From assembly GCA_040399745.1 (NCBI GenBank), contig JBBARP010000001.1:240511-304510 (forward strand): DNA of 64,000 bases, written 5' to 3'. The stretch comes from Bdellovibrionia bacterium (GTDB lineage Bacteria > Bdellovibrionota > UBA1018). Of the stretch, positions 1 to 64,000 are shown one piece after another. Every line of letters begins with the position of its first letter. The first letter of the stretch is position 1. The notes below the pieces were generated by a model. That model made no database searches and had not been told where the DNA came from. It saw only the letters and a program-made list of their open reading frames with translations. Made by a program: the position numbers and the translations under genes.

Positions 1-1
1 C

Positions 2-985
2 CGTCCCGACGCGCTTCAAGCTTTGGCCAAGGAAGCTCAAGGGAAATACTGGCAAGCCAGCCTGAGCGAATCGGAGCTCGAGAGTATTCTCTCTGAGATC
101 AATTCAGCCAATCGCCGCGAGCTGAACGAGCGGAAGATCATCATTCGTCAGGAGCGCTTCCTCTACCCTCTGGCTTTGGCCATCTTGTTTTATGTTCTTC
201 ACCTCGCCTTGCCGGTCCGGGGTCAGCCCCGAGGGGTTCATGGCGTGGCGCTCTTTTGGGTGGCAGCACTTCTGGGGATAACCACTGGCCTACCGAAAGC
301 CCAGGCCAGCGAAGCGCGCCCGAGCACCCGAGCTTATTTTCATAATGAGCGAGGAGTTCGGGCGGCAAAAAAAGGAGACTGGGCGGCTGCTCGCAGGGAG
401 CTTGGAACCGCTCAAGCGCTTCAACCCGATTCCACGGTCTCTCGGTACAATCAGGGAACGCTTCACCTTCAGCAGGGTGAACCCGATCGCGGAGTGACGG
501 CCTTAGAGAAGGCAGCTCGCGATTCCGAGAACGCGCAGGATCCAAAGCTTTCAGGCCTGGCCTGGTTCAATGCGGGCGTGGGAAACGCAGCTCAGGAGAA
601 AAAAGATCCGGCAGTCGCAGCCTACGCTCAAGCCATCCGCCAGGCCCAGCTGGCCGGCGATTCTCAGCTCGAGGAAGACGCTCGGAACAACCTGATTCAG
701 TTGATCTTGGTTTCGAAAGAGAAAGGCGAGGGTAAGGATTCGAAAGAAAAGGACCCCTCGCAAAAAGAGCCAGGCGGCAAAGGCCAGTCGGGTGAGTCAG
801 AGCCAGATAAGAAGGATTCCAAGCTTGAGGATCCCTCGCAGAGTCGCAGAAAGTACAAGCCCACGAAGCTGACGGCAGAAGATGCACAGAAAGTTCTGGA
901 GGAACTGGCTCGTAAAGAACAGGAACTTCAGGGCAAAGTTCACCGCAGGAAGCAGGGGCAGCCAGATTTGGACAAGGATTGGTGA
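2..985 (+). CDS. BatB/BatC-like fusion (end of VWA domain, TM, TPR, KDW tail); 5' end outside the window
   Basis: Frame open from base 2. QERFLYPL plus TM segment, TPR repeats (YNQG, WFNAG), charged linker and C-terminal KDW typical of BatC; precedes BatD. Confidence 0.75.
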   Translation, partial: RPDALQALAKEAQGKYWQASLSESELESILSEINSANRRELNERKIIIRQERFLYPLALAILFYVLHLALPVRGQPRGVHGVALFWVAALLGITTGLPKAQASEARPSTRAYFHNERGVRAAKKGDWAAARRELGTAQALQPDSTVSRYNQGTLHLQQGEPDRGVTALEKAARDSENAQDPKLSGLAWFNAGVGNAAQEKKDPAVAAYAQAIRQAQLAGDSQLEEDARNNLIQLILVSKEKGEGKDSKEKDPSQKEPGGKGQSGESEPDKKDSKLEDPSQSRRKYKPTKLTAEDAQKVLEELARKEQELQGKVHRRKQGQPDLDKDW

Positions 986-2979
986 GGCAAGTGGGGAAAA
1001 ATCAGGACACCGAAAAATCAAACAAACGGGAAGGGTGGGGCGGTCGCTTCCACTTCTCGCTCCCCTTCAGGCTTTTTCTGGTCCCTCTTTTGGTCGCGCA
1101 TTCGGCTCAAGCAGCACCCCAGTTCTCTGCCGCGGTAGAATCTCAGGAAGTCGCGCAGGACGAGTCCGTGACTTTGAAACTGACCGTTCGACTGGATGGC
1201 TCAGGCGAGCCGGACAGTGCGCCACGCTTTGAGGCGAAAGACTTCACCCTGGTCAATGAGTTCTCGGAAGCTCCCTATATGGAGGCGGTCGCGGATGGAT
1301 CGACCTACCGAACCACGCAGACCCTGACTTATGTTCGGGTGCTTCAGCCAAAGAAAATGGGCACTTTGACCATCGGCGGCCTGAGCGTCCGAGTCGAAGG
1401 TCAGGTTTTGACTGCTCCGACGCTCAAGATTCAGGTCGGTCCTGGGGGAAGCGCCACCGAGCCCCCGTCAGGTTACGGCGGCGGCGGGATGGGGCTCAGA
1501 GGCGCGGCTAAGAACACCGCACTTTCGGGTGGCTTCAAGCTTCGGGCGGAAGTGGATCAATCCCAAGTTTTTAAGGGCGAGCCCTTGATTGCGAGCTTTT
1601 ACCTCTATGCCCGGGGAGGACTCGACGGACCTGAAGTCTCGAAGTACCCCGCCTTTTCAGACTTCCTTCGCGAAGATCTGGAGATGCCGATCCTGAACCC
1701 CGGCGTAATGCAGGGCGAACAAGTGGTTTTAGATGGAGTCGTTTTCACGCGTTATTTATTGGCTCGCTACCAGTTGATCCCAGTGAAAACGGGGAAGCTC
1801 GTGGTGGATTCCATGACCATGAAGGCCAATTACCGGCCTCGGATTCAGGACCTGTCAGGGGAAGACGCCATTCAGATGGCCTATCAAATGATGATGCCCC
1901 GAGCTGGCGTGAGCTCAAGCGATCCGATCACGATCGAAGTATTGCCTGTGCCGACGGCAGGACGGCCTGAGTCGTTTTCGGGCGGTATCGGGAATTTCGA
2001 GATTTCAGCATCGGCAGATCGCGCAAGTCTTCGCCAAGGCGAGAGCTTTCGCTACACGGTGCGGGTGCAAGGTAAAGGCGACCTGAGCTCGATTCAAGCG
2101 CCGGTGTTGAAACTGCCTGAAGGCTTGGAAAAGTACGAAACCCAGGTTCAAGTCCGCGGCGGCAAAGGCGGCCCGGGCGAGAAAGTGTTTGAAACCCTGA
2201 TTCTTGCGAAGAAGGCGGGGCGGTGGACGCTTCCAGCGATCGAGTTTTCGGCCTTTGATCCGTCACGGCGTACTTTCAGCAAACAAAGCGCTACGGAACT
2301 GACTTTAGAGGTGCTCCCAGGCCAGGGAGGGGCTCAAGAGGACGAACCGTTGAAGTTGGGTCAGACTCCCCAGCAAGAGTCGGCAACTGCGGCACCGGGA
2401 GCGTCGGCGACTGGAACGGGAGAGGTGGCTGCGGCAGACCGCTCTCAGCGTTGGAAAGGCTGGATGGGTGCCGGCTGGGCGGACCGCCTGTCGGTGGTCC
2501 TTGCGAGTGTGGGTTTTGGAGCAGGCCTCTGGATTTTCGGCTGGGCGCCCTTGCGGCAGCGCGGCCGAAGCTGGGTTCAAACCCGTCGGGAAAAGCGGCA
2601 AGGTCGCAAGGCCTCGCGCAGGTGGAAGCGAATCGAAAAAGGGGCGGGCAGCGCGCTGCAGTCCCGGTCGGCACCGTTTTCGGAAGTGGTCGAAGTGTAT
2701 GAGCAGCTTTCGGGTGTTCTGTTTGACGCCCTCGATGCGCGTTATGGGCTGGGAGCCCGATCGCGTCCGCGACAAGAGCTCGGTGGGCTTCTCCAAGCCG
2801 ACCACGGCATGGCGCCTGGGCTTTGGGTGCGGGTGGACAGCCTCTTGGAGTACGCCGAGACCGTTCGTTACGCTGCGGGCAGTGGGGCCGTGAGTGAGTT
2901 AGAGGCCCGTCAGGAGCTGCCGCGCTGGGTGGCGGAAGCGCGGGTTCTGGAGAGCCTTTTGGAAGCCTCGAGCGCGTGA
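982..2979 (+). CDS. batD: BatD family protein
   Basis: Signal peptide (AQA), repeated beta-sandwich segments, PESFSGGIGNF motif, late TM helix; GTGA overlap with upstream stop. Start uncertain (979 or 982). Confidence 0.8.
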   Translation: MRQVGKNQDTEKSNKREGWGGRFHFSLPFRLFLVPLLVAHSAQAAPQFSAAVESQEVAQDESVTLKLTVRLDGSGEPDSAPRFEAKDFTLVNEFSEAPYMEAVADGSTYRTTQTLTYVRVLQPKKMGTLTIGGLSVRVEGQVLTAPTLKIQVGPGGSATEPPSGYGGGGMGLRGAAKNTALSGGFKLRAEVDQSQVFKGEPLIASFYLYARGGLDGPEVSKYPAFSDFLREDLEMPILNPGVMQGEQVVLDGVVFTRYLLARYQLIPVKTGKLVVDSMTMKANYRPRIQDLSGEDAIQMAYQMMMPRAGVSSSDPITIEVLPVPTAGRPESFSGGIGNFEISASADRASLRQGESFRYTVRVQGKGDLSSIQAPVLKLPEGLEKYETQVQVRGGKGGPGEKVFETLILAKKAGRWTLPAIEFSAFDPSRRTFSKQSATELTLEVLPGQGGAQEDEPLKLGQTPQQESATAAPGASATGTGEVAAADRSQRWKGWMGAGWADRLSVVLASVGFGAGLWIFGWAPLRQRGRSWVQTRREKRQGRKASRRWKRIEKGAGSALQSRSAPFSEVVEVYEQLSGVLFDALDARYGLGARSRPRQELGGLLQADHGMAPGLWVRVDSLLEYAETVRYAAGSGAVSELEARQELPRWVAEARVLESLLEASSA

Positions 2980-3054
2980 TTTTTCCCTAAAAAAGGGGTA
3001 GGGTTTCCTTCGGGGTCGGCATTGAGTCCGCCCCATTTAACGAAAGGAAAACCC

Positions 3055-5256
3055 ATGCGTAATGAGATCATCCGCGACCTCGTGTCCCGGAGTCCCCGGA
3101 AATTTGACCCGCCCCGAGATGAGCAGGGTCGTCGTCTGAAGGTGTCTGAGTTCTACGGAATGAACACCTTCGACCTTCACCAAATGCGCGAGAAACTCCC
3201 AAAGGATGTTTTCTCGAAGCTGCAACAAACCATCGAGACCGGTCGGAAGCTCGATGCAGAAGTGGCTAACACCGTTGCCCACGCCATCAAAGAATGGGCG
3301 ATTTCACGCGGCGTCTCGCACTTCACTCACTGGTTTCAGCCGCAGACGGGCTCGACCGCCGAGAAGCACGAAGCTTTCATCAACTTCGACGATCACAAAC
3401 GAGTGATCGAGAAGTTTACCGGTGCTCAGCTCATTCAATCCGAGCCGGATGCTTCGAGTTTTCCCTCGGGCGGAATGCGCACCACTTTTGAGGCCCGCGG
3501 CTACACGGCCTGGGACCCCACTTCACCCGTCTTCATCATGGAAGGTGCGGGCACGAAAACGCTTTGCGTGCCTTCGGTCTTCATCAGCTACCACGGCGAT
3601 GCGCTGGACGAGAAAACCGCACTCCTTCGTTCGATGGAAGCTTTGTCGACCCAAGCATCATTGCTCCTTCAGAAGATCGGCCTTTCTCCGCGCCGAGTGA
3701 TTCCTACTTTGGGTGTAGAACAAGAGTACTTCCTGATTGATCGCGCGTTTTCTCAGCTTCGTCCGGATTTGATCATGACGGGTAGAACGCTGGTGGGCGG
3801 ACAGCCTCCGAAAGGTCAGCAGCTGGAAGATCACTACTTCGGTTCGATTCCTGCGCGCGTGCAGGGCTTCATGGCCGAAATGGAGCATGAGCTTTATAAG
3901 CTCGGTGTTCCGGTCAAAGCACGTCACAACGAAGTGGCGCCTTCTCAGTACGAGACGGCTCCGATTTTCGAAGAAGCCAACATCGCGACCGATCACAATC
4001 AACTGGTCATGGAAGTGCTCAGAAAAGTAGCGCTTCGCCATCAGTTCTCGGTACTCCTGCACGAGAAGCCCTTTGCTGGCGTGAATGGTTCGGGAAAACA
4101 CAATAACTGGTCACTCATGATCTCGGCTCCGGGTACCGACATCGACGGCGAAAACCTGCTCGACCCAGGTAAAACGCCCCACGAGAACATCCGCTTCCTT
4201 CTTTGCTTGGCGGCAGTTCTCAAAGGTGTGCACACCCACGCAGGACTTCTGCGCGCGGGCATTGCGTCTGCTGGGAATGATCATCGCTTGGGCGCAAACG
4301 AAGCTCCTCCGGCCATCATTTCGGTGTTTCTCGGAAACTTGCTCGACCGCATCTTGAACGAGATCGAATCGGGCAATTTCGGAGGCCAAGGCGCCGAGGC
4401 TGCTGTGATTCGATTGGGAGTTTCCAAGATCCCAGAAGTGATGAAAGACAACACGGACCGCAATCGAACGAGTCCGTTTGCTTTTACCGGCAACAAATTC
4501 GAGTTCCGTGCTGTGGGTTCGTCGGCATCCGTGGCGTTCCCGGTCACCTTGGTCAATGCGGCTGCAGCCGATGGCTTTGAGCAAGTGACGAAGCTTCTTC
4601 AATCGAAGCTGGATTCCGGGAAGCGCTTGGATGAAGCCTGCCTGGAAACGGTTCGCGAAGTGGTGATAGCCACCAAAGCCATTCGGTTTGAAGGCAATAA
4701 CTACTCAGAAGAGTGGGTTATTGAGGCCGAAAAACGCGGCCTCCTGAACCTGCGAAAAACGCCGGAAGCTTTGGAACAGCTGGTTTCGAAGTCGGCGACC
4801 GAGATGCTCCCACGCCTGGGTATCTTCACGGCCGCAGAACTTCAGTCGCGCTACCATGTGCGTTTGGAGCGCTACATCAAGAACCTGTTGATCGAAGTCG
4901 ATACGCTGCGCTCGATGGTCGATACGCAGATTCAATCGGCTTGTTTTGAGTACCACGGAGTTTTGATGACCCAAGTGGCCCAAGCGAAAGCTTTGGGAAT
5001 GTGGGCGCCTCAGCTTCGCTTGGCCGAGCGCATGGGCGGACTCCTCGAAGCTCTTCAGCAGCGTCGCGACGCCCTGGAAGCGGCGATGAAGAAGTTCGAC
5101 GACACTTCAGGTGAGTCGGAAAAAGCCGTGCTTTTGGCAGGGCCGGTATCCGAAGCGATGCTTGAAGTTCGCGGAGTTTGTGACGAGCTCGAATCCATCA
5201 TGGATGACTCGCGCTGGCCGCTTCCGAAGTACCGCGAAATGCTGTTCTTGGCCTAA
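3055..5256 (+). CDS. glnN: Glutamine synthetase type III
   Basis: HFTHWFQP, AEKH, EPDASSFP, HNEVAP, NGSGKHNNWS, RLGANEAPP, DRNRTSPFAF, WPLPKY; SD AAAGGA before ATG 3055. Confidence 0.95.
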   Translation: MRNEIIRDLVSRSPRKFDPPRDEQGRRLKVSEFYGMNTFDLHQMREKLPKDVFSKLQQTIETGRKLDAEVANTVAHAIKEWAISRGVSHFTHWFQPQTGSTAEKHEAFINFDDHKRVIEKFTGAQLIQSEPDASSFPSGGMRTTFEARGYTAWDPTSPVFIMEGAGTKTLCVPSVFISYHGDALDEKTALLRSMEALSTQASLLLQKIGLSPRRVIPTLGVEQEYFLIDRAFSQLRPDLIMTGRTLVGGQPPKGQQLEDHYFGSIPARVQGFMAEMEHELYKLGVPVKARHNEVAPSQYETAPIFEEANIATDHNQLVMEVLRKVALRHQFSVLLHEKPFAGVNGSGKHNNWSLMISAPGTDIDGENLLDPGKTPHENIRFLLCLAAVLKGVHTHAGLLRAGIASAGNDHRLGANEAPPAIISVFLGNLLDRILNEIESGNFGGQGAEAAVIRLGVSKIPEVMKDNTDRNRTSPFAFTGNKFEFRAVGSSASVAFPVTLVNAAAADGFEQVTKLLQSKLDSGKRLDEACLETVREVVIATKAIRFEGNNYSEEWVIEAEKRGLLNLRKTPEALEQLVSKSATEMLPRLGIFTAAELQSRYHVRLERYIKNLLIEVDTLRSMVDTQIQSACFEYHGVLMTQVAQAKALGMWAPQLRLAERMGGLLEALQQRRDALEAAMKKFDDTSGESEKAVLLAGPVSEAMLEVRGVCDELESIMDDSRWPLPKYREMLFLA

Positions 5257-5257
5257 G

Positions 5258-6643
5258 TCAGCTGGAGAGCGGCGCAAATCGCGCCGTGAACTGACGAAGA
5301 ACCGGTGGCTCGTGAAGGATGCGCATTCCGCGAAGCGCTTCCTTCCGGGCCACCACGCTTTCCATGCCCTCGAGAACGTAGTCGAAGTGGCTCTGCGTGT
5401 AGCAGCGTCGCGGAAAAGCGAGTCGCACCAGGTCCATTGCGGCAGGAACGAAGCGTCCTTCTGGATCACGCTTTCCTAGGCTCGCCGATCCCACTTCCAC
5501 CGTACGCACGCCGTCGTTCAGGTAGATTTCGATCGCTAAGCTTTGACCGGGGAAATGCTCAGGGGCGATGTGCGGCAGGAAGCGTCGAGCGTCGATGAAA
5601 ACGGCGTGGCCGCCGGTGGGTCGCACCACCGGGATGCCGAGCTTTTCCAGACCTTGGGCCATGTACTGGGTCGTGGCCACACGGTAACGCAAGTACTCGG
5701 GGTCGAGCGCTTCTTCCAGGCCCACTCCCATGGCTTCCAAATCCCGAGCGGCAAGGCCGCCGTAAGTGGGGAAGCCTTCGGTCATGATCAGTGAGCTTCG
5801 AAGGTCGTCGATCCACGAGCCTGCTTTCAGCGCGATGAATCCGCCCATGTTCACCAGGGCGTCTTTTTTACCGCTCATCAGCATGCCGTCAGCCAGGGAG
5901 AAAACTTCTTGGGCGATTTCGCGTGGTGTGCGGCCCGATTGTCCGGGTTCGCGGGCATGGATGAACCAGCAGTTCTCAGCGTAGCGACAGGCGTCCAGGA
6001 TGAAGGGAATGCCGTGCTTTCGGTAAATGGCGGAGACGGCGCGCAAGTTCTCGAGCGAGACGGGTTGCCCCCCGCCCGAGTTATTCGTCAGCGTGGCCAT
6101 CCCCACCGGGATGGAACCGCGATTTTCTTCGCAGAAACGCTCCAAGCGCGCGACGTCGATATTGCCCTTAAACGGGTGGTCGCTTGCGGGGTCAAGGCCT
6201 TCGGCGATGACGAGATCGACCGTTTTGCCGCCGCAGTGTTCGATATTGGCGCGAGTCGTGTCGAAGTGGTTATTCGAAGGAACGACGTGGCCTGGGCGAA
6301 TGATTTGACCAAAAAGGAGGCGCTCGGAAGCGCGGCCTTGGTGAGTGGGGATGACGTGCTGGTAACCCGTCAGCGACTGAACCACCTCGCGAAACCGGAA
6401 GAAGCTCGACGAACCCGCGTAGCTTTCATCGGCTCGCATCATGGCGGACCATTGATTCGTACTCATGGCCGTCGTGCCGGAATCGGTCAGAAAATCAAAA
6501 GTGACGAATTCGGATGGCACTTGAAACAGGTTGTAGCCTGCCTCACGGATGACTCGTTCCCGCGTCTCGCGGTCATGGAGCTGAAGGGGCTCCACCATCT
6601 TGATCTTAAAAGGTTCGATGATGGTTCGGGTCGAGCGGCTCAT
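5258..6643 (-). CDS. tnaA: Tryptophanase-like PLP beta-eliminating lyase
   Basis: EPFKIKMVE, LTDSGT, YAGS, HQGR, PLP lysine motif SGKKD, PTGGHAVF, LAFPRR. Confidence 0.85.
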   Translation of the reverse strand: MSRSTRTIIEPFKIKMVEPLQLHDRETRERVIREAGYNLFQVPSEFVTFDFLTDSGTTAMSTNQWSAMMRADESYAGSSSFFRFREVVQSLTGYQHVIPTHQGRASERLLFGQIIRPGHVVPSNNHFDTTRANIEHCGGKTVDLVIAEGLDPASDHPFKGNIDVARLERFCEENRGSIPVGMATLTNNSGGGQPVSLENLRAVSAIYRKHGIPFILDACRYAENCWFIHAREPGQSGRTPREIAQEVFSLADGMLMSGKKDALVNMGGFIALKAGSWIDDLRSSLIMTEGFPTYGGLAARDLEAMGVGLEEALDPEYLRYRVATTQYMAQGLEKLGIPVVRPTGGHAVFIDARRFLPHIAPEHFPGQSLAIEIYLNDGVRTVEVGSASLGKRDPEGRFVPAAMDLVRLAFPRRCYTQSHFDYVLEGMESVVARKEALRGMRILHEPPVLRQFTARFAPLSS

Positions 6644-7362
6644 GCGGTTCCTGCAACTTTCTTCGCGCGGCCCAGGAGCTCGCGGACTGCGGCATCATCG
6701 TCTTGCGCGCGCAGAAGTTCTGCTTCGCGCTCGGGATCAAGCGCCCGCACCGCTTCCGGCCGAAGAATATGTGTTCGGTCCGTATCGATTGACCAAGCTC
6801 CCGCCACGCGAAGCTCGGGGTTTCCGCGCGAGCGCGCAAGCTCCACCCACTGCCGAAGTTGCAGGGCATCGGCCACATTGAAGAGTTCAGGTAGGACGGG
6901 GAAGAGAACGTCGGAAGCTGCAGTCAGGCAGTTTTGAAGAAGAATGCCGTCTTGAGTGGGGGAATCGATCAAGATCCAGTCGTAGTTCGGGATGAGGGGC
7001 TCGAGAAAGCGCGCTAGGATGCGCTCGCGATCGGTCCTTCGGGCCAAGTGGTATTCGATCCCTTCAATTCCTGCTTCAGCGGGGACTAGGTCAGGGCCTG
7101 ATCCGGTCGTGACCACAAGCCGCGAGCGAAGCGTTCCCTCTTCCGAAGGACGGGACATGAAAAGCTCATCGACGGTGCCAGCCGATTCAAAGGGCGGCTC
7201 TCCGGGGACCACTTTCAGCGCGTCGGTCAGAGTGGCTTCAGGTTGAAGGTCCACCCAGAGAACTCGCTGACCGCTGCGAAAGAGGGCCAGGCCTAAGCGC
7301 TTCACGGCCTGAGCTTTTCTCGGGCCTTCCTTGAAACTGGTAACGGAAAGGGTGATCGACAT
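6640..7362 (-). CDS. ParA/Soj-family protein with degenerate Walker A
   Basis: RVLWVDLQP, DLVPA, DWILIDSP (Walker B), LTAASDVLFP; Walker A reads SFKEGPRKA instead of NQKGGVGKT. Confidence 0.75.
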   Translation of the reverse strand: MSITLSVTSFKEGPRKAQAVKRLGLALFRSGQRVLWVDLQPEATLTDALKVVPGEPPFESAGTVDELFMSRPSEEGTLRSRLVVTTGSGPDLVPAEAGIEGIEYHLARRTDRERILARFLEPLIPNYDWILIDSPTQDGILLQNCLTAASDVLFPVLPELFNVADALQLRQWVELARSRGNPELRVAGAWSIDTDRTHILRPEAVRALDPEREAELLRAQDDDAAVRELLGRAKKVAGTA

Positions 7363-7371
7363 GCTGCGTCG

Positions 7372-7400
7372 AGTTTAACGAGCTGGGGTAGAAAACACAA
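7372..7400 (-). promoter_or_regulatory. Sigma-70 promoter of the parA-like/tnaA operon
   Basis: TTGTGT-N17-TAAACT on minus strand, 9 nt before ATG 7362; no SD. Confidence 0.6.
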
Positions 7401-7460
7401 TCATTGCCGCAAGTCCCGTTGCAGCCGCCCGTGCCTCGGGGCTAGCCTAGTAGAATGGGA

Positions 7461-7814
7461 ATGATGGCACCAATCGCCGAACACCTTCGCCAAGCCTACG
7501 CCCGGCGAGTCCAGGAGCGTTCCTGGCTGGGACAGGTGCTTCGCAAGCTCAGGCGTTTTTGGCTGGGTACTTTCTTTCCTGAAAAGATTGAGAAATCGGT
7601 CGCCGAGCGCCAAGGCGACTGCCACCGGTGCGGCCTGTGCTGTGAACTGGTTTATCGCTGCCCATTTCTGGGGCGCGACAGTCAGAACCTGCCTTACTGC
7701 AGAATTTACGGGGACTTGCGGCCGGCCAATTGCCGAAACTATCCATTTGACGCCGTCGACTCAGAAATCGATACCTGCGGGTACACATTCGATTCTAAGC
7801 CCGGAAAGCAGTGA
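7461..7814 (+). CDS. YkgJ-like cysteine-cluster (Fe-S/Zn) protein
   Basis: CHRCGLCC, CPFL, CRIY..RP..CR.YP pattern; TAGAAT at 7451-7456 just upstream; stop overlaps ribF start. Confidence 0.75.
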   Translation: MMAPIAEHLRQAYARRVQERSWLGQVLRKLRRFWLGTFFPEKIEKSVAERQGDCHRCGLCCELVYRCPFLGRDSQNLPYCRIYGDLRPANCRNYPFDAVDSEIDTCGYTFDSKPGKQ

Positions 7815-8749
7815 TGAACCCTTTGAGACTCAGTTCCCCGGTCATTCTGACCCTTGGCAATTTTGATGGCGTGCACTTGGGGCACCGGCAGATTCTAGAC
7901 CTCGTGGTGGGAAAAGCCCGCTCCCAGGGCGGTTCGGCCGTGGCGATGACCTTTCGTCCGCACCCCCAGTTGGCGCTCCGGCCTGGGACAAAGCTGCCGC
8001 TTCTTTCCACCTATGAAGAGCGGGCACGCTTGATTCGCTCCTCGGGTGTCGATGCTTTGATCGAGGAGCCGTTTTCGCGCGAGCTTTCGAACACCCCGCC
8101 TCGGGAGTTTTTTAACGAAATCGTACTTCGTAGGCTCTCGGCCCGCGAACTGGTGGTGGGCTATGACTTCGCTTTTGGGCGTGGCCGAGAAGGTAGCCTG
8201 GAAGTGATGCAGGAGCTTTGCGACGCCGCTGGGGTGACGCTGACGATTGTCCCTCCCTTCAAAGTAGAAGGGGAAGTGGCCTCGAGTTCTCGGATCCGCG
8301 CCCTGCTTCTCGGTGGCCACGTGGAAGAAGCCACTCGCCTGCTAGGCCATGAGTTCTTCTATCAAGGGGTGATTGAGCGGGGTGAGCAGCGCGGGCGAAA
8401 GCTCGGGTTTCCCACGGCCAATCTTCGGCCCAGAGACGGGAAGCTCGTTCTGCCTTACGGGGTTTACGCCACCTGGGCGGTCCTGGAAGACGGTCAGCGT
8501 TTGCCGTCGGTGACGAATCTGGGTGTTCGCCCGACGTTCATTGCGCAAGCTGCCGAGGGTGAGGAACAAGTGCCTGTCATTTCCGAGACTCACATCCTCG
8601 ATCAGAAAATCGATCTGTACGGTCGCACGCTCGAGGTTCGTTTCGTTGCGCGCTTGCGTGAGGAGCGAAAATTTTCTGGGCTTGAAGCTTTGCGGAATCA
8701 AATCGAGACGGACGTTCAGGAAGCTCGAAAGGCACTGGGACTGGGCTGA
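7811..8749 (+). CDS. ribF: Bifunctional riboflavin kinase/FAD synthetase
   Basis: GNFDGVHLGH, VVGYDFAFG, ASSSRIR, GRKLGFPTAN, SETHILD. Confidence 0.97.
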   Translation: MMNPLRLSSPVILTLGNFDGVHLGHRQILDLVVGKARSQGGSAVAMTFRPHPQLALRPGTKLPLLSTYEERARLIRSSGVDALIEEPFSRELSNTPPREFFNEIVLRRLSARELVVGYDFAFGRGREGSLEVMQELCDAAGVTLTIVPPFKVEGEVASSSRIRALLLGGHVEEATRLLGHEFFYQGVIERGEQRGRKLGFPTANLRPRDGKLVLPYGVYATWAVLEDGQRLPSVTNLGVRPTFIAQAAEGEEQVPVISETHILDQKIDLYGRTLEVRFVARLREERKFSGLEALRNQIETDVQEARKALGLG

Positions 8750-8821
8750 TTTTGCCGGCTTTTTCCGTCAAAACCCTGCCTCGTTGACGCTTTCTCAAGC
8801 GGGCTCGAAACTGGAAGTCAG

Positions 8822-10552
8822 ATGTCTCTCCAGCTTGCCGAGCTTCTTCAGAAGGACAAGATCATTACGTCCGCTCAGCTTCAGGAATCCGTGGGCGCCG
8901 CGCGCGATCATGGAAAGGAGCACGTCCGTTTTCTGATTGATCAGAAATACGTCTCGGAGACGAAGCTTCTCTACTACTTAAGCCAGAAATTCGGCCTGGC
9001 ATCGGTCAACATCGCAAAATTTGATATCGCGTCTGAAGTCGCAAAAATCCTGACTTCTGACCAAGCATTCAAGTACCAAGCGATACCGATTCAATCCAAT
9101 CCCACGACCGTGGTGCTTGCCGTTTGCGATCCCACGAAAGTGGCGCAGATCGAAGATCTGAAGTTCCAAGTGAAGCGCGCGGTCGAAGTGGTGCTGACCA
9201 CTTTTTCGGCCTTTGATGGCGCGATGGAAAAGCACTTCGGCTCGAACCACGCCGTGGGCAACGCCATTGCCCAGTACGAAAAAAGTCAGAAAAAATCGAC
9301 TGCTGCTGAGCAGGCCGAAGCGGGTCCAGTCCTAGCGCTTGAGATGAATCAAATTCACGAGATCGATCCGGGCAAAGGCCCCAATATCGATGCACCCGTG
9401 ATTGCGCTCGTGAACGGGATTCTCAGCGAAGCCGTGCGCCGAAAGGCCTCCGATATTCACTGCGAGCCCTACGAGAAACGCTTCCGCGTCCGGATGCGGG
9501 TAGACGGCGTCCTTTACGAGACGGCGCAAATTCCCGTCGAAATGAAGCGGGCTGTGATTGCGCGCCTCAAAGTGATGGCGCGACTCGATATCTCCGAATC
9601 CCGGATTCCCCAAGACGGCCGCATGAAGCTGAAGTTCGGCAATCAAGAGATCGACTTCCGGGTGAACTCCATGCCCACGATCTTCGGCGAAAAAGTAGTG
9701 CTTCGTCAGTTGAACAAGTCCAACGTGAACTTGAAGCTCGATGCCTTGGGTTTTGAGACCGAGCAGATGAAGACTTTCAAAAAGGGGATCTATTCCCCGA
9801 CAGGCATGGTGTTGGTCACGGGCCCGACGGGTTCAGGAAAAACCACCACTCTTTATTCAGCCCTGATGGAGCTGAACCAGATTTCAGACAACGTTTCGAC
9901 TGCGGAGGATCCGGTCGAATACAACCTAGAAGGCATTAACCAGGTCCAAGTGAATAAGGACGTGGGCCTCACCTTTCCAGCCGTTCTTCGCGCCCTTTTG
10001 CGCCAAGATCCGGACGTGATTCTGGTGGGGGAAGTGCGAGATTACGAAACGGCGGAAGTGGCCATTCAGGCTGCGCTGACGGGCCACTTGGTGCTCTCCA
10101 CGCTTCACACCAATGATGCTCCTTCCACGATCGTTCGTTTGACGAACATGGGAATCGAGCCGTTCCTCGTCGTCGCTTCGCTGAACACCATCGTGGCTCA
10201 GCGCCTGCTTCGCCGACTCTGTACGGAATGCGCGGTCGATCGTGTGCTTCCGAAGGAAAAGATCGCGGAATTCGGCTTTGATCCGGCACGTGCCGACAAA
10301 TTGAAATTCAGAGAGCCGCGGGGTTGTTCTCAGTGCAACAACACGGGCTACCGCGGACGAATGGCCATTTACGAGGTCATGGAATTCAGTCAGGCCTTGA
10401 AAGAAATGGTTCTACGCGGGGATAGCGTTTTGGATTTGAAGCGCCGAGCAGTCAAGGACGGCATGCAAACTTTGCGGGTCTCTGCTCTTTCAAAAGCAGC
10501 CGCAGGCCTCACCTCAGTAGAAGAGGCTCTGACCCTGACAATGGAGAACTAA
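8822..10552 (+). CDS. pilB: Type IV pilus extension ATPase PilB
   Basis: ASDIHCEP, GPTGSGKTTT, EDPVEY, LRQDPDVILVGEVRD, STLHTND, tetracysteine CTEC/CSQC. Confidence 0.95.
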   Translation: MSLQLAELLQKDKIITSAQLQESVGAARDHGKEHVRFLIDQKYVSETKLLYYLSQKFGLASVNIAKFDIASEVAKILTSDQAFKYQAIPIQSNPTTVVLAVCDPTKVAQIEDLKFQVKRAVEVVLTTFSAFDGAMEKHFGSNHAVGNAIAQYEKSQKKSTAAEQAEAGPVLALEMNQIHEIDPGKGPNIDAPVIALVNGILSEAVRRKASDIHCEPYEKRFRVRMRVDGVLYETAQIPVEMKRAVIARLKVMARLDISESRIPQDGRMKLKFGNQEIDFRVNSMPTIFGEKVVLRQLNKSNVNLKLDALGFETEQMKTFKKGIYSPTGMVLVTGPTGSGKTTTLYSALMELNQISDNVSTAEDPVEYNLEGINQVQVNKDVGLTFPAVLRALLRQDPDVILVGEVRDYETAEVAIQAALTGHLVLSTLHTNDAPSTIVRLTNMGIEPFLVVASLNTIVAQRLLRRLCTECAVDRVLPKEKIAEFGFDPARADKLKFREPRGCSQCNNTGYRGRMAIYEVMEFSQALKEMVLRGDSVLDLKRRAVKDGMQTLRVSALSKAAAGLTSVEEALTLTMEN

Positions 10553-10557
10553 CGCTC

Positions 10558-11640
10558 ATGGCGCGAGTCGGACTTCCAGCACTACTCAAAGCGATGGTGG
10601 ATCAGGACGCTTCTGACCTTCACATCACGGTGGGCGTGCCTCCTGAGATGCGGATTCAGGGGAAAATGACCAAAGTGAAGACCGACGTCCTCACGCACCA
10701 GGACACCAAGGAAATCTGTTACTCGGTTTTGACCGACGCTCAAAAAAGGGATTTCGAGCAGAACCTCGAAGTCGACTTTTCCTTCGGCATTAAAGATGTG
10801 GCCCGGTTCCGGGGCAATTTGTTTTACCAACGGGGTGGCGTGGCAGGCGTGTTTCGGCGAATTCCGCTTGAGATTCCCGATTTCAACGCGCTCGGGCTTC
10901 CTCAGGTCTTGAAGAAAATCATTCGACGCCCGAACGGGCTGATCTTGGTCACGGGCCCCACGGGTTCGGGGAAATCAACCTCGCTTGCGGGCCTGCTCGA
11001 TATTCTGAACCGCGAAGAGTACGGCCACTTGGTGACCGTTGAAGACCCGATCGAGTTTGTTCATCCGCACAAAAACTGCATCGTGAACCAGCGCGAAGTG
11101 GGCCAGGACACAAAAAGCTTTGGTAGCGCACTGAAACGCCTCCTTCGTCAGGACCCGGACTTCATTTTGGTGGGCGAACTTCGGGATGCCGAAACCATCG
11201 AAAGCGCACTGACTTTGGCTGAAACAGGCCACTTGGTGTTTGGCACGCTCCACACCAATAACGCCGTTCAATCGATTAACCGAATCGTGAACGTTTTTCC
11301 GCCACACCAGCAGCCGCAGATTCGCCAGGTGCTGAGCTTCACGCTTCAAGCGGTCATGTGTCAGCTTCTCTTGCCGAGGAGCTACCAACCGGGCCGCTGT
11401 CTCGTGTACGAGCTATTGATTCCGAATATGGCCATCCGGAACCTGATTCGCGAAGATAAGCTGCATCAGGTTTATTCCGCCATGCAAGCGGGCCAAGAAG
11501 AATCGGGCATGCAGACCATGAACCAGAGTATCCTGGCTCAAGTGAAGGCTGGGGTGCTCTCGAAGCAAGATGCTTTGGATGCCTCGACCATGCCTGAAGA
11601 AATTGCCAAAGCCTTAGGGCAAATTCAGGATAAGCGATGA
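10558..11640 (+). CDS. pilT: Type IV pilus retraction ATPase PilT
   Basis: GPTGSGKSTS, EDPIEF, LAETGHLVFGTLHT, AIRNLIRE motif. Confidence 0.95.
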   Translation: MARVGLPALLKAMVDQDASDLHITVGVPPEMRIQGKMTKVKTDVLTHQDTKEICYSVLTDAQKRDFEQNLEVDFSFGIKDVARFRGNLFYQRGGVAGVFRRIPLEIPDFNALGLPQVLKKIIRRPNGLILVTGPTGSGKSTSLAGLLDILNREEYGHLVTVEDPIEFVHPHKNCIVNQREVGQDTKSFGSALKRLLRQDPDFILVGELRDAETIESALTLAETGHLVFGTLHTNNAVQSINRIVNVFPPHQQPQIRQVLSFTLQAVMCQLLLPRSYQPGRCLVYELLIPNMAIRNLIREDKLHQVYSAMQAGQEESGMQTMNQSILAQVKAGVLSKQDALDASTMPEEIAKALGQIQDKR

Positions 11641-11652
11641 GGCTTCTGAGAC

Positions 11653-12885
11653 ATGTCTGATTACACTTACGTCGGGGTTGATAAGTCCGGCAAAAAAGTG
11701 ATGGGTTCCGTGACGGCGCCTACTGAAGGCGACCTTCGAATGATGCTGCGTCAGCAGGGCATTCGGCCCACGAAAGTGGCGTTGTCATCGAAAGAAGGCA
11801 CACGCCAACTCACGATGGCGAACCTGTTTAAGGGAAGCGGGCCGTCGGTTCCCTTGGAAGTGATGCTGATCTTTACCCGCCAGCTTTACGTCTTGGTGAG
11901 TTCCGGCATTCCTTTGATTCAGTCGATCGAAACTCTAGCGGATCAAGCCAACCATCCCGCTCTGAAGCAGATTTTGGGTGATGTTCGGGCGCGCGTCACT
12001 TCGGGCGCCTACTTCTGGGAGTCGCTATCGCTCTATCCCCGCGCTTTTTCAAAACTCTATGTTTCGCTGATCCGTGCAGGCGAAAGCTCAGGCTCTCTCG
12101 ACGAAATGCTGAAGCGCTTGACGGGCTACATGGAAGACTCAAACCGCCTGCGCCGACTTTTGAAGTCAGCCATGATCTATCCCATTGCCGTCATATCGGT
12201 CGGGATCGCGGTCATCGCGGCCATGATGATTTTCGTGATTCCGAAGTTCGAAGAGCTTCTGACCGCAAGCGGCCAAGAGCTGCCTTGGATTACTCAGTTG
12301 GTTTTGAATTCATCGCGCTTCATGGTTTCCAACCTGCTTTACATCGTCGCCGGCGCCGTAGCGGGTGGATACATGCTGCTTCGCTATTTCCGAAGCCCTG
12401 AAGGAAAAGCACTGCTGGACCGTGTGGTCTTTTCGGTTCCGATTTTCGGGCCAATGACACAAAAAGGCGCCGTAGCGCGGTTCTCGCGCACCATGCAGAC
12501 CTTGCTTGCAGCGGGTGTTTCGCTTTTGGACGCCATCGATATTTGCCGAACCACGATCGATAACGCCGTGGTGGAAGCGGCTGTGGCGAAGATTCGAACC
12601 GAAGTCGAGGCGGGCAACCGCTTAGGTGTGGTGGTGAGTCGTCTAGATGTGTTTCCGAAAATGGCCGTTCAGATGATCTCAGTTGGCGAGGCCTCAGGTT
12701 CACTCGATCAGATGCTCGAAAAAGTGGCCGATTTTTATGAAGCCGAAGTGGAAGCGGCTGTGGCCGGGATGTCCAAGCTCATTGAGCCCTTCATCTTGGT
12801 GTTCTTAGGCGGCACCGTGGGCGGGCTTTTGATCGCCATGTACCTGCCGATCTTTAAATTGGCCGGCGGCGGCGGCACGGAATGA
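11653..12885 (+). CDS. pilC: Type IV pilus platform protein PilC
   Basis: FTRQL, SLIRAGESSG, KSAMIYP, GEASGSLDQML, IAMYLPIF. Confidence 0.95.
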   Translation: MSDYTYVGVDKSGKKVMGSVTAPTEGDLRMMLRQQGIRPTKVALSSKEGTRQLTMANLFKGSGPSVPLEVMLIFTRQLYVLVSSGIPLIQSIETLADQANHPALKQILGDVRARVTSGAYFWESLSLYPRAFSKLYVSLIRAGESSGSLDEMLKRLTGYMEDSNRLRRLLKSAMIYPIAVISVGIAVIAAMMIFVIPKFEELLTASGQELPWITQLVLNSSRFMVSNLLYIVAGAVAGGYMLLRYFRSPEGKALLDRVVFSVPIFGPMTQKGAVARFSRTMQTLLAAGVSLLDAIDICRTTIDNAVVEAAVAKIRTEVEAGNRLGVVVSRLDVFPKMAVQMISVGEASGSLDQMLEKVADFYEAEVEAAVAGMSKLIEPFILVFLGGTVGGLLIAMYLPIFKLAGGGGTE

Positions 12886-12895
12886 GGCATTTGAA

Positions 12896-13921
12896 GTGAA
12901 GCCGATCCTTGGCCAAAGCAAAGCGGTTCATGAGCTTCTGAAGTGGATCGCAAAAGTGGCGGCCGCAAAGACGAACGTGCTTGTCATCGGCGAGAGCGGC
13001 ACGGGTAAGGAACTCGTCGCCCGAATGATTCACGACACCGGCCCGCTGAAGGACAAAGCCTTTGTTCCTGTGAACTGCGGCGCCATTCCTGCAAACCTGA
13101 TTGAAAGCGAGCTTTTCGGTCATAAGCGGGGCAGCTTCACAGGCGCCGTGACCGAGAAGGACGGCCTTTTTCAAGTGGCCCACGGCGGCACTTTGTTTTT
13201 AGACGAAGTGGGGGAACTTCCCCTAGCGCTTCAAGTGAAGCTGCTTCGAGCGATTCAAGAGCGCACCATTCGAAAAGTGGGCGGGACGGACGACGTGAAA
13301 GTCGACGTCCGGATCATTGCTGCAACGAACCGCGACTTAGAAGCGGCGGTGAGGCAGGGAAGTTTCCGCGAGGACCTTTACTACCGCCTGAACGTGATTC
13401 AGCTCAAAACCCCGCCCCTTCGCGAACGAGAAGGGGATGTCAGGCTTCTGGCCGATCACTTCTTGAAGCGGTTCTCGGAGCGCTCAGGCCGTAAGGTCGA
13501 AGGTTTCACCGACGAAGCCTGGGCTGCGCTCGATGCGCATTCTTGGCCAGGAAACGTGCGGGAACTCGAGAACGTGATTGAGCGCGCTGTGACTTTGGCG
13601 GCAGCGCTTGGGAAGATTGGGCCCGAGCAATTGCCTTTTGTGAGGGCGAAGAATTCGCAGGCATCAGCTCAGCAGGTTGCAGCAGGTGGCGGAGCGGATA
13701 GCGCTCTATCGGCTGGGACTCCGGACTCTTCGGGCTTTCGCCTTCCTTCGCCCGATTTTTCACAAGGCTCGGTACCGCTTCAGAAAATCCTCGAACAAGT
13801 GGAGCGCACTTACTTTGAAGCCGCTTTGAAAGCAGTGGGGGGAGTTCGCCCGCGAGCGGCTGATCTTCTTCAGCTTCCGGTGAAGACTTTCCAGACCCGC
13901 GCGAAGAAGCTCGGGGTTTGA
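12896..13921 (+). CDS. PilR-like sigma-54 activator lacking a receiver domain
   Basis: GESGTGKE, ESELFGH, GSFTGA, LFLDEVGE, FREDLYYRL, WPGNVRELEN, Fis-type HTH; starts 10 nt after pilC with no REC domain. Confidence 0.85.
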   Translation: MKPILGQSKAVHELLKWIAKVAAAKTNVLVIGESGTGKELVARMIHDTGPLKDKAFVPVNCGAIPANLIESELFGHKRGSFTGAVTEKDGLFQVAHGGTLFLDEVGELPLALQVKLLRAIQERTIRKVGGTDDVKVDVRIIAATNRDLEAAVRQGSFREDLYYRLNVIQLKTPPLREREGDVRLLADHFLKRFSERSGRKVEGFTDEAWAALDAHSWPGNVRELENVIERAVTLAAALGKIGPEQLPFVRAKNSQASAQQVAAGGGADSALSAGTPDSSGFRLPSPDFSQGSVPLQKILEQVERTYFEAALKAVGGVRPRAADLLQLPVKTFQTRAKKLGV

Positions 13922-13945
13922 AGTTTTGAGCCAGCCCTAAAAGCA

Positions 13946-13981
13946 GAAACCCCGCAGGCCCAAGGGGCGCTGCGGGGTTTC
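13946..13981. terminator. Probable bidirectional intrinsic terminator between pilR-like and pilA
   Basis: 12-bp inverted repeat GAAACCCCGCAG/CTGCGGGGTTTC with short T or A runs on both sides, between convergent genes. Confidence 0.75.
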
Positions 13982-14012
13982 CAGTTTTAAGACTGAGACT
14001 TGAAGCGCGAGA

Positions 14013-14660
14013 TCAGACGCCGTTTTGGGCGTTGTTCAGAGTCTTTGCCTGATTGATCGTCCACCGGTCACCACCGCCGTTGCCAGCAGCGGCTGCGGCG
14101 GCCACGGCCGGGGCCGATGACACCCTGCCTACAGCTGTCACAACAAAGACTGTCTGATTGACGTCGGATACACTAGGAGCTTCGGCCAAAGCGGCGGCTG
14201 GAAGAATGAGGCCGCCTAATGCTGCCGTGGCGAGGTAGAAGTTCTGGTTCTGTGTCAAACCCGGGTCCGCCCCAACCCCCCCGCAGAACAGGGTCGCGGC
14301 TCCCGCGTTATCGAACATATAGGCGTCACAAGGTTGGTTGTTTGCAGGGCCGCAGGTGTCAACACCGGGATCGTTGATTCCCACCGTGTAGTACCGCTTG
14401 GCTCCTGCAGTGGATTCAAACCCAATGTCGTTCAGACAGGTCGTATACGTCCCCACTTCAGCGAAGTACGACTGAAGTGCCGTGTAGCTGGAAGCCAACA
14501 TCACCTTCGCTTCGCTCTGCCGTGCGCGGGCTTGGTACTTTTGGTAGTTCGGAATGGCCACTGCCGCCAGGATGCCGATGATGGCAACGACCACCATCAG
14601 TTCGACCAGCGTGAAGCCAGATTTCGAGATCAGCCGCTTCGGCATTTTAAGATTACTCAT
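14013..14660 (-). CDS. pilA: Type IVa major pilin
   Basis: Class III signal KSG|[29 protein letters not shown]; SD AAAGGG; four Cys in the globular domain. Confidence 0.93.
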
Positions 14661-14716
14661 AACGTTCCCTTTCTAGGTCCGTCTCATACAGCGAGCCCTC
14701 CACTCAGGATCGAAGT

Positions 14717-14732
14717 CTCAAGATACGTACCG
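14717..14732 (-). promoter_or_regulatory. Sigma-54-like promoter of pilA (non-canonical -12)
   Basis: Minus strand CGGTACGTATCTTGAG against consensus TGGCACGNNNNTTGCW; GA replaces GC; about 57 nt upstream of ATG. Confidence 0.45.
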
Positions 14733-14835
14733 CGATCGATCGTGAGTTTTTGGTATTGATATCAGTGTAAACAGTTCAATTCAGTCGTGCAAACTCTTTT
14801 GAATTCCTCTTGCCTTCGCTAAGGTAGCTCTTCGG

Positions 14836-15846
14836 ATGGGGACATTGAGGGCAGAGCGTGTCGCAAAGGACACAGGTGCAACGAGTGCTCGACGCGAAGC
14901 AAGCGTCGGAACGCTGACGCTCGCTCTAGGCTTAGGCCTATTCGCGCTTCAAGCAGGTGTTCTTTTGCCGAAGCTTCAGCGCCTTTGGGGAAGCGCGGGC
15001 GAAGCCCTGCATGCTCCGGCTCCAGCCCGTGCGAGTGAAAAAGACGCATGGAACCCCGCTTGGGCAAGGACCTTGAGTCTCGGCCAAGGCCAAGCCTTTG
15101 CAGATTGGCTTTTTGTCCGCGCCTTGATTGAGGACGCTCCTTCTCGTCCGCTGAAGGCCGGCGAAAGGTCGCGCGCATCGGTATGGTTGGACTTGGCCTC
15201 CAGGCTTGATCCCGCCTATTTCGAAATGCACCAAAACGGTGCCCTCTATTTAAGTGTGGCCCTGCACGATACCGATGGGGGCCTTGCGCTGGTTTCGCGC
15301 GCCAACGAATGGCGAAAATCGCAACTTCCTTCTTGGCCTGTATCGTTTCAAGAAACCGAGTGGAAAAGCGCTTGGTCCCTTCCCGTGATTCAGGCCTATT
15401 TATATCTTTTCGAAAAAGAAAACTTAGTCGAGGCAGGGAAAGCGTATCAAGAAGCTGCCGCTCATCCGAAGGCGCCAGCGTATCTGAAGAGCTTGGGGCA
15501 CCGCTTTGACAGCCCGGGCGGAATTTATGAGGCAGGAGCCAGAATCTTAGGCTTCATGATTCCGGCCGCAGCACCGGGGGCCCCCAGGGAAGCCCTGATT
15601 CGAAAGCGCGCGGTGCTGATCGTTCACAATCAGCTTTGGCAGATCGATCAGGATTTTTCGGCCTACCTAAAAAAGATGCGAGTTGCACCCACGCCACAGG
15701 CCAGGCACAGGGCTTGGGATAACTTTCGAGCGCGCTTAGCTCCGACTGACGCTTTAGGTGGACGGTGGACTTTTGATGCGAAGACCGGACAGGTGGGAAC
15801 AACGACAAAGCTCGAAAAGGTCTTTGGCGTAGGAGAAGGAAACTAA
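14836..15846 (+). CDS. Pilus-associated membrane protein, PilG (myxobacterial type)-like
   Basis: N-terminal TM, helical-repeat body (RLDPAYFEMH, W.LP...AY.Y); lies between pilA and an ABC ATPase/permease as in pilA-pilG-pilH-pilI-pilD. Confidence 0.55.
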   Translation: MGTLRAERVAKDTGATSARREASVGTLTLALGLGLFALQAGVLLPKLQRLWGSAGEALHAPAPARASEKDAWNPAWARTLSLGQGQAFADWLFVRALIEDAPSRPLKAGERSRASVWLDLASRLDPAYFEMHQNGALYLSVALHDTDGGLALVSRANEWRKSQLPSWPVSFQETEWKSAWSLPVIQAYLYLFEKENLVEAGKAYQEAAAHPKAPAYLKSLGHRFDSPGGIYEAGARILGFMIPAAAPGAPREALIRKRAVLIVHNQLWQIDQDFSAYLKKMRVAPTPQARHRAWDNFRARLAPTDALGGRWTFDAKTGQVGTTTKLEKVFGVGEGN

Positions 15847-15848
15847 CC

Positions 15849-16784
15849 ATGGCGGCACGCTTAGAGATCAAAGAGGTTCATCAATCCTTTGCTACGGGGT
15901 TTTGGCTCAGGCCCGCTCACATCCTTCGCGGCGTGAGTCTCGAAGTGCCCGAGGGTTCCGTCTACGGGTTTTTAGGAGCAAACGGAGCTGGAAAGACCAC
16001 TCTGATTCATCTCATTACCGGACTAAGAAAACCGAAGTCGGGCTCTCTCACTTTGGACGGGGTGGAAGTTCGCTCGCGCGAGGCGCGCTCCCGCTTAGGC
16101 TATTTGCCCGAGCGCCCTTATTTTCATGAGCACCTGACCGGCGAAGGGCTTCTTCAGTATTTCGGAGCCCTGTCTAACTTGTCTGGAAAGAAGTTAGAAA
16201 CCCGGATCACGGAAGTTTTGGATCAAGTGAACTTGCGAGACGCTCGCCGCGTTCGTCTTCGGAACTTCTCAAAAGGCATGCTTCAGCGTTTGGGCCTAGC
16301 TCAAGCGGTTCTTCACGAGCCTGATTTTCTGGTCCTCGATGAACCCATGAGCGGCCTAGATCCTTTAGGGAGAAAAGAGATTCGCGAGCTGATCCTCAGG
16401 CAAGCAGAACTCGGGAAAACGGTTTTCTTCAGTACGCACGTGATTTCAGACGTTGAGACGCTTTGCGACCGAGTGGGCTTGATCTCGAAAGGCCAAATGG
16501 TCCGCACCGGGAAAGTGGCCGAGCTTTTGTCGGAACGATCGGGCGGCACGGAAGTATGGTTAGAAGGATCTGCCGCGCCGAGTGGCGCAGATACCTGGAC
16601 CGGGGTTGATTCGGTTCGTGTCAATCCAGACGGAGTCCGGGTTCTGGCACGCGAAGGGACGGATCTGGGCGCACTGGTTTCGGAACTTCGGTCGCAAGGC
16701 GCAAAGCTTCGAGCCGTTCTACCCGTTCGGCCCAGTTTAGAAGATTACTTCGGTTCGATTGGCCGCAAGGAGGATCGCTCATGA
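15849..16784 (+). CDS. ABC transporter ATPase, PilH-like
   Basis: GANGAGKTT, signature FSKGM, LDEP, STH. Confidence 0.9.
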   Translation: MAARLEIKEVHQSFATGFWLRPAHILRGVSLEVPEGSVYGFLGANGAGKTTLIHLITGLRKPKSGSLTLDGVEVRSREARSRLGYLPERPYFHEHLTGEGLLQYFGALSNLSGKKLETRITEVLDQVNLRDARRVRLRNFSKGMLQRLGLAQAVLHEPDFLVLDEPMSGLDPLGRKEIRELILRQAELGKTVFFSTHVISDVETLCDRVGLISKGQMVRTGKVAELLSERSGGTEVWLEGSAAPSGADTWTGVDSVRVNPDGVRVLAREGTDLGALVSELRSQGAKLRAVLPVRPSLEDYFGSIGRKEDRS

Positions 16785-17593
16785 GTCGGGGGCCTGGGCT
16801 TTTTCGAGTGGCGGGGGCGGTGGCGAAAGTCACGTTCCGAGAAATCTTAGGAGACCGGATTCTTTACGGAGTCTTGGTTCTTGCTGTGCTGTTCTTGGGG
16901 CTTGCGATTTTGGGCACCCAGCTTAGTTTTGTCAGTCCCGAGCGGTTGATCATCGATTTTGGGTTGGCAGCGCTTGGGATTTCAGGAGCGCTGCTTGGGA
17001 TTTTTCTTGGGTCCTCTTCCTTGAACCGGGAATTTGAGCGGCGAACGATTCAAGTGGCGCTCTCGCATCCGATTGGGCGTGGTCAGTTTCTGTTCGGAAA
17101 ATTCTTGGGCGTGGTTCTGGCTCTAGGCGTGAACTGGCTGCTTCTTGGGCTGGTCTTTACTCTGGTGGCAGGCCTCTTCTCGGTCGGCGGTTTTGGAAGC
17201 TTGTTTGGGCGGTTGGACGGAGCCATGGGGGCAGCGTTTTTCCTGCTCTGGCTTCAAAGCGCGGTGTTGGCAGCCGTCGCGCTCCTTTTTTCGACCTACT
17301 CCAGCACCTTAGTCTCGGCCTTCGTCACTTTCGGAGTTTTCTTAGTGGGAAGCTCGGTGACGGATCTGGGCTCGATTGCTTCAAAATCAGAATCCCCGAC
17401 GCTTCGGGCGGTGGCCTGGACGGTGGTTCGTGCAGTGCCGAATCTCGAGTACTTTAACCTGCGCGAAAAAGTGTCTTACGATTTGGCGCTTGCGCCGGGT
17501 TTAGTGCCCGTTTCGATGCTCTACGCCTTGGCCTGGATGGGGGCGTGTTTAGTCTTGGCTTCTTTCTTGGTTCGCACGAAGGACACTCCGTGA
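16781..17593 (+). CDS. ABC transporter permease, PilI-like
   Basis: Multiple TM helices, REFERRTI and GKFLG motifs; overlaps ATPase stop. Confidence 0.85.
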   Translation: MSRGPGLFRVAGAVAKVTFREILGDRILYGVLVLAVLFLGLAILGTQLSFVSPERLIIDFGLAALGISGALLGIFLGSSSLNREFERRTIQVALSHPIGRGQFLFGKFLGVVLALGVNWLLLGLVFTLVAGLFSVGGFGSLFGRLDGAMGAAFFLLWLQSAVLAAVALLFSTYSSTLVSAFVTFGVFLVGSSVTDLGSIASKSESPTLRAVAWTVVRAVPNLEYFNLREKVSYDLALAPGLVPVSMLYALAWMGACLVLASFLVRTKDTP

Positions 17594-18372
17594 CTCTCGA
17601 ACAATTTCACTTAGGCATCACCACGGCGCTTGGGCTTCTGATTGGCAGCTTTTTGAATGTCGTCATTCACCGCCTACCTGAGGGGCAGTCGATTGTTCGG
17701 CCGCGAAGTTCCTGCCCCAGGTGCCGAAAGCCGGTTGCTTGGTTTGATAATCTTCCCATCCTTTCTTGGCTTCTTCTGAAGGGTAGATGCCGCCACTGCA
17801 AAAAATCCATTTCGGTTCGTTACCCGGTCGTCGAGGCCTTGACCGCTTGTTTGTTTCTGGCGGCCTTTCACCGGGGTGAGTGGGGGACGACTCTTTGGAT
17901 TCGGGATTGGCCGTTTCTCGCAGCGCTGATCGCTGTATCGTTTATCGACCTTCAGCACCGAATCATACCTGATGAGTTGTCGTGGGGCGGCTTGGCCTTT
18001 GGCCTTCTCACTTCTGTCTTAGACCCAGAACTTGGGTGGCAGGGAGCTTTGATCGGTTCAGCGGTGGGCTTTGTCTTCTTCTATGCGCTGGCGGCAGGCT
18101 ACGAGCGTTGGTCGGGGAAGATGGGACTGGGCGGGGGCGATATTAAGCTTCTTGCGATGCTCGGCGCTTTCTTAGGCTGGCGAGGCGTTTTTGCGACCGT
18201 ACTTCTCAGTTCGATCGTGGGCAGCTTGGTCGGTGTGGGCTGGGCGCTCGCGAGTCGTAAAAAAGAGGTGATGGGGCTCGCGATTCCGTACGGACCCTTT
18301 CTGGTGCTTGGGGCCTTGTGCTACTTTCTGTTCGGAGGCCAACCGTGGTTCCAATTCATCCTACCGATCTAG
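17590..18372 (+). CDS. pilD: Prepilin peptidase/N-methyltransferase
   Basis: GSFLNVVIHRLP, CPRC and CRHC, FIDLQH, GLGGGDIKL, IPYGPFL; GTG 17590 overlaps the pilI stop. Confidence 0.95.
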   Translation: MTLEQFHLGITTALGLLIGSFLNVVIHRLPEGQSIVRPRSSCPRCRKPVAWFDNLPILSWLLLKGRCRHCKKSISVRYPVVEALTACLFLAAFHRGEWGTTLWIRDWPFLAALIAVSFIDLQHRIIPDELSWGGLAFGLLTSVLDPELGWQGALIGSAVGFVFFYALAAGYERWSGKMGLGGGDIKLLAMLGAFLGWRGVFATVLLSSIVGSLVGVGWALASRKKEVMGLAIPYGPFLVLGALCYFLFGGQPWFQFILPI

Positions 18373-19004
18373 CCGAAAACCGATGGAAGAGCGCCGAATG
18401 GGAGCATTACGAGCTTTGGGAAAAGCTTGAGAAGCGCGTCCAGAGAAAGCGCCGTATTTGGATTGCCGCGACCGTGGTGGTGTTTCTGGCCATCTCGGCC
18501 ATTCCGGTGGTGAAGGATCGCTGGTTGAAGTGGTCTGCTTTGAAAGTGGCCAGACTTCTTTCTCAGCAGATCAATCAGATGAAGCGAGATGCGATGGTGG
18601 CCCGAACGCCTCACCGATTGATCTTGGTCGATGATCTCGGCGTTCGGATCGAGCCCGTCGCCGAATGCGAGGGGCATGCGCCCCCTGTCTCGCACTCGCT
18701 GGCTTCCTTCAGTACGGCCACCTCGGCAAATTCTGCCGCTCCGCTGACGGTTTCCGTTCGCCAGGTCGATTTTGGATTCTCGGAATTGAAATGGCTCGAA
18801 CCCGCCGACGGCGAACGCTGGGGAGTGCCGGGTTTGGTGCGCGAGTACTGCTTTGATCCCTTGAAAGGCGGGGGTTCAGCCGCCAAAGGGTTGCCGGTGA
18901 TTGGACTCGGTGTTGCTCCGAAGGCAGACCTGACCGAGGATCGGTCCGACCGAATGGCAGTGATCTTCGTCTCGGGACCTTCGGCTGAAGTCGCTTACGA
19001 GTGA
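18345..19004 (+). CDS. FimT/GspH-like pilin-fold membrane protein without a prepilin cleavage site
   Basis: GGAGG 6 nt before in-frame GTG 18345; single TM followed by ARLLSQQINQMKRDAMVAR helix and beta-rich body. Confidence 0.5.
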   Translation: MVPIHPTDLAENRWKSAEWEHYELWEKLEKRVQRKRRIWIAATVVVFLAISAIPVVKDRWLKWSALKVARLLSQQINQMKRDAMVARTPHRLILVDDLGVRIEPVAECEGHAPPVSHSLASFSTATSANSAAPLTVSVRQVDFGFSELKWLEPADGERWGVPGLVREYCFDPLKGGGSAAKGLPVIGLGVAPKADLTEDRSDRMAVIFVSGPSAEVAYE

Positions 19005-19019
19005 AATTCCCCTCGAGTG

Positions 19020-19047
19020 TTGACCCCTTTCACCTGACAGGTAGAAT
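19020..19047 (+). promoter_or_regulatory. Sigma-70 promoter of pilMNOPQ
   Basis: TTGACC-N16-TAGAAT, 23 nt before pilM ATG. Confidence 0.7.
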
Positions 19048-19070
19048 CAGGAAAAGGGGTTCTCGGTTCC

Positions 19071-20189
19071 ATGAAGGGATCACTCGGCCAGAAGGCTAAC
19101 GGAATCTTAGGTAAGTTCTTGCCCGACCTTTCCAACTGGTCAGGGGCACTGGCCTCGCTTACGGGCGGAGGTTCCGCGGTGGGCCTGAGTATTGGCTCAT
19201 CCTCGGTGAAGCTCGTCGAGCTGAAGCGCTCGGGAAAAGCCTGGAAGCTTCTGAACTGGGCCGTGAATCCGGTTCTGGACGAAAGCATCGTGAACCGCGA
19301 GATTCATAACGCGGTGGCGGTGACTGAGTCGCTGCGAACTTTGCTATCGGGCGTGAAGCTTCAGAATAAATCGGTTTGCACCGCTCTTTCAGGCGCTACG
19401 GTCACTTTGCGCCGAATGATGGTCGAAGTGGCAAATCCCAAAGAGATTCAAGAGCAAGTGTTCTGGGAAGCCGAGCAGTACGTGAACGAAGCTGTGGCCG
19501 ACGTGGTCATGGATTTTCATCAAATTTCCCGCTCAAAAGATGGCAAGACCGACGTGATCTTGGTGGCAGCCAAGCGCTCAGTTCTGGATAGCTACACGGC
19601 CTGCGTTGAAGACGCGGGGCTAAAAGCAAAAGTGGTCGACTTGGATTTCTTGGCGCTTCAAACCGTTTTTGAAGCCAATTATCAGGAGAAACCCGGCGAA
19701 GCGGTGGCGCTGGTCGACATCGGATCGAGCTCGCTGAAGCTTGTGGTCGTGTTCGGGGGAGTGCCGGTCTACACCAAGGACGCGGCAATCGGTGGGCGGA
19801 ACCTCACCTTAGAAATTCAAAGGCAGCTCGAGTCCTCTTTTGCGGATGCCGAAGCATTGAAAACCGAAGGCCCGATTCCTCAGCCGGTCAGTGAGTTGAT
19901 GCACGCGCAGAGCGGAATCTTTGCTCAAGAGATCAAGCGCGCCATCGACTTCCACGGCGCTTCCTCTTCGAGTGGTCGAGTCACTTCACTGTTCATCACT
20001 GGCGGGAGCAGCCGGATTCCTGGCCTTGCGCAAGTTCTCGAAGCGGAAACCCAGCTTCCGGTTCAGGAGCTGAATCCCTTCAATGCCATTCAGGTCGATC
20101 CGGCTGTTTATTCGCCGGAGTACTTGGCGAAAATTGCACCGCTTGCGGCCATCCCGGTCGGCTTGGCCATTCGGGCGGGGACGCCATGA
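19071..20189 (+). CDS. pilM: Type IV pilus protein PilM
   Basis: Actin-like fold: GLSIGSSSVKLVEL, VDIGSSS, IGGRNLT, ITGGSS, VGLAIR. Confidence 0.93.
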   Translation: MKGSLGQKANGILGKFLPDLSNWSGALASLTGGGSAVGLSIGSSSVKLVELKRSGKAWKLLNWAVNPVLDESIVNREIHNAVAVTESLRTLLSGVKLQNKSVCTALSGATVTLRRMMVEVANPKEIQEQVFWEAEQYVNEAVADVVMDFHQISRSKDGKTDVILVAAKRSVLDSYTACVEDAGLKAKVVDLDFLALQTVFEANYQEKPGEAVALVDIGSSSLKLVVVFGGVPVYTKDAAIGGRNLTLEIQRQLESSFADAEALKTEGPIPQPVSELMHAQSGIFAQEIKRAIDFHGASSSSGRVTSLFITGGSSRIPGLAQVLEAETQLPVQELNPFNAIQVDPAVYSPEYLAKIAPLAAIPVGLAIRAGTP

Positions 20190-20842
20190 TTAAGATTAAC
20201 CTGGCGCTCAGAAAATCGGCTCAGCTCCTGGACTCAGGCCCGGGCACCTCGCTGACGCGCATGGCGCAAGGCGGCCTGGGAAAACTCAGCCCTGCTGATT
20301 TGTTTCAGACCCCGGGCTTCCTGGCCTTTGGTTTGATGCTGGTAGGGATTTTTCTGAGCCAATCCCTGGTCACCAGTTACATGGCCGATGAAGTCGCTAA
20401 GCTCGATGCGGATCTTGCGCGAATCAACGAGCAAGGCGAGTCGATGACCAAAAAATTGGCTGATTCCAAGAAATTTCAGGAGCAGAAAAAGGAACTCGAA
20501 GCCAACAAAGCGGAAGTCGATCGCAAGCTCGAAGCCATCCGCAAGCTCTCCTTGGAACGCGATATTCCCGTTCGGATCCTCACTCAGCTTTCATCCAGCA
20601 TTCCTGCGGAAGTTTGGCTCTCAGAGCTGAAAGTGGATCGTCAGGATATTCTCTTTAAAGGGGACGCCGTCGACTTTTCTCAAGTGTCTGAGTTCATGAA
20701 AAACTTGGCCACGATCGAACTTTTTGATGGGGTTCGGCTTCAGAACACTCAGCAGGGCCGAGATGAATTTGGCCTGGATATTGCGAAATTCGAGATCGGC
20801 GTGAAGCGCCGTGCGGCAGTGTCGGGAGGCGGAAGTGGATAA
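20186..20842 (+). CDS. pilN: Type IV pilus protein PilN
   Basis: MIKINL N-terminus, TM, coiled coil, IPAEVWLSEL. Confidence 0.9.
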   Translation: MIKINLALRKSAQLLDSGPGTSLTRMAQGGLGKLSPADLFQTPGFLAFGLMLVGIFLSQSLVTSYMADEVAKLDADLARINEQGESMTKKLADSKKFQEQKKELEANKAEVDRKLEAIRKLSLERDIPVRILTQLSSSIPAEVWLSELKVDRQDILFKGDAVDFSQVSEFMKNLATIELFDGVRLQNTQQGRDEFGLDIAKFEIGVKRRAAVSGGGSG

Positions 20843-21461
20843 AGATCTCCTGGGGCGGCTCTTTTCATCGATTCCTAGCAAAGCAATCCTGGGAGCTTGG
20901 ATCGCCTATCAGGGGTTTCAAGTGTATCAATTCCGCAGTTCCGACGAATCTGAACTGAATCAAAAGATGTTTCAGGTCTCGGCGGCAGAAAAGCAGTTGG
21001 CGAACAAAGAACGCCAGCTTGCGGAGCTCGATCGTTTCGTGAAGGAACTCGAGTCGCGTAAAGAAGAGTTGAAGCGGAAGTTTGACGAACTGGACCGAAC
21101 CAAAGTCAATTTCGAGAGCTTCGACATTCCTTCGTTCATGCAGGCGGCGGTGAATGAGGCCAAGCGCCTGGGCATTCAAGTGCAGGTGTTCCGTCCGACA
21201 GTGAAATCGGACGGCGAATTCTATGAAGAGCAGGGCTTTGAGTTCGGGTTTCGGGGCTTTTATCCGCAACTCATGGTGTTCTTGAGCCGGCTTTCAAAAA
21301 TCCAACATGTGGTTCAGGTGGATAGTTTCACGGTGAAGCCCATCGGCGCCCGCAACGGCAAGTTCGTTCAGTTGGAAGGCAGCCTTCAAATCAAAGGCTA
21401 CTCCTATAAGCGCTCCAAAGCGGATGATCTGAAAAAGTCCGCTGAAGCAAGGAGTGGCTGA
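20835..21461 (+). CDS. pilO: Type IV pilus protein PilO
   Basis: GGAGG before GTG 20835; TM, coiled coil, F.G.YPQL..FLSRL ferredoxin-like domain; position after pilN. Confidence 0.85.
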   Translation: MDKDLLGRLFSSIPSKAILGAWIAYQGFQVYQFRSSDESELNQKMFQVSAAEKQLANKERQLAELDRFVKELESRKEELKRKFDELDRTKVNFESFDIPSFMQAAVNEAKRLGIQVQVFRPTVKSDGEFYEEQGFEFGFRGFYPQLMVFLSRLSKIQHVVQVDSFTVKPIGARNGKFVQLEGSLQIKGYSYKRSKADDLKKSAEARSG

Positions 21462-21892
21462 TGCGGGCTTGGGCAATCCTGGCGATGGGCTTGATTTTCG
21501 GGGCAGTAGCTTTGCCCGAAGCAGCACTTACGCAGGTCACTTTAGATCTCAGCGACAAGGCGCCGGACCAGCTCAGTTTTCGTGACCCTTTTCAGCGGCC
21601 TCAGATTCGCGATGCGGCCAATCTTCCGAAGTCGGAGCTGGAGCGTTTTTCGGTCGAGCAGATGGAGCTTCTGGGCGTCATCACCGGTCCAGTCAGAATG
21701 CGCGCTTCCATCCGGACCCCCGATGGAAAACTTCACATGGTGGCCGAGAAGCAAAAGATCGGGAACCGAAACGGCTTTATTCGCAAGATCAACCCAGGCG
21801 AAGTCCTCGTGACTGAGAAGGTCCTGACGGCTTGGGGCAAGGAAGAGGAGCAAGAAATTCAGCTCCGGATCGCGTCAAAGAACAAAGAATAA
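21461..21892 (+). CDS. pilP: Type IV pilus protein PilP
   Basis: RDPF, LERF, L.GVI, IG.RNG.I motifs. Confidence 0.88.
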   Translation: MRAWAILAMGLIFGAVALPEAALTQVTLDLSDKAPDQLSFRDPFQRPQIRDAANLPKSELERFSVEQMELLGVITGPVRMRASIRTPDGKLHMVAEKQKIGNRNGFIRKINPGEVLVTEKVLTAWGKEEEQEIQLRIASKNKE

Positions 21893-21910
21893 GTAGCAAG
21901 GGAGTCGGAA

Positions 21911-23755
21911 ATGAAGCGGATGGAATCGCGAACCAAAAAGACGACCGGATACCTCGTGGCGGGCTTGCTCGCTGCGACGGCCCTGAGTGCTCCTTGGGTT
22001 CTGGCCGCTGCAGGCCGAATCACTGCCATTGATTTCAGACAGGCCGACGGAAAAAGCCTGGTCGAGATTACTTCGGATGCTCCTCTGGCTTTTGTGAAGC
22101 AGGAGAATCAGGCGGACAAACAGGTCATTCTAGAAATTCAGGACGCAAAACTGAGCCGCGCTGCCCTTCGGCGCTTGGATACTTCCTCCTTTCCTGGCGC
22201 CGTCAGTTTGGTCAGCCCCTATCAAACAGGCGAGCAAGCGCGTGTCGTCGTTCAGCTTCGAAACAACGTGGGTACCTCGGTGGTGCAAGACGGAAACGTC
22301 CTTCGCCTGAGTGTTGCGGATGGCGCATCATCCGACCGCGCCCAAGCGAGCGCTTCGGCCGCCGAGCCCGCGCCTTCGGCCAGTGAATCGGGAGAGAGCA
22401 CTTCGTCCCGTGCAGCGGACGAGCTTTTAGCTCAGGAAGAAGCAGCTTCGAAACCCGCAACCAAGGCCTCAACCCCAGCTACTTTGCGGGCGGAAGAGAA
22501 GGCTCTGGACGATTTCATTCAGTCTCGTTCGCAGCGTAAATTCATTGGAAAGCCCATCACTTTACAAGTTCGTGACATGGATTTGGGCGACTTCTTCCAG
22601 TTGATCGGGGAAGCTTCCGGCTTCAACGTTATTGTGGGCTCGGAAGTACAAGGAAAGGTAACGCTTTCGCTTCAGGACACCCCCTGGGACCAAGCCCTGG
22701 ATTTGGTGCTTTCTTCGCGCCAGCTGGGTGCCGAGCGTCGTAACAACGTGCTGCGAATCACGACGCTCTCGAATCTGACTTCCGAGAAGCAAGCCGAGCT
22801 GGCCGCTCGTCGTGCGAGCGAGGCCGCAGCTCCGCGAATCACCCGAATTTTCCCCATTAGCTACGCCACGCTGGCGGATCTCAGTAACGTGTTTCAGCGC
22901 TTCGCTTCCAGCTCGGGCGACACTTCAGGAACCGTCGTACAAACCGATGAACGCACGAACAGCATCATCGTTCGCGATACGGCTGAAAACATCGAGCGGA
23001 TGCGAAAGCTGATCGAGCTTTTGGACACCCAAACGCCTCAAGTTTTGATTGAGGCAAAAGTGGTGGAAGCCAAAGAGAGCGGTTCCAAGGCGATTTCCGG
23101 TACGTTTGGTTTCGGTGGCAGCGCAACTTCCAGCAGCTTGACTGGGACTCTTGGTGCCATTCCGAACACCACCTTGGTGGGTGGAAACTTCAATTGGGGG
23201 CAGGCTTTGAATTTCGGCATTGGAAACGGCACCCGGATCGATGCCTTACTGAACATTACCGAGAGCCAAAGTTTGACCCGAACTGTGTCCTCGCCCAAGA
23301 CTGTGGTCCTGAACAAAGAGACGGCGAGCATCGTTGCGGGAACGCCGGTCCTGATCAGCACCACCACCAGCACGATCTCGGGCCCGATTGCCACTCAGAC
23401 GGTGGTGACGGCGAACTTGAGCTTGAACGTCAAACCCACGGTGACCAATGACTCTGGCGTCCTTTTGGATGTGACGGTTCAGCGCGATACGGTTGTTCAG
23501 GCCGACACCACGAGTGCAGTGGCCCCTCGAAATCTAAAAACCAAAGTTCTTGTCGACAGCGGCTCGACCTTGGTGATCGGCGGGGTTTACACGAGCTCCA
23601 GCATCGAATCGGAGGGCGGCATTCCGTTCTTCCGGAAAATTCCAATCATCGGGGCCCTGTTTGGGAACGAAACCAAGTCGAATGAACGAACGGAGTTGTT
23701 CATTTTCATCACACCGCGCATTCTGAACCAGAAAGAAGCAGGCCTTTCGACGTGA
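21911..23755 (+). CDS. pilQ: Type IV pilus secretin PilQ (AMIN, N0, N3, secretin)
   Basis: PWDQALDLVL, DERTNSIIVRD, QVLIEAKVVE, IPIIGALF, ELFIFITPRI. Confidence 0.95.
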   Translation: MKRMESRTKKTTGYLVAGLLAATALSAPWVLAAAGRITAIDFRQADGKSLVEITSDAPLAFVKQENQADKQVILEIQDAKLSRAALRRLDTSSFPGAVSLVSPYQTGEQARVVVQLRNNVGTSVVQDGNVLRLSVADGASSDRAQASASAAEPAPSASESGESTSSRAADELLAQEEAASKPATKASTPATLRAEEKALDDFIQSRSQRKFIGKPITLQVRDMDLGDFFQLIGEASGFNVIVGSEVQGKVTLSLQDTPWDQALDLVLSSRQLGAERRNNVLRITTLSNLTSEKQAELAARRASEAAAPRITRIFPISYATLADLSNVFQRFASSSGDTSGTVVQTDERTNSIIVRDTAENIERMRKLIELLDTQTPQVLIEAKVVEAKESGSKAISGTFGFGGSATSSSLTGTLGAIPNTTLVGGNFNWGQALNFGIGNGTRIDALLNITESQSLTRTVSSPKTVVLNKETASIVAGTPVLISTTTSTISGPIATQTVVTANLSLNVKPTVTNDSGVLLDVTVQRDTVVQADTTSAVAPRNLKTKVLVDSGSTLVIGGVYTSSSIESEGGIPFFRKIPIIGALFGNETKSNERTELFIFITPRILNQKEAGLST

Positions 23756-24357
23756 ACCCGGCGTCCTATTCGCCCATCCTTTATGAGTACCTGAGGCGCT
23801 ATCAAGAAAATCCGCGCTCGCGCGTCTTTGCGCCGTTAGCGGAAGCATATCGAAAAGCCGGCCTTCCCGAGCAGGCACTCGAGATCGCGCGTGAGGGGCT
23901 TCGGGTGCATCCTCACTTCGTGGGTGGCCGGGTGGCTTTAGGTCGGGCGCTCTTTGATCTGCGCAGGCATGCCGAAGTGGTTCAAGAGCTTTCGGTGGTG
24001 GTCCGCGACGTGCCTGACAACTTGGCAGCGCAAAGGCTTCTGGCCGAGAGCTGCTTGGTCCTAGGTCGAGTCGCCGAAGCCCTCGATGCGTATAAAATGT
24101 TGCTCTACTTCGCTCCGGGCGATGCCCAGTTGGCCAAGCTGGTTCATGAGCTGGAAACCCAGGCCTATGCGCAAGGGAATTTGGTCCTGCAGCTCGATTC
24201 GCCTGAAAAAGCGGGTTCTGCCTTCGAGTTTCAGGAAGCAGGCCGAGCCTTGGCGAGCGATCCCGCGCGAGCGAAGAACGAGTGGTTACGTCGGGTAGAG
24301 CTCCTGCAGGGCATGCTTCAGCGGGTAGAGCGGTACCGGGCTCGCGCCTCGGGTTGA
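23752..24357 (+). CDS. TPR protein
   Basis: PRSRVFAPLAEAYRKAG, HPHFVGGRVALGRAL TPR repeats; overlaps pilQ stop. Confidence 0.8.
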   Translation: MNPASYSPILYEYLRRYQENPRSRVFAPLAEAYRKAGLPEQALEIAREGLRVHPHFVGGRVALGRALFDLRRHAEVVQELSVVVRDVPDNLAAQRLLAESCLVLGRVAEALDAYKMLLYFAPGDAQLAKLVHELETQAYAQGNLVLQLDSPEKAGSAFEFQEAGRALASDPARAKNEWLRRVELLQGMLQRVERYRARASG

Positions 24358-24381
24358 CGCGCGGGAAGTCCGCGTGATAAC
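24354..24381 (+). promoter_or_regulatory. Possible sigma-70 promoter of efp
   Basis: TTGACG-N16-GATAAC, 9 nt before ATG; no SD. Confidence 0.45.
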
Positions 24382-24390
24382 CGACCGTTC

Positions 24391-24951
24391 ATGTACGCAA
24401 CCAACCAGTTTCGCAAAGGCCTGAAGGTCGAGCTCGAGGGCGTTCCTTTTGAGATCGTCGACTTTCAGCACGTCAGCCCCGGCAAAGGCCGCGCTTTCAC
24501 CCGTACCAAGTTGAAGAACATGCTCAACGGCAACGTGATCGAGCGAACGATCACTTCGGGCGACAAGCTGGACCGTGCGAACACTGAAGAAAAAGAAATG
24601 CAGTACCTGTATCGGGACGCCGAAGGGTACCACTTCATGAACCAGGCCAACTTCGAACAGGTGGCCATGAGCGAGGAACAGGTCGGAACCAATAAGGACT
24701 TCCTGATCGAGAACCTCGTCATCAAGATCATGTACTTCAACGAAGGCCCGATCGGCATCGATATGCCGACTTTCGTGAATCTGCGCGTGAAAGAAACGAC
24801 TTCGGCTTTCAAAGGCGATACCGTCGGCGGCACGAAGCCCGCCTTGATGGAAACGGGCGCTACGATTCAAGTGCCTTTTCACATCAAAGAAGGCGATATG
24901 TTGAAAATCGATACCCGCGATTACTCCTACAACTCCAAAGCCAACGACTGA
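24391..24951 (+). CDS. efp: Elongation factor P
   Basis: HVSPGKG loop, [21 protein letters not shown]. Confidence 0.97.
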
Positions 24952-24955
24952 GAGT

Positions 24956-25513
24956 GTGAACGTGAAAAAACAGCCCTCGAAGGTGAAGAAGCAGAAGGAA
25001 AACGCAACCTCCGGTCTGTTGTCCGATCTGGAGAAGGTTCTTGAGATGATGGGCCGCCACCATGTGGCCGAGCTCGAGTATGAAGCTCAGGGCAGCCGCC
25101 TGCATCTGCGGACGCAAGCCGCCCTGGCCGCTCAGGCCCATCAGGCTCAGCCGGTGTTTGCGCCGGCTCCGCAGTTTGCCTATCCGCCTGCCCCGGCTGC
25201 GCATGCTCCCGCAGCGCTCGCTGCAGCACCGGCCGCCGCTTCGGCTCCCGCTAGCTCTCCTGCTGCCTCGGCAGGCAAAACCGTCACTTCGCCTTTCGTA
25301 GGAACGTTCTATCGTTCCGCTTCGCCGACCGCGTCGGTGTACGTCAATGAGGGCCAAGCCGTGAAGTCGGGCGACGTACTCTGTATCGTCGAAGCGATGA
25401 AGCTGATGAACGAAATTGAAGCCGAATTTTCGGGCAAAATTGTTCAAATTCTTGCTGAAAACGGGCAGCCCGTCGAATTCGGCGAGCCGCTCTTTGTGAT
25501 TCAACCGGCCTGA
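24956..25513 (+). CDS. accB: Acetyl-CoA carboxylase biotin carboxyl carrier protein
   Basis: Ala/Pro linker, [25 protein letters not shown]. Confidence 0.95.
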
Positions 25514-25532
25514 GCCGGGGAGGATCGTGTCC

Positions 25533-26903
25533 ATGGGCGCTTCTTCGGCTCCGTTCCCACCGTTCCGGAAAGTCCTCATCGCGAACCGCGGTGAAATCGC
25601 TCTTCGAGTCATTCGGGCCTGCCGCGAAATGGGCATCTCGACAGTCGCGGTTTATTCGACCGCCGACGAGAATTCACTGCACGTGAAGCTGGCAGACGAA
25701 GCGGTTTGCATTGGACCGCCGCAGAGCAAGTTGTCCTACTTGAATATGGGCAACGTGATTTCCGCAGCCGATATTACCGGAGCGGACGCGATTCACCCGG
25801 GCTACGGGTTTTTGTCTGAGAACGCCGAGTTTGCGCGTCTCTGCGGGGAGTGCGAGATCACGTTCATCGGCCCCACGCCGCAGAACTTGATCGACATGGG
25901 TGAGAAGACGCGGGCGCGTGCTTTAGCTAAGGCTGCGGGCGTTCCCATGTTGCCCGGTACGGTCGAAGCTGTGCCGAACATGGAAGTGGCCTTGGAAGAA
26001 GCCAAGCGCATCGGCTACCCGGTCATCTTGAAGGCAGCAGCGGGCGGCGGTGGAAGGGGCATTTTCGTTGTCCGTACGCCGGACGAATTGCGGGGCTCTT
26101 TTGACCGTGCCTCTGCCGAGGCCGGGGCCGCTTTCGGAAATCCGGCGATGTACGTGGAGAAGTTCTGCGAACATCCTCGGCATGTCGAGATTCAGGTTCT
26201 TTGCGACAAGTTCGGTAATCGGCTTTTCCTGGGCGAGCGCGACTGCACCATCCAGCGCCGTCACCAGAAGTGCATCGAAGAAGCACCGAGCCCCATCATG
26301 GACGAAAAAATGCGCCAGGCGATGGGCAAAGCCGCTTTGGACCTCTGCGCGTCTGTGAATTACGAGAACGTCGGAACGGTCGAGTTCTTGGTGGAAAAGG
26401 GTCAGTTCTACTTCATGGAGATGAACACCCGGATTCAGGTCGAGCATCCGGTGACGGAGATGGTCACTGGCATTGACTTGATCAAAGAACAGATCAAGTC
26501 GGCTGCCGGACATCGTCTTCAGATTAAACAATCGGATATCAAGATTAGCTCGCACGCGATCGAGTGCCGAATCAACGCCGAGGACCCGGAAACTTTTGCC
26601 CCCTCGCCGGGCAAGATCACGGCACTTCACGTGCCGGGCGGCTATGGGGTTCGTGTGGAGTCATTCGTTTACGACCAGTACAAGGTCGTGCCGTACTACG
26701 ACTCGATGCTCGCTAAGCTCATTGTTCACGCTCCCACGCGCGACGAAGCCATCGCAAAGATGCGCCAGGCGCTTGACGAGTTTCGAGTGGAGGGGATCAA
26801 AACCAATATCCCGTTCCACCAGAAAATCATGGACTCCGAGCTGTTCCGCTCGTCGAATTACGACACCCATTTTTTGGAAGTCTTCCTTCCGAAAAACAAG
26901 TAA
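25533..26903 (+). CDS. accC: Biotin carboxylase
   Basis: LIANRGEIA, HPGYGFLSEN, GGGGRG, QRRHQK, EMNTRIQVEH, YYDSMLAKL. Confidence 0.97.
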   Translation: MGASSAPFPPFRKVLIANRGEIALRVIRACREMGISTVAVYSTADENSLHVKLADEAVCIGPPQSKLSYLNMGNVISAADITGADAIHPGYGFLSENAEFARLCGECEITFIGPTPQNLIDMGEKTRARALAKAAGVPMLPGTVEAVPNMEVALEEAKRIGYPVILKAAAGGGGRGIFVVRTPDELRGSFDRASAEAGAAFGNPAMYVEKFCEHPRHVEIQVLCDKFGNRLFLGERDCTIQRRHQKCIEEAPSPIMDEKMRQAMGKAALDLCASVNYENVGTVEFLVEKGQFYFMEMNTRIQVEHPVTEMVTGIDLIKEQIKSAAGHRLQIKQSDIKISSHAIECRINAEDPETFAPSPGKITALHVPGGYGVRVESFVYDQYKVVPYYDSMLAKLIVHAPTRDEAIAKMRQALDEFRVEGIKTNIPFHQKIMDSELFRSSNYDTHFLEVFLPKNK

Positions 26904-26927
26904 AATCAGGGTCATAAGTGGGTCAGG

Positions 26928-27830
26928 ATGACCCGCTGTGGAGGCAGCATGGACGAGAAGCCGACGCGGGTAGATCTCGGTGATGATCTATTGGAGAACA
27001 CCCGGAGTAGTGTGAGCGCAGAGGCGCCGGCAGCGTCGTCGCCTCAAGAGTCGGTCTCCGAACTTTTGGAGAGCGCCGCCATTCTGGAAAGTCAGGGGCT
27101 GCGTGACGATGCCAAACGCTTACTTCGTCGCGTGCTTCGTCAAGATGCTCGAAATGTCTCAGCACGAAAGAAGCTCGAGGCAATTTTGAAGCTGGAGCTC
27201 GACGCTCTGCTTGCGGGCGAGCCGCTGCAATCCCCGACGCCAGTGCCGGGAGAAGCTTCGCGCCTTGAGTTCCCAGTGGATGATCCCGAAAGTGTGGACA
27301 GCGAAGCCGTGATGCGAGCTTTGGATCGCGATTTTCAGCTCGGCGTCTTCAAGGACGGAGGGCATGGGGAATCAGCAGATTTCGAAGCCATGGTGTTCGG
27401 TGACCGGGAGAATCGCGAAAAATTTGAGAAGGATCTGGAAGGGAAACTAGCGGGCGCTTCAGCTCGCGACTGTCTGGATCTAGCGATCGCGTTTCTCGAA
27501 ATGGATCTTTTCTCGGTTGCCCTCCATTTGCTCGAGCGAGCCGAGCATGATGGCGAGATTCGCTATCTGGCCGCTCCGCTTCGGGCAGATGCATTGATTC
27601 GGGTGGGGCGGGCTTTCGAGGCCGTATTGATCCTGGAGCCTCTGTGGCTCGACCCAGAGGTTTCGCGAGCCGGAAAATTGGAATACATGTACCTGATGGC
27701 CCGAGCCAAAGAGCAACTGGGGCGCCTCGACCAGGCGCTGGAATGGTACCGCCGGGTGCAGTCCGTTGATCCGGATTACCGCGAGACCGCGTTTCGCGTT
27801 CGCTCGATGCTGCGAAGGATTGGCGAATGA
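26928..27830 (+). CDS. TPR protein, Bd2492/SgmX C-terminus-like
   Basis: DLAIAFLEMDLF and YLMARAKEQLG..DQALEWYRRV...DPDYRE TPRs; sits between accC and tamB. Confidence 0.7.
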   Translation: MTRCGGSMDEKPTRVDLGDDLLENTRSSVSAEAPAASSPQESVSELLESAAILESQGLRDDAKRLLRRVLRQDARNVSARKKLEAILKLELDALLAGEPLQSPTPVPGEASRLEFPVDDPESVDSEAVMRALDRDFQLGVFKDGGHGESADFEAMVFGDRENREKFEKDLEGKLAGASARDCLDLAIAFLEMDLFSVALHLLERAEHDGEIRYLAAPLRADALIRVGRAFEAVLILEPLWLDPEVSRAGKLEYMYLMARAKEQLGRLDQALEWYRRVQSVDPDYRETAFRVRSMLRRIGE

Positions 27831-30800
27831 TCCGCAAGCCCCTGCTTATTTTCACCGGCCTGACAGGCGTGCTGGTGGCGGGGGCTTTGCTCTTTATTCG
27901 GAGCGAGACCTTTGCAGGGGCTCTGCGACGATCGGCTCTGGCCTACCTTCCGCGCGGTTCTCAGGTGGATGTCGATTTTAATCGAGTCGCGATTGGCTTT
28001 TTTCCGCCATCCGTCAGTTTTTCCGGAATTCGGTTTCAAGCGAACGGAGGGAACTTTCTCGATCTTTCGGCGGGCACTCGAATCGTCGCCGATTCGTTGG
28101 AGCTTTCGTTCGGAGCCGTTCAGATGCTCTCGGGAAGTATCCGAGTCAGAAAGGTTTCAGTGAGGCGCGGGGAAGTCGACCTTCCGATTCGCCCCAAACC
28201 CAGCCGCGCTTCCCAAAAGGGTCAGCGTGATTCGGATCGCCTGCAGTGGAGCGATCTGTTTCAAGTGCAGGTGGAGTCCGTGAGTCTGGAAGATTCTAAG
28301 GTGCGCCTCAGCGCTCCGTCGGTTCCGGAATTTCACGCGCAAGCCTTAGCAGAGCACGCGGAAATTTCGCGTGCCCGCAACAGTCAGGGAGAGCCGGCGT
28401 ATCAGCTTCAACTGGGGCTTCGCGATCTGCAGGCAGAGCTTCCAAAAGCCTGGAAGGTGCCGTTTCAGGGAATCCACTCGTTTGAAGCGGATTTGAAGGT
28501 GGGCAAGTCGGGTGTGGAGATCGGCCGTCTCGAGGCCAAGAGCCCGGGCCTCCGAATCGGAGTGTCCGGTCGCGTAGATGGCGATTTACTCGAACCGAAG
28601 AAGCTTCCGATGGACCTTCAAGGTGAGCTGAAGTTTGATCTCTCGGCTCTGCGTTCTTGGATTCCGGAATTGGAAAAAAAGGGCGTCTCGGGCCAGAGCT
28701 TGTTCCGAGGTCGCCTGCAGGGAGATTTCGCCCGTCTTCAGGAAACGTTGCGGGGCGAGGGTCGACTTGAATTACAGAATTTGAAAGCAGGCACTTTCGA
28801 GGCGGATCGCGCCGAGCTGAATGGATCGTGGGAATCCAGCGACGGGGGAGAGCTTCAGCTTCAGGGAGCTGAGATTGAAGCGGTCCAAACGCCGCGAGTC
28901 GACGGAGTGTCCCCAGGCAAAGGCGGAAAGGTCCGGATCGGGAGTGTTCGGTACCGTCTGCGCTCGAGTGAGCCGGTCACCGTTCCGATTGAATTGGAAG
29001 GCGCCCACATCCACTGGCTGGGAGCGGCGGCAGTGGAGAGTATCTGGAATCTCGACTCGCGGCTGAACGGAAAGATTCAAGCCACCTACCATCCAGGAAG
29101 CCGAAAAAAGCCGGGCCACGTTTTGGCCCAACTGGATCTGAAGGCCAAAGATTTTCATCTCGATAACCAGAGGCCGGGCTTGAACCGCCCACGGCGCGAT
29201 TTTATTGCCGTTCCAGAGTTCGCGCTTCAGGGGGCTGTGCTCATCGACTCCAAAGCCGTGATGCCTCAGAATCTTTTGGTTTCTGCGGGCCGGGTTCAAC
29301 TGACGGCTGGCGGAAAAATCGACTACGCTACGGGGTGGGATCTTCAGGCGGAAGGTCCCGTGGCGCTTCAGGATTTGGGTCAGCTGGCGCAGAACCCCAT
29401 TCGCGGAGAGGGGACGTTGAAGCTTCAAGTTCACGGTCGTCCCGAGCGAGTGAAGCTCGACTTCGACTGCGATCTGAAAGACGCCTATTACCTCGATATG
29501 GCTTTTGGTGATTTCCAAGGACGAATCACCTACGATGATGCTCCCACACACCTGATTTTCTCGGGGATTCGCGCTGCCAAAGGTCGCACTCGCTACGAAG
29601 TCGACGGTAAACTCGAGATGGGTGACCGCGACAAAGCCGAGATATCGGCTCGCTTCCTTCAAGGTCGCATCGAGGATCTGACCGCACTCTTTTCGGACAT
29701 GCTGAAGCCCGTTTCCTGGTTCCCGCGAACCTTGAACGGCGACTTCCGCGGTGGCCTCACGGTTAGCGGTGGGTTGGACTTGAAAACGCTGCGCGTGCAG
29801 GGTGAGCTCGCCGGAACCCACTGGGAGTGGATGGGTGAGCGCTTTGCCCAGGCTCGTTTGGTGGGAGGCTACGATCGGGGCCGCTACTACATCGAGGAGT
29901 TTCGCGGCACGAAGAATGCGGGTCGGCTTCGGGGTCGGGTTTCTTATGGTCCTGAGCCCACGTTTGACTGGTCCTTGATTACCGACGATTTCCACGCTCG
30001 CGATTTTGACCACGTTTCGCGCTTGGATGTTCCTGTGAAAGCCTCTTTTCGAGCCACCAGTCAGGGACGAGGCAAAGAAGGCGAAGTCGAGTCGCTCACC
30101 ATTCTTACCGTGAATGACCTGAACGTGCGGGGGGTTTCCTACCCGGACAGTTCACTGGAGTTGAGAACTCGGAATGGTCAGCTTCAGGCAACCGGCCAGG
30201 CCTTTGGGGGCCAAGCCTCGGTCGATGGTCTCTGGGGCTCGGCCGCCGGAGCGGCAGGCCGCCTGAAGCTGCGAGCGCAGGATCTCGATTTTTCCCCGCT
30301 TCTGTTGCTGCTGAATCCCGCACTCATCCAAGATCCGATGCTTCGCGGGCGGTTGAGTGGGACGGCAGATCTGAGTTTACCTTCCGAAAGGACCGATCTG
30401 GCATCAGGAACGGTTTCTCTCGATGCTTATGAATTGAGAAAGACCGGGACCTCTTTCACGTTGGCACAACCTTCGCGATTAGAACTCCAACAAGGTACGG
30501 CAGCGGCCACGCAGGTCGTGCTGCGAGGAACGCAAGGCGACGCTGTCTTGAAGCTGGCCTCGCGCGAAGGTGCTCTGGACGGAAGCATTCAAGGCCGACT
30601 GGACGCTTCTCTGATCGAGTTCCTGACCCCCAGTATCCAGCAGGCATCGGGGGCTCAGGATTTGGATTTTCGAATCCTCGGTCGATGGTCGCTTCCGACG
30701 ATCGAGGGGCGGATTCGTCTCTCCGATGTGGCCGTACGAGTGGGTGCGGTCGAATCGCCTTTTGAAAATATTCGCGGCGAGCTGTCTTTAAGGCAGGGCC

Positions 30801-31930
30801 TGGTTCGTGTTCTGGATTTGTCGGGCGATCTAGCCGGCGGAAGGGTTTCTTCCACGGGCCAAGTTGAACTCTTCGCTGATCGTTACCCTGAGATTTCACT
30901 TCAATCGAACGTGCAGGGAAGTCGGATCAAGGTCTTCCCTTTCCAGTTTGCAAAACTGCGGGGGAAGCTGGGGGTTCGAGGGAGCGCTCCGCCTTATCTG
31001 GTTGATGGCTCGATGGTGGTGGAAAGTGCTCTTTCTCGCGAGAAAGTGATGAACACAAGCCAGGGTCGCGTTCTGAAGTCAGCGCTTTATACGCCTCCGC
31101 CGGGTTCATCGCGAGAAGCTGATATTCCGCTCTTTAAGCTCGACATCGGTGTGCGAGCCGATCAGGGCGTCATCGTGAAAAACGACCTGTTTGATGCTGA
31201 GCTGAAAGCTCAAATCAAAGTGGTGAATACCCTCGAAGCTCCGAGAATCGTCGGAACCGCGGATGTGATCCGGGGTAACCTCAGTTTCAAAGACCGGATT
31301 TTCCAAATTCAATCGGCCCAGATCCAGTTCGATAATCCGGCGGTTCTGAATCCTGCCTTCAACATGACCTCCAGTTCCGACATCAACGGAACCAAAGTGC
31401 AGCTCTATGCTGTGGGCCGAATGGACGCATGGAGAATTGATCTGTCTTCCAACCCGGTTTTACCTGAGTCCGAGATTATTTCGCTCCTGGCACTCGGTGC
31501 GACCTCGGAAGAGGTACGACGCCTGCGCGGCGGCGATCGAAGCTCGTTTGAACAAGGTGAAGCCGCATCGCTCTTGCTCCATTCACTCGACTTCAATCGG
31601 AACGTGAAGGACAAAACGGGTTTCCAGATTCAACTCGATGAAGCCGTGGGGACCGTTCAGGGCGCTTCCGTATTCCGCCCCCGGGCAGACACCGAGGCGA
31701 CCACCTCCCCGAAACTGGTGATTCGCCGCCGAATCGGGAAGAAAGTGGATCTCTCGGTCGGAAGCACGGTGGGGGTGGGAACGAATCACCAGCGCGAAGT
31801 GAACTTGGAGTATCAGCTCACTCCCGGTGTCTCTGTTAACGGGGTTTGGGATACGCAGGAAACTCTGGAAACCCAAGAGCCTCAGACTTCATACGGCGTG
31901 GACTTCAAACTGCAGCGGAGGTTCAAGTAA
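27827..31930 (+). CDS. tamB: TamB/AsmA-like (DUF490) bridge protein
   Basis: 1367 aa, N-terminal TM anchor, long glycine-rich beta-taco repeats, C-terminal DUF490-like LSSNP.LPESEIISLL. Confidence 0.85.
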   Translation: MIRKPLLIFTGLTGVLVAGALLFIRSETFAGALRRSALAYLPRGSQVDVDFNRVAIGFFPPSVSFSGIRFQANGGNFLDLSAGTRIVADSLELSFGAVQMLSGSIRVRKVSVRRGEVDLPIRPKPSRASQKGQRDSDRLQWSDLFQVQVESVSLEDSKVRLSAPSVPEFHAQALAEHAEISRARNSQGEPAYQLQLGLRDLQAELPKAWKVPFQGIHSFEADLKVGKSGVEIGRLEAKSPGLRIGVSGRVDGDLLEPKKLPMDLQGELKFDLSALRSWIPELEKKGVSGQSLFRGRLQGDFARLQETLRGEGRLELQNLKAGTFEADRAELNGSWESSDGGELQLQGAEIEAVQTPRVDGVSPGKGGKVRIGSVRYRLRSSEPVTVPIELEGAHIHWLGAAAVESIWNLDSRLNGKIQATYHPGSRKKPGHVLAQLDLKAKDFHLDNQRPGLNRPRRDFIAVPEFALQGAVLIDSKAVMPQNLLVSAGRVQLTAGGKIDYATGWDLQAEGPVALQDLGQLAQNPIRGEGTLKLQVHGRPERVKLDFDCDLKDAYYLDMAFGDFQGRITYDDAPTHLIFSGIRAAKGRTRYEVDGKLEMGDRDKAEISARFLQGRIEDLTALFSDMLKPVSWFPRTLNGDFRGGLTVSGGLDLKTLRVQGELAGTHWEWMGERFAQARLVGGYDRGRYYIEEFRGTKNAGRLRGRVSYGPEPTFDWSLITDDFHARDFDHVSRLDVPVKASFRATSQGRGKEGEVESLTILTVNDLNVRGVSYPDSSLELRTRNGQLQATGQAFGGQASVDGLWGSAAGAAGRLKLRAQDLDFSPLLLLLNPALIQDPMLRGRLSGTADLSLPSERTDLASGTVSLDAYELRKTGTSFTLAQPSRLELQQGTAAATQVVLRGTQGDAVLKLASREGALDGSIQGRLDASLIEFLTPSIQQASGAQDLDFRILGRWSLPTIEGRIRLSDVAVRVGAVESPFENIRGELSLRQGLVRVLDLSGDLAGGRVSSTGQVELFADRYPEISLQSNVQGSRIKVFPFQFAKLRGKLGVRGSAPPYLVDGSMVVESALSREKVMNTSQGRVLKSALYTPPPGSSREADIPLFKLDIGVRADQGVIVKNDLFDAELKAQIKVVNTLEAPRIVGTADVIRGNLSFKDRIFQIQSAQIQFDNPAVLNPAFNMTSSSDINGTKVQLYAVGRMDAWRIDLSSNPVLPESEIISLLALGATSEEVRRLRGGDRSSFEQGEAASLLLHSLDFNRNVKDKTGFQIQLDEAVGTVQGASVFRPRADTEATTSPKLVIRRRIGKKVDLSVGSTVGVGTNHQREVNLEYQLTPGVSVNGVWDTQETLETQEPQTSYGVDFKLQRRFK

Positions 31931-34582
31931 ATGAGCCTTCGGCTTCGATACGCCTGGATGCTTTCGGCCGTGCTGCTGGGTTCAGTCCTGCCGGCTGCGG
32001 AGCTTCGTGCGGCGGAAACCAAAGCGAGTGCGGCGCTACTGGAAGTAGACCGCGTGGAGTTACTCGGAGTCACAGCGCTAGAGGGCCAGGATGTTGAGTC
32101 CGCACTCGAAATCATCGCCGGGGATTCGCTCGAGCGAAGCAAAGTGGTGCGCTCGTTAGAAAACCTCCAAGCCTTGTATCGTGCACGTGGTTTTGAACAG
32201 GTTCGGGTCAAGAGCGAACTGGTTCGCGAACGGGACGAAGACGGGCGTCTCGAGAACGTGGTTCGAATTCGAGTGGAAGAGGGGCAGCCTACCCGGATCG
32301 CCTCGATTCGAATCGAGCTTCCCCCGCAGGAGACCGGAAAGCGCGCGAAGTCCATTCGGGACCTGGCGCTGAGCTTGGGGATTCGATCGGGCGATTTGCT
32401 GGATCAGGAAAAATTGGCCGAGGCTCGACGACTCGTTCAGGAGCGCTTGGGTGCCGAGGAATTCATTGGTGGACGTGCGGAAGAGAAGACTCTCGCTGTG
32501 GACCGCGTCCCTGCCGAGCTTTCTCGCGAGTATCCGGCAGGTCGTTGGGTCGATCTGGTTCTTCAGGTTGAGCTGGGTGAAAAAGTTAGTTTTGGTTTTC
32601 GGGGTAACCGCGTTTTCACCTCTGGGCAGTTGGGTGTCATGGTGGAAGAGCTTCGCAGCGTGGGCTTCGGAAAAGACTACGTCGGCGCGGTTCAGGCCAA
32701 GCTCGAGGATGAGTACCGAAAGTCGGGCTACGCTCGGGTGCGAGTTTCCTCGTTCGCTTTCGAAGGTGCCCAAGAGGGCGAACGAAGAATCAGTTACGTG
32801 ATTGAAGAGGGGCCTCGTGTCGTGCTGGCGCGGGTCAACTTTGAAGGGAACTCCTTCTTCTCCGCGAAGCAGCTCAATGAAGAGTTCAAAGCAAGGGCGC
32901 CGGCACTCACTTCAAATGGGTATTATTCAGAAGTAGAGATCGAGAAGACTTCCGAACTTCTGGTGGAGTGGATGCGGTCTCAGGGTTTTCTCTCTGCGAA
33001 AACCGTGACCATTCAACGCGCCTACAATTCGCGTGGCGATGAAGTGTCGCTGATGGTTTACCTGTTCGAGGGTCAGCAGACTGTGGTCGAGTCGATTGCC
33101 CTGGAGGGGGCTTCGGCAATCTCGCGTTCCGAAATCCTTTCTTTGTTGGCGCTTCAGGAAGGAAAGCCTCTCGATCTTTTTGCCTTCACAGAAGGTGTCG
33201 AAGTTCTGAAAGCTTTGTATCGGCGACGCGGCTACCTGGATGCTCGTATCAGAAATGAAGGTACGGAATCGGTCGTGCGCTATTCCGACGAGAACCGAGT
33301 AGCGCGAATTCGTCTCGAGCTCGACGAAGGCAAGCCCGCCGTTGTCTCCCGAATCGAAGTGGAAGGTCTGTCCAGCACACGCGAGAAAGTGGTGCTCCGA
33401 GAACTTCCCTTCAAAGTCGGCAGCGGAATGGATGAAGGCAAGATCCAGGAGGGCGAAAGCCGCCTCCGGAAGTTGGGCGTTTTCTCCAGCGCTGAAATCC
33501 TTGTTTCTCCCGACCCTCGTGGGGAAGGGCTGAAGCGGATCAGGGTGAGTGTCCAGGAGGGAACCCCAGGACTTCTCGCTGGAGGGATCGGATTCCGGAA
33601 CGATCTAGGGGTGCGGGTCTTCGGGCAGACCGCTTACACTAATTTGCACGGTCGCAATCACACGGCGTCGCTTTCAGCGAACATGAACCGTCGATTCACT
33701 CCTAATTTCTGTAGCAAAGGAATGGTCGACGGTCCGGACTGCTTCCTCGAGTACCAGGTCGAGCTGGGCTACGTTTGGCCTTGGTTTGCTTTTGGAGAGA
33801 CGACGTTTCGGCCCAAGATTTCGCTCGAGCGAACCATCTTCCGTCTTCTGGATACCGACGCTGCTATTTTTTCGGCCACTTTGGCGCGTCCGCTCCTACG
33901 TTCGCCCCAGCTGACGGCAAGCTTGAGTTACAGCTTGGAGAGGATTCGTCAGTTTAATGCTCGTTCGTCTGAGGATAACGACAACCTGCGGATCGGCTCG
34001 GTCACGCCGAGTCTACGACTCGACCTTCGGGATAATCCCCTCGTTCCCACTCGCGGATTTTACGCCGAGACTTCCTATGAGTACGCAGCGACGAGCTTGG
34101 GATCTCAGGGCGCACCTTTGCCGATCGGCTACTCTCGAGCCCAGTTCAGGACGGATTGGCTGCTTCCGGTGCCTTTCGGAATCATCGCTTCATTTAGCTT
34201 TAGAACCGGCTTGGAGCGAAACTTTGAAAATCAAATTCCTCTCTCCAAACAGTTCGCCCTGGGCGGCGTGACCAGTCTTCGCGGTTTCCGAGAGCAGGAG
34301 CTGAACATTCAATCGACGTCGGTCACCGGATTTGCATCCTACGTGAACTATCGAAGCGAATTGAGCTTCCCCTTCACGGGTGCGCTTCGGATTGTTCCTT
34401 TCCTCGATGCGGCCAATTTGCTGGTCGACGATTATTCGCTCGGCAACCTTCGTTACGGCGCAGGGGCAGGACTTCATTACTTGAGCCCGGTGGGTCCGGT
34501 GAATTTCGACTGGGGCTTTAAGTTAAGGGCGTTGGCAGGCGAGGACGCCTATCGTTTCTACTTCTCGATTGGCGTGCTTTGA
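31931..34582 (+). CDS. Omp85-family (TamA/BamA) outer membrane protein with multiple POTRA domains
   Basis: Signal peptide, POTRA repeats, LGGVTSLRGF loop, YGAGAGLHYLSPVGP, C-terminal YFSIG. Confidence 0.9.
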   Translation: MSLRLRYAWMLSAVLLGSVLPAAELRAAETKASAALLEVDRVELLGVTALEGQDVESALEIIAGDSLERSKVVRSLENLQALYRARGFEQVRVKSELVRERDEDGRLENVVRIRVEEGQPTRIASIRIELPPQETGKRAKSIRDLALSLGIRSGDLLDQEKLAEARRLVQERLGAEEFIGGRAEEKTLAVDRVPAELSREYPAGRWVDLVLQVELGEKVSFGFRGNRVFTSGQLGVMVEELRSVGFGKDYVGAVQAKLEDEYRKSGYARVRVSSFAFEGAQEGERRISYVIEEGPRVVLARVNFEGNSFFSAKQLNEEFKARAPALTSNGYYSEVEIEKTSELLVEWMRSQGFLSAKTVTIQRAYNSRGDEVSLMVYLFEGQQTVVESIALEGASAISRSEILSLLALQEGKPLDLFAFTEGVEVLKALYRRRGYLDARIRNEGTESVVRYSDENRVARIRLELDEGKPAVVSRIEVEGLSSTREKVVLRELPFKVGSGMDEGKIQEGESRLRKLGVFSSAEILVSPDPRGEGLKRIRVSVQEGTPGLLAGGIGFRNDLGVRVFGQTAYTNLHGRNHTASLSANMNRRFTPNFCSKGMVDGPDCFLEYQVELGYVWPWFAFGETTFRPKISLERTIFRLLDTDAAIFSATLARPLLRSPQLTASLSYSLERIRQFNARSSEDNDNLRIGSVTPSLRLDLRDNPLVPTRGFYAETSYEYAATSLGSQGAPLPIGYSRAQFRTDWLLPVPFGIIASFSFRTGLERNFENQIPLSKQFALGGVTSLRGFREQELNIQSTSVTGFASYVNYRSELSFPFTGALRIVPFLDAANLLVDDYSLGNLRYGAGAGLHYLSPVGPVNFDWGFKLRALAGEDAYRFYFSIGVL

Positions 34583-34588
34583 GAGCCC

Positions 34589-35581
34589 CTATTTCCCGGG
34601 TTCGTATTTGACCAGCGTCGCGACGATCGTTCCGATTTTCAGTTTTGCTTCGAGGCGCAAAGGAATCCGAGTTTCGTCGAGCGAGATCCAGAGGAAGTTA
34701 TCGTCCGGCTTTTTGAGCTGGCCGTTGATGCGCGCTCCGAGACGAAGTTTCAGAGCTTGTTTGTCTCCGAGACGAGAAGAGAGCTTTTCGGTTCCCTCGA
34801 CTTTGATGATCGATTGGAAGTGCTTTCCCTCTTGGGCGACTTCAAACTCAACCTGTTCGTTCAGCCGCAAGGGGATGGCGCGCAGGTAGTAGAGCGAGGA
34901 CACGCTGTCTTGAGCAAAGCGTGGCATCGGGAAATAGCCCTCGTGCCGTTTTGGGGTGTTGTCCCGGGGGGCCCAGAAATTTCGGTAAAACATTCGCCCT
35001 TGCTCATGGTCATAAAGTTCCAAGGTCTGGCGAGTCTGCTTGCTTTCGTCCAAGCTCATCTGAAAGCGGTGCGAGAAAAGGCCCGTTTGATCGAAGAAAG
35101 TATCGATCCGGTCGTTCATCCGGTAAACGAGCTTAAAAAGTGGGTGACTCTCGACGGTGATCGCCGAGTGATAGACGGCGCGGCCGTTGATGGTCTGCGG
35201 GGGCTGAACGGTCATCGTGAAGTAAGCCGCAGGCACCCCGAAGTACGTAATTTCATAGACCGCTTTTTCGCCGGTCTTGAACTGCGTTTGGAGGTCTTTT
35301 CGGAGATCGGGGTACTGCATGGCCGGCGCGGCAGGAGTGGAAGCGGCCTTCTTTTTTTGGATTCCTTTTTTCTCGCTCGGAAGGCTAGCCGGGGCGGTAG
35401 AGGCGCTTGCGGGCACGGCGGGAATCGCAGCGGCGGCTTGGAGTTCGAAGCGATCAGCCATCTCTTTGGGAAGCGTGAGGAGTTCTTCGGTCGGAGGGGT
35501 CACGCGGCCGCCGCTGGCGCAGCCCAAAGGAAACCCAGCAAGCAAGAGAAGCACAAGAGTTCGGTAGGCTGGCGACAGCAT
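34589..35581 (-). CDS. DUF3108-like exported protein, possible lipoprotein
   Basis: Hydrophobic signal ending LGC, GEKAVY, QDSVSSLYYLR, LWISLD..RIPLR. Confidence 0.7.
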   Translation of the reverse strand: MLSPAYRTLVLLLLAGFPLGCASGGRVTPPTEELLTLPKEMADRFELQAAAAIPAVPASASTAPASLPSEKKGIQKKKAASTPAAPAMQYPDLRKDLQTQFKTGEKAVYEITYFGVPAAYFTMTVQPPQTINGRAVYHSAITVESHPLFKLVYRMNDRIDTFFDQTGLFSHRFQMSLDESKQTRQTLELYDHEQGRMFYRNFWAPRDNTPKRHEGYFPMPRFAQDSVSSLYYLRAIPLRLNEQVEFEVAQEGKHFQSIIKVEGTEKLSSRLGDKQALKLRLGARINGQLKKPDDNFLWISLDETRIPLRLEAKLKIGTIVATLVKYEPGK

Positions 35582-35587
35582 GGCATC

Positions 35588-35617
35588 AGCCTAGCGGAAG
35601 CATCCTAAACCTGTCGA
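35588..35617 (-). promoter_or_regulatory. Leaderless sigma-70 promoter of the DUF3108-like gene
   Basis: TCGACA-N18-TAGGCT-N6-ATG on minus strand. Confidence 0.6.
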
Positions 35618-35662
35618 TAGTGTGTGGAATCCAAGTTGATCTTTAGCTTGGGCGCCGCGACG

Positions 35663-37078
35663 ATGGAGGGGATGGGGAAGCGGATTCACCGAAGAAAAGA
35701 GACGAGCATGATGATGCTCTGCGTCGCTCTTCTTTTGAGTTCTGCCTGTTCTCGTCCCGATTGGAATTCTGAGCTTCCGGATGCGACCACTTTGGGAAAT
35801 CCGCAGGGGTACCGAATCGCTCGAAGCATTCTTCATCTGCACTCTCCTTACTCGCATGATGCGTGCGACAAGAAGGGCTGGGTGGACGGACAGATCGATC
35901 AGGACTGTCTCTCCGATCTTCGGCGAGCCCTGTGTTTGAACCGAATCGATGCTGCGTTCTTGAGTGATCACCCGGAACACATGGCAGAGAGTTCATTTCA
36001 GGATCTTCTTTTGAATCGGGACGGAGATTCCTGGGAGCTGCGTTCTGGAATTCCGCGCTCGAACCGAGTTGCGGGTTGCTCGAATGGACATCAGCCGCTG
36101 GTGTCGGCGGGCTTCGAAGGGCGAGTGATGGCTTTGGGCATGGACAATCATGCATTGGGCTCGGTGGCTGATCGAGAGGCTCTTTACGGAAGTGAGGACT
36201 CGGCCTCGAATGACCGCGTCCGCTCAGAGACCGGCGCCTTGGTCATGATTCCTCACACCGAGAGTCGATCGGCTGCTTTGCTTCAGGCGCTCCGGCCGGA
36301 CGGAATTGAGATTTACAACTTTCACGCAAATCTGGATCCGAAGATTCGAAAGGCCAGTCTCGGCTTTCCTCAGTTTGATTCGGTCCTCGATATTTTGCCT
36401 TATTGGGTCGATCCCTATGGGGATGAAGAGCCTGATTTGGCCTTCTTGTCGTTCTTTCAAATCAGTCCTATTTACGCAGAGAAGTGGGACGGGATGATTC
36501 AGGCGGGTTTGAAACCGACTGGCTTTGCTGGAAACGATTCCCATCAAAACACTTTGCCGTATCGAGCCTCCGACGGTGAGCGCCTGGATTCTCATCGGCG
36601 GTTGCTTCGCTGGTTCACGAACCATTTGATGGTGACGGACCTACGGCTGGATTCACTTCGCGACGCCCTTCTTCAGGGACGGGCGTGGATGGTGGCGGAA
36701 GGTCTAGGCACGCCGGTGGGAGTGAATTTCCGTGCGGAGAGCTCTGGAACTGAATTTCCCGTCGGTTCGACTCTGACGTTCGTTCCGGGCGCGACCCGAA
36801 TTTTGTCGGCCTTACCCACTTTGCATCCTAGTTCTCCCCAGAAGGGATCTTCGCCCATCCTCACGCAGCGCCTTTACTGGACCTCGAGCAGTGCATCCTC
36901 GCAATTGGTGGCCACTGCCGTTGATCAGGATCTGGAGTTTTACCCAACCGAGCGGGGGGCCTATCGGTTGGAAATCTCGACGGTGCCTCGCCACTTGAAA
37001 CCGTGGGTTCGAACCGACCGGGACCGCTTGAAGCAGGAATATCCCTGGATCGTGACCAATCCGGTGTATTTGGAGTGA
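35663..37078 (+). CDS. Exported PHP-fold (CehA/McbA-like) metallohydrolase
   Basis: HLHSPYSHD, SDH, PHTE, GNDSH metal ligands; signal ending SAC. Start uncertain. Confidence 0.65.
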   Translation: MEGMGKRIHRRKETSMMMLCVALLLSSACSRPDWNSELPDATTLGNPQGYRIARSILHLHSPYSHDACDKKGWVDGQIDQDCLSDLRRALCLNRIDAAFLSDHPEHMAESSFQDLLLNRDGDSWELRSGIPRSNRVAGCSNGHQPLVSAGFEGRVMALGMDNHALGSVADREALYGSEDSASNDRVRSETGALVMIPHTESRSAALLQALRPDGIEIYNFHANLDPKIRKASLGFPQFDSVLDILPYWVDPYGDEEPDLAFLSFFQISPIYAEKWDGMIQAGLKPTGFAGNDSHQNTLPYRASDGERLDSHRRLLRWFTNHLMVTDLRLDSLRDALLQGRAWMVAEGLGTPVGVNFRAESSGTEFPVGSTLTFVPGATRILSALPTLHPSSPQKGSSPILTQRLYWTSSSASSQLVATAVDQDLEFYPTERGAYRLEISTVPRHLKPWVRTDRDRLKQEYPWIVTNPVYLE

Positions 37079-37088
37079 TCGGAGACCC

Positions 37089-38213
37089 ATGGCGACCCAC
37101 TTGAACCTCGGACTGCGCCGTTTAGATCGCTACGTTTTGGGCGAAGTGCTTCGCCCCTGGCTTGGGCTTTGTCTTTTCTTCTACTTCACGCTGCTTTTGT
37201 TTCAGGCGCTTCGTCTTTCTGACTTCCTGATCGTCCATCACGCACCGCCGTTAGTGGTGCTTCAGATTGTCGGGCTGATGCTGATTTCGTTTACTCCGGT
37301 GGTCGTGCCGCTCGCTTTTTTTGGCGCCGTGATGATGGGGTTTGGTCGCCTCTCTTCCGAGAGCGAACTCGTTGCGATGAAGGCCTCGGGCATCAGCATG
37401 AAGCGGATGGCCCGGCCCGTGGCTTGGGCTGCTGTTCCGATCACTCTCTTTGCTGTGGTGATGTCATTGAAGGTGGTGCCTTGGAGTGACCTGAATATGA
37501 CCCGCAAGCTTTTCATGGCGGGCAACATCCAAGCGGTTCACGCGATTCAGCCACGCACCTTCAACGCCGAATTTTTCGGACTCATGATTTACGCCGACGA
37601 CGTGGACCTGGAGTCGGGAGTTCTTCGAAACGTGTTCATTCACGACGAGCGGGATCAGAAGAATCCGATGGTCGTGGTGGCGCCTCTCGGGCTGCTCTCA
37701 GAAAGTCGTGCCAAAGATGGGCTTTCTCGGAAGACGCTCCTCGAGCTGAAAAACGGCAGCATGCACCGTCAACAGCGGGGCAATGAGCCGTTTGACCAGA
37801 TGTCTTTTGAGACCTACCGCTTGTTTCTGCAGAGTGAAGCAGGGCGCAGCCCCGAACCCAACAATACGCGGATCCTTCAGGTGGAGCAGCTCTGGCAGAG
37901 AATTCAACGGGCGCCACCGGGTGATCGTTGGGGACGAGAAGCTTCGGTCGAACTCTGCAAGCGGCTGGCTCTGGCCACGACTCCGCTGATCTTCGTTTTC
38001 TTGGGTGCGGGGCTGGGTTGTGTCCGAGGCCGCACGGTTGCAAGCCGTTCCACGCTGCTGACTTTCCTGGTCGCGGTGCTTTACTGGCAAGCTTTGGTGC
38101 TGTCGGTGGCTTGGGCGAATTCAGTCAGCTTGCCCCCTCCGCTCATCTTGATGCTGCCGAACCTCGGCTTGGCTGGGCTCGCGATCTGGAGCTTCCGGAG
38201 GGCTTCGTGGTGA
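37089..38213 (+). CDS. LptF/LptG-family permease
   Basis: LDRYVLGE, GRLSSESELVAMKASGIS, periplasmic jellyroll, three C-terminal TMs. Confidence 0.9.
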   Translation: MATHLNLGLRRLDRYVLGEVLRPWLGLCLFFYFTLLLFQALRLSDFLIVHHAPPLVVLQIVGLMLISFTPVVVPLAFFGAVMMGFGRLSSESELVAMKASGISMKRMARPVAWAAVPITLFAVVMSLKVVPWSDLNMTRKLFMAGNIQAVHAIQPRTFNAEFFGLMIYADDVDLESGVLRNVFIHDERDQKNPMVVVAPLGLLSESRAKDGLSRKTLLELKNGSMHRQQRGNEPFDQMSFETYRLFLQSEAGRSPEPNNTRILQVEQLWQRIQRAPPGDRWGREASVELCKRLALATTPLIFVFLGAGLGCVRGRTVASRSTLLTFLVAVLYWQALVLSVAWANSVSLPPPLILMLPNLGLAGLAIWSFRRASW

Positions 38214-38809
38214 GCAGACTCTGCGGAGCCTGGCTTCTGGCTCTTCTGGTTTGTGCTTCTGCTCAAGCGGACGACGTATCCAGTATTGCCGAAACTTCGC
38301 CCGCAGAGTCCTCTTCATCGGTTCACTTGGAGCCGCTCTTGGCCGTAGGCCTTCCTCAACCGTTGTCGGTGGGGCTTCGCTTTCGAAGGTCGCCTGAATG
38401 GGACTGGGAAACTGAAGGGGGTATTTTTTCGACGGATCTTTCGGATCGAACCCTCGCCGTATCCCACGTGCGCGTGGGCGGACGTTGGCACCCTTGGGCT
38501 TCGGGGCTCACGCTGGGCGCGCGTTTGGGCTATCAAAGCTACGAGATCTCGGGCGTGCTCCCCATCACTGAAACACAGGGCAGTATCCGCCTGACCAGTT
38601 GGTATGTGGCACCGACTCTCGGGTTCGAGTGGCGGTTAGGAAAGTCGCTGACCTTGGGGACGGACCTGGGGTGGCAGGTCTCGATCCATTCGGTCGGTTC
38701 CCTTTATGACGACGGAGTGCGGAACACGCGCGATAGCCTGAGACGGATCGCAGGGCTTTCTATTCCTTCAATCAGTGTGCTTCGCTTGGGTTGGATCATC
38801 GATCTTTGA
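38210..38809 (+). CDS. Small outer-membrane beta-barrel protein
   Basis: GGAGG and GTGA overlap with lptF/G stop; signal peptide ASAQA; alternating beta-strands with terminal aromatic. Confidence 0.6.
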   Translation: MSRLCGAWLLALLVCASAQADDVSSIAETSPAESSSSVHLEPLLAVGLPQPLSVGLRFRRSPEWDWETEGGIFSTDLSDRTLAVSHVRVGGRWHPWASGLTLGARLGYQSYEISGVLPITETQGSIRLTSWYVAPTLGFEWRLGKSLTLGTDLGWQVSIHSVGSLYDDGVRNTRDSLRRIAGLSIPSISVLRLGWIIDL

Positions 38810-38830
38810 GACGCAGACGGCCTGGAGCCC

Positions 38831-39790
38831 TCAGCGCACTTCGCTCATGAGCGAGAGAAACTCAAACATCAGCGCTGCACCGAGGAGTGCCGTCAGATCG
38901 GACTGATCGTAGGGCGGCGAAATTTCCACCACGTCCGCGCCCACGATGTGCAAGCCCTTCAAGCGGCGAACAAAGCCCAGAGCTTCACGAGACGTCATTC
39001 CACCGACGACCGGAGTTCCGGTGCCTGGAGCAAACGCGGGATCGATGCCGTCCACGTCAAACGTGATGAAGCAGGGCTTTCCTTTTCCGGTAGCGTGAAT
39101 CGCGGCAAAAAACGCGTCGGCTTGCTTGGAGTCTTGAAGCTGATCGATGTCGAGGACGCGAATTCCGTGAGCGGCTGCGAAGTCATCCGGAGCTGCTGAA
39201 GTGAGTGGGCCGCGAATTCCGATTTGGAAAAGGGAATCCTTCGCGATCAGTCCTTCTTCAAGTGCGCGCCGAAAGATGGTGCCGTGATGGTACTTCTCGC
39301 CCCAAGCTTGATCGCCCGTGTCGGTGTGCGCATCGAAATGAATCACGGTGAGTGCGCCGTACTTTTTGTGAGCAGCGCGTAGCTCGGCTAAGACCACCGA
39401 GTGATCTCCACCGATGCAAACGGTGCGAGCGCCTTCATTCTGAAGTTCGGTGACGCGTGCTTCGATGGCCTGAAATGTCTTCTGAATCTGAATGGGATTC
39501 ACTGCCACGTCGCCGGCATCCACGACATTCAGCTTCTCGAACACCGATGAGCCGGTGTGAGGGTTATAATTTCGGTTCAAAACAGAAGCGTCGCGAACCG
39601 CTCTGGGAGCGAATCTCGCCCCGGGACGAAAGCTCGTTCCGCCGTCATAGGGGATGCCCAAAATGGCGACATCCACGTTCTTTCCTTTGATATCAGGCAG
39701 ATAGGGGAGTCGATTGAAGGTCGCCAGGCCTCCGAAGCGGGGGTTTTCAAGAGGGTTCAAGGGACGGGTCCACTTAGGGGTGTCGTTCAT
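38831..39790 (-). CDS. speB: Agmatinase (ureohydrolase family)
   Basis: GIPYDGG, GGDHS, HFDAHTD, HGT, DVDGIDP, DVVE. True start 39790; the ORF-track extension is antisense to rplM. Confidence 0.92.
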   Translation of the reverse strand: MNDTPKWTRPLNPLENPRFGGLATFNRLPYLPDIKGKNVDVAILGIPYDGGTSFRPGARFAPRAVRDASVLNRNYNPHTGSSVFEKLNVVDAGDVAVNPIQIQKTFQAIEARVTELQNEGARTVCIGGDHSVVLAELRAAHKKYGALTVIHFDAHTDTGDQAWGEKYHHGTIFRRALEEGLIAKDSLFQIGIRGPLTSAAPDDFAAAHGIRVLDIDQLQDSKQADAFFAAIHATGKGKPCFITFDVDGIDPAFAPGTGTPVVGGMTSREALGFVRRLKGLHIVGADVVEISPPYDQSDLTALLGAALMFEFLSLMSEVR

Positions 39791-39799
39791 GTGGTTAAA

Positions 39800-39828
39800 A
39801 TCATAGGGTAAAAACAGTTTGACTTCAA
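39800..39828 (-). promoter_or_regulatory. Sigma-70 promoter of speB
   Basis: TTGAAG-N17-TATGAT, 9 nt before ATG; no SD. Confidence 0.7.
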
Positions 39829-39856
39829 TGAGGTGCTCCTGTAATCCCGAGCGCCT

Positions 39857-40360
39857 ATGTTGCAGCAAAAGTCTTACCAAGCGAAGCAAGTTGGCCCTCA
39901 TTACTTCGAGCCGAAAGGTCCGAACGCCCCCAAGTGGTACGTGGTGGATGCGAAAGACCAAGTGGTGGGTCGCATTGCTTCGATGATCGCGAAGGTGGTG
40001 ATCGGCAAACACAAGCCGACCTACACCCGTCACGCCGATGCCGGCGATTTCGTGGTCGTCCTGAATGCCGATAAAGTAGTTTTCACCCGCACCAAGTGGG
40101 AAAAGAAACTCTACTACCGTCACACCGATTACGTGGGCGGCCTCAAGATCACGACCGCGAAAGAAATGCGCGATCGGAACCCCGAGGAAATCATCCGTTT
40201 GGCCGTCTGGGGCATGACGAACAAGTCGAACCTGGCCCGTCACCAGATGAAGAAATTGAAAATCTACACCACCGGCGAGCATCCGCACGTCGCTCAGAAC
40301 CCCCAGCAGCTTCCGAAAGCCGCGACCTATCGGTCGGTGCTCGAGAAGAAAAGCAGCTGA
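39857..40360 (+). CDS. rplM: 50S ribosomal protein L13
   Basis: WYVVDA, GRIAS, KHKPTYT, GDFVVVLNA, YRHTDYVGGLK, HPHVAQ. Confidence 0.97.
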   Translation: MLQQKSYQAKQVGPHYFEPKGPNAPKWYVVDAKDQVVGRIASMIAKVVIGKHKPTYTRHADAGDFVVVLNADKVVFTRTKWEKKLYYRHTDYVGGLKITTAKEMRDRNPEEIIRLAVWGMTNKSNLARHQMKKLKIYTTGEHPHVAQNPQQLPKAATYRSVLEKKSS

Positions 40361-40389
40361 TTCGGCATTAGATCAGGAGAAATCAGTTC

Positions 40390-40788
40390 ATGGAAAAGCA
40401 GCAACACAGGGTCGGTAAGCGTAAGAACGCCGTGGCCCGCGTTTACATCCGCCAACGTGCCACCGATGAAGGCAATATCCGCGTCAACGATCGTTCGTTC
40501 GAGGATTACTTTCCTCGTCCGACGTCCCGCATGCTCATCATGCAACCCCTCGAGCTCACCTCGACCGTGGGTCGCTTTGACATCGTGATCAACGTCCGCG
40601 GCGGCGGCCTCTCCGGCCAAGCCGGTGCAGTTCGTCACGGCATTTCGCGCGCTTTGCTTCAAGTCGATCCGGCTTTCCGCCCGATCCTGAAAGCAGCCGG
40701 GTTCCTGACCCGCGACGCCCGCGAAGTCGAGCGTAAGAAATACGGCCTGGCCGGCGCACGCCGCCGCTACCAATACTCGAAGCGTTAA
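40390..40788 (+). CDS. rpsI: 30S ribosomal protein S9
   Basis: [31 protein letters not shown]. Confidence 0.98.
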
Positions 40789-40819
40789 TCGCCTCGAGGC
40801 TGGGAAAGCCAAAATCAAG

Positions 40820-40855
40820 AAGGGCTGGATCCGCTGGATCCGGCCCTTTTTTTTT
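40820..40855 (+). terminator. Intrinsic terminator of rplM-rpsI
   Basis: 13-bp stem, 3-nt loop, 9-T run. Confidence 0.85.
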
Positions 40856-40893
40856 CGCCTTTTTGGGGTGGAACTCCCGTGGGGCGCGGACCT

Positions 40894-41517
40894 CTACGCC
40901 GCTTTGGGGGCGAGGGTGAGGGCGACCGGGCTCCAAGGGTGAAGCTCAAGCGCAAGTAACAAGCATTCCACCGTGCGGGCGTACTCGTGGGCAGCTTGAA
41001 TGCGGGAGGAGCGCACCAAGTCGGGAAGGGGGGGGCTTCCTTGGGCGCGAAGTTCGGTCAGATGGCGCTGGGCTCGCTGGAAATAAGGCTCGAGATCCGG
41101 GGTCAGCCTTTCGGCCAGACAGTGCAAGTGCTGAAGCGTGTCGTCCAGGGCTTCGGCCAGGTCGGTCGCGGCTTGCCCGCCTTCCAGGCTGGGCAGGGTT
41201 TCGTTGCGCGGGATCCAGTAATGAAGCCGCGCTTCGTGGCAGAGTGCGCGGCCCAGGTGTTTGCATGCACGCGCTAAACGCTCGGAGTAGAGCAATTTTC
41301 CCGAGCACCAGGCGTCAAAGGCCTGTCGATAAAGCGCCCTGACTTCGCCTGGGTCCACCTCGGGAATCGGCCCGCGGTCCCAAACGTGCGTCACTTCGCA
41401 TTCGACCGTCTGATGGAAGGCCTTCCTGAGCTCGTTTTCCGCGTTTTCTGGACCGTGGCTGAACATCTTGAAAGGGCTTGAAGCAAAAAAAAGGCCGTCG
41501 CCTGAATCTGATTCCAT
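40894..41517 (-). CDS. Hypothetical all-alpha protein
   Basis: Only sizeable ORF in the gap, amphipathic helices; start may be 41466. Confidence 0.6.
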   Translation of the reverse strand: MESDSGDGLFFASSPFKMFSHGPENAENELRKAFHQTVECEVTHVWDRGPIPEVDPGEVRALYRQAFDAWCSGKLLYSERLARACKHLGRALCHEARLHYWIPRNETLPSLEGGQAATDLAEALDDTLQHLHCLAERLTPDLEPYFQRAQRHLTELRAQGSPPLPDLVRSSRIQAAHEYARTVECLLLALELHPWSPVALTLAPKAA

Positions 41518-41548
41518 GCGACACTGAATTCAAAGGGCCGAGCCAAGG

Positions 41549-42841
41549 ATGGTGTGGAGCACCCAGAAGGAGAAGATCAAGAAACTCTCCGAGCGCATCG
41601 TCGATGCGCAAAGGCCGATCCGTATCCTGGATGCGATCAAGTGGGACGCTTCGATCGAAGAAGAGCTGAGAAAGAGCAAGTTCAAGGAACTGCCGAAAGT
41701 CGACGCGGCTTACTACCAGTCCATTCCCTTGGGTTTTGATCCCGTTGCCAAGCTCGATGAGCTGAAAGCTCTCGGTCAGGACATTAAAACCGTGCTCGGG
41801 GCCGATGACGAGCTCGGGCAGCTGATGGTGCGGATCACCGAGCAGTACCAAGACGTGGTCCACCTGCTTCTGGCGCGCGGAACTCCGAAGTTTCACGAGT
41901 TCTCTCGAAAGCTCTACGGCTCTCCGAAGGACTTCTTCTTCGGCGATAAAAATACCATTTCGGCTTTGGGGCAGCTCCTTTACGGAACGCTGACTCGGAT
42001 CGAGGATTCCGCCCTAGGGCAGCCACTTCCCGAGAATATCCCGGCCGAGCAGGTGGTGAAGACTCTGAATAAGCGGTTTCACGCTTACTTTCAGGACGAC
42101 CAGGTTAAGGCCAAGCTATCGGACGGGATCGTAGCGGACGCGTCAGCGGGCAGTGACGTCGTCAAAATCAAAGAAGGCTCGCTGTTCTCCGAGCGCGATA
42201 TCGATATTCTGGAAGTCCATGAGGGCTGGGTGCACGTCGGGACGACTCAGAATGGCCTGAATCAGTCGGTCGCTAAGTGGCTTTCCAAGGGGCCGCCTCG
42301 GTGCGCGGCAACCCAAGAAGGTCTGGCCGTCATCATGGAGATCTTCACTTTCCGCACTTATCCGCGGCGGGCGAGGCACATCAATGACCGCATTCTAGGC
42401 ATCGATAAGGCCGAAGACGGCGCCAATTTCTTGGAACTCATCGAATTCTATCGAACCGAAGGGTATTCCGAGGACGACTGCATCGCGAACGCCAAGCGCG
42501 TGTTTCGCGGCGGGGTGGTGTCGGGCGGAGCTCCCTTTACCAAGGACATTGCCTACTGCCGGGGCTTTATCGAGAACTACAATTTCATGCGGGCTGCGAT
42601 TCGAGCCGGTAAGCCGCAGCTCGTTCCGTTCTTGTTTGCGGGCAAACTGCATGTGGACGACGTTCCGCTTCTTTACCGAAAGCACTTGGAAGGGATCGTC
42701 GATGCACCTAAGTACCTTCCGCCTCAGTTTGCGGACATGAATGGCATTGCCGTCTGGATGAGCTTTTCAAGTTTCCTGAATCTGGTGGATTTGAAGAGCA
42801 TCCAGGAGCACTATGATAAATTATTCAGGTCGCATCTCTAG
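41549..42841 (+). CDS. QEGLA-motif (DUF1704) metallopeptidase-like protein
   Basis: HEGWVH (HExxxH), TQEGLA, RVFRGG, FTKD..Y. Confidence 0.88.
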   Translation: MVWSTQKEKIKKLSERIVDAQRPIRILDAIKWDASIEEELRKSKFKELPKVDAAYYQSIPLGFDPVAKLDELKALGQDIKTVLGADDELGQLMVRITEQYQDVVHLLLARGTPKFHEFSRKLYGSPKDFFFGDKNTISALGQLLYGTLTRIEDSALGQPLPENIPAEQVVKTLNKRFHAYFQDDQVKAKLSDGIVADASAGSDVVKIKEGSLFSERDIDILEVHEGWVHVGTTQNGLNQSVAKWLSKGPPRCAATQEGLAVIMEIFTFRTYPRRARHINDRILGIDKAEDGANFLELIEFYRTEGYSEDDCIANAKRVFRGGVVSGGAPFTKDIAYCRGFIENYNFMRAAIRAGKPQLVPFLFAGKLHVDDVPLLYRKHLEGIVDAPKYLPPQFADMNGIAVWMSFSSFLNLVDLKSIQEHYDKLFRSHL

Positions 42842-42878
42842 CATCGGCGTTTTTGCGCTCTCAGGGAGGATGGGGGAA

Positions 42879-43718
42879 ATGAAAAAATTCGCGTCTCAGC
42901 AAATGGGTTGGGTGGCAATGGCTGCTCTGGTGGTCTCGGGAATTTCTTCGCAGGCAGGGGCCGCGACCGGGGAAGTCGCTACGGTGGACGGCGTTTCCAT
43001 CTCGGGCCAAGAAATTTTCGATGCGGTGAAGTTGGGCAGCGAAACCCAAAAACGCACTTTCCTGAAAGACGCCATCGCCAAGCGCCGCGTTCTGGATTCG
43101 ATCATCGATGAGCGCCTCCTGGCATCGCGCGCTGAAAAAGACAAAGTGGATCAAGATCCTGAGTTCCAAGCGGCTTTGGCGCGCATTAAGCGCCAGCTCA
43201 TGATGGAGCGCCTGGTTGCTAAACAATTGGCAAACAAGTCCACGGCTGCCGCTGCCAAGAAATTCTACGAGCAGAACAAGGCTCTGTTCTCGATGGACCG
43301 GATCGCGGTTCAGCACATCCTGGTGGACGACTATAAGCGTGCCGTTGCGCTGAAGGCCGAAGCAGAGAAGGCGGGCGCGGATTTCCAAGCCCTGGCCGAA
43401 AAGAACTCGAAAGACCCATCGGCCAAGAATAATCGCGGTGATGTGGGTGTGATTGGTCGCGATGCTCCGTTTGCTGACAGCTTCAAGTCAGTGGCTTTCC
43501 GCACTCCGGTCGGCAAAGTGTCTGATCCGGTCAAGACCGACTACGGTTGGCACTTGATCAAGGTGACTCAGCTCGAGAAGGGCCGCACCCAGACTTTCGA
43601 GGAAGTCGAAGCGCAAGTGGTGACCCGCCTTCGTCAACAGCTTCTGGGTGAGTACCTCTTGAAGCTGCGCGAGCAAGCCAAGATCCAGATCAACGATCAA
43701 GCCATCGAAAAGCTCTGA
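42879..43718 (+). CDS. PpiC/parvulin peptidyl-prolyl isomerase (PrsA/SurA-like)
   Basis: GGAGG SD, signal peptide, QHILV, FQALAEKNSKDP, RGDVG, VKTDYGWHLIKV. Confidence 0.92.
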   Translation: MKKFASQQMGWVAMAALVVSGISSQAGAATGEVATVDGVSISGQEIFDAVKLGSETQKRTFLKDAIAKRRVLDSIIDERLLASRAEKDKVDQDPEFQAALARIKRQLMMERLVAKQLANKSTAAAAKKFYEQNKALFSMDRIAVQHILVDDYKRAVALKAEAEKAGADFQALAEKNSKDPSAKNNRGDVGVIGRDAPFADSFKSVAFRTPVGKVSDPVKTDYGWHLIKVTQLEKGRTQTFEEVEAQVVTRLRQQLLGEYLLKLREQAKIQINDQAIEKL

Positions 43719-43731
43719 AGTTTCGATCGTC

Positions 43732-45153
43732 TCACCCGCCGTTGTAATCGCGGGCGTTGATTCCGTACTTTTCCAGCTTTCGAAGCAGTGTCTTCTTCGG
43801 GATGTTTGCCTGAAGAGCCGTTTGATTGATTCTGCCTTTGAACTTTTTCAAAGCCTGAATCAAGAACTCGCGCTCGAAGGCTTCCTTGCTGCTTTGGAAA
43901 TCCAGCGGCACTGAAACGGACACTCGGGTGTCGTCCGTCGGTGTTGTCGCCTGGCTCGGCCCAGTGGGAGTCGAGGCTGGCGCAGAACCCAGGCGTACCG
44001 AAGTCGGTAAGCTATCCCAGGCAATGAGATCGCTCACTTCGATGACGAAGGCATGTTCCACGACGTTCTCGAGTTCGCGGATGTTCCCTGGCCAGGAGTG
44101 GTTGCGAAGGGCTTCCAAGGCTTCTGGCGTGAAGCCTTGAACCGAGCGGCTGTGGCGCGAATTGAATTTCGCGACAAAGTGATCGGTCAGAGGCTCAAGG
44201 TCATTCTTTCTTTCCCGAAGCGGCGGAAGAACGATCGGTAGGACATTCAGGCGATAAAATAGGTCCTCACGGAATTGACCGTCCCGAATCATCTGTTCCA
44301 GATTTCGATTGGTCGCAGCCACGATCCGGACATTCACTTCAATCTCGCGATTCGAGCCGACCGGAGTGAATCGCTTTTCCTGCAGGGCTCGCAGCAGCTT
44401 CACCTGCATGGCAGGCGAAATATCGCCGATTTCGTCCAGGAAAAGGGTTCCGCCGTCAGCGTACTGGAACATGCCGATTTTTCGGCTGTCGGCGCCCGTG
44501 AATGCGCCTTTCTCATGACCGAAGAACTCGCTCTCGATCAGGTTCTCAGGAACAGCCGAGCAGTTCACCGTGACAAACCGTTGATCTTTCCTGGTGGAGT
44601 TGTGATGCAGGGCTTGGGCGACCAGTTCCTTTCCCGTACCACTTTCCCCGCGAATCAAGACGGCAGTGTCCACGCGGCAAAGCTTCGTGATGATCGAGAA
44701 AATTCGCTGCATCCCGGTGCTTTGGCCGACGAACTCGGAGCCCCCTGGGAGTCGTACCTGGGGCGCAGAAAGAGCAACGTTCCTCACTAAGTTCCGGGCT
44801 CGTAAGGCGCGGTCCACCAGGGCCACGAGGTTTTCCGATCGAATCGGCTTCTCTAGGTAGTTCCAAGCGCCTTCGCGAGTGGTCTCGACGGCGTCGCGCA
44901 CGTTTGCAAAAGCAGTGAGTAAAATCACGATGATCGATGGGTCGTGGGCTTTGATTTCTTTCAAAGCTTCGCTGCCATTCATGCGCGGCATATTCATGTC
45001 GAGCAGGACCAGATCGTATTTCCCAGCTCGCACGCGGTTCACGGCTTCTTCGCCGTCCGAAGCGTAATCCACTTCGTGGCTGCTTTCGGACAGAGCAGAA
45101 CCGACGGTGCTTCGAAGATCGCGATCATCATCGACGACGAGGACTTTAAACAT
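43732..45153 (-). CDS. NtrC-family sigma-54 response regulator
   Basis: VVDDD, LLDMNMP, KP; GESGTGKE, GAFTGA, FLDEIG; C-terminal HTH. Confidence 0.95.
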   Translation of the reverse strand: MFKVLVVDDDRDLRSTVGSALSESSHEVDYASDGEEAVNRVRAGKYDLVLLDMNMPRMNGSEALKEIKAHDPSIIVILLTAFANVRDAVETTREGAWNYLEKPIRSENLVALVDRALRARNLVRNVALSAPQVRLPGGSEFVGQSTGMQRIFSIITKLCRVDTAVLIRGESGTGKELVAQALHHNSTRKDQRFVTVNCSAVPENLIESEFFGHEKGAFTGADSRKIGMFQYADGGTLFLDEIGDISPAMQVKLLRALQEKRFTPVGSNREIEVNVRIVAATNRNLEQMIRDGQFREDLFYRLNVLPIVLPPLRERKNDLEPLTDHFVAKFNSRHSRSVQGFTPEALEALRNHSWPGNIRELENVVEHAFVIEVSDLIAWDSLPTSVRLGSAPASTPTGPSQATTPTDDTRVSVSVPLDFQSSKEAFEREFLIQALKKFKGRINQTALQANIPKKTLLRKLEKYGINARDYNGG

Positions 45154-47071
45154 GCGTTCCTCCTGAGTTCGAAAGTTCTTGGGGGAGCTCGATCTGGAAA
45201 GTGCTTCCTTTTCCGGGGTGGCTTCTCACGGAAAGCTGTCCTTGATGGGCTTCTACGAAATAGCGGCTCAGGTAAAGCCCCAATCCGGTTCCCGGAACCT
45301 CCAGAACTCGTGGATCCGATCCTCGGTAAAAGCGGGAAAAAACCTGGCTCGCTTCGGCTTCGGTCAAGCCGATGCCGTTGTCCTTCACTGAAATTTGTAC
45401 GTTCTTTCCAGCTTCTCGCGTTTGGATCACGACTTGACCGCCATCGGGGGAATACTTCAGGGCGTTGTCGATCAGGTTGGAAATCACCATCGCCATCAAG
45501 CGTGGATCCATTTGAATCGGGAAGAGCGGCTCGAGGTCGGCCTCAAGCTGGATACCCCGCCGCTCAGCCTGCGGGAGAAAGTCTTGAGTCAGGCCTTCAA
45601 TCAAGCGATTCAGATCGCGGCTCTCCAGGCGCAGCTTCGGCGCCTCGGATTCCAGTCGGCTGAGTTCCAGGATGCTCGTGATGAAGCGGTTCAGATCGTC
45701 GGTGGAACGCAAGATTCCCTGAAGCGGCTCGCGTTCGTCCTCGTTGGGAAGATGGGCGCGCGGATTTTCTATCCGCCGTAGAAGCTGCTCGGTCAGCCCT
45801 TGGATTCGGGCCACTGGGGTCTTCAGGTCATGAGTCACGAGCGAAAGAAAGTGACGCTTCAATTCTTCGACTTGTTGCAGAAGTTCAGCCTTCCGTTGGT
45901 ACTCCCAGCGGCTCCGAAATTCCCGGATCAGGCGGTAAGGCACCGCTAAGTAAAAGGCCAGGAGTGCGCCCAGTAGCGGATGGCTCAGCCGGATCCAAAA
46001 GGAACTCCATGAGAAACTGATGAATCCCAGACCCAAGATCGTGAAGATCACGGTTGCAGCAAACGCCAGGCCTCGAAGTGGCGAGGTGACTAAGACCCCG
46101 GCACAAACCAGAAAGATGGCCAGGAAGGTCAGGGTCGCGTTTTGCCAAGGCTGAGCGCGGATGACGCCGTCGTTTCGATTGAGCGCGTCCCAGATCGCAC
46201 CGTGAACGGCTAGCTTCGGTTGAGTGAAGGCTTGGCGGCTCAAGGGAGTCGAAGTGAAATCGCCGGCATCCTGTCGAATCCAGCTCCCGATCAGGACCGT
46301 TCGATCCCGGAAAATTTCAGGCGAGACTTTGCCTTCCAAGACCTGGCTTGCACGAACCACGGGATAAGGAATTTTCTCGGAAGAGAAGCCCTGGGGGTAC
46401 CGGAAAAAGACTAATCGCGATCCCGGGTCGTCCAAAGTGTAGGAACCTTGGGTTGGGAACGGAATCGAGGCTGCTGACTCCTGGATTCCGAGAGCCAAGA
46501 TCGAGTGAAAGCTGGGACGTCCCTCAAAGGAAACCCAGGCTCGGCGCGTGACTTTATCTTCGGCAAAGACATTGCCGTCCCGATGAATCACTGCGAGCGC
46601 GTGAGGCAGATCGCTGAGCGGCCAAGGAGGCAAGACCTCTCCGACCACGTCGTAGGAAGTTCCGAGCAGGAAGCGGCTGCCCTGGTTTTTCATAGTCCTT
46701 GCGGCCTGCACCAAGCGTTTGGCCTCGCTCAAGCGAAGTGTGGGATCCGTGACTTCGTGGCTGCGGGAAAGGTCCGTAAGCAGTCCCACGCTCTTTGGAT
46801 GGGCTTTTACGAGGAACTCAAGAAGGCGAGCGTGGCTGGATAACGAAAGAGGGGGGAGCTCGCCGAGATCAGCGGACGAGGCATCGTCCACTGCAACCAG
46901 GATTAGATCCGATGCGGCTTGTGGGCGAGAGGCATAGCGAATCCGAGCATCGTAGAGCTCGGCCTCGAGCCGATCCCAGCTGATCGATTGAAGGCCTGCC
47001 GTCAGGAGAGCGGCAAGAGCCGCTACCCAGGCTAGTCTTCTTTTTCGAAGTTCGGGACGGGAAGTAGTCAT
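45146..47071 (-). CDS. CHASE2-domain sensor histidine kinase
   Basis: LILVAVDDAS, TVLIGS (CHASE2), three TMs, H-box THDLKTP, NLIDNALKY, DNGIG, GTGLGL. Confidence 0.9.
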   Translation of the reverse strand: MTTSRPELRKRRLAWVAALAALLTAGLQSISWDRLEAELYDARIRYASRPQAASDLILVAVDDASSADLGELPPLSLSSHARLLEFLVKAHPKSVGLLTDLSRSHEVTDPTLRLSEAKRLVQAARTMKNQGSRFLLGTSYDVVGEVLPPWPLSDLPHALAVIHRDGNVFAEDKVTRRAWVSFEGRPSFHSILALGIQESAASIPFPTQGSYTLDDPGSRLVFFRYPQGFSSEKIPYPVVRASQVLEGKVSPEIFRDRTVLIGSWIRQDAGDFTSTPLSRQAFTQPKLAVHGAIWDALNRNDGVIRAQPWQNATLTFLAIFLVCAGVLVTSPLRGLAFAATVIFTILGLGFISFSWSSFWIRLSHPLLGALLAFYLAVPYRLIREFRSRWEYQRKAELLQQVEELKRHFLSLVTHDLKTPVARIQGLTEQLLRRIENPRAHLPNEDEREPLQGILRSTDDLNRFITSILELSRLESEAPKLRLESRDLNRLIEGLTQDFLPQAERRGIQLEADLEPLFPIQMDPRLMAMVISNLIDNALKYSPDGGQVVIQTREAGKNVQISVKDNGIGLTEAEASQVFSRFYRGSDPRVLEVPGTGLGLYLSRYFVEAHQGQLSVRSHPGKGSTFQIELPQELSNSGGTHV

Positions 47072-47150
47072 CGGGTGAACACCCCAGGAGTCAGGCCGAA
47101 CGGCCAGACAGGGCCTTTCTTAAATCGAAACCAATGAAAAGCCAAGTCCC

Positions 47151-47166
47151 CGGCATTCCCATTGCA
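47151..47166 (+). promoter_or_regulatory. Sigma-54 -24/-12 promoter of the SPW gene
   Basis: CGGCATTCCCATTGCA: GG-N10-GC with CA and TT consensus bases, about 40 nt before ATG. Confidence 0.8.
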
Positions 47167-47206
47167 ATCCGGAGGGGTGTCACCCGGAAAACAGGAGAGG
47201 TTTCCT

Positions 47207-47602
47207 ATGATGTCCCTCAAGACCCACAATCTTTTCGATTACGCAGGGGCGGCCTTCCTGGCCCTTTGTCCCTGGATCTTCGGCTTTCAGTATGTTGACC
47301 CCGCTCGGGCTGTATTCGTGACTCTCGGCCTATCCTTGGCCGTCTATAGCGGTCTGACTCGGTATCGCTACTCGCTGGTGAAATTCATCCCGCTCGGTGT
47401 CCATATGTTCCTGGATGCGGCGATCGGGGTCATCCTGATGCTTGCGCCGTCGATCTTTGGCTATCGGGACCTGATCAGCGGCTCGCAGTACTTGCTCCAC
47501 TTCGTTTGCGGGCTCGGCGCCCTAGGCTTAGTGGCCTTTACCCGGCCGCGTGCCGAGGAAAGCGTCACCGGTCAGCGAGAGCCGCTGAAGCGGGTGGCCT
47601 GA
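47207..47602 (+). CDS. SPW-repeat membrane protein
   Basis: H..FDY, CPWIFGF, YSGLTRY, H..LD, APSIFGY; four TMs; SD AGGAG. Confidence 0.8.
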   Translation: MMSLKTHNLFDYAGAAFLALCPWIFGFQYVDPARAVFVTLGLSLAVYSGLTRYRYSLVKFIPLGVHMFLDAAIGVILMLAPSIFGYRDLISGSQYLLHFVCGLGALGLVAFTRPRAEESVTGQREPLKRVA

Positions 47603-47627
47603 CCAGGCTGACCCCAGCCCCCTCAAA

Positions 47628-50021
47628 TCAGGGGGCCGTGGTTTCCCGGGTGGAGGGGGGCCAGTGGAGTTCGCAGCTTTCGGCTGAGGGCTCCCGGCTC
47701 GGGCTGAGGAGGGTGACCAGGACCTGCGGGTCAGGGCAATCTTCCTCAGCCCTTTTCCCCGTGAAGCGATCGATTTTGGAAGTCTTTAGGCTCGGGCTGA
47801 GGGGGAAAACGAGGGGAGGCTCTCCCTCCAGAGCGTTTTTCATAAAGCGAGTCCAGATGGGGAGTGCCGCGTTGGCGCCCGTCAGCTTTCCGGTGGGGCC
47901 CTTCTTGTTGCCCTCTTGCGCAGGATCTTGATCCTGCCCGAGCCACACCACGGTGGTCAGTTGCGGTGTGTAGCCGGCAAACCAAGCGTCACGGTGGTGG
48001 CTGGTGGTTCCCGTCTTACCTGCGGCGGGGCGGTCCCAGCCCTGAGAGGCAGCCGAGCGAGCTGTGCCTTCGGTGAATACGTCGCGAAGAACGTTCGTGA
48101 TCAAATCGGCCCCAGCCGGTGAAACGACTTGTTTTGGGTTTTCTACAAATCTTGCGTATTGAGCGCCATCGTCTTCAGTAATCGCGCGAATCACGGTGAA
48201 TTCGTGCAACAGACCATGGTTGGCCATCGCGGCATAAGAGCGCAGAAGCTCGACCGGTGAAAGCTCTGCTACTCCAAGCGACAAGGAAGGGACCTCTTTG
48301 AGGGGCTGCTCGATTCCGAGAGCGCGTGCTGTAGCAGCCACGTTGCCTAAGCCCACTTGAATGCCGAGTTTTGCAGTGACCGTGTTGACGGAGTGGGCCA
48401 GCGCCGTCCGTAGGGGGATCCAGCCCAAAAACTCCTTGTCGTAATTGCGTGGCTCCCAAGTTTGAAGGCCACGATCAAAGGTGAGTTTCCAGGGAGCATC
48501 TTCCATCGGATAGGCCGGTGAATAAGTGACCCCAGATGCATCTTTCCCGCTTTCAAATGCGGCGAGGTAGACAATGGGCTTAAAGGTCGAGCCTACTTGT
48601 CGCCGCATATTTAGAATGCGGTTGAAGGTGGAGCGACGGTAATCCGCTCCTCCCACGAGTGCGCGAATGCGCCCGTTCGTGGGGTCAACCGCAGCAAGCG
48701 CTCCTTCTAAGCGTGCGCCCTCTTGGAGACCGATCAGCTGCGTGGCGGCTTGAACTCCGTCGGTCACCGCTTTTTGGGCGTGTGTGTTCAGGATGGGGTC
48801 AAGAGTCGTATAAACACGAAGGCCAGCCGCTGCGATTTCGGATTCGGCAAAACGATCTTTCAAGCGATTCGCGAGCTCTGCTTTGACGAAATCGGTGAAA
48901 TAGGGCGCTTGGGTGGCGCGGCTCACCGGAGGAGCGAGGTGGACGGTCTCGGCTTCTGCGAGACGCGCTTCCTGCTCAACGATCTGACCGGTCTCGACCA
49001 TTTTCTTCAGCACGAGGGTTCTGCGTTCAAGCGCACGGTCGAGATGGCGATAGGGCGAGTAAAATCCTGGGCCGCGAATCAGGCCGGCCAAGAGTGCGCA
49101 CTCTCCCAAGTTCAAATCACTCAGGCGCTTCCCAAAGAAGTGCTTGGCTCCCTCGGCCACTCCATGCACTTCCAAATTACCGACTTGCCCGAGATAAACT
49201 TCGTTCAAGTAGCGCTCGAGAATTTTTTCTTTGTCGTATTTGACCTCTAAAGCCAAGGAGAGAAAGAACTCGCCTGCCTTGCGGAAAAGGTTTTTCCCGC
49301 GCCGGACCATCAAATTCTTCACGAGCTGTTGGGTGAGCGTGCTCCCGCCTTGTGCCAGAGAGAGCGTTCTCAGGTTTACCCAGACGGCGCGCGCAAGACC
49401 CCGAGGGTCGAAGCCTTTGTGTTCCAGAAAGTGCTGATCTTCGACTGCGATGATGGCTTGCCAAAGCTGCGCGGGAATTTCGCTAAACGGAACGAACTCG
49501 CGAATTTGGTTTTTTCCTTCCGACCCTCCGTCGGGAGCAAAGGTCGCGACGAGTTCCGGCTCCAGATAAAGCTCGCTCACTTCTTGGCCTTCGACTTCGA
49601 CCGATCCCAAAAGCGCAGAATCGCCTTCTCCATCGAAAGCCAGATTCACTTGTTTTCCGGTGGCCTTCAAAGTCGGGTGGTCGTCAGGAAGAAGGTACGT
49701 CGGGTACTGAATGGGGCGCAGGGTGAAGCTCAGGGCTTCTGGTCGGTCCTGGTAGCGGTAGCCCAATCGTTCCAACCGCACCCGCAGAATCCCGCGAGAC
49801 ATGGGAGGACTGATTCGGGTCAGATCGGAGTAAAGGCGTGTCGGGATGAAGGTGCTGGGCTCGAGAAAGGCCTTCTCCAGTTGTCGAAAGGAAAAGACCA
49901 AACTGGTCAAAAGTCCGAGGACGGTGAGAGTCGCCAGAACCAAAAGAATCACGCTACCCGAACGATCGCGCTTCAAGGAATCTCCTTGACTGCCCGAAGG
50001 GCGGTCAATAGAACCTTGCAT
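47628..50021 (-). CDS. mrcB: Class A penicillin-binding protein, PBP1B-like
   Basis: EDQHF, GGSTLTQQL, RQVGSTFKP (SxxK), SVN, KTGT; UB2H-like segment. Confidence 0.88.
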   Translation of the reverse strand: MQGSIDRPSGSQGDSLKRDRSGSVILLVLATLTVLGLLTSLVFSFRQLEKAFLEPSTFIPTRLYSDLTRISPPMSRGILRVRLERLGYRYQDRPEALSFTLRPIQYPTYLLPDDHPTLKATGKQVNLAFDGEGDSALLGSVEVEGQEVSELYLEPELVATFAPDGGSEGKNQIREFVPFSEIPAQLWQAIIAVEDQHFLEHKGFDPRGLARAVWVNLRTLSLAQGGSTLTQQLVKNLMVRRGKNLFRKAGEFFLSLALEVKYDKEKILERYLNEVYLGQVGNLEVHGVAEGAKHFFGKRLSDLNLGECALLAGLIRGPGFYSPYRHLDRALERRTLVLKKMVETGQIVEQEARLAEAETVHLAPPVSRATQAPYFTDFVKAELANRLKDRFAESEIAAAGLRVYTTLDPILNTHAQKAVTDGVQAATQLIGLQEGARLEGALAAVDPTNGRIRALVGGADYRRSTFNRILNMRRQVGSTFKPIVYLAAFESGKDASGVTYSPAYPMEDAPWKLTFDRGLQTWEPRNYDKEFLGWIPLRTALAHSVNTVTAKLGIQVGLGNVAATARALGIEQPLKEVPSLSLGVAELSPVELLRSYAAMANHGLLHEFTVIRAITEDDGAQYARFVENPKQVVSPAGADLITNVLRDVFTEGTARSAASQGWDRPAAGKTGTTSHHRDAWFAGYTPQLTTVVWLGQDQDPAQEGNKKGPTGKLTGANAALPIWTRFMKNALEGEPPLVFPLSPSLKTSKIDRFTGKRAEEDCPDPQVLVTLLSPSREPSAESCELHWPPSTRETTAP

Positions 50022-50095
50022 ACCTTTCCAGCGCGAGCAAGTGCACGTTCAGAAAAGGCATTTTACTTCCAAGCGGGATTTCACAGGGGGCCGAG

Positions 50096-51616
50096 ATGAT
50101 TCAACGGAAGGCGATTTCTCAGTGGGTGTTTGCAGCAGTAGCTGGCCTCGTTTTGGCCTCACCCGCGCAAGCCCTCGATCTCGATTGGAGCGGCCAGTTC
50201 TGGTCGGAAGCTCATTGGGTGAGCGGCTACACTTTGGGGAATGGGCAGCTGCCCGATGCCCGCGCCACGGCCGGTGGCTACACCGTTTCGGGCGGCGGGT
50301 CTGACTCGGCTCACTTCCAAACTCTTTTTGCGCGCCTGCGGCCCCGGGTGGTCATCAATGACAACGTCTACCTGAAGAGTGAATGGTGGGTGGGCGATCC
50401 GATCTATGGCTTCTTCGGTGGATCGGCACCGTATCCTACGGATCAGCGCCAATATTATTCGAATCAAAGCCGGGGCTCTTCGATCACGGCTCAGCGTCTT
50501 TGGCTTGAAGTGGTGTCGGACGTGGGAACTTTGCAGGTGGGTCGGGCTCCGTTGCACTGGGGACTCGGCTTGGTCTGGAACAGCGGCGAAGAGTCCTTCA
50601 GTCGTTATCCTTCCACGGGTGACGTGGTTCGCTTGGTGTCGAAGTTTGGCTCTTTCTCGTTTGTTCCTTCGATCGTGAAGTACTCGCAAGGGAACTCCAT
50701 TGGCGGTGCTTGCTCTTACGGCGCCAGCTGCGTGCCGACTGCAGGACGCCAGACGGTTTCCGATTACTCGCTTCAATTGAAGTACGAGAACGCGGACGAA
50801 GACCTCGAAGGCGGAGTGAATTTTGTGAAGCGCATCGCCGCTTCGGCTCAATCATCGACTTCCGGTTATCAGGGCGTGACCGGGGTCGGCGCAGGCAGCC
50901 ACTTCAATACTTGGGACCTCTACGGTCGCAAGCGTTGGGGCAAGCTCTCGCTGGCAGGCGAAGTCCCTCTCGCTTCGGGCGATTTGGGCGGCGTGAAGAT
51001 GGACACTTTCGCCTTGGCGACTGAGGCGGGCTATCAGTGGAGCGACTCTTGGTCGACTTTCCTGAAAGCAGGCATGGTGCCCGGACAGAAAAACATTTCT
51101 GGAGCCACTCCGAGTACGTTTGACGCGTTCTACGTGAACCCGAATTACAAAATTGGTTTGATCCTGTTCAACTATGCGTTGAACCGCTTCAGCGGTCCTT
51201 CGACCACGAACGATCCGCAGACTTCTGCTTCGAATCTGCAATCCATTTACGACAACCCGATCACGAACGCGAATTACGTGGCCTTGGGCGGAGCGTACCA
51301 ACTGGATAAATGGCGTTTCCACACGAACTGGGTGTACGCCACGGCACGTGAAACGGCGCAGCCGAATTCGAGCTACTTCAACTCCTGGACTCGCACCTAT
51401 AAAACGGCTGCGTCGGGTGTGAGTGCCCAGAGTTCGAGCTTGGGCTTAGAAGCCGACTTTGGCGCCACCTTGAAATACGATGACGCCCTCCAGGCCGGCT
51501 TAACGTTCGGTTGGTGGATGCCGGGCGACTTCTTCGCTTTCTCGAACGTCGCAGGTTCGCCGAACGCGACCGACTCGGTCTTTGCCTCGGTTCTCAGTCT
51601 GACCGTTGGATTCTGA
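50096..51616 (+). CDS. Outer-membrane beta-barrel protein of unknown function
   Basis: Signal peptide (AQA), GRAPLHWGLG, amphipathic strands, terminal Phe. Confidence 0.7.
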   Translation: MIQRKAISQWVFAAVAGLVLASPAQALDLDWSGQFWSEAHWVSGYTLGNGQLPDARATAGGYTVSGGGSDSAHFQTLFARLRPRVVINDNVYLKSEWWVGDPIYGFFGGSAPYPTDQRQYYSNQSRGSSITAQRLWLEVVSDVGTLQVGRAPLHWGLGLVWNSGEESFSRYPSTGDVVRLVSKFGSFSFVPSIVKYSQGNSIGGACSYGASCVPTAGRQTVSDYSLQLKYENADEDLEGGVNFVKRIAASAQSSTSGYQGVTGVGAGSHFNTWDLYGRKRWGKLSLAGEVPLASGDLGGVKMDTFALATEAGYQWSDSWSTFLKAGMVPGQKNISGATPSTFDAFYVNPNYKIGLILFNYALNRFSGPSTTNDPQTSASNLQSIYDNPITNANYVALGGAYQLDKWRFHTNWVYATARETAQPNSSYFNSWTRTYKTAASGVSAQSSSLGLEADFGATLKYDDALQAGLTFGWWMPGDFFAFSNVAGSPNATDSVFASVLSLTVGF

Positions 51617-51627
51617 TCGGGAGTTCG

Positions 51628-51682
51628 ATCACTGCACTGTTAATCACTGCACTGTTAATCACTGCACTGTTAATCACTGCAC
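51628..51682. repeat. Perfect 15-bp tandem repeat (ATCACTGCACTGTTA), about 3.7 copies
   Basis: Units start at 51628, 51643, 51658 and a partial at 51673; the last contains the fliL stop codon. Confidence 0.97.
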
Positions 51683-52258
51683 CATGAAAGTGTTGAAGAA
51701 CACTTGAGTGACCGAACCAGTTCCATCGTCGCTTTCGGCGGCGATGAGCTGATTGGCAAGGTCCAGAAGCTGCGAGCGAAGAACGTAGCGGCCTTGGACC
51801 GTGTTCAACTCGGAGTAGGTCTTGCGCCCCATGAGTCCGAGGAAGCGATCCATGAGGACGGATTTATATTCCTCGAGGATGGCTTTCTTTCGCACATCCT
51901 TCAGTTCCATGGTGAAGGCCACGGTGGCGTAGTGGATTTTGCCTTGGCTCAGGCCCTGGGGGCCTGGAGCTTCGAGTCCGCTAAGAGAAGGCTTCAAGTT
52001 CACGGTCACGGTCTCGAACGTGATCGAGCCAGCCTCGGAGTCCTCGCTGTTGGCTAAGCGTTTTTTCATGGCCTCGATCTTCTGGCGCTCTCCCGCTTCG
52101 GTGATGGCGGGGCGCTTGAACAGAAGTCGGGTGTAAACAAAGGTTCCCATGGCAGCGAGCGCGACCACCGTATTGGCCAGGCCCATGATCATGAGCAGGC
52201 TAGGTTTGGCTCGAGCCGGCTTTTCTGCCTGGCCTTCTGGGGGTGCGCCATCCGACAT
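51674..52258 (-). CDS. fliL: FliL-family protein
   Basis: N-terminal TM, TVNL, KIHYATVAF, GRKTYSELNTVQGRYVLR, QVFFNTFMVQ. Confidence 0.85.
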   Translation of the reverse strand: MSDGAPPEGQAEKPARAKPSLLMIMGLANTVVALAAMGTFVYTRLLFKRPAITEAGERQKIEAMKKRLANSEDSEAGSITFETVTVNLKPSLSGLEAPGPQGLSQGKIHYATVAFTMELKDVRKKAILEEYKSVLMDRFLGLMGRKTYSELNTVQGRYVLRSQLLDLANQLIAAESDDGTGSVTQVFFNTFMVQ

Positions 52259-52264
52259 AATTTC

Positions 52265-52294
52265 AGTGTAAGGGCAGGCGGGGCCGCGAGGCAA
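52265..52294 (-). promoter_or_regulatory. Leaderless sigma-70 promoter of fliL
   Basis: TTGCCT-N18-TACACT-N6-ATG. Confidence 0.65.
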
Positions 52295-52330
52295 AAAAAA
52301 GCCCCGCTTCCCAAAAGGAGAGCGGGGCTT
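52293..52330 (-). terminator. Intrinsic terminator of ald
   Basis: AAGCCCCGCT/AGCGGGGCTT stem followed by 8 T on the minus strand. Confidence 0.85.
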
Positions 52331-52353
52331 CTCAAAAAAGCGTCAGAGAACCG

Positions 52354-53460
52354 TCAGATGCGGACGGGCTCGTACGAAAGGCCCAAGTCGTCGGCCACTT
52401 GTTTGTACGAAACCTTGCCGTTCAGGATGTTCACGCCTTTCAGAAGCGCAGCATCCTTAGCGACCGCATCGCGCCAGCCCAGGTTGGCCAACATCAATGC
52501 GTACTTCAGAGTGACGTTCGTCAGAGCGTAGGTCGAAGTGCGGGGCACAGCGCCCGGCATGTTCGGCACAGCGTAGTGAATCACGCCGTCCACCGTGTAG
52601 GTGGGATGCTCGTGCGAGGTCGGACGGCAGGTTTCCACCGAACCACCTTGGTCCACGGCCACGTCGACGACGACACCGCCGGGCTGCATCTTCGAGATCA
52701 TTTCGCGCGTGACCAGTTTCGGGGCTTTTGCGCCGGCAACTAGCACTGCGCCGATCACGAGATCAGCTTGAGTGACGGCTTTTTCGATCTGCTCGCTGTT
52801 CGAATACAGCGTGGTGATCTCGTTACCGAACACGTCCGAGAGGTATTCCAAGCGGGGAACATTCACGTCAAACAAAGTGACGTTAGCGCCCAAGCCCACT
52901 GCCATCTTGGCCGAGTTGATACCCACCACGCCGCCGCCCAAGATGACGACGTTCGCGCGAGCGACGCCAGTGACGCCGCCCAGGAGCATGCCTTTACCGC
53001 CATGGTCATGTTGCAGGTAGCTTGCGCCAATCTGCGTAGCCATACGGCCGGCGACTGCCGACATCGGAGCCAAGAGCGGCAGCGAGCCGTCTGCGGGCTG
53101 GATGGTCTCGTAAGCGATGCCGACAATCTTGCGCTCCATCAGAGCTTTGGTCAGACGCTCGTCAGCCGCCAAATGCAGGTAGGTGTAGAGGATCTGATTT
53201 TCGCGAAGAAGCGGATACTCCTCGGGGAGGGGCTCCTTCACTTTCACGATCATGTCAGACTTTTCGTAGATCTCTTTTGCGCCTTCGATGATGGTCGCAC
53301 CCGCTTTGCGATAGTCATCATCGGAAATGCCAGCGCCGACGCCCGCATTGTGCTGAACCAGCACTTTGTGTCCGGCTTGGGTCAAGGCGCGAACGCCTGC
53401 GATCACCATACCGACGCGATTCTCTTTGTTCTTAATTTCCTTCGGGACGCCAACGATCAT
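52354..53460 (-). CDS. ald: Alanine dehydrogenase
   Basis: GVPKEIKNKENRV, YLHLAA, MSAVAGR, GGGVVG, DVAVDQGG, VPNMPGAV. Confidence 0.97.
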   Translation of the reverse strand: MIVGVPKEIKNKENRVGMVIAGVRALTQAGHKVLVQHNAGVGAGISDDDYRKAGATIIEGAKEIYEKSDMIVKVKEPLPEEYPLLRENQILYTYLHLAADERLTKALMERKIVGIAYETIQPADGSLPLLAPMSAVAGRMATQIGASYLQHDHGGKGMLLGGVTGVARANVVILGGGVVGINSAKMAVGLGANVTLFDVNVPRLEYLSDVFGNEITTLYSNSEQIEKAVTQADLVIGAVLVAGAKAPKLVTREMISKMQPGGVVVDVAVDQGGSVETCRPTSHEHPTYTVDGVIHYAVPNMPGAVPRTSTYALTNVTLKYALMLANLGWRDAVAKDAALLKGVNILNGKVSYKQVADDLGLSYEPVRI

Positions 53461-53472
53461 TTGAGTAGCTCC

Positions 53473-54249
53473 TTAAGAGGATTGGACCTTGAGGCCGTCA
53501 TACGCCAGGCTCACACCCTTCGGAAGTCGCGGGTGGGACTCAGCGTAATCGAAGTCGTGGCCGAGGTGAGTGAGGTAGGTCCTTTCGGGTCTCACTTTCT
53601 CGATCACGGCCAGCGCCTGTTCCAGATTCAAGTGCGTTCCATGTGGGGTTAGCCTCAAGCAGTCGAGTACCAACACAGAAAGCCCTTGGAGCCGTTCAAG
53701 CGATGTATCCGGGATATAACTGCAATCCGTAACGTAGGCAACGGAGTCGAACCTAAAGCCCAGACAGTCTTGACTGCCATGTTTAACCGGGATGAGTTGG
53801 ACGGCAACCCCTAAAATATCAATCATTTCAGGGGTATCGGGCAGCTCAGTCAGGTCTAACTGTGGGATGCCGCCGCCTTCTTGGGGGCCGGGTTGGAAGA
53901 TGTAATCGAACTTGGAACGCAGTTCTCGGGCCGTCCAAGCATTTCCGAATACGGGAATGCGCTGCTTTTGAAGGAAGTTGAAGCTGCGAAGCTCATCGAT
54001 TCCGTGGACGTGGTCAGCGTGCGGATGGGTGTAGAGAACCGCATCGACGCGCTCGATGTCGGCTCGAAGCGCTTGCTGGCGAAGGTCGGTCGAGGTGTCG
54101 ATGAGGAAACTCTTCCCTTGAGTCTCGACCCACACGGAAGCGCGAAGGCGTTGATTCTTGGGATTCGGAGAAGTGCAGACCGAACAACGGCAACGCAGCA
54201 GGGGGACGCCAGTGGATGTTCCGCAGCCCAGGACGGTGAGGTGGACCAT
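53473..54249 (-). CDS. PhnP-like metallo-beta-lactamase-fold hydrolase
   Basis: LGCGTSTGVP, CRC..C, IDT, THPHADHVHG, YVTDC, THL, THLGH. Confidence 0.9.
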   Translation of the reverse strand: MVHLTVLGCGTSTGVPLLRCRCSVCTSPNPKNQRLRASVWVETQGKSFLIDTSTDLRQQALRADIERVDAVLYTHPHADHVHGIDELRSFNFLQKQRIPVFGNAWTARELRSKFDYIFQPGPQEGGGIPQLDLTELPDTPEMIDILGVAVQLIPVKHGSQDCLGFRFDSVAYVTDCSYIPDTSLERLQGLSVLVLDCLRLTPHGTHLNLEQALAVIEKVRPERTYLTHLGHDFDYAESHPRLPKGVSLAYDGLKVQSS

Positions 54250-54255
54250 GGGCGG

Positions 54256-54284
54256 AATCTAGCGCATAGTCCGGGCCCTATGAA
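54256..54284 (-). promoter_or_regulatory. Leaderless promoter of the MBL hydrolase-ald operon
   Basis: TTCATA-N17-TAGATT-N6-ATG on minus strand. Confidence 0.55.
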
Positions 54285-55260
54285 AGTCCTCGTCACGGGT
54301 GCCAGCGGGTTTGTCGGAAGCGGCTTGATCGCAGAATTGAATCGACGAGGCATTCGGCCTCGCGCTCTTCTTCGAAAAAGTTCCGCCGTGACGAATCTGG
54401 CGGGCTTGGAATTTGACCGCGCCGAGGGCTCGCTCGGGGACGAGGCCTCGTTACGGGCCGCGGCTCGCGGCTGTGACGCTGTTTTTCACGTGGCGGGCGT
54501 TGTCACCGCGTCTTCCGAGGCCGAGTTCCTGGAGCATAACGCGGTCGGAGCCGAAAGGCTGGCCCGAGCCGTGGCCGAAGAGTGTTCGGGGCTGGGACGC
54601 TTCGTGCTGGTGTCGAGCTTAGCGGCTGCGGGGCCGGCCGGGCCCGGCGCACCGCGTACGGAGAGCGAGCCAGAGGCGCCGGTGTCGGCCTACGGGCGCA
54701 GCAAGTGGGAGGGCGAGAAGCGAGTGCTGCAGTTCAGCGATCGCATTCCCATCACGGTCATTCGTCCGCCGATGGTTTATGGACCGCGCGATCAGGCCAC
54801 CTTCCTTTTCGTCAAAAGCGTGAAAGGACGTTTGGTCCCGGCCTTTGAAAAATTCTACAGCGCCATTCATGTGGACGATCTGGTTCGCGGCATTGCCGAC
54901 GCAGGACTTGAGCCCGGACGCGCTTTGCCCTCGGGTGAGCGCCTGTTCCTGACTCGCGAGCAGGTGTTCAGCTACTCGGAAATGATGGAAGCGATCGGGG
55001 ACTGCCTGGGGAAAAAGCCCATCGCCTTTCCGCTTCCGTTCCCCGTTCTGGCCGGGGTGGCGTGGGGCCTGGATGGCTTAGGGAAAATCACGGGTCGCAC
55101 CTATCCGCTGAATCGCGACAAGCTGAACGAGATTCGCCCCGATCATTGGACTTGCTCCGGAGAGAAGGCGCGGAAGCTTCTCGGGTTTGAAGCCAAGCAC
55201 GACATTCGTTCTGGCTGGGCAGATGCCGTTGCGTGGTACCGAAGCGCGGGCTGGATCTAA
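54280..55260 (+). CDS. NAD-dependent epimerase/dehydratase (extended SDR)
   Basis: TGASGFVG, VFHVAG, VSSLAA, YGRSK, RPPMVYGP. Confidence 0.9.
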   Translation: MKVLVTGASGFVGSGLIAELNRRGIRPRALLRKSSAVTNLAGLEFDRAEGSLGDEASLRAAARGCDAVFHVAGVVTASSEAEFLEHNAVGAERLARAVAEECSGLGRFVLVSSLAAAGPAGPGAPRTESEPEAPVSAYGRSKWEGEKRVLQFSDRIPITVIRPPMVYGPRDQATFLFVKSVKGRLVPAFEKFYSAIHVDDLVRGIADAGLEPGRALPSGERLFLTREQVFSYSEMMEAIGDCLGKKPIAFPLPFPVLAGVAWGLDGLGKITGRTYPLNRDKLNEIRPDHWTCSGEKARKLLGFEAKHDIRSGWADAVAWYRSAGWI

Positions 55261-55267
55261 GCCAGGC

Positions 55268-55642
55268 TCAGGCCGGCTGGGGCGCAGTGGCTTCGCTGAC
55301 GCCCGAAACGCAGCGCCCTTCAAAAGTGCAGCCGAAATCGAGTGCCACTCGCGGAGCACGGATGTTGCCGATCACGCGGCCCGTGCCGCTGACCGTGACT
55401 TTTCCTGTGGCCACTACGTCACCGCGGATAAAGCCGTCGATAGTGATCGTGTCGGCTTGGATATTTCCTTCGACCCAACCCGTTTCCGCAATCACGAGAT
55501 GGCTTCCGGGAGCGGCATGCACTTCGCCAACCAAGGCTCCATGCACGCGAGCAAATTGCTCGAAGCGGATTTTCCCTTCGATACGCGAGCCCTCGGAAAT
55601 CAAGGTCAGTCGGCTTTCAGAAACCCAGGCTTCGGATTTCAT
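55268..55642 (-). CDS. Bactofilin
   Basis: TLISEGSRIEGKI, GWVEGNIQA, IDGFIRGDV, GRVIGNI, GCTFEG beta-helix; ATGA overlap with upstream gene. Confidence 0.93.
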   Translation of the reverse strand: MKSEAWVSESRLTLISEGSRIEGKIRFEQFARVHGALVGEVHAAPGSHLVIAETGWVEGNIQADTITIDGFIRGDVVATGKVTVSGTGRVIGNIRAPRVALDFGCTFEGRCVSGVSEATAPQPA

Positions 55643-56487
55643 TTTGCTCCTCCGGAAGCTTCGCCTGCCGGGCGTCCGGGAACTCCCACTTTCACTTCGT
55701 AGAGAAGCTTTCCGGCCTGGCTCAGGATCATGACAGTGACTTCGGTAAAGGTATCGTCGGCATCGAGTGGTCCGAAATCGGCTTGAATGGGGCGCATCCG
55801 GCTGACCGAGAAGAACTCCCCACGGAGCGGGTTGATCAGCGACTTGGCCTGGTTCGTGTCGAGAACGCCTTTCGGGTAAGCCATGAGCGTATCGGGTCCG
55901 CGCGCGAGAATCACGATTCGGCCTTGTTGGTTGCCGCCATCCTCCGCGATGTACTGAATGGCTGACCGTACTTGGAGCGTTCGACCTTTCCACGAAAGCT
56001 GGGGCGAGCTCAGGCGGAAGTTCAGGCCCGAAGGAACCTGCGATGCGATCGCGGGTGCTGTCGGCTGAGTGGGTTGAGCCAACGCGACGGTGGGCACAGG
56101 AGCCGGCGCGGTCGCTGGAACATTGGCTGCGACCACGGGCGCTGCTGCTGGGCTGGGCGCAGGTACTGGGGCGCCTGCAGAGGGCTGCGTGGGCGTCAAA
56201 GAAGTGGCGTCCTGAAGCGCAGTGGGATCGAGCTGAGCCAGGCGGTTCTTGATGGTTTGATTCTGGAGTTCGAGTTCGCGAACGCGCTCGGATTCGGTCC
56301 AGTGGTAACGGACGCCCCAATAGGTGGCGACTCCCAGCGAGATCGTAGTGATTCCGATGGCGCCGCCAAGCATCCAGCCCAGGCGCGTGAACCAAGCGAC
56401 CGGCAGCTCAAACGAGCGCGAGACCAGATTGTCCTTCAGGACCAGAACGGTAACGTGCGCGTTAGATTCTTGGCGTTCCGGCGGCAT
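55639..56487 (-). CDS. Bitopic membrane protein coupled to bactofilin
   Basis: Cytoplasmic HVTVLVL..RSF peptide, TM, short coiled coil, Pro/Ala linker, beta-sandwich C-terminus. Confidence 0.7.
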   Translation of the reverse strand: MPPERQESNAHVTVLVLKDNLVSRSFELPVAWFTRLGWMLGGAIGITTISLGVATYWGVRYHWTESERVRELELQNQTIKNRLAQLDPTALQDATSLTPTQPSAGAPVPAPSPAAAPVVAANVPATAPAPVPTVALAQPTQPTAPAIASQVPSGLNFRLSSPQLSWKGRTLQVRSAIQYIAEDGGNQQGRIVILARGPDTLMAYPKGVLDTNQAKSLINPLRGEFFSVSRMRPIQADFGPLDADDTFTEVTVMILSQAGKLLYEVKVGVPGRPAGEASGGAK

Positions 56488-56497
56488 GGCTTTGAAA

Positions 56498-56526
56498 ACC
56501 TTAGCGATTCGGATGGGGGGTGTCAA
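56498..56526 (-). promoter_or_regulatory. Sigma-70 promoter of the membrane protein-bactofilin operon
   Basis: TTGACA-N17-TAAGGT, 10 nt before ATG; no SD. Confidence 0.75.
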
Positions 56527-56558
56527 CTTGCGGAGGACTTTGGCCGATAGGCACATCG

Positions 56559-58223
56559 ATGAAGTTCATCTTCCTCAATCCCCATCCTGGGAACGACGCA
56601 GTCTGGATCGAGTCAGCGCGCAAGCGCGGGGACATCTGTATCCCGGTGTCCACTCCCGCTCTTGCCGCTCAGGTGCTGCGTTTCCACGGCCGCTCGGTGG
56701 ATTTCGCGATCATTCGGCGCGAGGGTCCGGGCGGCGAAGTCGATGAATCCGGCTTGGAGATGCTGGCTCGTCTGAAGCAGGATCCCGAGCAAGCCGACCT
56801 CCCGGTGATCGTGGTCTCCAGTTCCTGGAGTGATACCGATTTCATCGAGCATCAGAGTCGCCCAGAAGGGGCGCATGCCTACCTGAAATACCCGTTCCAA
56901 GAAGCGCAGCTCTACGCGGTTCTTGAGCGAATGTTCGGCGCCCAATTGCGAGTGGGCGCAGCCGAAGTTCTAATCGATGCGGGTCACGACTTCCTGCTCG
57001 AAGCAGTTGAAGCCATTCTTCCGCCAAAAGCGCAGCGCGAAGGCACTTCGATCCGGATGGAGATTCCGGAGTTCCCGAAGCCGCAGTATTCGGGGGGTGT
57101 CGCGCAGCCAGCCCCTGAGGCTTCCGTTGCCCGCAAACTCCAGCGGGTCCCTTCGACCGGCACGAGTGCTTCGGTTAACTTAGAATCCGAAGTCGAATCG
57201 CCGAAGAAACCCTCGGCTCCCGCTCGCACCAAGGCACCGGTTGTTGCGGCTCCCGAAAGAACTTCGAGTAGCGAGTCTGTGGAAGACGACTCGGTTGCGG
57301 CGCCTGCCATTCTTCAGACCGAACCACTGGATCAAGGCACCGGCTTCTCGGAATTGCCGCGTGAGCAAAGCGGCATCGATCAACTTCTTGCTGATAGTTT
57401 TCCGTACCTGTTCCAGAGCGGTCGCCCCAAGAGCCCTTCCGAGGTAGCGGCCGAGATCATGAAGCATGCCTCGGGCACTGCTTATGACTTCACTCAGCCC
57501 GTGGGCGATGCGGTGGTCCCGGGTGGAGCGCATCACGCTCTCGACATCGAAACGCTGCGGAAGTACTTGTTCCTTCGGGAGCAGGATGTGGCCGCACTTT
57601 CAACCCAGCTCAAAGCCGTTCGCGAGCAGATGGAAGCGCTTGAAGCGACTCTTCATGAAGAAAAGGCTCGGAACGCTGAACTCGAACACACCATTACCGA
57701 ACAGGCCGGACGGATCGCAGGTTTTGATCGCGAACGCCAAGAAGAAATGGATCGATTGGAAGCGCGTCTTCAAGATGAACGCGAAGAGAATCGCCGGCGC
57801 GCCGAAGAGGCTCGAGTTCTCAGTCAGCGCGTGAAAGAAGCGGAAGCCGACCGCATTCAGTTGAAAAGACGGGTGCGGGACGATTTGATTCGCGCGGTGC
57901 TGCGGGAGCGCGAAAAGAGCAATCGATATGAGATTTTGAAGAGGGATTTCGAAGCGCAGTTGGCTTCGAGGATGAACTTGATTACCGAATTGAAGCGCAA
58001 GGTCGATACCTTGGAGTTCAACATGGACTTGGCCGAAGAGCGACTTCAGCGCGAGAAAGAAAACAACGCTCGGTTGAAGCAGAAACACGCGGAAGCCCTT
58101 CGGGCGCTTCGGATGGCCGGTGGGTTTTTGCAGACCGCAGAAGCCCAGGAATCTTCTGAAACTTCTGCCGAAGAGGGCGACGGAGCGACCTCCGACGACG
58201 ACTCCGGCTTCCGGGTGGCATGA
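56559..58223 (+). CDS. Pseudo-receiver plus long coiled-coil protein (AglZ/FrzS-like)
   Basis: Receiver fold (GLEMLARLK, LPVIVVS, YLKYPF) lacking phospho-Asp; disordered linker; about 200-aa heptad coiled coil. Confidence 0.7.
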   Translation: MKFIFLNPHPGNDAVWIESARKRGDICIPVSTPALAAQVLRFHGRSVDFAIIRREGPGGEVDESGLEMLARLKQDPEQADLPVIVVSSSWSDTDFIEHQSRPEGAHAYLKYPFQEAQLYAVLERMFGAQLRVGAAEVLIDAGHDFLLEAVEAILPPKAQREGTSIRMEIPEFPKPQYSGGVAQPAPEASVARKLQRVPSTGTSASVNLESEVESPKKPSAPARTKAPVVAAPERTSSSESVEDDSVAAPAILQTEPLDQGTGFSELPREQSGIDQLLADSFPYLFQSGRPKSPSEVAAEIMKHASGTAYDFTQPVGDAVVPGGAHHALDIETLRKYLFLREQDVAALSTQLKAVREQMEALEATLHEEKARNAELEHTITEQAGRIAGFDRERQEEMDRLEARLQDEREENRRRAEEARVLSQRVKEAEADRIQLKRRVRDDLIRAVLREREKSNRYEILKRDFEAQLASRMNLITELKRKVDTLEFNMDLAEERLQREKENNARLKQKHAEALRALRMAGGFLQTAEAQESSETSAEEGDGATSDDDSGFRVA

Positions 58224-59632
58224 GGAGCGCAGTGGCTTCACCGCGGGTACTTCTGGTTCAGTCTGATCCCCGTCAAAGCGAGCTTTGGGCGTCTTTGATT
58301 CGCGAAGTGGGCGAGTGCCAGATCGATATCGTTGCTGATGCCGAAACCTCGTTTGAGTGGCTTGCGCGAACCGACTACCAGCTCTTGATTCTGGGGGCTC
58401 CAGTGGACCTTTCAGAACTCTTGCTCAGGCGGGTCGAAGCCGTTCGTCGAAATAGTCCTGCAACGGCCGTGATCGTGGTCTCCGAACGCCCCACCTTGGA
58501 AGAGGCCGTCGCAGTCATTCGGATCGGAGCGGAAGATTATCTCGCTCATCCGTTCCCGCTCGATGCTTTCCGCCTCTCCGTCAAGCGGGGCCTCGATCGA
58601 AAGCTGGTATTGGGACAGGACGGAGTCGCAGGGGCTTACTTGGCCTTGGTCGACACTTGTCAGCTCATTTCTGGACTACTCGATGCCGAGCGAGTGCATG
58701 GCGTGGTGCGAAGTTTTCTGATGCGAGAGCTCCGGGCCCGTCACGCTTCCATTTATCGCCTGATAGACGGCAAGCCCGAACGTCTGGGTGACTCTATTGC
58801 GCCGAATGGTACGAGCGATCGGGTTCTTGATGAAGTTTTGGATCTCGCCGTTCAAGCGGTTGCCGTCTTGCCAGGCATGGCCAGCGCCAGTGAAGGAGAA
58901 CGCTCGATTCCGAAGGGTGCGCTCTCTCCTGCTCTCTTTGTTTTTCGCTACCAAGCCTCCGATGGCACTGACTGCTTCTGTGTCTGTCTTTCGCCCGAAT
59001 CGCCTGCCGACCCTTCGACCTTTGAGAGTCGCCTTCGGCTTTTGCGGGCTCAGCTCGAAGTGACGTTTCGAAACATCGAGCGTTATCAGGGCGTGGAAAA
59101 GCTGGTTTACACCGACGAAGCTACGGGACTTTACAACACGCGCTACCTTTACTCGCTTCTCGAACGTGAAATCGATCGTTCCCGGGCCGAAGGGCAATCG
59201 TTTGCGATTCTTTTTGTGGATGGCGATCACTTCAAGTCGATCAATGATCGCTTTGGCCACCAAGCCGGCACGCAAGTTTTGAATGAGCTCGGTGGTCTTC
59301 TGAAGGGCTGGGTCAGGGCCCACGACAGCGTGTTCCGCTACGGTGGCGATGAGTTCGTCGCTGTTTTGTCGCGCTGTAATTGGTCAGTGGCACAGTCGGT
59401 GGCTGAGCGAATTCGCTTAGCGGTAGAAAAGCACGCATTCATTCCAGAGCGAAGCGAGCCCATTCGGCTCACTGTATCCATCGGGGTTGCCCTTTTCCCG
59501 GATCACGCGGATTCCGTGCGAGCCGTCATCGATGCCGCTGATCATGCGATGTACTCGGCGAAACGGACTACGCGAAATAGCGTCTTCATGGCCGAAATGC
59601 CGGTCTCGCCGGAGAAGGGAACTTCTTCGTGA
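58220..59632 (+). CDS. Pseudo-REC/GAF-like/GGDEF dinucleotide cyclase, Hypr (GacA-like) type
   Basis: DEATGLYN, DGDHFKSIND, GHQAGT (T351), I-site RAHD, GGDEF at 375, ADHAMYSAK. Confidence 0.85.
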   Translation: MRSAVASPRVLLVQSDPRQSELWASLIREVGECQIDIVADAETSFEWLARTDYQLLILGAPVDLSELLLRRVEAVRRNSPATAVIVVSERPTLEEAVAVIRIGAEDYLAHPFPLDAFRLSVKRGLDRKLVLGQDGVAGAYLALVDTCQLISGLLDAERVHGVVRSFLMRELRARHASIYRLIDGKPERLGDSIAPNGTSDRVLDEVLDLAVQAVAVLPGMASASEGERSIPKGALSPALFVFRYQASDGTDCFCVCLSPESPADPSTFESRLRLLRAQLEVTFRNIERYQGVEKLVYTDEATGLYNTRYLYSLLEREIDRSRAEGQSFAILFVDGDHFKSINDRFGHQAGTQVLNELGGLLKGWVRAHDSVFRYGGDEFVAVLSRCNWSVAQSVAERIRLAVEKHAFIPERSEPIRLTVSIGVALFPDHADSVRAVIDAADHAMYSAKRTTRNSVFMAEMPVSPEKGTSS

Positions 59633-60747
59633 GTGACTCCCAAGGCTCCGCGCGCCCGCGCTATAAATTGGTCGTCAGTGATTTTCACCTGGGGAAGGGT
59701 CGCCACTTCCGCGATGGTTCGCAGAACCTCCTGGAAGACTTCGTTTACGATCGTGAGTTCGCCGATTTTTTGGACTACCACCGCTTGGGCGAGTTCAAGG
59801 ACGCTGAGGTTGAACTGATCCTGAATGGCGATTTCTTGAACCTCCTTCAGATTGATGATTGGGGCATTCATACGCATTTGATCACTGAGCGTGCGACGGC
59901 TCGCGCAGTCGAAAGAATTGTCAAAGGGCATCCCGAGCTCTTTCAGGCGCTTCGTCGTTGGGCGCTGACTCCGGGGCACTCCATTGCTTACGTCGTCGGG
60001 AATCACGATGTCGGGATGCTCTGGCACGCTCCCCGCCGCGCTTTCTCAGCCGCTTGTGGCGCGGAAGTCGCGTTTCATGATGTGTCCTACGAGTTCGACG
60101 GTGTTCACGTCGAGCACGGTCAACAGTATGAGCGTTTTGCTCGAATCAATATGGAACGCCCTTTCATTACGAAGGGCTTGCCCGAGCCTGTTTTAGATCT
60201 TCCCTGGGGTTCGCTGTTTGTGGCGGTTGTTTTGCCGGGGATCAAGCAAGAGCGTCCGCATGTGGACAAAGTTCGCCCGTTCCGCTCGTTCCTGCAGTGG
60301 TGCCTTTTGAACGATCCTTGGTGGGGCGTCCGGACCGGCTTCCGAATTGTTCGCTTCGTTCTGGAAACCATTCTCTTCAAGTCGCGCTTTCATATTCGGC
60401 ACGGCGTAGGGGCGACCTGGAGTCTTCTTCGGGAAATTTCGCTCTATCCGAGTTACGACCGAATCGCGTTTCGGATCTTGGAAGAGTTTCCTGACATTCA
60501 CACCGTGATTTTCGGCCATACCCATGTGCTTCGCTACCGGCAGTGGCATGAAGGCAAAGAGTACTTCAATGAAGGCAGCTGGAACGAAGTGACGGTCCTG
60601 GAGCTGGGTGAATACGGGACCCGAGTTCGATTCACCTACGCATTCATCGAGTATGGCCAAAAGCTCGAGGATGGAACCTATCGGCCCAAAACCCGTTTGA
60701 AGGAATGGAAAGGGGTTTGGCGCGCAGATATTGAGGTCCTGACTTGA
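59629..60747 (+). CDS. Calcineurin-like metallophosphoesterase
   Basis: SDFHLG, NGDF, GNHD, EHG, GHTH; GTGA overlap with cyclase stop. Confidence 0.88.
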   Translation: MSDSQGSARPRYKLVVSDFHLGKGRHFRDGSQNLLEDFVYDREFADFLDYHRLGEFKDAEVELILNGDFLNLLQIDDWGIHTHLITERATARAVERIVKGHPELFQALRRWALTPGHSIAYVVGNHDVGMLWHAPRRAFSAACGAEVAFHDVSYEFDGVHVEHGQQYERFARINMERPFITKGLPEPVLDLPWGSLFVAVVLPGIKQERPHVDKVRPFRSFLQWCLLNDPWWGVRTGFRIVRFVLETILFKSRFHIRHGVGATWSLLREISLYPSYDRIAFRILEEFPDIHTVIFGHTHVLRYRQWHEGKEYFNEGSWNEVTVLELGEYGTRVRFTYAFIEYGQKLEDGTYRPKTRLKEWKGVWRADIEVLT

Positions 60748-60772
60748 TTCCCTTTCGACTGTCCTCTAAATT
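60744..60772 (+). promoter_or_regulatory. Leaderless sigma-70 promoter of kdsB-pyrG-kdsA
   Basis: TTGATT-N17-TAAATT-N6-ATG. Confidence 0.7.
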
Positions 60773-60778
60773 TTCCAG

Positions 60779-61522
60779 ATGAAGAAAATTCTCGTCATCC
60801 CCGCGCGTTTCAACTCCTCGCGACTTCCCGGCAAGCCATTGGCCGATGTGGTGGGGAAGCCCCTGATTCAGCGAGTTTTCGAGCGGGCCAAGTTGGTGAA
60901 GGGCTTTGATCGCTTGGTTTTGGCAGTAGACGACGAACGAGTCGAGGCAGCCGCCAAGTCCTTTGGGGCAGAAGTGATGATGACCGACCCCAATCTGGCA
61001 TCGGGAACCGATCGCGTGGCAGCAGTGGCCGAGAAGATTGAGGGCGACCTATTTGTGAACTTTCAGGGCGACGAGCCTCTCCTGTCGCCCCAGGCGGTAG
61101 AAGCAGCAGCGGCGCTGGTAGCATCAGGCAAGTTCGGTATGGGGACTGTGATGACCCCGATTCGCGCGATGGAAGATCTGTGGGCTCGGTCCGTGGTGAA
61201 AGTCCTGGTTGATGCGCAGGGTCGAGCTTTGTACTTCTCGCGCCTTCCTATTCCTTACGGAAAGGTTTCAGGGCCCGCCCCTGGCGAGTCCTTTATTTGC
61301 CGCAAGCACCTTGGGGTCTATGCCTACGACCGCGCGACTTTGTTCCGGGTGCGGGATCTTCCGGAAGGAAGCCTAGAGAAGGCAGAAAAACTGGAGCAGT
61401 TGAGGGCTCTGGAGGCCGGAATCCCCATCGGGGTGGCCGAAGGGGATTACTCGTCCATCGGGGTGGATACTTTTGAGGATCTAGAAAAGGTCCGCAAGCA
61501 CATCACCGCTTTTGGTGTATAA
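60779..61522 (+). CDS. kdsB: CMP-Kdo synthetase
   Basis: [48 protein letters not shown]. Confidence 0.97.
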
Positions 61523-61532
61523 GAAGGCCCCG

Positions 61533-63212
61533 ATGGCCAAACAGAAAAAATACATCTTCGTCACGGGCGGCGTTTTGTCGTCTATCGGGAAGGGAATTGC
61601 CGCAGCCTCCATTGGGATGCTGATGGAGCAGCGCGGAATCCGCGTGACCATGATCAAGATGGATCCCTACTTGAATGTGGATCCGGGGACGATGAGTCCG
61701 TTTCAGCACGGGGAAGTCTTCGTTCTGGATGACGGCGCCGAGACGGATTTGGACTTGGGGCATTACAGCCGTTTCGTGCAGTCCGCTCATTTTACGCGGA
61801 AGAACAGTTTCACCACGGGCCGCATTTACGACACCGTGATTCGCCGCGAACGGGCAGGCGGGTATCTGGGAAAAACGGTTCAGGTCATCCCCCATATTAC
61901 CGACGAAATTAAGCGTCACATCCGGGATGCTGCCGAAGGCTCGGATCTAGCCATTGTCGAAGTGGGCGGGACGGTCGGCGACATCGAAGGGCTGCCTTTC
62001 CTGGAAGCTATTCGCCAGATGCGTGCTGACGAAGGCGTCTCCAACGTTCTTTTCGTTCACCTCACTTTGGTGCCGTTCATCGGCGCAGCGGGCGAGTTGA
62101 AGACCAAGCCCACGCAGCATTCTGTGAAAGAGCTTCGCGAGATCGGGATTCAGCCCGACATTCTCCTGTGCCGCTCAGACCGCGCACTTCCTCAGGACGT
62201 CAAAGAAAAGATCGGATCTTTCTGCAACGTGCCGGGTGATCAAGTTTTCAGCGCGAAGGATGTCTCTTCGATTTACGAAGTGCCGCTTTGCTACAGCGAA
62301 GAGGGTTTGGACGAGAAAGTGGCCGAGCGCTTGGGGATCTGGAGCGGACGCCCCGATCTTTCGAAGTGGCAAGCCATGGTCGAGCGCATTCGGAGTCCCA
62401 AAGGGGAGCTCACGATCGGCATTGTTGGGAAGTACACCGACTGGCGGGACAGTTATAAGTCCCTGTCTGAAGCTTTGGTTCACGGCGGCGTTGCGAACGA
62501 CGTTCGAGTGTCGATGGTTTACATCGATTCCGAAGAGCTCGAAAAGGGCACGAACCTGGATCTGCTTCGCAAAGTCGATGGCATTTTGGTTCCCGGTGGA
62601 TTCGGCGAACGCGGCGTGGAAGGAAAAATCCGCGCGGCTCAGTTTGCGCGCACGGAAGGAATCCCTTACTTCGGCATTTGCTTGGGGATGCAGATTCTCG
62701 TCATCGAATACGCTCGAAACGTCTGCGGCCTGAAGAAAGCCAACTCGGCTGAATTCGCGCCAAACGGAACCGAGAACGTCATCGACCTGATGGACTCCCA
62801 AAAAGCGGTCACCGACATGGGTGGCACCATGCGTTTGGGCGCTTACCCGTGTCAGATCCTGCCGAAATCGAATTCGAAACCCACGCGGGCTTTTCAGGCT
62901 TACGGCAAAGAACAGATCACCGAGCGCCATCGCCACCGTTTTGAGGTGTCCAACGCTTTCCGGCCGGTCCTTGAGGAAAAGGGCCTTCTGGTCAGCGGAC
63001 GGTTCAAGAACCAGCAAACCGGGGAAGAGCTTGTGGAGATGTGTGAACTGCCCTCGCATCCTTGGATGCTGGGTTGCCAGTTCCACCCGGAATTCCTTTC
63101 GAAGCCGCTCCAGCCGCATCCTCTTTTTGCGGCTTTTATCCAAGCCTCCAAAGAGCTGGGTAAGGGCGCACAGCGACCGCTTCCGGGCATTCAGCTTCCC
63201 ACCACGCACTGA
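61533..63212 (+). CDS. pyrG: CTP synthase
   Basis: [61 protein letters not shown]. Confidence 0.98.
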
Positions 63213-63256
63213 GGCATTTCTTGAAAAGCTTCGCGTGACCGGGATACGTAACGGGC

Positions 63257-64000
63257 ATGATGAAGCTTGCTCCGATGACCCTGATTGCTGGTCCTTGTGT
63301 GATCGAAGACGAAGGTTTGATCCTGGAAGTGGCCCAAGAGCTGAAACGCCAGCTCGAAGGACTTCCGCTTCGCCTCTACTTCAAAGCGTCGTTCGATAAG
63401 GCCAATCGCACTTCGATCGAAGGTTACCGCGGGCCGGGAATGAAAGAGGGCTTGCGCCTCTTGGATCAACTCAAGGCCAAAACCGGGTTGCCGCTTTTGA
63501 CGGATTTTCATTCGCCCGATCAAGCTGAACCGGTTGCTGAAGTGGTCGACTTCCTCCAGGTGCCGGCATTCTTGTGCCGTCAAACCGACATGATCTTGGC
63601 GGCCGGCCAAGCTTGTTTGAAGCATGGAGCGCGGCTGAATGTGAAAAAGGGTCAGTTTTTGGCCCCGTGGGATGCCAAGAACATCGTCGGCAAAGTCCGC
63701 GAAGTGGTCGAGATTCAGCGACGGGACGGCAAGCTGCGTTCTGAGCCGGATGCGGACTGGTTCTGCCTGACCGAGCGTGGAACGAGCTTCGGCTACAACA
63801 CCCTGGTTGTGGACATGGTTTCCTTCCAGGCCATGAAGGCATTCGGCGCCCCGGTGATCTATGATGCCACTCACTCGATTCAGTCGCCTGGAGCGGGCGC
63901 AGGTGGAAAATCGACCGGCGGGAAGCGGGAGTACCTGGAGGTGCTTGCGCGGGCCGCGATGGCTGCTGGGGCGGATGGCCTGTTTATGGAGTGCCACCCT
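63257..64000 (+). CDS. kdsA: Kdo-8-phosphate synthase, 3'-truncated by the window end
   Basis: Not in the ORF track. Translates MMKLAPMTLIAGPCVIE, KASFDKANRTS, QVPAFLCRQTD, KKGQF, ERG, DATHS, GLFMECHP. Confidence 0.95.
   Translation, partial: MMKLAPMTLIAGPCVIEDEGLILEVAQELKRQLEGLPLRLYFKASFDKANRTSIEGYRGPGMKEGLRLLDQLKAKTGLPLLTDFHSPDQAEPVAEVVDFLQVPAFLCRQTDMILAAGQACLKHGARLNVKKGQFLAPWDAKNIVGKVREVVEIQRRDGKLRSEPDADWFCLTERGTSFGYNTLVVDMVSFQAMKAFGAPVIYDATHSIQSPGAGAGGKSTGGKREYLEVLARAAMAAGADGLFMECHP

What the first reader, a model, noticed from the sequence alone, without database searches (positions are those of the whole stretch)
12886..13921. Receiver-less PilR and missing PilS: rewired pilin regulation
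In deltaproteobacteria pilC is followed by the pilS-pilR two-component pair that senses membrane pilin. Here an AAA+/HTH-only activator (GSFTGA, PilR-like HTH) starts 10 nt after pilC, with no kinase and no REC domain. Sensor-less activators are constitutive or controlled by a trans-acting inhibitor (PspF-PspA, HrpRS-HrpV), so an unknown anti-activator or constitutive pilA expression is implied.
Basis: partly seen in the sequence, partly recalled or inferred. Interest (0 to 1): 0.65.

Follow-up and report, generated by a model that had tools for sequence, protein, structure and literature searches.

The report
Receiver-less PilR gene after pilC
The gene after pilC is a real, selected descendant of the pilus regulator PilR that lost its sensor kinase and phosphorylation domain in one old deletion. 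This form is shared by a whole order of Bdellovibrio-like bacteria, and the neighbouring pilin gene no longer has the promoter type it would need.

Summary
Window 12896-13921 (+) encodes a 341-aa sigma-54 activator made of an AAA+ domain and a Fis-type HTH. It starts 10 nt after pilC, and its frame opens only 63 nt upstream, so no receiver domain can fit.

- **Not an artefact or a one-off.** More than 100 homologues (57-65% identical, 330-375 aa) have the same build. All 13 relatives' loci examined place the gene directly after pilC.
- **Descent from PilR.** Other Bdellovibrionota have pilC-pilS-pilR(REC). In a tree these PilRs and the receiver-less proteins form one clade (support 100), which excludes all 15 paralogues of this genome. 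The receiver-less forms are monophyletic (99).
- **No PilS.** The genome has no PilS orthologue.
- **Selection.** The gene is under purifying selection (dN/dS 0.05-0.09).
The adjacent pilA has no -24/-12 promoter, here or in 16 other receiver-less genomes. The three nearest pilSR-bearing relatives do have one. Three same-family relatives have lost the gene altogether.
- **Likely mechanism.** The lost linker is NtrC1-like, which predicts an always-on activator whose amount follows pilBTC expression. Its targets are unknown.
- **New lead.** A clade-specific motif (RLPAPDFxxG) may be a docking site for a partner protein.

The parts
8822..10552 (+). pilB (type IV-A pilus assembly ATPase), first gene of the pilB-pilT-pilC-activator string
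   Evidence: TIGR02538 696 bits, above cut-off; Pfam T2SSE + MshEN
10558..11640 (+). pilT (retraction ATPase)
   Evidence: TIGR01420 476.7 bits, above cut-off
11653..12885 (+). pilC (platform protein)
   Evidence: Pfam T2SSF x2; best NCBIfam model is the Myxococcus-type PilC
12884..12895 (+). pilC stop, GAGG Shine-Dalgarno and 10-nt spacer before the GTG start. In relatives the two genes overlap by 4 nt or abut.
   Evidence: Sequence; gene coordinates in relatives
12896..13921 (+). Receiver-less PilR descendant (341 aa): AAA+ sigma-54 activator plus HTH
   Evidence: Pfam; frame limits; orthology tree; dN/dS 0.05-0.09; AF2 mean pLDDT 90
12989..13012 (+). Walker A, GESGTGKE (aa 32-39)
   Evidence: invariant in 116 homologues
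13130..13147 (+). Sigma-54 contact loop GSFTGA (aa 79-84), a GAFTGA variant also found in four of the seven REC-bearing PilR orthologues
   Evidence: 120 of 120 homologues read GSFTGA
13196..13216 (+). Walker B region, FLDEVGE (aa 101-107)
13667..13735 (+). Variable, low-complexity interdomain linker (aa 258-280)
   Evidence: AF2 pLDDT below 50 at residues 272-278; highest local dN/dS, about 0.2
13739..13792 (+). Clade-specific linear motif RLPSPDFSQGSVPLQKIL (aa 282-299)
   Evidence: [DE]F..G in 107 of 120 receiver-less homologues, with F and G invariant; absent from 7 REC-bearing PilRs and 15 own paralogues; ordered in the AF2 model (pLDDT 86-91)
13790..13918 (+). Fis-type HTH domain. The recognition helix (13868-13918, LQLPVKTFQTRAKKLGV) departs from the PilR-clade consensus.
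   Evidence: Pfam HTH_8; alignments; HTH dN/dS 0.04-0.08
13940..13988 (.). GC-rich hairpin (CCCCGCAG...CTGCGGGG) flanked by A and T runs: a likely two-way terminator between the convergent activator and pilA genes
   Evidence: Sequence; terminator scan hit on the minus strand; conserved in L049 and L050
14013..14660 (-). pilA, the only major-pilin-type gene found in the genome, convergent with the activator gene
   Evidence: Pfam N_methyl and Pilin_PilA, NCBIfam Myxococcus-type PilA N-terminus; genome-wide pilin-motif scan
14661..14835 (.). pilA / pilG-like divergent intergenic region. It has no -24/-12 (sigma-54) promoter and is 99% identical to a relative whose coding DNA is about 90% identical.
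14836..18372 (+). pilG-like gene, pilH (ABC ATPase), pilI (ABC-2 permease) and pilD (prepilin peptidase): the rest of the Myxococcus-type cluster
   Evidence: Pfam; synteny in relatives

Best explanation
The gene is a functional, receiver-less descendant of PilR. One ancestral deletion in an order-level lineage of Bdellovibrionota removed pilS together with the adjoining 5' part of pilR, which encodes the REC domain and its coiled-coil linker. The AAA+ and HTH part was left fused to the end of pilC, with coupled or overlapping start and stop codons.

The lost receiver and linker were of the NtrC1/DctD type. In that type the unphosphorylated receiver holds the ATPase apart. The remaining protein should therefore assemble and hydrolyse ATP without any phosphorylation signal. 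Its activity would then be set mainly by its amount, which follows pilB-pilT-pilC expression. A partner protein docking on the clade-specific RLPAPDFxxG motif may add further control.

The classical PilS-PilR-pilA feedback loop is gone. The neighbouring pilA has no sigma-54 promoter. In this species the DNA-reading helix has also changed, and the change is conserved. The activator must therefore act on sigma-54 promoters elsewhere, and these were not identified.

Shown: domain build, ancestry, absence of PilS, purifying selection, absence of a -24/-12 promoter at pilA. Inferred: constitutive assembly, control by dose, and the role of the motif.
For: - Domain build and frame limits.
- Family: more than 100 homologues of 330-375 aa at 57-65% identity, all with Walker A at residues 33-51.
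- Position: the gene follows pilC directly in ten receiver-less loci taken from genomes and in three metagenome or genome contigs.
- Ancestral state: relatives outside the clade have pilC, then a 426-563-aa multi-TM histidine kinase, then a 467-493-aa REC-bearing PilR. B. bacteriovorus is reported to have pilB-pilT1-pilC-pilS-pilR (PMC4237445).
- Tree: REC-bearing and receiver-less PilRs form a clade with SH-aLRT 100 that excludes all 15 own paralogues; the receiver-less forms are monophyletic at 99.
- Linker type: the best PDB match of the nearest REC-bearing orthologue is NtrC1 (1ny5, 4l4u), aligned continuously through REC, linker and AAA+ with one 2-residue gap. Negative control by such receivers is established knowledge (Lee 2003 and Doucleff 2005, as listed in PMC7175178).
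- Selection: dN/dS 0.089 and 0.052 overall, AAA+ 0.04-0.06, HTH 0.04-0.08.
- pilA promoter: no GG-N10-GC site upstream of pilA here and none convincing (best score 16 of 21.7) in 16 other receiver-less genomes. Sites scoring 19.5-20 of 21.7 occur at -58 to -70 in the three nearest pilSR-bearing relatives, G094, G149 and G106.
- Motif specific to the clade.
Against: - No experiment shows that the protein oligomerises, hydrolyses ATP or activates anything.
- Some receiver-deleted activators (classical NtrC) are inactive rather than constitutive. The NtrC1-type assignment rests on sequence alignment alone.
- No target promoter or binding site was found. No sigma-54 promoter lies in the pilus cluster, upstream of pilB or ribF, or in the relatives' clusters.
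- Three genomes of the same family lack the gene (G127, G087, G017). Several members have degenerate or truncated HTHs. Its role is therefore dispensable in some lineages.
- Across all REC-bearing genomes surveyed, only 6 of about 26 show a sigma-54 promoter at the best pilA-like gene. The contrast with 0 of 17 is not significant on raw counts (Fisher p = 0.066).
Confidence: 0.6

Rival explanations
1. The protein is held in check by a trans-acting anti-activator, as PspA does for PspF, HrpV for HrpS and FleN for FleQ. This would replace phosphorylation control, with the RLPAPDFxxG linker motif as the docking site. This rival can coexist with the best explanation.
For: Activators without a regulatory domain are classed as controlled by 'protein binding in trans' (PMC7175178, Table 1). 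A conserved linear motif appeared in exactly the clade that lost REC: 107 of 120 members, absent from REC-bearing orthologues and from paralogues. It is predicted ordered, though without secondary structure.
Against: No conserved neighbouring gene exists. Downstream genes differ between genomes: pilA, Fic, a glycosyltransferase, DUF8201. The motif may simply be an N-terminal extension of the HTH domain. No partner was identified.
Confidence: 0.2
2. It still activates the adjacent pilA, as in Myxococcus and Geobacter, through an atypical or unrecognised promoter. pilA would then be expressed constitutively.
For: Adjacency of the two genes is kept in most receiver-less genomes. The pilA upstream region is 99% conserved against a background of about 90%, so it is under constraint. 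A weak GG-N10-GA element (cGGTACgtatcTTGAg) lies about 60-75 nt before the ATG.
Against: No GG-N10-GC site occurs within 300 bp upstream of pilA, and none within about 360-460 bp in 7 further receiver-less genomes. The weak element is not conserved in the other receiver-less genomes. pilA persists with similar AT-rich upstream regions in genomes that have lost the activator (G127, G087). The recognition helix of the focal protein differs from the PilR consensus.
Confidence: 0.1
3. It acts only as a subunit of mixed rings with another sigma-54 activator, as FleT does with FleQ or HrpR with HrpS, and so modulates that partner's regulon.
For: The genome has 16 activators, 4 of them without an N-terminal domain. 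Some family members have lost the DNA-reading helix, as FleT has (earlier scan note e1-1447706).
Against: Most members (about 105 of 120) keep a canonical HTH. The focal HTH is under purifying selection, which argues for DNA binding of its own. No paired activator gene lies nearby.
Confidence: 0.08
4. It is a decaying relic of pilR without function, or an assembly artefact.
For: The gene has been lost in G127, G087, G017 and G122. HTH decay is seen in several lineages.
Against: dN/dS is 0.05-0.09 with an intact frame. All catalytic motifs are invariant in 116 sequences. The same build is found in independent ENA, Logan, NCBI and JGI assemblies.
Confidence: 0.03

Closest known systems
PilR of the PilS-PilR two-component system (Myxococcus xanthus, Geobacter, Pseudomonas aeruginosa; pilB-pilT1-pilC-pilS-pilR in Bdellovibrio bacteriovorus, PMC4237445)
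   Same: Positional and phylogenetic orthologue: same slot after pilC, one clade with the pilS-linked PilRs of the phylum, same GSFTGA loop. JGI's automatic naming calls the family PilR.
   Different: No REC domain, no linker and no PilS anywhere in the genome. The adjacent pilA lacks a sigma-54 promoter. The recognition helix is changed in this species.
NtrC1 (Aquifex aeolicus) and DctD: activators whose unphosphorylated receiver blocks ring assembly
   Same: The nearest REC-bearing orthologue aligns best with NtrC1 through REC, linker and AAA+. The focal protein corresponds to the isolated, self-assembling ATPase part.
   Different: Here the truncation is natural, fixed in a lineage, and retains an HTH. 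Activity was not measured.
PspF and HrpR/HrpS (activators with no regulatory domain, controlled by PspA or HrpV in trans; group 4 in PMC7175178)
   Same: Same AAA+ plus HTH two-domain build, with no N-terminal domain.
   Different: Not orthologous: the PspF model scores 281 bits against a cut-off of 443. No psp or hrp context and no known inhibitor gene nearby.
Nps/Npa-RpoN control of pilE in Neisseria (PMC6528607)
   Same: A precedent for a lineage changing its pilin promoter from sigma-54/PilR-type control to RpoD, with the PilS/PilR homologues altered.
   Different: In pathogenic Neisseria the Npa homologue lost the sigma-54-interaction and DNA-binding parts, or was fused. Here the opposite half (REC) was lost and the ATPase/HTH half is kept under selection.
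FleT of Cereibacter sphaeroides (AAA+ only)
   Same: Some members of this family (for example G117, G141) lack REC and have a truncated or degenerate DNA-reading helix, so approach the FleT build.
   Different: The focal protein and most of the family keep a folded HTH.

Membership tests
Bacterial enhancer-binding protein (sigma-54 activator, AAA+ clade 6) | Full-length sigma-54 interaction domain with Walker A, Walker B, arginine fingers and sensor II | tested here: met
   PF00158 positions 1-167 of 168, E 1.4e-71; GESGTGKE, FLDEVGE, FREDLYYRL and GNVRELEN present and invariant in the family
Bacterial enhancer-binding protein (sigma-54 activator, AAA+ clade 6) | GAFTGA loop that contacts sigma-54 | tested here: met
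   Variant GSFTGA. The same variant occurs in four of the seven REC-bearing PilR orthologues and in 120 of 120 homologues. Function of the variant was not assayed.
Bacterial enhancer-binding protein (sigma-54 activator, AAA+ clade 6) | The organism has sigma-54 | tested here: met
   One rpoN (Sigma54_DBD, E 1e-63) at C1:328946-329425; 91 strong -24/-12 sites in the genome
PilR (response regulator of PilS-PilR) | N-terminal receiver domain with a phospho-acceptor Asp | tested here: not met
   The AAA+ domain starts at residue 4, and the frame opens only 21 codons upstream of the start
PilR (response regulator of PilS-PilR) | Cognate PilS kinase (six-TM sensor), usually encoded next to it | tested here: not met
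   No gene lies between pilC and the activator. tblastn with four PilS proteins finds only kinase-core matches. The genome is 94.5% complete.
PilR (response regulator of PilS-PilR) | Common descent with pilS-linked PilR | tested here: met
   Same position after pilC; clade support 100 excluding all paralogues
PilR (response regulator of PilS-PilR) | Activates a sigma-54 promoter of the major pilin gene | tested here: not met
   No GG-N10-GC site upstream of pilA. This is a sequence test only; no expression data.
Group-4 activators (PspF, HrpR/S) | No regulatory domain; AAA+ plus HTH only | tested here: met
Group-4 activators (PspF, HrpR/S) | Dedicated protein inhibitor acting in trans (PspA, HrpV) | not testable with these tools
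   No conserved neighbouring gene. The clade-specific motif is only a lead.
Group-4 activators (PspF, HrpR/S) | Orthology to PspF | tested here: not met
   TIGR02974 scores 281 bits, cut-off 443.55
FleT-like AAA+-only activators | Lacks both the regulatory and the DNA-binding domain | tested here: not met
   HTH_8 is above the Pfam cut-off. Three C-terminal helices have pLDDT 91-96. HTH dN/dS is 0.04-0.08.

The most novel reading that the evidence does not exclude
After losing PilS and its receiver, this PilR lineage gained a new input. The conserved RLPAPDFxxG segment would be a docking site for a protein partner, for example a component or by-product of the pilus machine. That would create a previously undescribed activator/anti-activator pair that couples a sigma-54 regulon outside pilA to pilus assembly in predatory-type bacteria.
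Probability: 0.15. Interest if true: 0.7.

Novelty: new variant of a known kind. Interest (0 to 1): 0.5.

Why it matters
Type IV pili are needed for prey invasion in Bdellovibrio. Their pilin supply is classically governed by the PilS-PilR feedback loop.

Here a whole order-level lineage has removed the sensor and the phosphorylation switch. It has kept the ATPase engine under strong selection and has taken pilA off sigma-54 control.

- It is a natural counterpart of the laboratory receiver deletions used to define negative control in NtrC1 and DctD.
- It gives a graded series in related genomes: full PilSR, then receiver-less, then HTH-degenerate, then lost. That series can be used to study how a two-component activator is dismantled or redeployed.
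- It warns against annotating these genes as 'two-component response regulator PilR'.

The unknown target regulon and the clade-specific motif are concrete, testable questions.

Tried and rejected
1. **Assembly artefact.** Rejected. The same build is found in independent assemblies.
2. **Hidden REC in another frame or upstream.** Rejected.
3. **Split PilR with a stand-alone receiver.** tblastn with three PilR receiver-plus-linker segments gave best matches at the receivers of other full-length activators (C4, C8, C3, C1, C5, C10). Weaker hits elsewhere were not examined, and no PilR-specific stand-alone receiver stood out.
4. **Sigma-54 promoter near the gene.** None upstream of pilA, the pilG-like gene, pilB, ribF or the glutamine synthetase gene, and none conserved in relatives' clusters.
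5. **PilR box.** Repeats of the type TGACAATTTTG lie upstream of the sigma-54 pilA promoters of G149, G094 and G106. Genome-wide matches in this genome were no more than scattered. With the changed recognition helix the search is not informative.
6. **Riboswitch or structured leader in the ultra-conserved pilA upstream region.** No Rfam hit, and fold z-score 0.11.
7. **Sigma-70 consensus scan of the same region.** No hit at 9 of 12 or better. A TACACT hexamer preceded by TTGnnn at 16-17 nt recurs in four receiver-less genomes, but this is weak evidence.
8. **A pilin-like 551-aa gene with a nearby sigma-54 promoter (C1:105-108 kb).** Looked at as a possible target; nothing links it to pili.
9. 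**Literature.** Three searches found no description of receiver-less PilR in Bdellovibrionota.

Full report
**What is there.** Window 12896-13921 (+) is a 341-aa ORF with a GTG start. It begins 10 nt after the pilC stop, and a GAGG lies 8 nt before the start. Pfam finds a full sigma-54 interaction domain (residues 4-170, E 1.4e-71), the AAA+ lid (176-259) and a Fis-type HTH (299-338, 28.4 bits against a cut-off of 22). There is no receiver hit. The reading frame opens only at 12833, so no receiver can be hidden upstream. The surrounding genes form a Myxococcus-type pilus cluster:
- ribF, pilB, pilT and pilC upstream;
- a convergent pilA at 14013-14660 on the minus strand;
- then a pilG-like gene, the ABC pair pilH/pilI, pilD, and pilMNOPQ further on.

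**Genome context.** The window lies in a 2.7-Mb, 15-contig, 94.5%-complete genome. The genome has one rpoN and 16 sigma-54 activators. Four of these lack any N-terminal domain. tblastn with four PilS proteins from relatives finds only matches to kinase cores at 23-38% identity. None covers the multi-TM PilS sensor part. The kinases hit belong to other pairs. With PilR receiver-plus-linker segments as queries, the best matches are the receivers of other full-length activators. Weaker hits were not checked.

**It is a family trait, not an accident.** The protein search returned more than 100 proteins at 57-65% identity, all 330-375 aa with the same domain list. They come from MAGs named Oligoflexia, Bdellovibrionales or Bdellovibrionota by their sources, and JGI calls them PilR. 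Walker A sits at residues 33-51 in all 120 listed, so all lack a receiver. Three contigs from different sources show glutamine synthetase III, ribF, pilB, pilT, pilC and the activator in that order, with the activator start abutting the pilC stop. Close relatives at 93-95% identity, from other assemblies, have the same junction. An assembly artefact is excluded as far as it can be without reads.

**Ancestry.** A search of 151 genomes of the phylum showed short open frames (320-400 aa) only within the window's own order. Best matches elsewhere sit in frames of 460-520 aa. I combined this with a pilC search and 20 fetched loci. Three states appear:
- **Full PilSR.** pilC, a 426-563-aa multi-TM histidine kinase and a 467-493-aa REC-bearing PilR. 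Seen in G094 (same order), G106 and G149 (same class), and G131, G086, G067 and G105 (other families).
- **Receiver-less.** pilC followed directly by the short activator, in the window and nine other genomes of five families.
- **No activator.** G127, G087 and G017 (same family) and G122.

The first arrangement matches the published pilB-pilT1-pilC-pilS-pilR operon of B. bacteriovorus (PMC4237445).

In a maximum-likelihood tree the pilS-linked PilRs and the receiver-less proteins form one clade (SH-aLRT 100). This clade excludes all 15 paralogues of the window's genome. The receiver-less proteins are monophyletic (99). pilS and the REC-coding 5' end of pilR are contiguous, so one deletion accounts for both losses. 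That step is an inference.

**Is it functional?** Against the two close relatives, dN/dS is 0.089 and 0.052 over the whole gene, at dS 0.37-0.74. It is 0.04-0.06 in the AAA+ part and 0.04-0.08 in the HTH. These values are comparable to pilC and pilH. All catalytic motifs are invariant in 116 aligned members. GSFTGA is not a defect: it is also the motif of four of the seven REC-bearing PilR orthologues. AlphaFold2 gives mean pLDDT 90 with a well-defined three-helix C-terminal domain.

**The DNA-reading helix.** About 105 of the 120 receiver-less homologues keep the PilR-clade helix LGITFRSIRYRLKKLG. The window's species group (P0001-P0007) reads LQLPVKTFQTRAKKLGV, and that version is conserved within the group. 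A few other lineages have degenerate or truncated ends. In this species, then, DNA specificity has probably changed rather than decayed.

**The pilA link.** The 175-bp region upstream of pilA has no GG-N10-GC element on the pilA strand. A consensus search with up to two mismatches finds nothing there either. The same is true for nine receiver-less loci and seven further receiver-less genomes. By contrast, strong sites occur before pilA in the three nearest pilSR-bearing relatives, each scored out of a maximum of 21.7:
- G094: TTGGCCCTTGCATTGCACA at -58, score 19.5;
- G149: TTGGCAAGGGAATTGCGAC at -59, score 19.7;
- G106: TTGGCAGCGCTCTTGCAGC at -70, score 20.0.

Repeats of the type TGACAATTTTG lie upstream of these three promoters. 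Sites were also found in G056, G069 and G116.

A caution is needed. Only 6 of about 26 REC-bearing genomes show such a site at their best pilA-like gene, so the raw contrast with 0 of 17 gives Fisher p = 0.066. Against the three nearest outgroups alone it gives p = 0.0009. The inference that the receiver-less lineage lost sigma-54 control of pilA is phylogenetically reasonable but not proven. No sigma-54 promoter was found anywhere in the pilus cluster, upstream of pilB or ribF, or at conserved places in relatives' clusters. The genome as a whole has 91 strong sites, many before genes for secreted proteins. The target is therefore elsewhere and remains unknown.

**Mechanism proposed.** The nearest REC-bearing orthologue aligns best with Aquifex NtrC1 (1ny5, 4l4u), continuously through receiver, linker helix and ATPase. 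In NtrC1 and DctD the unphosphorylated receiver dimer prevents ring assembly, and removing it frees the ATPase. This is established knowledge (Lee 2003 and Doucleff 2005, as listed in PMC7175178).

I therefore expect the receiver-less protein to be active without a signal. Its amount would be tied to pilB-pilT-pilC through start/stop coupling. That coupling is a 10-nt gap with an SD here, and a 4-nt overlap or abutment in relatives.

An extra layer of control is possible. A motif R-[LIV]-P-[AS]-P-D-F-x-x-G-x-[ILV]-x-L lies just before the HTH. It is present in 107 of 120 receiver-less members and absent from all REC-bearing orthologues and all paralogues. It is modelled as ordered. It may bind a partner, in line with the rule that activators without a regulatory domain are controlled by proteins in trans (PMC7175178). 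No partner gene is conserved nearby.

**Comparison with known systems.**
- The protein is an orthologue of PilR by descent. It fails three defining features of a PilR response regulator: no receiver, no PilS and no sigma-54 pilin promoter.
- In build it matches group-4 activators (PspF, HrpR/S), but it is not related to them specifically.
- The change of a pilin promoter away from sigma-54 with alteration of the PilS/PilR homologues has a precedent in pathogenic Neisseria. There the opposite half of the activator was lost (PMC6528607).
My data agree on the family. They add that most members, including this one, keep a folded HTH.

**Verdict.** 'Missing PilS' is confirmed within a 94.5%-complete genome. 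'Constitutive pilA' is not supported, and an 'anti-activator' remains open. The finding is a natural, lineage-wide variant of a known regulator. It is of moderate interest, with a concrete unknown: the target regulon and the role of the motif.

Noticed in passing
window 14008-14507 (pilA C-terminal part) and 14661-14835: pilA is only 65-67% identical in protein to two close relatives whose neighbouring genes are 88-99% identical (dS about 1.0). In contrast, the pilA N-terminus and the whole 175-bp upstream region are 97-99% identical against a coding background of about 90%. This looks like pilin cassette replacement next to a tightly constrained control region. No Rfam family and no fold signal were found there.
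   Followed up: partly
genome C8:80318-81475, C8:87719-88714, C1:463741-464829: Three further sigma-54 activators without any N-terminal domain: one after metK, one directly upstream of flgB, and one preceded at 12 nt by its own -24/-12 site (TTGGCCCGAACGTTGCTTT). So 4 of the 16 activators in this genome are sensor-less.
   Followed up: partly
whole genome (G000): A simple weighted scan finds 91 strong -24/-12 sites. Many lie 0-60 nt before ORFs that begin with signal-peptide-like sequences, which suggests a large sigma-54 regulon of exported proteins.
   Followed up: no
G122:C41:9036-10262 and G132:C270:472-1683 (family f7, same order): Both pilC matches carry one in-frame TGA. G122 has no activator gene after pilC; G132's contig ends there. 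This could be a shared pseudogene or a recoding event.
   Followed up: no
L040 (G149) about 4350-4480; L038 (G094) upstream of pilA; L058 (G106): Repeats of the type GTGACAATTTTGAGC (twice, 32 bp apart in G149) lie upstream of the sigma-54 pilA promoters of pilSR-bearing relatives. They are candidate PilR enhancer sites for the canonical recognition helix.
   Followed up: partly
L052, L054, L072 and others (families f16, f20): Many genomes that keep pilS-pilR, including complete 3.7-3.9-Mb genomes, show no -24/-12 site before their best pilA-like gene. PilSR in much of this phylum may control something other than the major pilin.
   Followed up: no
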